A stretch of 63,901 nt of DNA, filler included, from Octopus bimaculoides (Eukaryota), in assembly GCF_001194135.2 (NCBI RefSeq). It is 6 parts of 6 records of this genome, joined end to end, with 100 filler letters (N's around TTAATTAATTAA, not from the genome) between each part and the next. Parts side by side here need not be neighbours in the genome. Positions count along the whole stretch, not along the records: positions 1 to 15,781 come from NC_068991.1; 5 more parts are not named here. One strand, 5' to 3'. Shown here in pieces: positions 1 to 63,901 of this stretch (position 1 is its first letter; each line of letters begins with the position of its first letter). Position numbers and translations under genes: made by a program. Under the pieces are notes generated by a model. That model made no database searches. It was not told the origin of the DNA and saw only the letters and a list, made by a program, of their open reading frames with translations.

Positions 1-642
1 AAAGGTATTTGATGCCCACTCTGAAACTCTGACAGACGAAGATTTGCTGGAATTAAAGTCTGCCAGCAAAGAGGAGGCAGAATTGCCAGATCCAAAGGAA
101 GAAGAGGATGAGGTAGGTCCAGCAATCGAATGTCTCTCTGGCCCTTTCAGGACAGCAAAGGAATTGCAAGAGAAGGCAGAAGCATGGGATCCCTATATGG
201 TTCGATCTCTCCAATTTAAAAATGCCATCGATGCTGCTATAAAACTCCTCACCACCATGAAAAAAAAAAAACAACCGCAACTTCTCATCACAATGTTCCT
301 CAAGTCCATCAAGAAAGCCTTGCACGAAGATACGACATCCCCTAAAACACATGAAGAAGAGGTGTCAACTGAAGTGCTTAAAATTTTCTTTGCTGTGCAG
401 TCATTACCTTTATTATTTTCATCATCATTGTCTTAAATCAATATCATTCATTATTGGTGAGTAACTGTACATTTTCCTTTATTTTTTATTAAATTGTTAT
501 TAAATATTTCATATATATATATATATATATAATTATTTACTTACGTTATATTTTGACATTTATAGGCATCTCTATGGACCACGTCCTGTATTAGCAGGTG
601 CTGTAGGAACCTAACCTCCATGAATACCGGGGGACTACTGTA
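1..642 (+). mobile_element. Tigger/pogo-like DNA transposon, 3' remnant (transposase C-terminus plus right TIR)
   Basis: Reading frame HSETLTDEDLLEL...AEAWDPYMVRSLQFKNAID...QLLITMFL resembles the C-terminal tail of Tigger/TIGD-type transposases. Ends ...CCGGGGGACTACTG-TA (627-642), the reverse complement of a TA-CAGTAGTCCCC Tigger-type TIR. Confidence 0.72.
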
Positions 643-663
643 TTACCAGGTAATTCAGCAAGT

Positions 664-1035
664 ATATGTATGAATGTATATATACATACATATGAATATA
701 CATATACATACACATATACAGTCACACATATATACAAACATACATACACACATATATACACATATAGTCACACATATATACACACACACATATATATACA
801 TACATACATATATATACACAATATATATACATATATATATATACACACACACACATATATACGCATATATATACATACACACACATATACACATACATAT
901 ATATACACACATATATATATACGTACATACACACAAATATATACATACATATACATACATATATATATATACATTCAGATACACACACATACATATATAT
1001 ATACATACGTACACACACACACATATATATATATG
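664..1035. repeat. Compound (TA)n/(CA)n microsatellite
   Basis: Direct inspection; the source of the spurious YIYI/HTHT ORFs. Confidence 0.95.
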
Positions 1036-1074
1036 GTGGTTGTCTACTTCTTATGCAGAGTTTGACCACCTCTT

Positions 1075-2030
1075 GTACTTACACCTTAGATCTATCATGG
1101 CATCTGATGTAGCTTTTTAAACTAGACAATGCATTGAAAAGACATCCACATAGATGGCATATCTGACTTGGACCACCATGAGTTGCAGTTAAGTTCTGAT
1201 CTTTATGGATTTTAAAATGTCTTTTGAGACTTCTATTAGATTTGCAGATCTTATGGCATACAAGGCATTGAAAAATGTGCAGAGTAATTGGTGGAGGTTT
1301 GTTTTTCATGGGTCTGCAAATGGGATTTGAACCCAGCAAAAGAAAGGCAAGGTCTGTCACATACTGTACATACAAGAAGTTCACTGAGATTCACCTTCTC
1401 ATTGATCACATTCTTCTTTAAATCTTTCTTGAGTCATGCATGTGTCATCCTGCCCTCCTCAAAAGCTTTCACTCCACTCCACTTTTGTTCGTCATCCTGC
1501 CCTCCTCAAAAGCTTTCACTCCACTCCACTTTTGTTCGCCATCCAGCTCAATCCAAAGCAAGGTTTTCTATGACCTTTGGGTCCATTCCAAGTGACTTCA
1601 TGGTAGTCCTTATGCTGTCCTCAAACCTCTTTTTAAGCTTACACCAATTGCGTTTTCTCTCCACAAGCTTGCCATAAAACGGCTGTTTGGGTGTGCGTTC
1701 ATTCGCCATATGAACTATATGGTCAGACCACCTCATTTGATTTTTCAGATTCATTGATTCAATTGAAGTGATACCTGCAGATGCAAAGACATCTATGGCT
1801 GGTGTAAAAAAGCTCCATTTAATGTTTAAAATACGGAGGAGGCAGTTTTGGTGAAATCGTTCTAACAATTTGAAACGTCTTTCATAACACATCCATGTTT
1901 CAGAGGAATACAACAGGGATGGTAAGACAAACGATTTGTAAAGAACCAATTTTGTGGTGTCATTTATATGTTGTTGGCACCTAATGCGTGACTCCAAACC
2001 ACCAAATGCTTGGTTGACCCTTTGAACTTG
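1075..2030 (-). mobile_element. RTE-clade LINE 3' remnant (end of RT plus C-terminal C2H2-like fingers)
   Basis: ORF 1548-1997: LYKSFVLPSLLYSSETW...LERFHQNCLLRIL.IKW...RWSDHIVHM...PKQ.FYG.L, typical of the RTE post-RT region. ORF 1079-1384 has CxxC...H fingers. Internal 47-bp tandem duplication at 1444-1490/1491-1537. Confidence 0.82.
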
Positions 2031-2194
2031 CAGATGTATATATATAATAATAATAATAATATAGATTTAATCAAAAGATTAAATGTGGTACTTAAAATGT
2101 TTGAGGCACCAGAATTTGGTAGGGTAAAAACCAAAAACAAAATCAAGAGATTTGGTGAATAAAATTTGAAGAAAAGCAACAAAAATTCAATAGG

Positions 2195-2291
2195 TTATAG
2201 CAGTACATACGTTTCGTACAAACTTCTTTTATTCATGTAGTGAGAACACTACATAAAATGTGCAATGAAAACGTACTCCTCAGCTGCATAA
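2195..2291 (-). ncRNA. Type I hammerhead ribozyme (PLE-associated)
   Basis: Minus strand: stem I UUAUGCAG/CUGC(U)AUAA; core CUGAGGA; stem II GUAC/GUAC capped by an AUGUAGUG-UUCU-CACUACAU hairpin; GAAA; stem III AC-GUAU-GU; cleavage triplet GUA (cut between 2204 and 2203). Folded by eye. Confidence 0.82.
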
Positions 2292-3244
2292 TGGGAATTT
2301 CATTTTAGAAAGTCATTTTGTAGATGTGTGCAAAAAACAAGAGTAAGAGAAGAAAAAATACCATCTTGACTNNNNNNNNNNNNNNNNNNNNNNNNNNNNN
2401 NNNNNNNNNNNNNNNNNNNNNNNNNNNNNNNNNNNNNNNNNNNNNNNNNNNNNNNNNNNNNNNNNNNNNNNNNNNNNNNNNNNNNNNNNNNNNNNNNNNN
2501 NNNNNNNNNNNNNNNNNNNNNNNNNNNNNNNNNNNNNNNNNNNNNNNNNNNNNNNNNNNNNNNNNNNNNNNNNNNNNNNNNNNNNNNNNNNNNNNNNNNN
2601 NNNNNNNNNNNNNNNNNNNNNNNNNNNNNNNNNNNNNNNNNNNNNNNNNNNNNNNNNNNNNNNNNNNNNNNNNNNNNNNNNNNNNNNNNNNNNNNNNNNN
2701 NNNNNNNNNNNNNNNNNNNNNNNNNNNNNNNNNNNNNNNNNNNNNNNNNNNNNNNNNNNNNNNNNNNNNNNNNATACATTAATGAGGGGTAGTAGAAGAG
2801 AGATATTATTTATAAGTAAAACCATAATATTAATGGCCAAAACCAGAACAAAGAGAAAGGTGGGGAAGACGGAGGAGGAAAAAAGGGGGAGGAATAAAGT
2901 TAGAAAAACAGGACTAAATTAAGAGAATTAAAGCTAAGGTTTTCGAAAAAGTAATATGGTAGAAGAGACTCAGAATTACCTAGAGAAATGTGGGAATATT
3001 ATCAGTGGGTTGGGAAAGGTTAAAATGTATTCTAAATTTATATTTAAAAGCTATAACTTAAATAAAGTAGTTAATAGTCAGGGAAATGAGAGGAATTAAA
3101 ATAATAAATTATTAGCAAGATTTACTTTTTTAAATATTTAAAGGTGCAAGAGTAACAATGTACACAGAGAATCCTAAGGTCAGATCTATTGTTAATTAGA
3201 TTAAGATTATCCTTAAGTTTAAAAATTTCATAAATTTCCATAGA

Positions 3245-4481
3245 TCACAGTCCACAGCCATATCTACTATCTCTATAGGGTTGTGCTCTCCTGACGATTT
3301 CCCATTTAAGATTAAAATCGATACCATTTTCCTTCAATTCCCAAATTGTATTAGATAATGATGTGCTATTGGCTTTATGATTAAGTCTAAACGAGGAAAA
3401 ATGATAGTATAATTGCAGTTTAAGGTTGATTGTGCAACCAACATAAATGTAATTATTAGTTGGAGTAGCTACTGTACATTTATAGACCACATTACGGGTT
3501 AAACAACGGCCAGATACCGGGCAGTGGGCTTTAATTCTACAATTGCAATTAAGGGTCTTATTAGCTATATATATATGTTGCTATGTTGATTATTGATACA
3601 AGTATCTAAATTGGTTATATCAACATTGCTGGTTGTATTACTGGATATGCAATTGATATTGTTTGAGCTAGGAAGATTTATCTCATCAACTATGTTAACA
3701 GTTGAAGTATTATTATGTTCATTAACATGTGCATGATTATTGGTTGCATTGGAGTTATTAATTGTTTGGTAGTTATTTGTATTGTTATCAATAATAAGAC
3801 AATTTTTATTTTCAAGGGTCCTAGCTAGTTCAATGTTCTTTGTATTTAACTTATTGATAATAGACCTTATATTGGGGAGAGTAGAGTATGAGATACAGAT
3901 AGTGTGTTGAGAGAAGATTTTATAATATCTATGGTTAGGGTCGAACATTTTTGTAAGATATCCATAAATTTCTTATAGATGTTTGTAGATACTGCATAGT
4001 TGTAAGGGATGTAAAGCCATATAGAATTTTTTCTTTTAAATTTGTAATATGAAGGGGGTTTGTGGTTATCATAAGTATTTGGGGTTATATTATTGCTTCT
4101 ACTATCATTTGTAGTTTTCTTATTGGGATCTATCTTGTTATGTAAAGTAATTTTCCTATTCTTATGGCCATTATTATAATTTCTTAATCTAGGTATTTTA
4201 TTGGTGTTAATATGGTTGTGTAGGCATTTATCAGGTTGTATTACATTTTTATTCCTATTGCTTAAGCAGGATAGGTTATTATTAGTAGGTCTTATCTTAC
4301 CATTATTTACGATAATTAAATTTTTATTATTGGTAACATTATTTAGGATAATTAGATTATCATTATTAGTATCATTATCATTATTGTTACTATCACATTT
4401 AATAGATTTACTAGGATTAAGGAAAGAAATTTTTTGGTCATAGCCCGCTCTACAAAATGACTTTCTAAAATGAAATTCCAT
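3245..4481 (-). pseudogene. PLE ORF remnant: post-RT linker plus GIY-YIG endonuclease, frameshifted, with Asn-rich inserts
   Basis: ORF-track segments 3867-4481, 3565-3948 and 3245-3490 carry consecutive PLE motifs in different frames. Confidence 0.85.
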
Positions 4482-4498
4482 TATGCAGCTGAGGAGTA
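4481..4498 (+). ncRNA. 5' half of a second hammerhead copy, cut off by the assembly gap
   Basis: TTATGCAG-CTGAGGA-GTA then N; identical to the start of the 2195-2291 motif, in the opposite orientation. Confidence 0.55.
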
Positions 4499-4598
4499 NN
4501 NNNNNNNNNNNNNNNNNNNNNNNNNNNNNNNNNNNNNNNNNNNNNNNNNNNNNNNNNNNNNNNNNNNNNNNNNNNNNNNNNNNNNNNNNNNNNNNNNN

Positions 4599-5953
4599 CT
4601 TTCACGCGTCCACCTTAACGCTCTGCACGCCCCGGAGACAATCGATCTTGAGCTGATCGCAGCAGATCAGGAAAACGACGAAGAGCTTAGTAGGCTACGG
4701 AATTCGTCGTCCCTCAAATTCCAGCTGTTACCATTATCTTCTACTTCTCATATATGATGTGATACATCCACTGGCCATGAACGTCCTTACGTCCCCGAAC
4801 AACACCGACGAAGTGTTTTCACTGCCCTTCACACCCCGGCATTCGTGCCACACAGAAGATAATAAGAACTCGTTTTGTGTGGACGAACGTTAACAAGGAC
4901 ATTCGCGCTTGGGTTGAGAGTTGCGCTGCCTGCCAAAAGGCGAAAATACAGCGACATGTAAAATCACCTCTCGGCACTTTCACAACACCGGACGCACGTT
5001 TTCAACACATCCACTTGGATATAGTCGGACCTCTACCACCCTCTCAAAACTATACACACCTCTTAACCTGCATCGACCGCTTTTCTCGATGGCCCGAGGT
5101 TTTCCCTCTGTCCGATATTTCAGCGGAAACTGTCGCTAAAGCGTTGATATCACACTGGGTATCGCGCTTTGGTGTCCCTGCGACCATCATGACAGACAGA
5201 GGACGGCAATTTGATTCGCGCCTTTTCAGTGAACTCACGCGCCTGATCGGTTCCAAGCACTGCCGCACAACAGCATATCACCCAGCGGCAAACGGCATGA
5301 TAGAGAGATTCCACAGGCAATTAAAAGCAGCCATACGTGCATGTCCAGATATAACCAACTGGATGGAATTCCTTCCTCTTATTCTGCTCGGTATCTGTAT
5401 ATCTGCTAAAGATGACATCGGTCACTCTCCGGCTGAGTTAGTTTACGGCACCACTCTGGCCCTGCCTGGGCAAATGATTGCTCCAGTTCCTCCAAGGGAT
5501 ATTCCTGATCCTACATTTTATGTACATCGTCTACGCGCACATATGTCCCATCTCTCACCTAACGCACCCCGTTCGCAGAAAACCGACACTTATGTTCCCT
5601 CAGACATTAACCAATGGACGCACATTTTTATCCGGAACGATGGAATACCATCGCAAATCCGTCCACCGTATTCTGGACCCTACAGAGTACTACAGAGAAA
5701 GGAAAAATACTTCCTCGTTGACAGAAATGGCAAGCCAAATACTATTAGTATTGATCGACTTAAGAAAGCTATCGTCGATCCCGAATTCTCCGCATCATCG
5801 TCCACTCCGAACAAAACCGACACAGTTTTGTCAAGACCTCCTGCAAGTACTTCAACGTCCTCACAGCACCCTCGAACAAAAATCGGACGAAGAGTCCGCT
5901 GGCCAGCGAAATACATACAAGTTTGCTGTTTCAAAAAGATTCCAGGTGAGTGA
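4599..5953 (+). mobile_element. Ty3/Gypsy LTR retrotransposon pol 3' part (integrase)
   Basis: HHCC zinc finger (H.GI.AT...[12 protein letters not shown]) and rve core ([11 protein letters not shown]...IDRFSRWPE...TDRGRQF...[17 protein letters not shown]), with a GPY motif and an RTKIGRRVR tail. A stop and a small deletion lie upstream of 4877. Confidence 0.93.
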
Positions 5954-6795
5954 TTTACAGGCACCAATGCTTTAATTTCCACACAAACAGCTACAAAATC
6001 TATTTATATATTTTTTTTCTTTCAACTGAATATTTTATTGATGAACTGAACATTTTATTGATGAACTGAACATTTTCATCATGAACAGAACATTTATTCA
6101 TAACCTGAATTTTTTGTCTGCATGCCTTCTCAATTTGATCCTTATTTTGCATGTACTATTCTTTTTCTTCTCGTTTGCTTTGAAAATACTTGTATTGTTG
6201 CACACACACCCGCATGCACCTTTTCCTCAGTGTCTGGCCAGGTACACGCATCTGCACACATGATTCATAAATACACAAATACTAACTCTGTCACATTCAT
6301 GCTCCACACATACCTTTCTCGCCTGTTTACACATGCTCTGCACTTATGTTTAGACATAATTTCCCTCCGTTAGACCCTTGTTTGGTCACGTAATTAACAG
6401 AGAAAATGATCTGTCTCGCACATCACTTCAGCATGCTTACACTGTCATCCCTGCTAACTCAGTAATTAACCACGACAACAGCACCAGACGCATTTCACAC
6501 ACTGCAACTCTGCAGGAAGATCTTTCATATCATGGATTAAGAATGCACCCACTCGCTCCCCTGAGCTCAATTTTGAAACGTGCCATTGCACTCCTGTATA
6601 CGCCCTCACGTGCCCATTTGCTGTACTGCCCAGTCACTGACTGCACACAAAGCGACACTGTCCAGTATACACTTCAACGATCCTCTCTCCTGATATGCAA
6701 AATTTCTCCTCAATCATTCCAGGGCATTTATCATACATTTCTTTGTTTCCTTTCTTCGTTCGCTTCCCTCCCAGGAAGCTTACTGGCGAGGAGAG

Positions 6796-7112
6796 TGATA
6801 TAGGAACCTGGCAGGCGTGAAGTGGATTCGATCCACTTTACCCATATTTGAATAGCTAGGCCGAAGCTGTCTCCACCACTTGACCCTTTTCTGACCTCTT
6901 CTACTCCATCTAGAATTGAGGTAAACAAGCTAAATCCTTTGCACTCACTGCCCTGCTTCATGGTTATATAAACAGGACACTCCAAGAAAACTTCCTCTTT
7001 TCTCTTTCTAGTGACCAGTGGTCACTTGACGTCTCATGGAGAATGATGCCTGGCTGATCAGCTACAACTTCGCAGAGGGAGAAATAACTTTACTGTCAGC
7101 CACTGTCAGACA
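6796..7112 (+). mobile_element. Candidate LTR of the upstream Gypsy element
   Basis: Purine tract GGCGAGGAGAG directly before TG (6796); ends ...GACA (7112); TATATAAA inside. No second LTR in the window to confirm. Confidence 0.35.
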
Positions 7113-7217
7113 CCGGCGCCCACATTATAACCCTACCATCTCTCCCTCTATACAGCTACTGCTATAAAAAAAAGGAACATACAGATACAGGCCTAAATTC
7201 TCAACCTCGAATGTTGT

Positions 7218-7395
7218 GACACGTAAAAGCACCCACTACACTCTCTGAGTGGTTGGCGTTAGGAAGGGCATCCAGCTGTAGAAACTCTGCCAAATCAGAC
7301 TGGAGCCTGGTGTTGCCATCCGGTTTCACCAGTCCTCAGTCAAATCGTCCAACCCATGCTAGCATGGAAAGCGGACGTTAAACGATGATGATGAT
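7218..7395 (+). mobile_element. RTE-type 3' tail element ending in (GAT)n
   Basis: GGCGTTAGGAAGGGCATCCAGC...GGACGTTAAACGATGATGATGAT; its reverse complement matches 17310-17412. Confidence 0.7.
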
Positions 7396-9946
7396 ATATA
7401 TACACACGCACACACATATATCTTCATCATCATTGAACATCTGCTTTCCTGCTGGCATGGCTTCAACGGTTTGGCTGGAACTGTTTAGCCAGAGGTCTGC
7501 ATCAGGTTCAAGTCTGATTTGGCATGGTTTCTACAGCTAGATACTTCTGTAGTTCTAGAAATTATTTGGCTTTAAGGGCAAGGTTATCAGCATAGAGGAG
7601 GTACCAGGGGTACCCATCATAAATTTGTCAGTCATTGCCTGGAGGACTATGATGAATATAGTTTGTCCCCCACCTTGACAATCGCTGATGGTGTGTTTAC
7701 ATCCCTGTAACTTAGCAGCTTGGCAAAAAGAGAGTGACAGAATAAGTACCAAGTGTTAGTAAAAAAATGTACCGGGGTTGACTTGATGCACTAACTTTCT
7801 TTAAGGTAGTGGTGCTCCAGCATGGCTTTAGTCTAATGACTAAAACACAAGATGAACAATATAGGGGGTGGGGTAGAATGAATAATTTCTGATTTTTTAC
7901 TATTTTCGTTTTATGCATTTGAAACTGTTACATTGGAAGTATTACACTGCCATTTTATACCATTGCATCATGTTTGGGAGTAAAAATTGGTCAGCATAGT
8001 TGTTGAAACTGAAAGAGTTTGAAACAGTGAAAGATAGATACATACATTTCAAGAAATTTTTCCTCAACATTGACCTGATCATAATTGAGGTTGCTAATAA
8101 AAGATGTTGATAATTTTTGGTGTTTGACAATCAATATCCTTTTCTCTTCTGGATTCCATGTCAATTTTTCCCCACACTAATGTGTGATTTGATAATTTTC
8201 AATTTTCAAAAACTTACAATTTTAAAAAAACTGGGGCAAAATGAATAATGACTAGCAATTTTTTCTCTTTAACGGCATAGTGCATAAATATATCGGGAAA
8301 ATAGCAACTCCAGCAGATCCTGAAGAAACAATAGAAAATATTTTATGTCGAGTCTTGTTCATTTCATATCATGTGTCATTTTTCCATGAATCTCTTTCAT
8401 TTGACCTAGATATTCAAAATTTTTGTTTCATTTCTGATTTTTATGATGTCTAAGGATGGATGTTGTGTATTAGTCTTTCTTCAAATTGTAATTCCGGAGA
8501 ATTGAAGAGGCAAATTTACCGTATCTCAGCTTACTCGTTTTTTCCCAGCTAAATTTATCTTTTATATGCATGCATATAACTGATAATTTTCTGAAATAGC
8601 GTTCTGAATAAGTTATAGTGATTTTAATGCATTTAGGGAACATCCTTTCTTTAACCGATATTGTTTTTGTAAAGATAGAACATTTGTGAAAATATATATT
8701 TTCTCAAAAGTTAAAAATCTAGTAAATCTTACTCACTCTGCCCCTACCCTGTATGTTTTCTTTTCTTTCTGAATAAATGTAGATACATGTATCAATGTGT
8801 ATATATATATGTGTGTAACAAGCCTAATCGTATTTATCTGCATTACATCTCTCTCTTTCTTTGTATGTGGGGGAGGGGTGTTAACAAAGCGCCGTATTGT
8901 TTTATCAATTTGTATCCTGTTGGGATTGGGAAGGGCAACTCACTTGAATAAGTAAAATTTACAGATTATTTATTAAACTTATCTCATAAAATAAAATTTT
9001 ACGCTTTCATTGTTTCAAAAATATTTAAAAAAAAGAAAAGAAAAGGAAACGTTTGGAATGTACTAGTGTTTTGGTATCTAACACTACTTTAGAGTTACAA
9101 ACAAAATTGTTAAATTTAATTAAAGATAACTCGCAGAGATGAATAGTTTACCTATTTCTAATAACGAAAACTATAAATGACTGTGATAATTCAAATTATG
9201 TGATTATATTAATATTTTTGGTGCAAGATAAACATTGACGATCGCCTAAACATCTATAAATCCGTTAGAATGAACACTCCCCTAAAAGTACCTCACTCTT
9301 GAACATGAAAAGACAATTGAAGCATTCAGTTTGTTAAGTTTTGTTCTATACAAATGATACAATTTCGATTTTAGGCTAAGTTGGTGAATGAAAAAAAAAC
9401 CGCACAGATTTGTACATCATTGGAGTAGAAAATGCATGACAGGTCATTTCTGGGATTTTGCTACCTCTGAAAATAACTTTTTACTGGTTTAAATGCTGTG
9501 TCTAAGAAAGAGAACGTGGTGCATTTAATTTTAAAATTGTTAAATGATTTACGATTCAAAACGATTTCTCGCAAAAGAATTATATTTCTATTACTCCTTT
9601 AAAGAATAATATGACATGAAAAAGCGGACTATTTAGAAAGCTGTCGTTTTCCAGCTGAACAATCACAACATCCGTAAACGATATAACCTGCTAAAGGCAA
9701 AGGATGAAATGGATTTAAAGTATATAAGCATTTTAAAGGACATCCTTTAAAACTCTCTGAATGCAGCGTTATTGATATGAAATTCAGTTTTAATATAGAG
9801 GAAGGTTCAAGTTTAATAAAGTAACAGCCAACACCCAGACTGTCATGACGAGACAATTTTACGCATCGCAGTCTTCCGGGGTGACATTTCACCAATCGAA
9901 GAATACTAATTTCGAAAATAGTCATCGAAAAATTACATAAACTTAC

Positions 9947-9994
9947 CCCCGTGCCATTATCACAAACTATCACTGAGCGTCCTTTGTTGTCCAT
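9947..9994 (-). CDS. ACTR2: Actin-related protein 2 (Arp2/3 complex subunit), first coding exon
   Basis: ATG...GGG gives MDNKGRSVIVCDNGTG, followed by a perfect GTAAGT donor (9946-9941). Matches the Arp2 N-terminus (human MDSQGRKVVVCDNGTG) rather than conventional actin (DNGSG). Confidence 0.9.
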
Positions 9995-10055
9995 TTCAGA
10001 TGTCTTCGGGATGCAAAACCATTAGATTATATTAACAAATCAGGAAGAAAAGTAG

Positions 10056-10063
10056 CCGGAAGT
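10056..10063. promoter_or_regulatory. ETS-type motif CCGGAAGT about 60 bp upstream of the Arp2 ATG
   Basis: Exact consensus match in a position typical for housekeeping promoters; function not shown. Confidence 0.35.
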
Positions 10064-10189
10064 ACACACCTCTAACAACCACCGGTTCCCACAATGCATT
10101 ACCAATAACTAGCGAAGGCCGATAACTGCCGATCCAAATATTCTTTTCTACTCTAGGCACAAGGCCAGAAATGTTTTTTTTTTTTTGGG

Positions 10190-10295
10190 GGGGGGGGTCC
10201 AGTCGATTAGGTACTGAATTTATCGACCCCGAAAGGATGAAAGGCAAAGTCGACCTCAGCGGAATTTGAACGTAAAGATAGACTAAATACTACTA
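10190..10295 (-). mobile_element. tRNA-derived SINE family A (Deu/Nin-domain-like), partial
   Basis: Reverse complement of TTCAAATTCCG..GAGGTCGACTTTGCCTTTCATCCTTTCGGGGTCGATAAA. Confidence 0.8.
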
Positions 10296-10624
10296 NNNNN
10301 NNNNNNNNNNNNNNNNNNNNNNNNNNNNNNNNNNNNNNNNNNNNNNNNNNNNNNNNNNNNNNNNNNNNNNNNNNNNNNNNNNNNNNNNNNNNNNNNNNNN
10401 NNNNNNNNNNNNNNNNNNNNNNNNNNNNNNNNNNNNNNNNNNNNNNNNNNNNNNNNNNNNNNNNNNNNNNNNNNNNNNNNNNNNNNNNNNNNNNNNNNNN
10501 NNNNNNNNNNNNNNNNNNNNNNNNNNNNNNNNNNNNNNNNNNNNNNNNNNNNNNNNNNNNNNNNNNNNCGAATATGCAGTTATCGGCCTTCGCTAGTTAT
10601 TGTTAATGCATTCAACATTTTTAA

Positions 10625-10834
10625 CCCCACCACACTTTTAAATGCATTGTTTATCAAAGTGTGGAAATTTCATTAAAGCAAGTATGTAACGTGGAAGAAT
10701 GCTGGGATTTTAACAAAATCGAAACAACAATTTCTACAGTTTAGCTAAATGAACATCGAAAGTGCACTTTATATACCTGCTTTAATGAAATTTCCACACT
10801 TCAATATACAATACATTTAAATTTGGGGTGGAGG
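10625..10834. mobile_element. MITE with ~60-bp imperfect TIRs, TTAA flanks and CC...GG termini (piggyBac-like)
   Basis: Left TTAA-CCCCACCACACTTTAAATGCATTG...GTGTGGAAATTTCATTAAAGCAAGTAT is mirrored by ATACCTGCTTTAATGAAATTTCCACAC...GGGGTGGAGG-TTAA. Confidence 0.65.
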
Positions 10835-11699
10835 TTAAAACTTTGAAATTTTTTTCTTTTTTTTAGCATGTTCGTCATCTCCGACATGTGAAAATCTAGG
10901 AATCCGAATAAACTTTTTCAGAAAAATGCATTTTTCAAGGGGAGGTGCGAATCTGCATTAGCCCTCTTTGTTTTTCACTTTTTCGAAAACTTTTAGCAGA
11001 ACATTGTAGAAGAACATGGAAATTACAATTATGGGGAAAATTGTTTTAACATTTTATTTCTTTAAATCTTCCCCTTGCTCATCCAGCTTTTCGAATACCT
11101 ACCCCCATTACGCCTCCATACTAACATTACGGGTGTTTTTATAGTCGTCCGTTCAATTACGCATGCGTTTATACTTTTCCAACCAGCAGACGAAATGAGG
11201 GTGGCTTAAATGTGGACGTTCCACATGCTAGAAACGACAGCCAAATCATAGTTCTAGCCATGACATCATGTTCCATAAGTAGGTGATACTGTAAGGAAAT
11301 TTTGGGGATGTAACTTATAATGTGAGTAAAATTCTCAATATTAATTCAACAATGCACTAGTTGTTATCGAGACGGTTTATCTACATCTCTATACCTTTTG
11401 TGCATCATGTATTTTGTTATTTCCTGTTCGTTTATTGCAAAAGCATATCCTTCAAAGTGAGAGCTAATATCGTGATGGTTAGTCAAAAATAGACTACTTT
11501 GGTGATCGATGTTACTATCATTCTATTGTCATATTGCTGTGACACTCGATTTTTATGATGAGTATCAAGAAACTACTCTATTTTAGGTTAGTCAAGTAGT
11601 TGGCAATGTTGTTAATGATGTTCGTTCTTTTTTACATATATCAAAAGGTATGTTTGTTTTGTTTCAAATAATTTAATCACATGGTTATTGGTGTATGCG

Positions 11700-11999
11700 T
11701 GCGAGTAGAAGTAATCGACTTACCTCGGTTTTCCTTCCTTTGCATGAGTCTGTCCTGCGGTATCCGATCCTCGCGGCTCGCCCGACCCGAAGAACCCTAG
11801 AAATAGCAGCTGCTTCTCCCAACACCTAGACAATCACTCGGCACGTCCTCTCCTCATAACAAACCCGTTCGAAAAAAAAGGCACGAAGTCCCGATCGAGG
11901 CTCCCTCGGACCTTCTTCCTCTTCCCGTCAGCTCGCCGTTCCAGTCAGTTCACGGTTCCGGTCAGAGGTCAGCTCCCCAGTTGCTTACGTCATACCACA
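11700..11999 (-). mobile_element. Probable 3' LTR of the second Gypsy element (left boundary uncertain)
   Basis: On minus, a GC-rich block starting TGTGGTATG begins 32 bp after the integrase stop, behind a purine-rich AGGGTGGCG tract. Confidence 0.5.
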
Positions 12000-12031
12000 C
12001 GCCACCCTGATCTTAAAGATCACGTCTGCCC

Positions 12032-12858
12032 CTACTCCACTTCGAAGTCTGCCATCCAATCGGGAGGGCGCCTTACACGTCGAGATCTTCTCAAGCCAGG
12101 TGCCTTGTTTCCCTCTTCACGCTCTTCATCTGACGAAGTGGCTATCCTGCGCAGGTCCAGCACGTGACGCGGCATTCCATCCATGGATACATTTTTTCTG
12201 GAATTGACCGCTGTCACCGTTCCCCTGCCCCATTGCGACGTGCAGCATGCCTTTGGCGGCTTGACCCAAACTTCCTCTCCTACTTTCACACCGGCGGGTC
12301 CCTTCTCTTCCTCACAGTACTCCGGCGTCTTGCTGGGATGGCTCCATTCATACTTGAACACTGCTCTGTGCAGCACAAATTCTTTCACTTGTCCGGATCG
12401 GGGAGACATGTTATACCAGAAAACCACTTCCAGGGGCGAAATGTGCCCCCTTTCAGCCATGGCCTTGATCATCCGATGGTGCCTCTCTACGATTCCGTTG
12501 CCACTCGGCCTATACACTGCTCTGAACAATCGTCGCACCTTCCACGGGTCGAGCATCTCCCCAACACTTCCGAACGAAATGCCACCCCGTTGTCCATTAG
12601 AAGTTCTTCCACGGGACCCCTCTCCAAGAATATCTTGTTCAAAATCCGGGCGATCTCATCAGCAATGCCTGTCCTCAACTCCCTCCAAATGGCCAGCTGG
12701 CCCGGCCCGCAGTCGACCATGATGAGATACATTCCCTGACGGTAGTGCGTCACATCCACAGCTAGTCTCCTCCAGTTGCGCTCTACTGAGAGGTTCCTTT
12801 GTTCATGCCCACCCGGGGCGGGGTCAATAGACTGGCATCTGTCACAGTTCCCAACCAA
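12032..12858 (-). mobile_element. Ty3/Gypsy integrase remnant (frameshifted)
   Basis: CDRCQSIDP...WRRLAVDVTHY...VDCGP...LLMDNGVAFRS, then AVYRPSGNGIVERHHRMIK...LRRSRRVRRPPDW. Confidence 0.9.
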
Positions 12859-13089
12859 GCGTGTTTTTCTCTTTTTAATTTCGAATAAATTTTAACCAAC
12901 TACCTTATTGGTTGTGAAGGCAAGCATCTTGTTTTAACCATCATCCTTTAAATCTTAAGATCTTGCAGAATTTTAAAGTCGTGGTCATTAGTAGAGTATG
13001 AATTATATATGAATATATATATTGATTGTCAATATATCCTATATCCGAATAAGAAGCACACTCTAAAGTACAGAGCAGTAAACTATTAA

Positions 13090-13508
13090 AGTCTGGTCAT
13101 AGAGTTTCGCATCCACGAAAGCCGCAACTTTGAGGGTAGCTCATCAGACTCTATACAGAGACAAATTTAACTCTTCATTGGTCGGAGATGGGAGGATGTT
13201 ACGGTCAGTTGGTCGAAAGGTCATCAGAGGATTCTCCGTTCGCTGATTAAGCTCATCAGAATCCTTACGATCTGTTAGTAAGCCGGGAGATTGATCCCTA
13301 TTCCCCAAATTGGCTCGTCTAGGGGAGATAACCTGTGCTTACCAGCGCCGGAACTTTTTATCCTCTGATGACCTTTTGACTAATTGACAGTAACAACGTT
13401 CCGTCTCCGAGAGATGAGTTAGATTTGTCCTTGTATAGAGTCTGATCAACTGTCCACAATGTTACAGTTTCGTGGATGTGAAACCATTGATCAGCCTATA
13501 ACCAGACT
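13090..13508. mobile_element. Foldback/MITE-like element with ~150-bp imperfect inverted arms and TTAA flanks
   Basis: TTAA-AGTCTGGTCATAG...AGGTCATCAGAGGAT is mirrored by ATCCTCTGATGACC...CTATAACCAGACT-TTAA. AG...CT termini with TTAA fit Kolobok-type ends; the arms carry hammerhead-like cores. Confidence 0.75.
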
Positions 13509-13546
13509 TTAACATTAGTGCTTTAATATGAATATATATATATATA

Positions 13547-15558
13547 TTGGGTTGGCAACTAAGTTTCCGCCGTTTTTTTAAATTTTGGAATTTATTGCGG
13601 TTTTAAATTTTGGAATCTATTTTTTTGAGAATTCTATTTTTGAATCATTTTTTAATCTATTTTGTTTTTTTCTAGTTAATTTTTGTTTATTTTCAGATCA
13701 TTAAAATGGAACGTCAAGTTAAAAAAAACAAGCATTTTTGACACTTTCTNNNNNNNNNNNNNNNNNNNNNNNNNNNNNNNNNNNNNNNNNNNNNNNNNNN
13801 NNNNNNNNNNNNNNNNNNNNNNNNNNNNNNNNNNNNNNNNNNNNNNNNNNNNNNNNNNNNNNNNNNNNNNNNNNNNNNNNNNNNNNNNNNNNNNNNNNNN
13901 NNNNNNNNNNNNNNNNNNNNNNNNNNNNNNNNNNNNNNNNNNNNNNNNNNNNNNNNNNNNNNNNNNNNNNNNNNNNNNNNNNNNNNNNNNNNNNNNNNNN
14001 NNNNNNNNNNNNNNNNNNNNNNNNNNNNNNNNNNNNNNNNNNNNNNNNNNNNNNNNNNNNNNNNNNNNNNNNNNNNNNNNNNNNNNNNNNNNNNNNNNNN
14101 NNNNNNNNNNNNNNNNNNNNNNNNNNNNNNNNNNNNNNNNNNNNNNNNNNNNNNNNNNNNNNNNNNNNNNNNNNNNNNNNNNNNNNNNNNNNNNNNNNNN
14201 NNNNNNNNNNNNNNNNNNNNNNNNNNNNNNNNNNNNNNNNNNNNNNNNNNNNNNNNNNNNNNNNNNNNNNNNNNNNNNNNNNNNNNNNNNNNNNNNNNNN
14301 NNNNNNNNNNNNNNNNNNNNNNNNNNNNNNNNNNGTTGAAGAAGTGTTTCACGAGGTACAGTTCTAGGATTCGTGTATGAGCAGTTATAAAAACCCTGAT
14401 TTTCAGGAAACACTCCAGTGATCGTTGGACTGACACTCAAATCCACGACACTCACTCAAGTGATCGTTGGACTGTCACTCAAATCCACAACATTCAGTCA
14501 AGTGATCGTTGGGTTGCCATTCAAATCCACGACACTCACCCTCTTGAGTATCGGCTAATATCTATGCCATGTTCAATACTCAATTCCAACAATATTGAAT
14601 TGTTGTGAACTCTTGTAGCTAGAATGAAAGATTAGTTAGTATAATTTTTAAGTTGTAATTCTCTTCGACAAAATGACTTTATTTCTAATGGTTCTATAAA
14701 TGCTAAATGTACATAATAAACTAATGTAGAAATTTAATTCCTTTTACTTCTCGTTTCTTTCAACTTGTTGAATTTATTTCTGTATATTTATGAAACTATA
14801 TTTTTTTATGTGTAACGGTCAAAAGAATACGAATCTATATCTTCAACATACATGTAGGTATTGAACGCACGTTCAGCGTCTTGGTATGTATACATCATAA
14901 CATTTACACAGCCTAAACTAAGAGTTATGCTTAGTGATAAATACTTATAATTAAGTTATAAGTAACAAGATTATCATTATAGCTTTTAATTAAGAAGTAA
15001 TAATATTTGTTATAACTTACAATCGAAAACATTGTAAATAAAGATATAGTATTCACATCCCGACCTGTACAACATAAAAGAACCAAACAGTCAACGCGGA
15101 ACTCTATGTTCAACAGATGGAATGACTCAACACAGCTATTCAAGAGAAAAGACCTAATCGTCAGCATGGAGTTCTTCTGCTGTACAACAACGCCCGCCCT
15201 TATATCACCAATATGACCAAGGAAGCCATTCAAACGCATGGCTGGGAAGTGCTGCCACACTTGCTGTACTCTCCTGATTTGGCACCAATGGATTTCCATC
15301 TCTTTTGATCTCTTTCAAATACTATGTGCAGAGTTTCGTTCAATACTGACGCAGAATTGAGAGCTTGGTTGCATCAATTTTTCGAGTCGAAATCGGGTGA
15401 TTTCTACCAACGAGGTATTGAAAATCTTGTTGAACATTAGGAAAAAGTTGTAAACAACAAGGGTGAATACATTATTGATTAATTAGTTGTTATTTTTTAT
15501 TAAACCCTTTAAAAAATTTAAATTTTAAAAAATGGCGGGAACTTAGTTGCCAACCTAA
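13547..15558 (+). mobile_element. mariner DNA transposon, defective, both TIRs present
   Basis: TA-TTGGGTTGGCAACTAAGTTTCCGCC and GGCGGGAACTTAGTTGCCAACCTAA-TA. N-terminus MERQVKKNKHF at about 13706; C-terminus NNARPY...WEVLPHLLYSPDLAPMDFHLF...KGEYIID at about 15180-15480. An N gap lies inside. Confidence 0.88.
14418..14543. repeat. 42-bp minisatellite, about 3 copies
   Basis: GTGATCGTTGGACTGACACTCAAATCCACGACACTCACTCAA repeated at 14418, 14460 and 14502. Confidence 0.9.
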
Positions 15559-15570
15559 TATATATATATA

Positions 15571-15606
<36 letters not shown>

Positions 15607-16533
15607 ACACATTTGGTGGGTTACATGTATTGTTTAATAACAGTTTGATTTGGCTCCATGCAACTTAAAGTTTCATAGACTCATCAGGTTTAGGTGATTG
15701 AATCAGTTACCTAAGCCCTTGGGCAACTAAAAGCCTTGTGAAATTTAAAGATGTCCGTTTGTGTGTGTGTGTGTATATATANNNNNNNNNNNNNNNNNNN
15801 NNNNNNNNNNNNNNNNNNNNNNNNNTTAATTAATTAANNNNNNNNNNNNNNNNNNNNNNNNNNNNNNNNNNNNNNNNNNNNTATCTCAATAACCACATTA
15901 TTTAAAATAGTCCTTAATTTTCATGACTCAAATTAGGACGATATATTTAGAAGGTTGAACTCCTATGTAAGGGATCTTTAACAGTATAGTTTGTTGGTGT
16001 TTAGCCTCAGGTCAGCTGCGATTGAGGAGCCTTATGGCTAAAGATTAGTGGTTATGAATTCTATATGACAGATCAAAAAGTGACATGATGTTGATGAACA
16101 GAGAAAAGATGATAGAAGAAAAAAAAAATATTGACAAAAAAAAAAAAACAATGGCGCAGGAGTGGCTGTGTGGTAAGTAGCTTGCTTACCAACCACATGG
16201 TTGTCTTTGCTACCATACACATTCACTTTCTTTCTCCCCAAATATTGAATACTCTTAGCTTAGATTTTTGGGGCCAGCCAGATTTGAACAGTCTCAAGTG
16301 TAACAGGCCGAAACTGTAAGGATGATTCAGTAACTTGACTGATGAAAGAAGACTGTGAATGATCCATCCTTCTCTATATGGCCTGTGTGTTTTCTGTGCT
16401 CTGTTTATGTTGTTTCTCATTTTGTCCATGTTTTCTCGTGACGTCCTGTACCCAGATATGCATCGATATATAAATGTAGATGTAGGTATGTACATACATG
16501 TACATATATATACATATACTCACATATTATTTG

Positions 16534-16571
<38 letters not shown>

Positions 16572-17309
16572 NNNNNNNNNNNNNNNNNNNNNNNNNNNNN
16601 NNNNNNNNNNNNNNNNNNNNNNNNNNNNNNNNNNNNNNNNNNNNNNNNNNNNNNNNNNNNNNNNNNNNNNNNNNNNNNNNNNNNNNNNNNNNNNNNNNNN
16701 NNNNNNNNNNNNNNNNNNNNNNNNNNNNNNNNNNNNNNNNNNNNNNNNNNNNNNNNNNNNNNNNNNNNNNNNNNNNNNNNNNNNNNNNNNNNNNNNNNNN
16801 NNNNNNNNNNNNNNNNNNNNNNNNNNNNNNNNNNNNNNNNNNNNNNNNNNNNNNNNNNNNNNNNNNNNNNNNNNNNNNNNNNNNNNNNNNNNNNNNNNNN
16901 NNNNNNNNNNNNNNNNNNNNNNNNNNNNNNNNNNNNNNNNNNNNNNNNNNNNNNNNNNNNNNNNNNNNNNNNNNNNNNNNNNNNNNNNNNNNNNNNNNNN
17001 NNNNNNNNNNNNNNNNNNNNNNNNNNNNNNNNNNNNNNNNNNNNNNNNNNNNNNNNNNNNNNNNNNNNNNNNNNNNNNNNNNNNNNNNNNNNNNNNNNNN
17101 NNNNNNNNNNNNNNNNNNNNNNNNNNNNNNNNNNNNNNNNNNNNNNNNNNNNNNNNNNNNNNNNNNNNNNNNNNNNNNNNNNNNNNNNNNNNNNNNNNNN
17201 NNNNNNNNNNNNNNNNNNNNNNNNNNNNNNNNNNNNNNNNNNNNNNNNNNNNNNNNNNNNNNNNNNNNNNNNNNNNNNNNNNNNNNNNNNNNNNNNNNNN
17301 NNNNNNNNG

Positions 17310-17715
17310 ATGGCTACACCAGGCTCCAATCTGATTTGGCAGAGTTTCTACAGCTGGATGCCCTTCCTAACGCCAACCACCCAGAGAGTGTAGTGGGTGC
17401 TTTTACGTGTCACCCGCACGAAGGCCAGTCAGGCGGTACTGGCAAAGGCCACGCCCAAAATGGTGCGTTTTATGTGCCACCCGCACAAGAGCCAGTCCAG
17501 GGGCACTGGCAACGATCTCGCTCGAAAATCCTACGAAGGCCAGTCAGGCGGTACTGGCAACGGCCACGCTCAAACTGGTGTATTTTATGTGCCACCCGCA
17601 CAAAAGCCAGTCCAGGGGCACTGGCAACGATCTCGCTCGAAAGTCCTTACACATGCTGTGGGCACAAGTGCCAGAAAGGTTATGCTGGGCACAGGTGCCA
17701 TCACGATTTCGCTTA
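17310..17715 (-). mobile_element. RTE-tail element with an internal 115-bp tandem duplication
   Basis: 17310-17412 is the reverse complement of the 7218-7320 family. Units start ACGAAGGCCAGTC at 17418 and 17533. Confidence 0.72.
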
Positions 17716-18927
17716 TGAAAAATAACAAATAAGCTGCATGGAAACAAAATATTGAAGTTATGAGATAAACATTTACCTTTACTATAGTCCGTACGGGGTT
17801 CTGATGAGGTATGGTTGAAAGAACCTCACTGATGTTAGGAACCACCAATGATTCACCTATGGAATCAGGCTTACCACACTTTGCGATGTTGTAAAATGCA
17901 GTATGTCCATGAACGTTAGACACTTCAGCTTTAGAAAATGCTGAAGATAAAAAGCGTTGTTTTGTTGAAATAATCTTTTCAAACGTGATGGTTTCATCGC
18001 CTCATTAAAGACTCCTCGCAGACTAAACACATTGGTGACAGGTGGTTTAATGGTGATGGGATGAATTCAAGTCGCGAATACTCGATTGTCTGCATTTTTT
18101 CTTGATTGACGATGCCATAACTTTCTGGATGAAGTCACGCTACTGTTCACCTATATAAATAGATCAAAAGTTTTATAAACAAACTTGCTTTTATGAGTTC
18201 TACTAAGTGTGATAGTTTCAACAATTTAAATGGAATAACAGTGAATAACATTATTTACAATTGACGGATATTTGTCCTCATCTTGTTTGTGGTTAACGCA
18301 ATGTTAACACCGTTCGAAAACAAAAACAACCTAATTTCACGTGAATTACTTTGTCATATTACTGCAGGGAATTCCTCTGAAAGAAATCTTTACAGAAAGG
18401 TGAGTCGACTGATTACATATTTCTTTCATTATCTTATCGCAGTTTCGCGAGATTTTGCTGTTATTTCTAGCAACAAGTGGATAACCTGCTTGAAGGGCAA
18501 GGCCGGAGAATTGAAATTTTGGAAAATTTTTTTCTCAGAATTGGATCCTCCATAACCAAAAACGTGGGATTGCGTAAAAAAAAAAAAAANNNNNNNNNNN
18601 NNNNNNNNNNNNNNNNNNNNNNNNNNNNNNNNNNNNNNNNNNNNNNNNNNNNNNNNNNNNNNNNNNNNNNNNNNNNNNNNNNNNNNNNNGCTACTTACCA
18701 CACAGCCACTCCCGCGCCTATAATGACTGGTGAAATATCACAAGTTTCTGCTGCTGTTTCTAACGGCCAAAACTTCCAAATTATTCCTGAGATAGGAAAG
18801 CTTCAGGTTGAAATCGAAATTGAAATCCAATAAGCGACTCAGGTAAATATTACCGTGATAATTATTGTTTTAATTAATAATTTACAAACACATTTACATT
18901 GTAAAAACATTCATTAGACCTGCTTAA

Positions 18928-19536
18928 GGCGGCGAGCTGGTAGAAACATTAGCACGCCAGGCGAAATGCTTAGCAGTTTTTCGTCTGCTGCTACGTTCTG
19001 AGTTCAAATTCCGCCAAGGTTGACTTTGATTTTCATCCTCTTGGAGTCGATAAATTAAGTACCAGTTACACACTGGAGGTTGATGTAATCGACTTAATTC
19101 CTTTCTCTGTCCTTGTTTGTCCCCTCTGTGTTTAGCCCCTTGTGGGCAATAAAGAAATAAGAAACATTAGCACGCCGGGTGAAATGCTTAGCGGTATTTC
19201 GTCTGCCGTTACATTCTGAGTTCAAATTCTGTCGAGGTCGGCTTTGTCTTTCATCCTTTGAGGGTTGATAAATTAAGTACCAGTTGCAGACTGGGGTCGA
19301 ACTAATCGAGTGGTCCCCTCCCCCTAAATTTTAGGCCTTGTGCCTAGCACGCTGGCCAAAATGCTTAGCGGTATTTCGTCTGCCGCTATGTTCTGAGTTC
19401 AAATTCCGCCGAGGTCGACTTTGCCTTTCATCCTTTCGGGGTCGATAAATTAAGTACTAGTTGCGTACTGGGGTCGATTTAATCAACTGGTTCCTTCCCG
19501 CATAATTCCAGGCCTTGTGCCTAGAGTAGAAAAGAT
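18928..19536 (+). mobile_element. Head-to-tail trimer of SINE family A
   Basis: Three successive TAGCACGCC...GAAATGCTTAGC...GAGTTCAAATTC...GTCGATAAATTAAGTAC units starting at about 18928, 19161 and 19345. Confidence 0.9.
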
Positions 19537-19826
19537 TCATTAGAACTATTTCAAACATAGATGTCCTTCTATATAACTGTTTAACTTGTTTCAGTCATTT
19601 GACTGTGGCCATGCTGGAGCACCGCCTTTAGTCGAGCAAATCGACCCCAGGACTTATTCTTTGTAAGCCTAGTACTTATTCTATCGGGCTCTTTTGCAAT
19701 ATTTATATCATTTTATGTGAAGTTTTAGAACCATCATCTTCTGTATATTGTTGTTTACCTCATTTTATAAGTTTTCTTTTTTTAAACTGTTTTTCTTTCT
19801 TTTTTCACTTCTTTTATTCAAAAGAC

Positions 19827-19910
19827 ATGGATCTTCATAAGATTATTGAGAAAATCGATGGCGGTGACATTGAAGGTGCCAAAAACTCGATGAGAAAATA
19901 TTCAGACAAA
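19827..19910 (+). CDS. Ankyrin-repeat protein, first coding exon
   Basis: ATG...AAA gives MDLHKIIEKIDGGDIEGAKNSMRKYSDK, then GTAAGT (phase 0). A long pyrimidine tract and AG at 19823-24 lie just before the ATG. In frame with the next exon. Confidence 0.75.
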
Positions 19911-19941
19911 GTAAGTTGTCCTGTTTATTGCCTTCTCGGGT

Positions 19942-20105
19942 TTAACTATTTGTTTATTATCTTGTACACAATCTGAAATGTTCCTAACGACAGATATTTG
20001 TCAATGATATTTCATTTCTTTCTTTAACTATTTGTTTATTATCTTGTACACAATCTGAAATGTTCCTAACGACAGATATTTGTCAATGATATTTCATTTC
20101 TTTCT
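19942..20105. repeat. Perfect 82-bp tandem duplication in the ankyrin gene intron
   Basis: 19942-20023 is identical to 20024-20105. Confidence 0.9.
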
Positions 20106-20522
20106 TCAACTTCTCTCTTCCAATCCACATCCTTGTCACTTTTTATAAATGCTTAGCCAAACCTTGAAACTTACCAGAGTTTATTGGAATGCGAGTGAAT
20201 CCCATCATCATCATCACCATCATGCCTTGCATTGGAATATTCTGACAGGAAATATTCAGTCCAAAAGATGAGGGAGAGATGAAGTCAATAGATGGGGAGG
20301 TTAACTTTATCTCTCCTTTAAACATTGAATGGCTGTGAGGGGTTCACCAGAATAAAATAGTAATCAAAGGGGGTCCAGTGATAAAGAATAGTTGAGAACC
20401 ATGTTTTATATTGTTCAACCAACACAAGTAAATGGGTGAAAAACAAAATAGGAATTTTCAAAGAAGTTTCTATAAAACTAGTTCTTAATATACTTCAAAT
20501 TTTTTTACTTTTTTCACTCCAG

Positions 20523-20677
20523 GTTAATCAAACAAATTCATGGGGCAAAACTTATATGATGGCTGCTTCCGAATATGGCAACGCAGATTTAATAAACTTA
20601 TTGGTTGATGCTGGAGCTGGTTTGGACACGAGGGACAAAATTAATAGTTATACAGCTTTGCACTATGCTGCGGAATG
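20523..20677 (+). CDS. Ankyrin-repeat protein, second coding exon
   Basis: Pyrimidine tract and CAG acceptor; VNQTNSWGKTYMMAASEYGNADLINLLVDAGAGLDTRDKINSYTALHYAAE(W) has ankyrin G.T.L..A...G....V.LL..GA and TALHYAA motifs; GTAAGT donor (phase 2). Confidence 0.9.
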
Positions 20678-21206
20678 GTAAGTTCAGAATTAATTGAAAA
20701 TCTTCAGATCTGTTTTGTTTCTAAATTTCCTCCAATTCCAGACTCTTTTACTNNNNNNNNNNNNNNNNNNNNNNNNNNNNNNNNNNNNNNNNNNNNTTAA
20801 TTAATTAANNNNNNNNNNNNNNNNNNNNNNNNNNNNNNNNNNNNNNNNNNNNGGTACTTACTTTCATGTACCTTTTAAAAAAAAGCCTGAGGTGACCGTG
20901 GTCTTTTCCGTAGGCTTTTCTCTCCACGGATAAACCTAATCTGTTCCCCGATTTTACATCGACTGTGATACACGATCCCTATTGATCACCCCCCACCCAC
21001 GTTTTTTTTGTTTTTTTTTTCTTCCCTCGATCCCTTTTGATCGAAATCCCCACCTTTTTGTTCCGCGATCACTTTTGATCGAAATTATCCGCCCCCCCCA
21101 AAGAAAAGCTCTACTTTGTAATTTGTCCATTTTCTGTATTTAGCCCTGTGTGGCTATAATAAAAATATATCTATCTATCTATTTATCTGTCTGTCTTTCT
21201 GTCTAC

Positions 21207-21237
<31 letters not shown>

Positions 21238-22518
21238 CATGTGCATGCATGAACACAGACAGTCAAATACACACACACACGCACACACACGTACACATAG
21301 ACCCGTATATGTATATATTCAAATTTGTCCCGAACCTAGGTCACTTTAAGCTAGAGTTTATATGGTTTGTTAAGCGTTAATCTGTCGAAGAGCTAACCCT
21401 TATCTAGTACTTACACCCTTTTTTTAGCTAGTCTACAGCAATAAGAATGAAGTAACTTTCTCAAAGTCACAGCGCCTCGATCTGAAAATCGAACCCATGA
21501 ACTAAGGTCTAGAGCTTAACACACAAACATCTGCACCACGACCACGGACATATACATACACACACACATTCGCACTTCAACGCACCTCACACTCTCACTC
21601 AGACGCCCCCATGTGTGTGTGTGTGTTTGTGTGTATTTGATATTTCAAATATTGGCGAATTGATGCGTGTACTGCTCTAGTTTCCTTTAACTTTTACTTC
21701 GTGTCATTAATGATATGAAAGGAAAACCTCAACAGAAATTCGTAAATGATTGTTTTGACTAGAAGCAGCGATCAATATATTTCAACTTATTTGAACGCCC
21801 CGAAAAGAGAGAGAGAAAAAAGAGATAAAATGGAGCCAGTATAACAATATAATAACATAAATGATATTTCTTACAATTTCGTTATTGAATTATCAGTACC
21901 ATAGTAGGCTATATTCGGCAACGTTTAACAAGCGAATGATTAGAAACTTGAGCAATTTTCTTTGTATTCGTCTGACTATTTTCTTAATATTTTGTATATG
22001 AAAGAAAAAAAAATTGTATACACACACACACACACATGCATGTGTGTGCGTGTGTAAGCGTTTGTATATGCATGTGTGTGTATGTGTGTTAGTATGTATT
22101 AGATTTCTTTCTTCTATTGCCTTAAACATCATACATAGCGAGAAACTCTAACCAGTGACGGAGTGAACCTTCTGCTTTTAAATAATAAATCAACTCTACA
22201 AAATACACTTATCACTCTTTCTTCTATTGAATTTTTAAACATATATTTTGAGTATTTATGTATTGGTTAACATGTACCTGTAAAGAACTCAATATACATG
22301 TAAAGGCTTAACATTTTATTGATACGAAATCCAGGGTTTTCTAACTTTCGCCGAAATCTGATCGAGTTGACACATTTTTACTAATTTTCGAATACTGCAG
22401 GTGATATATTTTCTCCAAGATTTCTTTAAGGTATTTAAATTTGATTCGTGGTATTTTGTTTATTTTCTCTGTTTATTTAGATATTGTTCATACAATCTCT
22501 TACAATGAAATTCTCTAA

Positions 22519-49165: not shown

Positions 49166-51095
49166 GTCTCTTAAAGGATAGAGCTCAAAATCAATGCATT
49201 GAAGATACTTTATTGCAGCAACAATTATAATAACAGAAACAACCACAATAAGCCAAACCTATGCACATTTCAATAGGGTATCCCGGAAAAATAAACCACA
49301 TCATAAGATGTCTCGTAAAATATTGTAACAAATTACAACATATTACAAATTTCTGGAGACTCCATCTCATCAGGGTCGCATTATTGCCATCACCAATACT
49401 ATTATTAGCAAAACACACACATCATCCAAGAGGGTGAAAGAATAATCGACGGCANNNNNNNNNNNNNNNNNNNNNNNNNNNNNNNNNNNNNNNNNNNNTT
49501 AATTAATTAANNNNNNNNNNNNNNNNNNNNNNNNNNNNNNNNNNNNNNNNNNNNCAGTGATGAATTGCGGACATTTACGGAAGTGGTAATAAGGAAACCG
49601 GGTTTGTGAATAATCTTTATATTTTGTATCTTTTCAGTTGTCTTGGTCGCTTACGTTCTGGCGTTTGCTGAATTTTCTTGAGAACAATCTTTTCTTAGTG
49701 GTCAGACCACATGGGGTCTACATCTAGCATAAGGGATGTCCACTTAGTGGTCATCCCTCTTATATGTATGTAATATATATATATATATATGCGTCTTGAT
49801 GTCTGTGTTTGTCCCCACCACCGCTTGAAAGCCAGTATTGGTGTGTTTACATCCTCATAGCTTAGCAGTTCGGTAAAAGAGAACGATAGAATAAGTACCT
49901 TGCTGAAAAAAAAATAATAGATAACTGGAGTCGATTCATTCAACTAAAAAAATTTTCAAGGCGGTTCCCCAGAATGGCCGTATTCCAATGACTGAAGCAA
50001 GTTAAAAACAAATGATAATAGATATAAACCTATGATTCCAACCGTGGCCATACCATCTAAGTATCTAAGTACCTAAGATTCTATTACCTAACGTTTAACT
50101 TAAGGTGACAGTATGTCATTTATAATAGACATAGCTTCTATTTCTAGCAAGTTCGAACGACTTGGTGGGGGCGGTCTGGGCTTTCATTCTGGCTCGTGTT
50201 CTTTCCAACATGTAATTTAGATTTTCGATAGCAGACCGCAACTGCAACAACAAGACCCTACTCAATGCCAATGTCCATTTTAATGGCAATGTCAGGGGTG
50301 TACATTTAATATCTTGTAAGTCCCAAGTGACAAATTATCCATCATATGCTTGGCAGAAGACCATCTGTCAAAGCTATCTCTCTCTCCCACCTCTCTCTCT
50401 CTCCCACCTCTCTCTCTCTCCCACCTCTCTCTCTCTCCCACCTCTCTCTCTCTCCCACNNNNNNNNNNNNNNNNNNNNNNNNNNNNNNNNNNNNNNNNNN
50501 NNNNNNNNNNNNNNNNNNNNNNNNNNNNNNNNNNNNNNNNNNNNNNNNNNNNNNNNNNNNNNNNNNNNNNNNNNNNNNNNNNNNNNNNNNNNNNNNNNNN
50601 NNNNNNNNNNNNNNNNNNNNNNNNNNNNNNNNNNNNNNNNNNNNNNNNNNNNNNNNNNNNNNNNNNNNNNNNNNNNNNNNNNNNNNNNNNNNNNNNNNNN
50701 NNNNNNNNNNNNNNNNNNNNNNNNNNNNNNNNNNNNNNNNNNNNNNNNNNNNNNNNNNNNNNNNNNNNNNNNNNNNNNNNNNNNNNNNNNNNNNNNNNNN
50801 NNNNNNNNNNNNNNNNNNNNNNNNNNNNNNNNNNNNNNNNNNNNNNNNNNNNNNNNNNNNNNNNNNNNNNNNNNNNNNNNNNNNNNNNNNNNNNNNNNNN
50901 NNNNNCACACACACACACACACACACCTCGGCAACTCTTCCAGTATAAAACAAAATAATTAATATAAATAAAATATTCTAAAAGTTCTTGATTGGCACGT
51001 AAAAAGAATTAACTGGAAGGGGTCTTCTTCTTCTTCTTCTTCTTCTTCTTCTTCTTCTTCTTCTTCTTTGTTGTTGTTATTGTACTACTACCACT

Positions 51096-51174
<79 letters not shown>

Positions 51175-51737
51175 GAAAACTGCTGTGGGTGCTGTATTCG
51201 AGAAAATCATCTCGGATGAACCCTTGCATGTTTAGCTCGATCGGCTAGAAGCAGCGGCCAACTTCACCCTCAAATTAAACTGTCCTGTAAATGAACATAT
51301 GTGATATTGTTCATGGTACAGTATTCCAGATAAAAAGACGGCAAGGTTATACCTAATGATAATAATTTATAGATGAGGGGGACGTCCCAAGGATTCTTTC
51401 AAATCTTGACACAAGGCCGGCAATTTCTGGGGAGGGTTAAGTTGATTACATCGACCCCAGGGATCTTTTCTGTTTGGCTGCCACTTTTAAATTTCTTCAT
51501 TTTTTTTTGTTCCAATGGATTTCATATTTGGTGTATGGAAGTAGTTTTGTATGGTAATCATTGACATGTAATTCATTTTCGCCATAAGTCAATGAATAAA
51601 GAGTTAATAGCTTTTAAAAGTTTGGGTAATTTTAGCCAATCGAAAGCGATGGCCAAAAGAACAACAGCCAATGAAATCTCGACTTGTTTTAAATCATCAT
51701 CGCTTTGGTCCAAATTTGAAATAGTCAAACTGTCCAC

Positions 51738-51975
51738 TAGTGGGTGCTGAAAACTTCCTGGTTTTGGGTAAAAGAAAATACAGGAGGATCAGTTAATTAT
51801 GATTNNNNNNNNNNTTATGATTTTATTCAACATATTCTGCTCTCAGATTCACACACTTATTGCAGCAGTCCTTCAATTTTTTTCTAAGCCCTGTAAAGGA
51901 ACTCGGAAGGTTGGGCCTCCAACCAGGCCTTTCGCGAAATTCTTAAAGCTAGGAACTTTTCAGCACCCTCTCGTA
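51738..51975. mobile_element. mariner-type MITE
   Basis: GGGTGCTGAAAACTTCCTGG and CTAGGAACTTTTCAGCACCCTCTCGTA TIRs. Confidence 0.72.
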
Positions 51976-52104
51976 CAAACATGAAGGTCAGTGTTTTCGG
52001 AAATCAGCTGTTTGTTACAAGTTGTTACAAGTTTCTCTCGACAGTAACAGTCACCGTGACTCAATCTCCTTAGGCATAAAAGGTTATGACAGCAGATAAC
52101 AAAG

Positions 52105-52403
52105 TTGTTGGCAACGGAACAGCCTGCTCGTGAAATTAACGTGCAAGTGGCTGAGCACTCCACAGACACGTGCACCCTTAACGTAGTTCTCGAGGATATT
52201 CAGCGTGACACAGCGTGACAAGGCTGACCCTTTGAATTACAGGCACAACAGACACAGGAAGTAAGAGTGAGAGATAGTTGTGGTGGAAGAGTACAGCAGG
52301 GTTCGCCACCATCCCCTGCCGGAACCTAGTGGAGCTTTAGGTGTTTTCGCTCAATAAACACTTACAACGCCCGGTCTGGGAATCGAAACCGCGATCCTAT
52401 GAG
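52105..52403 (-). mobile_element. SINE family C copy (both ends clipped)
   Basis: Near-identical reverse complement of 35250-35545. Confidence 0.9.
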
Positions 52404-52555
52404 CGATAAATCAATAAGAGTAAATTTGGATCAAGAAGAATTAATTATCAATCCGTAGATAATGAACTATTTCTTTCTGATACAAAACAAAATTTTTAAA
52501 TCTATTGATATTTTCAGGTTACCTGGCCGACAGAATACATATACGAAAAGATTCC

Positions 52556-52586
<31 letters not shown>

Positions 52587-52598
52587 AAAATAATAATA

Positions 52599-52635
<37 letters not shown>

Positions 52636-52636
52636 C

Positions 52637-52669
<33 letters not shown>

Positions 52670-53504
52670 GACAACGACAACGATAACGACAACGACAACA
52701 ACAATATTGATGATGATGATGAAAATAATAATTTCAAATTTTGCCACAACGGAAAGCTGTAATAACCTCTTTAGTTACATCCCTATTGGTAAAATAGAAA
52801 AACAAATATTCTGAGATGTTGACAGGACAATATAAAAAATAGCCCAGGCTATGAAGGGTACTGATCAGGGCCGGATTGAGACCCGTAGAGGCCCTAAGCA
52901 TTTAGAAGATTTGGGTGCTCTCATATACCTGTAATTCAAAGTATAAACAATAATAAACCATAAAATAATTTTTTGTTTTTCGAAATGAAACAAAACTAAT
53001 GGTAAAATAGAAAATAATGTTTATTTCAGTATTTCAGTATTTCCGTATACTTCCATTTTATTTGTATCTGAAAAGTTTTCTCCTACTTTTTTTAAATTGT
53101 AAAGTCTTTGATCAGATCCTCACTGTGGTACCATGAACACTTCGAAATTATATTACCGACCATACAAATCACTTCGAATATTATTTAAGAAAATTTGAAG
53201 TGATTTCTTTTGTGCCGTAAACCATTTACCGTTTCTGCGGTGCACCTCCTTCTCTTGATGCCCTAAGCGCTGGCACTGGTTGTCAGATACATTCGTTGTT
53301 TTCCTCTCTTTTCTATTTGCTACTCCAGCGCCATACGGTTGAAAAGAGGTAAAATTTATTCAAATTTCAAAAGCGATAAAACAAAAGTTGTAGAGGAAGA
53401 ATAGAACTACAAAATATCGTAAAATAATCCTTTCTTATTAGTATGCAAGGGCAGTAATTTTGAGCGGTGGGGAATAATAATAATAATAGTAATAGTAGTA
53501 ATAA

Positions 53505-53721
53505 CTGAAAATTTTGCCACAAGGGTAGCAATTTTTGGATAGTGGGGGTGACTAGTCGATTACATCGATCCCACTGTTCAACTGGTACTTATTTTATCGA
53601 CCCGGAAAGGATGAAGGGTAAAGTCACCTTCAGTGGAATTTGAACTCAGAACGTGGCGACGGGTGAAATACCGCTAAGCGTTTCGCCCGGCGTGCTAACG
53701 ATTCTGCCAGCTCACCGCCTT
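53505..53721 (-). mobile_element. SINE family A copy
   Basis: ...GAATTTGAACTCAGAACG...CTGCCAGCTCACCGCC. Confidence 0.87.
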
Positions 53722-53739
53722 CATCATCATCATCATCAC

Positions 53740-53786
<47 letters not shown>

Positions 53787-54139
53787 TGATGATGATGGCA
53801 ATGGTTTCAAATTTTGGCACAGGACCAGCAAATCCCTCGATCCCTGTGCCTTATTTATACTTATTCTATCGATACCGAAACATTGAAAGGCGAAGTTTAC
53901 CTCGGCTGAATTTGAAATAAAAAATACCATAAAAATAATCCTTTCTACTTTAGGCAGAAGATCTGAAATTTTGGGGAAGGATGCTGGTCGATTACAGCCA
54001 CACCTGCGCCTATATNNNNNNNNNNNNNNNNNNNNNNNNNNNNNNNNNNNNNNNNNNNNNNNNNNNNNNNNNNNNNNNNNNNNNNNNNNNNNNNNNNNNN
54101 NNNNNNNNNNNNNNNNNNNNNNNNNNNNNNNNNNNNNAT

Positions 54140-54612
54140 ATATATATATATATAAAACAAATAATAAATGTGTATATGCATATATACGTACAGGTATGTG
54201 CATACCTACATCTACCTGTATATATAGGTGCATATCTGGGTACAGGACGTTACAAACAAAACGTAGACAAAAAAATAATAATAACCAGAGTACAGAAAAC
54301 ACACAGGCCACATAGAGAACATTTTCCTTCATCAGCTGCCACCATTCTAACACAGGCGTTTCGAAGAGGATCGAACGCACGCGTCATCCCTGCAAGTAAG
54401 TTTTGAACTATATATATATAAACAATATATGAGTATATGCATATATATGTACATGTATGTACATACCTTCATCTACATGTACATATAGATACATAACGGG
54501 GTACACGACGTTGCAAAAGAACATGGACAAAATGATAAACAAGGTACAACAAACAACCAGGCCACATAGAGAACATATCCTTCATCAGCTGCCACCATTA
54601 AAACACCGGCGT
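54140..54612 (-). repeat. Two tandem copies of a ~200-270-bp repeat also present at 16335-16550 (+)
   Basis: Shared CTGATGAA...CTCTAT(G/A)TGGCCTG...GTCCTGTACCCAGATATGCA...GTAGATGTAGGTATG. Confidence 0.8.
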
Positions 54613-54629
54613 TATGTGTATATATATAT

Positions 54630-55057
54630 TTTTTTATTTGTTTCAGCTATTTTGACTGCAGCCATGCTGGAGCACTGCATTTAGTCGAACAAATCGACCC
54701 TAGAACTTATTCTTTGTAAGCCTAGTACTTATTCTATCAGTCTCTTTTGCCGGACCGCTAGACTACGGGGACGTAGACACACTAAAATCGGTTGTCAAGC
54801 GATGGATGACAGGGGAACACACACCACACATACACACATACACACACACACACGCACACACATACATGCCCGCACACACACATACACACACATACGACGA
54901 GCTTCTTTCAGTTTCCGTCTACCAAATCCACTCACAAGGCTTTGGTCGGCCCGAGGCTATAGTAGAAGACACTTACCCAAGGTGCCACGCAGTGGGACTG
55001 AACCCGGAACCATGTCGTTGGTAAGCAAGCTACATGCCACACAGCCACTCCTGCGCC
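54630..55057 (-). mobile_element. SINE family B copy, full length
   Basis: Ends CACACAGCCACTCCTGCGCC, the reverse complement of the family B head. Confidence 0.9.
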
Positions 55058-55058
55058 T

Positions 55059-55089
<31 letters not shown>

Positions 55090-56462
55090 TGAAATTTATA
55101 GNNNNNNNNNNNNNNNNNNNNNNNNNNNNNNNNNNNNNNNNNNNNNNNNNNNNNNNNNNNNNNNNNNNNNNNNNNNNNNNNNNNNNNNNNNNNNNNNNNN
55201 NNNNNNNNNNNNNNNNNNNNNNNNNNNNNNNNNNNNNNNNNNNNNNNNNNNNNNNNNNNNNNNNNNNNNNNNNNNNNNNNNNNNNNNNNNNNNNNNNNNN
55301 NNNNNNNNNNNNNNNNNNNNNNNNNNNNNNNNNNNNNNNNNNNNNNNNNNNNNNNNNNNNNNNNNNNNNNNNNNNNNNNNNNNNNNNNNNNNNNNNNNNN
55401 NNNNNNNNNNNNNNNNNNNNNNNNNNNNNNNNNNNNNNNNNNNNNNNNNNNNNNNNNNNNNNNNNNNNNNNNNNNNNNNNNNNNNNNNNNNNNNNNNNNN
55501 NNNNNNNNNNNNNNNNNNNNNNNNNNNNNNNNNNNNNNNNNNNNNNNNNNNNNNNNNNNNNNNNNNNNNNNNNNNNNNNNNNNNNNNNNNNNNNNNNNNN
55601 NNNNNNNNNNNNNNNNNNNNNNNNNNNNNNNNNNNNNNNNNNNNNNNNNNNNNNNNNNNNNNNNNNNNNNNNNNNNNNNNNNNNNNNNNNNNNNNNNNNN
55701 NNNNNNNNNNNNNNNNNNNNNNNNNNNNNNNNNNNNNNNNNNNNNNNNNNNNNNNNNNNNNNNNNNNNNNNNNNNNNNNNNNNNNNNNNNNNNNNNNNNN
55801 NNNNNNNNNNNNNNNNNNNNNNNNNNNNNNNNNNNNNNNNNNNNNNNNNNNNNNNNNNNNNNNNNNNNNNNNNNNNNNNNNNNNNNNNNNNNNNNNNNNN
55901 NNNNNNNNNNNNNNNNNNNNNNNNNNNNNNNNNNNNNNNNNNNNNNNNNNNNNNNNNNNNNNNNNNNNNNNNNNNNNNNNNNNNNNNNNNNNNNNNNNNN
56001 NNNNNNNNNNNNNNNNNNNNNNNNNNNNNNNNNNNNNNNNNNNNNNNNNNNNNNNNNNNNNNNNNNNNNNNNNNNNNNNNNNNNNNNNNAGTAGGGAGAA
56101 GAAGGAGGAGAAGGAAAGAGAGTGAGAGAGGGAGGGAGGGAGGGGGAGAGATGTGGACAGAAAAAGGAGAGAGAGAAAGAGAGAAGGAACATGGGGTGAG
56201 TGAGTGGGCAGTAACAAGAGAAATAGAGAGAGAGAGAGAGATACAGAGCAATATAGTGTGAGTGTGCATGTGTGTATATGTGTGTGTGTGAATGTGTGTG
56301 CGTGTGTATGTGAGACATGGAAACAAGAGAGTGAGTGAGAGAAAGAGAGGGAGAGAGGGAGGGAGAGAGAGAGTGTGAGAGAGCGGGGAAAGGGGGGGGA
56401 GACAGAATGAGATTAAGGTTAGGAGAAAGTATGAAGCAGAAAAAGGCGCACGCAAACACGTA

Positions 56463-56498
<36 letters not shown>

Positions 56499-56937
56499 TG
56501 AAGATTCATATATGAGTGTGTGTGTATGTGTGTGTGAGTATATGTGCGTGTGTGTGTGTGCACGTGTTCGTGTGTGTGTGTGTGTGTGTGCGTGGTACGT
56601 GATGAGATGTGGGACGGTTTAGAAGTAATTAAATAATGCGTGTGCCCTATAATAGAAAGTTAAGTTTCCGGTGACTCGAAGCGTTAATGCTTTTAAGGGG
56701 GGAAGTTATGAACGTAACAAACCCCTATCCTCGAAATATTAAATGGCAGGATCTTTTCTTTTTCTTTTCTGTTTTTTTCTTTTATCTGGAGAAATCCACT
56801 TATTATAACATTTCATTGTCTTTCTTTCTTCAGACTCCTCTCGATCCCGAGCGAAAATTATTAGAGAAAATAAACGTTTTATGTTTTCTCAGATACATTA
56901 TCTATGGGTTTGTGTGTATGTATGTGTGTATAAATGT

Positions 56938-56968
<31 letters not shown>

Positions 56969-56995
56969 CACACAATATATATACTCTTTACTCTC

Positions 56996-57272
56996 TCTTT
57001 TACTTGTTTCAGTCATTTGACTGCGGCCATGCTGGAGCACAACGCCTTTAGTCGAGGAAATCGACCCCCAGGACTTATTCTTTGTAAGCCTAGTACTTAT
57101 CCTATCGGTCTCTTTCGCCGAACCGCTAAGTTACGGGAACGTAAACACACCAGCATCGGTTGTCAAGCGAAGTTGGGGGGACAAACACAGACACACAAGC
57201 ATATACACACGCACACATACATATATATATATACACATATACGACGGGCTTCTTTCAGTTTCCATCTACCAA
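56996..57272 (-). mobile_element. SINE family B 3' part
   Basis: TTGTTTCAGTCATTTGACTGCGGCCATGCTGGAGCAC...ACGACGGGCTTCTTTCAGTTTCC. Confidence 0.88.
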
Positions 57273-57637
57273 NNNNNNNNNNNNNNNNNNNNNNNNNNNN
57301 NNNNNNNNNNNNNNNNNNNNNNNNNNNNNNNNNNNNNNNNNNNNNNNNNNNNNNNNNNNNNNNNNNNNNNNNNNNNNNNNNNNNNNNNNNNNNNNNNNNN
57401 NNNNNNNNNNNNNNNNNNNNNNNNNNNNNNNNNNNNNNNNNNNNNNNNNNNNNNNNNNNNNNNNNNNNNNNNNNNNNNNNNNNNNNNNNNNNNNNNNNNN
57501 NNNNNNNNNNNNNNNNNNNNNNNNNNNNNNNNNNNNNNNNNNNNNNNNNNNNNNNNNNNNNNNNNNNNNNNNNNNNNNNNNNNNNNNNNNNNNNNNNNNN
57601 NNNNNNNNNNNNNNNNNNNNNNNNNNNNNNNNNNNNN

Positions 57638-57668
<31 letters not shown>

Positions 57669-57677
57669 GTATATACA

Positions 57678-58188
57678 CAGGGTGTTTCAAAAAAATTTGA
57701 CATCATTTTGCAATCTAATAACTTCAAATTTTAACAGCGTGTGTAGAAACAGGTCAAAATTGTATGTTTAATATTTGGTACGCTCATCTTTTCAGGTATA
57801 GAAATGGCGTTCACTGGAAGGGAAAAGGTGTCTTATGTGTTGGTGTATGCTCGAACACGGTCGAACAAGACTGTGCAGCGTGCATTTGTGAGAGAGTTCT
57901 CTAAAAAGTCACCAACGGCAATGCAGATTTGGACATGGCACACAAAATTCAAAGAGGAAGGCTGTCTGTGCAGGGCAAAGGGATCTGGACGACCACCAAG
58001 ACCGGAAGAGACGGTCGAGTGGGTTCGCCAAAAACTCTTGTGAAGCCCCAAATAGTCCACAAGAAGAACAAGTCTGGAAACCCAGATTCTTCCAACGACA
58101 GTTTGGCGCGTCCTGAGGAAACGCTTGCCAATGAAACCCTACAAGCTGCAGCTTGCCCAGGCCATAATGGCAGATGACAAGTGAAAGC
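57678..58188 (+). mobile_element. Tc1/mariner-superfamily 5' fragment (DUF4817-like N-terminal HTH)
   Basis: CAGGGTGTTTCAAAAAAAT TIR; MAFTGREKVSYVLVY...TVQRAF...IWTWHTKFKEEGCL...KGSGRP, continuing after a frameshift into TTVWRVLRKRL.MKPYKLQL. Confidence 0.82.
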
Positions 58189-58302
58189 NNNNNNNNNNNN
58201 NNNNNNNNNNNNNNNNNNNNNNNNNNNNNNNNTTAATTAATTAANNNNNNNNNNNNNNNNNNNNNNNNNNNNNNNNNNNNNNNNNNNNATATATACATAT
58301 AT

Positions 58303-58462
58303 ACGACTGGCTTCTTTCAGTTTCCGTCTACCAAATCCACTCACAAGGCTTTGGTCGGCCCAAGGCTATAGAAGAAGACACTTGCCCAAGGTGCCACGTA
58401 GTGGGACTGAACCAGGAACCATGTGGTTGGTAAGCAAGCTTCTTACCACACAGCCACTCCTG
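58303..58462 (-). mobile_element. SINE family B 5' part
   Basis: Family B head in reverse complement. Confidence 0.87.
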
Positions 58463-60115
58463 TCACTCATGTTTTAGAAATTCATCCGGAAAGTCTGACA
58501 TATCTGCTGACTGGACCCTATGGGGGTAGGAGATTGATACCTGAGGACTCAACCACCACAACCCTGCCAGGAATAGGGGGTGGAAAAGATGAATGGATGG
58601 ATGGATGTAGAAAATAGTATTTTTTTTTTTTTTTAAGATACGGAAAATAAGACGAGAAAGGACAAAAATTGGCAATAACACAAAGAAGTTGCGGATGAAT
58701 ATAAATAATTTTATACATTACATGTAAATAATATATTATGGATACGTAATATATAATAAAATCTATACCTTACAGACAGACTATGAGGGTAGAGGATATT
58801 GACTCCCCTAGTTGATTCCGCCATTGCGGGGGTCCTTTTATTTGAGAACTGATGTCGCTTCTTAGCTGATAATAAAACACATGATTATTATTATCATATA
58901 CAATTACTAACACACGTACACACACATACACACGCATAGATAGATCAACGTATATATGTAGAGAGTAAGATAAAAACTTTGTTAGCACGATTTATCTTTG
59001 TCTTGTCTCTGACTGACTGACTGACTAACGAATGAGCATGTGTGTAAGCAGTGTATACAGTGTACTGTGCATGTCTGAAAACTCTATGAGAGAGAGAGAG
59101 AAAGGGATAGACAGAGAGAGGGATAGATAGAGAGAGGGATAGAGAGAGAGTGTCTGATTCCTATATTTTCTTACTCGCTCTTTCTTTCTTGAGTTGTTAG
59201 TTTGATATTATTATTCATTACGTGTTGCAGTCGAAAGTTTCGTTTCGTTTCTTTCGTTTTTGTGTCATATCTTTTTTTATAGTAGCATAGTTTCGTTTCA
59301 TTTTATTTTCTCTTTATTGTCCTACGATTTTTATACGCACTAACGACTTTGTTTCTCCGTACCTTTTAGGAAAACGGGTATTTTTCAATGAAATTGTCTA
59401 CAAATACATTTCAAAANNNNNNNNNNNNNNNNNNNNNNNNNNNNNNNNNNNNNNNNNNNNNNNNNNNNNNNNNNNNNNNNNNNNNNNNNNNNNNNNNNNN
59501 NNNNNNNNNNNNNNNNNNNNNNNNNNNNNNNNNNNNNNNNNNNNNNNNNNNNNNNNNNNNNNNNNNNNNNNNNNNNNNNNNNNNNNNNNNNNNNNNNNNN
59601 NNNNNNNNNNNNNNNNNNNNNNNNNNNNNNNNNNNNNNNNNNNNNNNNNNNNNNNNNNNNNNNNNNNNNNNNNNNNNNNNNNNNNNNNNNNNNNNNNNNN
59701 NNNNNNNNNNNNNNNNNNNNNNNNNNNNNNNNNNNNNNNNNNNNNNNNNNNNNNNNNNNNNNNNNNNNNNNNNNNNNNNNNNNNNNNNNNNNNNNNNNNN
59801 NNNNNNNNNNNNNNNNNNNNNNNNNNNNNNNNNNNNNNNNNNNNNNNNNNNNNNNNNNNNNNNNNNNNNNNNNNNNNNNNNNNNNNNNNNNNNNNNNNNN
59901 NNNNNNNNNNNNNNNNNNNNNNNNNNNNNNNNNNNNNNNNNNNNNNNNNNNNNNNNNNNNNNNNNNNNNNNNNNNNNNNNNNNNNNNNNNNNNNNNNNNN
60001 NNNNNNNNNNNNNNNNNNNNNNNNNNNNNNNNNNNNNNNNNNNNNNNNNNNNNNNNNNNNNNNNNNNNNNNNNNNNNNNNNNNNNNNNNNNNNNNNNNNN
60101 NNNNNNNNNNNNNNN

Positions 60116-60207
<92 letters not shown>

Positions 60208-60322
60208 TATACATACATATACACATACACACACGCACACACATATATACATACATGCACACACATACATATATGTATGCATACACCCATACTCACACAC
60301 ACATATACGCACACGTATGTAT

Positions 60323-60620
60323 AGGAAGGCGCGTGACTTAGGGTATTCATCTCACGATCGTAAAGTTGTGATTCCCGGAGGCGCGTTGCGTCCTTGAGCA
60401 AGACTCTTTATTTCACGTTGATCCAGCTGGCAAAAATGAGTAGCACGCGTATTTGAAGGGGCCAGCCTTGTCACATTTTGTCTCGCGCTGCATCTCATTG
60501 AGAACTGTGTTAAGGGTCGTGTCTGTGGAGTGCTCAGCCACTTGCACGCTAATTTCGCGAGCAGGCTGTTCTGTTGATCGGATCGACTGGAACCCTCGTC
60601 GTCATTACCGACGGAGAGCG
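60323..60620 (+). mobile_element. SINE sharing the family C 3' body but with a CORE-like centre
   Basis: GCGTCCTTGAGCAAGAC, then GTGTCTGTGGAGTGCTCAGCCACTTGCAC...GGAACCCTCGTCGTC. Confidence 0.7.
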
Positions 60621-60649
60621 CCAGTTTGTATATGTGTATGTGAGAGTGT

Positions 60650-60810
60650 GTGGAGGGACTGTGTGGTAAGAAGTTTGCCTCCCAATCACATGGTTCCGGG
60701 TTCAGTCCCATTGTGTGGCACCTTAGGCAAGTGTCTTTTACTGTAGCCTCAGGCCGACCAAAGCCCGTATGAGTGAATTTGGCAGACGGAAACTGAAAGA
60801 AGCCCGTTGT
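60650..60810 (+). mobile_element. SINE family B 5' part
   Basis: GTGTGGTAAGAAGTTTGCC...GACGGAAACTGAAAGAAGCCC. Confidence 0.87.
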
Positions 60811-61060
60811 ACACACACACACACACATTCCTTTACTTGTTTCAGGCGTAAGATTGCAGCAATGCTGGGACACCGCTATGCGGTTCTTTTTTAAGGCTGG
60901 TACTTATTATGTCGGTCTCTTTAGCAGAACCGCTAAGTTACAGGGACGTGACTACGCTAAGAGCGTTTGTCATGTGGTGGTGGACACACATACACATACA
61001 CACATCGGGGTTTTTCAGTTTCTCTCTACGAAATCCACTCAGAAGGCCCTACGTTTAGAC

Positions 61061-61599
61061 CAGTGGTTCTCAACCGGGGTGCATTTGGCTCCTGAGGCAC
61101 TAGCGTAGCTAGAGTATGTACCGTTTGGGGCGAACCACCAACTCTGCCGCCCTCTAGCTACGTTAGTGACCCGAGGGTTCTAATATGATCTTTGGAGTGC
61201 ACATAACAAAATGTTTGCTTTAGGTGCATGTATCGGCATGTATTGCAAGAAACAGTTCAGTTTGTTTCTCTAACAGGGGAGGAGGGGCAATCGATTAGAT
61301 CGACCCCCGAAAGGATGAAAGGCGAAGTCGACCTCGGCGGAATTTGAACTCAGAACGAAAAGACAGACGAAATACCGCTAAGCATTTCGCCCGGCGTGCT
61401 AACGACTCTGCCAGCTCGCCGCCATTCTACATTGTTCAATCTACACAAGTTAATGTGCGAAAAATAAAATAGGAATTTTGAAAGAAGTTTCTACAAAACT
61501 AGTTTTTAAACGTCGAATGGCTACGGGAGGGTCCACCAGAATAAAATAGTAATCAAAGGGGTCCATAGGTAAAAGGAAAAAAATGGCTGAGAACCCCTG
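61061..61599 (+). mobile_element. hAT/Charlie-like non-autonomous element with a nested family A SINE (61275-61423, minus)
   Basis: CAGTGGTTCTCAACC and GGCTGAGAACCCCTG termini in TAGA-containing flanks; no exact 8-bp TSD seen. Confidence 0.62.
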
Positions 61600-61706
61600 C
61601 TAGAGAAGGAGACATTTGGCCAAAGTGTGATAAAGTGGGACTGAACCTGAAACCATGTGGTTGCGAAGCCAATTACTTACCACACAGTCCCCACCCCATA
61701 TATATA

Positions 61707-62534
61707 TACGCGATCAATAAATATAGGAACTGTTACTATAGTAACGATGCTAAAGCACACAGAGTAAGGCCGCTTGGCATAGATTCATCTCGAACTCTGC
61801 TGTGCATGCGCACAAAGTTTTAACGTTATAGCTCACTTCCGCTGTTTACAGCAGTGCTTGGAAGGAATGTGTGTAGCATGTGATCGTTGCCTTGACCACG
61901 ACGGAGAAAGTTGAGCAGGGAATTTACATCAAATTTTGCCAAAAGCTTGGCGATACCTGCTTAGAAGCCAACGTAAAGTTTTCAAAAAGTTTTCATCGTT
62001 CTCGACACATTCAAAGAGATCTTTTCGGTCAGCTGAAAGCAGTTCTGGCACAAACTTGGCAGACACGCGTCTCATACCCAAATCTTCAGTGATAATGGAC
62101 TGAACTGAACCGAAACTAATCTGCACATCCTCTGAAAACTCACGGATGGTGATCGCTTTCCCCTCACAGCCTGACGCACATCTGCCATGTCTTTCTCAGT
62201 TCTGATAGTTGCGGGTCTCCAAGAACGTTCGTCAATATCGACATTTTTTCGGCCATCTTGGAAACGTCGGAACCACTCGTACACTTTTGTGCGGCTCATA
62301 CACTCCTCTCCATACACTTTCTGCAACTTTGCGTAGGCCTCTGACCAAGTATCGCCATGACAACTTTCTCTGTCATGGTCAATGCGACGGTCACACGCTA
62401 CACACCTTCCTTCGAAACAGCGGAAGTGAGCTAGAATGTTAAAACTTAGTGGGCATGTCGAGCAGAGTTCAAAGTCTATGTGCTTTAGCTTCATTACTAT
62501 GGCAACAATGCGGATACCTATTGATCAGATCTCA
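61707..62534. mobile_element. mariner derivative made of two 5' ends facing each other
   Basis: 61707-61990 (+) is a 5' end with TTEKVEQGIYIKFCQKLG. 61990-62534 (-) is a 5' end with VYGEECMSRTKVYEWFRRFQDGR and a GATCAATAGGTATCCG TIR. Confidence 0.85.
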
Positions 62535-63300
62535 TATATGCTTGAAAATAAAGGTAATAAATATTGGGTCGATTCATGCCCCAGCATGACCGCAGTCTAA
62601 TGACGGAAACAAATAGACGATAANNNNNNNNNNNNNNNNNNNNNNNNNNNNNNNNNNNNNNNNNNNNTTAATTAATTAANNNNNNNNNNNNNNNNNNNNN
62701 NNNNNNNNNNNNNNNNNNNNNNNATGCTTGGAGGGATCGATGCATATATGTATTTTCTTATGTTAGTGAACGAAACGTGCCTGTTCTGCATATATTAGCA
62801 TATATTAATCTGTAGCTGAAAGGCAGAGAACGCGAGTGAGGTGTCGTTTGTCATGTTGTCGTTCATTCTACTGATCATGTCAAAGATGTGTCTCCCAGCC
62901 ATTGTTCTACTAATATTTAGGAAGGCTCTTGTTGCACCGAGAAGCTACAATATAGACGGGCAGTGTCTTGGTGGGTAGGAATCCTAATATTCGTCGGAGA
63001 GGCCGGAAGTTCGATTTCACCCTCTGTCACGTCAAAACTGAGTTTTGTGAGGGGTTACCTACCATATTTAGCAATATTGTCGTTGTTGTTGATGATGTTT
63101 AAGTTTACCCCCAATAAAGGACAGTTAAGATCAAAATAGCCAGTAAATACCCCTCGAATCATCCAGTCGTACTCTGCTGTCTTATATAATGAAAGCTAAC
63201 ACTAACCACAAGATAATGTAGACGGAGGTGCTCTTAAAATAGGCAGGATGGTCATGAATGGAATGCATTTGATCATTACTCATTATCAACAGCAGCAAAA

Positions 63301-63700
63301 GACGCAGGCGTAGCTGTGGACTAAGAAGCTGGCTTCCCACCACATGGTTCTGGGTTCATTCCCACTGCGCGGCACCTTGGGTAAGTGTCTTCTATTATAG
63401 CTTCCAGCCAACCAAACATTTGTTAATGGATTTGGTAGACGGAAACTAAAAGAAGCCCGTTCGCATTTATTTATGTATATCTATGTGAGTGCGTCTGTGT
63501 TTGTCGTCGACCACCGCTTGACAAAAGGTATTGGCTTCTTTACGTCACTGTAACCTTAGCAGTTCGACAAAAGTAAGCGATAGAATAAATGAAAAGCTTG
63601 TAAAAAAAATATTAATAAAAATTCATTCGACTAAAGATTCTTCAAGGCGGTGCACCAGCATGGCCGCAGTTTAATGAAGGAAACAAGTAAAAAGTAAAAG
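63301..63700 (+). mobile_element. SINE family B copy between the inverted arms
   Basis: GACGCAGGCGTAGCTG...CACCTTGGGTAAGTGTC...CAGCATGGCCGCAGT. Confidence 0.87.
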
Positions 63701-63759
63701 AGAAAATCAAAGACAATACTGCTAAATCTGTTAACTTCTCACAAAACTCAGTTTGACGC

Positions 63760-63830
63760 GACAGAAGGTGGGATCGAACCTCTGGCCTCTCCGACGAATT
63801 TCGGGATTCCTACCCACCAAGACACTGCCC
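63760..63830 (-). pseudogene. tRNA-like module (degenerate cloverleaf, possibly Arg-TCG derived); more decayed twin at about 62958-63028 (+)
   Basis: 71 nt: partial acceptor GGCAG/CTGTC, D stem TCTT/AGGA, CCGA-AATTCG-TCGG hairpin, B box GGTTCGATCCC; T stem mismatched. Confidence 0.5.
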
Positions 63831-63901
63831 GTCTTCATTGTAGCTTCTCGTTGCAACAAGAGCCTTCCTAAATATTAGTAGAACAATGGCTGGGAGACAC
63901 A

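What the first reader, a model, noticed from the sequence alone, without database searches (positions are those of the whole stretch)
2195..2291. Intact hammerhead ribozyme in the sense strand of the presumed Arp2 intron 1
Seen: every conserved type I core position is present on minus (CUGAGGA, G10.1-C11.1 stem II, GAAA, A15.1-U16.1, GUA triplet, stem I of 4 bp + bulge + 4 bp). Stem III (ACGUAUGU) is only 2 bp as a monomer but pairs at all 8 positions with a second copy (two G-U). Established: PLE pseudo-LTRs carry minimal hammerheads that cleave as dimers. Inference: Arp2 is transcribed on minus and no exon 2 is visible between 1 and 9946, so this motif would lie inside the pre-mRNA of a core cytoskeletal gene. 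It could cut nascent transcripts, or be kept quiet by needing a partner. The ~60-nt structured stem II insert is unusual for a minimal motif.
Basis: partly seen in the sequence, partly recalled or inferred. Interest (0 to 1): 0.75.

Follow-up and report, generated by a model that had tools for sequence, protein, structure and literature searches.

The report
Hammerhead ribozyme of a dead octopus retrotransposon
The hammerhead ribozyme motif is real, but it is the standard 3'-end ribozyme of a broken Penelope-like retrotransposon (Hydra clade) sitting in what is probably a long intron of an octopus Arp2 gene, so it is an ordinary transposon remnant, not a special feature of that gene.

Summary
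On the minus strand at 2291-2195 there is a complete type I hammerhead: CUGAGGA, a 5-bp stem II closed by G10.1-C11.1, GAAA, A15.1-U16.1, cleavage after A17 (2204), and a stem I of 4 bp, a bulge and 4 bp. Helix III is 2 bp inside the 8-nt self-complementary ACGUAUGU.

The motif is not chance. It lies about 0.8 kb downstream of a decayed GIY-YIG endonuclease ORF (4448-3116, minus) that carries the CxCX5C linker of Hydra-clade Penelope-like elements (PLEs). The element ends in a TA-rich microsatellite. An inverted, 5'-truncated second copy (4449-4498, plus) abuts it and runs into an assembly gap.

Related elements in Octopus sinensis and O. vulgaris have the same layout, with a homologous hammerhead at the same place. 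They also share the long helix II with an inner hairpin and the 8-nt palindromic helix III. A covariance model built only from those relatives picks 2190-2293 as the best hit in the window.

Rfam models miss this motif and all the relatives. Arp2 exon 1 (9994-9947) is real and no exon 2 lies in 1-9946, so an intronic, sense position is plausible but unproven.

The only partner copy in the window is antisense, so silence is more likely than cleavage. Verdict: new member of a known kind; low interest.

The parts
2195..2291 (-). Type I hammerhead ribozyme motif (copy A). Stem I 2291-2284 / 2203-2195; core CUGAGGA 2283-2277; stem II 2276-2272 / 2220-2216 with inner hairpin 2257-2232; GAAA 2215-2212; helix III 2212-2205; A17 = 2204.
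   Evidence: Sequence reading, descriptor scan, shuffles, constrained fold. A leave-one-out covariance model built from octopus relatives hits 2190-2293 at 18.8 bits, E about 0.014, the top hit in the window.
2035..2194 (-). 3' tail of the PLE after the hammerhead, ending in an (ATT)n(AT)n microsatellite at about 2065-2035.
   Evidence: Sequence. The tail is homologous to L001 7922-7978 (76.7% over 60 nt). The relatives also end in (TA)n about 160 nt after the hammerhead.
2292..2371 (-). PLE 3' untranslated region immediately upstream of the hammerhead, cut by assembly gap 2372-2773.
   Evidence: Positions 2274-2324 are repeated, inverted, at 4449-4498.
2774..3115 (-). PLE 3' untranslated region downstream of the endonuclease ORF, on the other side of the gap.
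   Evidence: Position relative to the ORF. In L001 the distance from ORF end to hammerhead is about 1.1 kb of continuous sequence.
3116..4448 (-). Decayed, 5'-truncated PLE ORF remnant. It holds an N-rich linker region, the CxCX5C motif (CNCRIKAHC from 3547) and the GIY-YIG endonuclease (about 3490-3248). It has at least two frameshifts, and a TGA at 3247-3245 replaces the second Cys of the CxxC motif.
   Evidence: Frame translations. Weak Pfam GIY-YIG match. 90% identity to an O. bimaculoides protein. 2592 HMMER relatives. tblastn against full-length relatives. Matches the Hydra-clade description in PMC8557442.
4449..4498 (+). Inverted, 5'-truncated second copy (copy B). It holds 32 nt of upstream sequence, the stem I 5' strand (4481-4488), CUGAGGA (4489-4495) and GUA, then runs into gap 4499-4598.
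   Evidence: blastn: 98% identity over 51 nt to the reverse complement of 2274-2324; sequence. P0002 shows that the ORF continues past 4448 in other copies, so 4448/4449 is a junction.
9947..9994 (-). Presumed Arp2 exon 1 (MDNKGRSVIVCDNGTG) followed by a GTAAGT donor. This is context, not part of the element.

Best explanation
The motif is the 3'-terminal hammerhead ribozyme of a dead, 5'-truncated Penelope-like retrotransposon of the Hydra clade. The host is an octopus genome, most likely Octopus bimaculoides.

The element lies on the minus strand from 4448 to about 2035. In order it holds an endonuclease ORF remnant, a 3' UTR interrupted by an assembly gap, the hammerhead, a tail of about 160 nt, and the TA-rich microsatellite that served as its target. 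A short inverted 5'-truncated copy abuts its 5' end (4449-4498 and on into the gap). This is the usual scar of PLE integration.

In the life of the element the ribozyme is thought to process element transcripts. Its 2-bp helix III with a self-complementary loop makes it efficient only when two sense copies pair (inferred from published work on PLE and amphibian hammerheads, not shown here).

At this locus the copy is a passenger in what is probably Arp2 intron 1. No sense partner is visible, and a complementary antisense copy lies 2.1 kb upstream in the same transcript. The most likely state is therefore an inactive ribozyme, possibly locked in a long intronic RNA duplex, with no effect on Arp2 (inferred).
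For: Motif and its statistics.

Second, inverted copy at a gap edge.

The ORF between the copies is a GIY-YIG endonuclease with a CxCX5C linker. Its closest protein is from O. bimaculoides at 90% identity. The family is large, with 2592 representatives, and its long members carry RT-like motifs followed by a C-terminal endonuclease.

The published diagnosis of the Hydra clade (PMC8557442) lists RWK, DKT, CxCX5C, no CCHH, CxxC/CxH, (TA)n targets and hammerheads present. The O. sinensis relative L001 meets these features in a 922-codon open frame. The window copy meets those of its surviving parts that I checked.

L001, L005, L006 and L007 show the same layout. A hammerhead lies about 1.1 kb after the ORF. 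(TA)n follows either about 160 nt or about 35 nt later. In L001 and L007 an inverted truncated copy with its own hammerhead lies next to the 5' end.

Structure is kept across families while sequence changes. 86.8% of cells are paired, against 22-49% when the partners are slid. Three pairs changed on both sides, including 10.1-11.1 G-C to A-U. Helix III is ACGUAUGU, ACAAUUGU or ACUCGAGU, each 8 of 8 self-complementary.

A covariance model built without the window sequence ranks 2190-2293 first in the window.

PLE insertions with adjacent inverted truncated copies, and the assembly trouble they cause, are described in PMC8557442.
Against: - Contiguity of ORF and hammerhead in the window is broken by the 402-N gap, so the link rests on the relatives.
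- Pfam and PDB sequence searches do not recognise a reverse transcriptase in the full-length relatives. The RT assignment therefore rests on short motifs and the published description.
- Rfam does not score the motif as a hammerhead.
- The hammerhead fold is 7 kcal/mol less stable than the best monomer fold.
- Covariation rests on only three families and eight sequences.
- No activity data exist for this or any related octopus copy.
Confidence: 0.85

Rival explanations
1. The unit is a non-autonomous retrozyme: a short hammerhead-bearing repeat mobilised by PLEs and usually tandem. It merely lies next to an unrelated PLE fragment, and further tandem copies are hidden in the gap.
For: The hammerhead sits 80 nt from an assembly gap and its second copy ends at another gap. 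That is typical of collapsed repeats. Animal retrozymes derive from PLE terminal repeats (abstracts listed).
Against: In gap-free relatives the homologous hammerhead is continuous with the PLE ORF and 3' UTR. No tandem copy is visible in the 337 nt of unit sequence. The second copy is inverted, as in PLE insertions.
Confidence: 0.07
2. The ribozyme is active at this site and cleaves nascent Arp2 pre-mRNA, acting as a brake or regulator of Arp2 expression.
For: All core nucleotides are intact and the motif is on the same strand as Arp2 exon 1. About a third of sister-family copies carry core mutations, whereas this copy has none.
Against: Single PLE-type motifs showed no detectable cleavage in vitro, and dimers only weak cleavage (PMC4209133). 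No reads began or ended at the presumptive hammerhead cleavage site of an active anole PLE (PMC11167929). No sense partner is present here. An antisense copy can pair with the core. The monomer prefers another fold. The host element is decayed. From memory: cleaving an intron with a hammerhead does not by itself block splicing (Dye, Gromak and Proudfoot 2006).
Confidence: 0.04
3. The inverted arrangement is an assembly artefact. The 1.7-kb contig 2774-4498 is placed in the wrong orientation, so the two hammerhead copies are really direct repeats (a pseudo-LTR pair) and the ORF lies on the other strand.
For: The contig is bounded by gaps on both sides and ends exactly inside the repeat. PLE structures are known to upset short-read assemblies.
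Against: The same inverted arrangement, with the hammerhead pointing away from the ORF 5' end, is seen without gaps in L001 and L007 from chromosome-level assemblies of two other octopus species. In the given orientation the ORF, hammerhead and TA-rich end are in the order seen in the relatives.
Confidence: 0.08
4. The motif is a chance match in AT-rich DNA.
For: The relaxed descriptor would hit by chance a few hundred times per gigabase (extrapolated from 0.0035 per 14.4 kb). Rfam is silent.
Against: A second copy is 98% identical. Homologous hammerheads sit at the same place in related elements of two other species, with compensatory changes. The leave-one-out model hits it.
Confidence: 0.01

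Closest known systems
Hammerheads of Hydra-clade and other endonuclease-positive Penelope-like elements (Craig et al. 2021, PMC8557442; Cervera and de la Pena 2014, PMC4209133)
   Same: Type I topology and location near the 3' end or terminal repeat of the element. The element has a C-terminal GIY-YIG endonuclease with a CxCX5C linker, inserts into (TA)n, and carries an adjacent inverted 5'-truncated copy. Helix III is very short with a self-complementary loop, which implies action as a dimer.
   Different: Helix II carries a 51-nt insert with a conserved inner hairpin. This feature is shared by the sister octopus family (45-nt insert with an inner hairpin). A third octopus family has a 32-nt insert that I did not fold. 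A marine Hydra-clade element, L004, has a 4-nt loop. The octopus ORFs are inflated by Asn-rich low-complexity runs, so the element is about 4.2 kb, not under 3 kb.
Dimeric type I hammerheads of amphibian satellite 2, Schistosoma Sm-alpha and metazoan non-LTR retrozymes (Cervera and de la Pena 2020, PMC7229834)
   Same: Type I topology. Helix III is 1-2 bp capped by a palindromic tetraloop. Activity is weak as a monomer and better as a dimer.
   Different: Those lie in tandem repeats of 150-450 bp and have a 4-bp helix II whose loop contacts loop 1. Here no tandem array is visible, and the helix II loop is too far from the core to make that contact.
[quoted passage not shown]
   Same: A hammerhead in the sense strand of an intron of a protein-coding gene, derived from a retroelement.
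   Different: HH9 and HH10 are conserved at orthologous sites across species and fold stably as monomers. This copy has no evidence of orthologous conservation, sits in a decayed transposon, and got no Rfam match at all.

Membership tests
Hammerhead ribozyme, type I | Conserved core: C3 U4 G5 A6 N7 G8 A9, G12 A13 A14, A15.1-U16.1, and H17 not G | tested here: met
   CUGAGGA at 2283-2277, GAAA at 2215-2212, A-U closing helix III, A17 at 2204.
Hammerhead ribozyme, type I | Three helices around the core, with helix I open-ended | tested here: met
   Stem I is 4 bp + bulge + 4 bp, stem II is 5 bp plus an extended hairpin, stem III is 2 bp. The constrained fold is -19.3 kcal/mol, but it is not the minimum-free-energy fold (-26.5).
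Hammerhead ribozyme, type I | Helices kept by compensatory change in homologues | tested here: met
   86.8% of cells are paired against 22-49% for slid partners. Three pairs changed on both sides. The model from relatives aligns all helices. The sample is small: three families.
Hammerhead ribozyme, type I | Reaches the score of an Rfam hammerhead covariance model (an operational test, not a defining feature) | tested here: not met
   No hit at gathering score, nor at E<=10. The homologous hammerheads of L001 and L005, and the short-helix-II motif of L004, are also missed. The test is therefore uninformative for this subclass.
Hammerhead ribozyme, type I | Site-specific self-cleavage | not testable with these tools
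   Needs in vitro transcription or RNA end mapping.
PLE-type dimeric hammerhead | Helix III of 1-2 bp capped by a self-complementary loop, so that two copies form an extended helix III | tested here: met
   ACGUAUGU pairs with itself at 8 of 8 positions. Sister families have ACAAUUGU and ACUCGAGU, also 8 of 8. Only 14% of random tetraloops would do this.
PLE-type dimeric hammerhead | Lies in the terminal repeat or 3' region of a Penelope-like element | tested here: met
   It lies downstream of the GIY-YIG ORF remnant in the window and is continuous with the ORF in L001, L005 and L007.
PLE-type dimeric hammerhead | A second sense copy nearby on the same transcript to act as dimer partner | tested here: not met
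   The only other copy in the window (4449-4498) is on the opposite strand. The gaps could hide more.
Hydra clade of Penelope-like elements (PMC8557442) | C-terminal GIY-YIG endonuclease preceded by a CxCX5C linker motif | tested here: met
   CNCRIKAHC followed by VVYK...YVG. Weak Pfam GIY-YIG match. The motif is conserved in the family alignment.
Hydra clade of Penelope-like elements (PMC8557442) | No conserved CCHH motif inside the endonuclease core; CxxC and CxH motifs after it | tested here: met
   The family consensus shows no conserved Cys within the core. CQLC and CIH are present in L001. In the window the CxxC reads CGL-stop.
Hydra clade of Penelope-like elements (PMC8557442) | RT part with an RWK motif and DKT in place of DKG | tested here: inconclusive
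   The window copy is truncated before the RT. The O. sinensis relative L001 has RRIRWK, PADKTG and YRDD. Pfam and PDB searches do not recognise an RT domain in the family.
Hydra clade of Penelope-like elements (PMC8557442) | Insertion into (TA)n microsatellites | tested here: met
   The window element ends in (ATT)n(AT)n at about 2065-2035. The relatives end in (TA)n.

The most novel reading that the evidence does not exclude
Octopus Hydra-clade PLEs carry a distinct hammerhead subclass. Its long helix II, with a conserved inner hairpin, would be a functional module: either a binding platform for the element's own protein, or a substitute for the loop 1-loop 2 contact that lets the ribozyme work in a new way. 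At this locus the inverted pair of copies would form a long intronic RNA duplex in Arp2 pre-mRNA, which in an octopus would be a natural ADAR editing substrate.
Probability: 0.1. Interest if true: 0.45.

Novelty: new member of a known kind. Interest (0 to 1): 0.2.

Why it matters
It matters little for Arp2 biology. This is a transposon remnant of a kind already known to be massively abundant in invertebrate genomes.

There are two modest points of value:
- Cephalopod Hydra-clade PLEs and their hammerheads have a long, structured helix II that standard Rfam models miss entirely, so they are probably under-annotated in cephalopod genomes.
- RefSeq names fragments of these ORFs 'myelin gene regulatory factor-like A' and 'myb-like protein D'. 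These look like misannotations caused by Asn-rich low-complexity runs.

Tried and rejected
- **Rfam.** Scans at gathering score and at permissive E-values found no hammerhead in the window or in the relatives. The hits in the relatives were microsatellite-driven miRNA look-alikes.
- **Contig look-ups.** Exact look-ups failed for the window integrase ORF and for the two O. bimaculoides-like proteins P0001 and P0002. No second O. bimaculoides copy could be fetched.
- **Short Logan contigs.** L002 and L003 end before the hammerhead position.
- **TIR idea.** I first considered that the two inverted copies were terminal inverted repeats of a DNA transposon carrying a lone GIY-YIG gene. I rejected this for two reasons. 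P0002 shows that the ORF continues beyond the junction at 4448. Full-length relatives carry RT-like motifs upstream.
- **LINE idea.** I also considered that the hammerhead belongs to the LINE-like fragment just downstream (2030-1070). I rejected this because the LINE-like ORF begins after the TA-rich end of the PLE tail.
- **RT recognition.** Pfam and PDB sequence searches did not recognise an RT in the family.

Full report
**1. The observation**

Reading the minus strand of 2300-2190 shows the motif exactly as described:
- a stem I 5' strand;
- CUGAGGA;
- GUACG, then a 51-nt insert, then UGUAC;
- GAAA;
- C-GUAU-G, then U and A17;
- a stem I 3' strand with one bulged U.

A descriptor scan that I wrote required CUGANGA, a stem II of at least 3 bp, GAAA, a stem III of at least 2 bp closed by A-U, H17, and a stem I of at least 4 bp. 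On both strands of the window it found this site and nothing else.

In 2000 dinucleotide-preserving shuffles of the window the relaxed descriptor hit 0.0035 times per shuffle. A stricter version never hit. That is rare for one window, but over a gigabase genome it would still allow some hundreds of chance hits. Statistics alone therefore do not settle the matter.

Rfam gave no hammerhead match at gathering score, nor at E<=10 in a 481-nt slice. The monomer's minimum-free-energy fold is not the hammerhead: -26.5 kcal/mol against -19.3 for the hammerhead-constrained fold.

**2. A second, inverted copy and the ORF between the copies**

A sensitive self-comparison showed that 2274-2324 is repeated at 98% identity, in inverted orientation, at 4449-4498. 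That copy contains the stem I 5' strand, CUGAGGA and GUA, and then runs straight into the 100-N gap.

Between the two copies, on the minus strand, lies a decayed reading frame. It spans three frames and has a TGA in place of a cysteine codon. Its end reads CNCRIKAHC...VVYKC...YIYVGCT and gives a weak Pfam GIY-YIG match.

Its closest database protein is an uncharacterised Octopus bimaculoides protein at 90% identity, so the window is almost certainly from that species or a close relative. A second hit, P0002, continues upstream of the point where the window ORF meets the inverted copy. Position 4448/4449 is therefore a truncation junction and not a natural end.

**3. The ORF belongs to a Hydra-clade Penelope-like element**

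An exhaustive HMMER search with the 100-residue endonuclease part found 2592 representatives. Most are fragments, but a few are about 720 residues long with the endonuclease at the C-terminus. These long members carry RT-like motifs...KDHK..., D..FYPSI, MG..DGAE, YRDDG.

Craig et al. 2021 describe a 'Hydra' clade of Penelope-like elements with these properties (PMC8557442):
- found in Cnidaria, Mollusca, Echinodermata and Arthropoda;
- a single ORF with a C-terminal GIY-YIG lacking the CCHH motif;
- a CxCX5C linker;
- RWK and DKT motifs;
- CxxC and CxH motifs after the endonuclease core;
- insertion into (TA)n;
- readily detected hammerheads.

The window copy shows CxCX5C, no conserved CCHH in the endonuclease core and the remnant of the CxxC motif. 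It ends in an (ATT)n(AT)n tract at about 2065-2035.

**4. Relatives with the same layout**

The protein P0003 led to a 13-kb locus of Octopus sinensis, L001. L001 holds a 922-codon open frame with RRIRWK, PADKTG, YRDD, CNCRIKSKC, CQLC and CIH. This frame aligns over almost its whole length to the full-length marine relative P0059.

About 1.1 kb after the ORF there is a type I hammerhead (7803-7868). About 160 nt further on, a (TA)n tract begins. Abutting the 5' end of the element is an inverted, 5'-truncated copy with its own hammerhead (3707-3629).

Further copies of the same family lie in L005 (O. sinensis) and in L006 and L007 (O. vulgaris). Two of these copies carry inactivating core changes, G12 to A and G8 to U, and one copy has a 13-nt deletion in helix II. 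That pattern is what neutral decay of individual transposon copies would produce.

A third family's hammerhead (L007 79132-79190) sits beside another PLE RT fragment and is also followed by a TA-rich tract.

The tail of the window unit is recognisably homologous to the L001 tail.

PLE insertions with an adjacent inverted truncated copy, and the trouble they cause short-read assemblers, are described in the same paper. That fits the two gaps here.

**5. Is the hammerhead fold conserved?**

An alignment of the window motif with seven octopus relatives gave these counts:
- 86.8% of cells are paired for the hammerhead helices, against 22-49% when the 3' partners are slid by 1-3 columns.
- Three pairs changed on both sides. 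One of them is the 10.1-11.1 pair, which is G-C in the window and the third family and A-U in the sister family.

Helix III is ACGUAUGU, ACAAUUGU or ACUCGAGU in the three families. Each pairs fully with itself, whereas only 14% of random tetraloops would allow that. This speaks for selection on the dimer form at the family level.

The long helix II is also shared. The sister family has a 45-nt insert with a 7-bp inner hairpin of entirely different sequence. The third family has a 32-nt insert. A marine Hydra-clade element (L004) has only a tetraloop.

I then built a covariance model from the six O. sinensis and O. vulgaris copies alone and ran it over the whole window with filters off. It placed 2190-2293 (minus) first at 18.8 bits and E about 0.014, aligning the core, all three helices and the inner hairpin. 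The next hit had E = 0.85. The E-values are rough.

Rfam also missed every one of the relatives, so its silence on the window says nothing.

**6. The Arp2 context**

Positions 9994-9947 encode MDNKGRSVIVCDNGTG followed by GTAAGT.

No further Arp2 similarity exists in 1-9946. The two gaps in between are each flanked by transposon sequence: PLE 3' UTR on both sides of the first gap, and the PLE inverted copy plus LTR-element pol around the second. A hidden exon is therefore unlikely.

Exon 2 was nevertheless never seen, and the orientation of contig 1-2371 relative to the exon 1 contig rests on scaffolding. I could not fetch the octopus Arp2 gene.

**7. How it most likely works here**

Established from the literature:
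- PLE-type hammerheads with a minimal helix III show no detectable cleavage as single motifs, and weak cleavage as dimers (PMC4209133).
- In an active anole PLE the ribozyme was dispensable for target-primed reverse transcription in vitro, and no reads began or ended at its presumptive cleavage site (PMC11167929).

Shown here:
- The only second copy is inverted.
- In a minus-strand transcript its complement can pair with the ribozyme's 5' half at -79.6 kcal/mol over the 50 visible nucleotides. The hammerhead fold is worth -19.3 kcal/mol.

Inferred: the copy is a silent passenger. Even occasional cleavage inside a long intron would probably be tolerated. I recall exon tethering (Dye et al. 2006) from memory for that last point.

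**8. Verdict**

The finding is a correct observation of an ordinary object. It is a new member, in an octopus, of the known class of PLE hammerheads. It has a lineage-specific long helix II that deserves a line in an annotation paper but not more.

Noticed in passing
window 1070-2030 (-), tail 650-1065: A 5'-truncated LINE-like fragment lies directly after the PLE's TA-rich end. It reads ...LLYSSETW...RFHQNCLLRILNIKW...PKQPFYGKL..., then a C2H2-like finger ORF at 1384-1079, and ends in a long (CATA/TA)n microsatellite. Pfam gave only a weak zf-C2H2 hit. The LINE assignment is from memory of CR1/L2-type ORF2 C-termini.
   Followed up: partly
window 1444-1537: A perfect 47-nt tandem duplication (two identical copies) lies inside the LINE-like fragment.
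   Followed up: no
window 4599-5953 (+): LTR-retrotransposon pol remnant. The integrase has Pfam rve (E = 3.6e-14) and Integrase_H2C2 matches. It starts right after the 100-N gap that swallows the inverted hammerhead copy.
   Followed up: partly
window 12035-12891 (-): Two overlapping frames look like a second, frameshifted integrase (…MDNGVAFRSE…, …GIVERHHRMIK…). Pfam reports nothing.
   Followed up: partly
window 13526-15579: A mariner/Tc1-like element is bounded by 60-nt inverted repeats that are 92% complementary (13526-13585 / 15520-15579). It has a transposase remnant...YNNARPYIT...GWEVLPHLLYSPDLAPMDFHLF, at 15126-15305 and an internal 585-N gap. Pfam gave no hit on the 60-aa piece. The assignment is by eye.
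   Followed up: partly
window 14411-14539: Three tandem copies of a 42-nt unit (87-89% identity) lie inside the mariner-like element.
   Followed up: no
window 10093-10129 / 10576-10612, 10611-10693 / 10765-10847, 13119-13232 / 13360-13470, 7270-7323 / 7489-7542: Several medium-length inverted repeats (37-83 nt, 78-97% complementary), possibly MITE-like hairpins. One pair flanks the gap just upstream of Arp2 exon 1.
   Followed up: no
L001 3587-3809, L006 8665-8888, L007 5096-5279, compared with L001 7701-8030, L005 8757-9082, L007 8672-8997: The octopus PLE family has two alternative 3' ends. A short form meets (TA)n about 35 nt after the hammerhead (both inverted copies and L006). A long form runs about 125 nt further. 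This recalls the optional PLE 'tail' explained by two reverse-transcription start sites in PMC11167929, but the difference here is longer.
   Followed up: partly
P0003 and P0153 (O. sinensis), P0154 and P0155 (O. vulgaris): Gene models made from the Asn-rich part of this PLE ORF are named 'myelin gene regulatory factor-like A' and 'myb-like protein D' in NCBI. These are probably misannotations driven by low-complexity sequence.
   Followed up: no
L004 about 2405-2470: A complete 2.6-kb Hydra-clade PLE sits on a Tara Oceans scaffold. It has a hammerhead-like motif with a short helix II (tetraloop UAAC), a 7-bp stem I and a 3-bp helix III, but an A-A opposition at 10.1/11.1. Its terminal sequence is repeated at both scaffold ends and it ends in (TA)n.
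   Followed up: partly
window 2196-2190, L001 7875-7881, L007 79198-79204; window about 2105-2097: Short sequence blocks after the hammerhead are shared. AAC(U/C)(A/U)AU directly after stem I occurs in all three octopus families. UGGUGCCUC lies about 100 nt further on in the window and L001 families, and reads GGCGUGCCUC in the third family. These may be signals for the element's own machinery.
   Followed up: no
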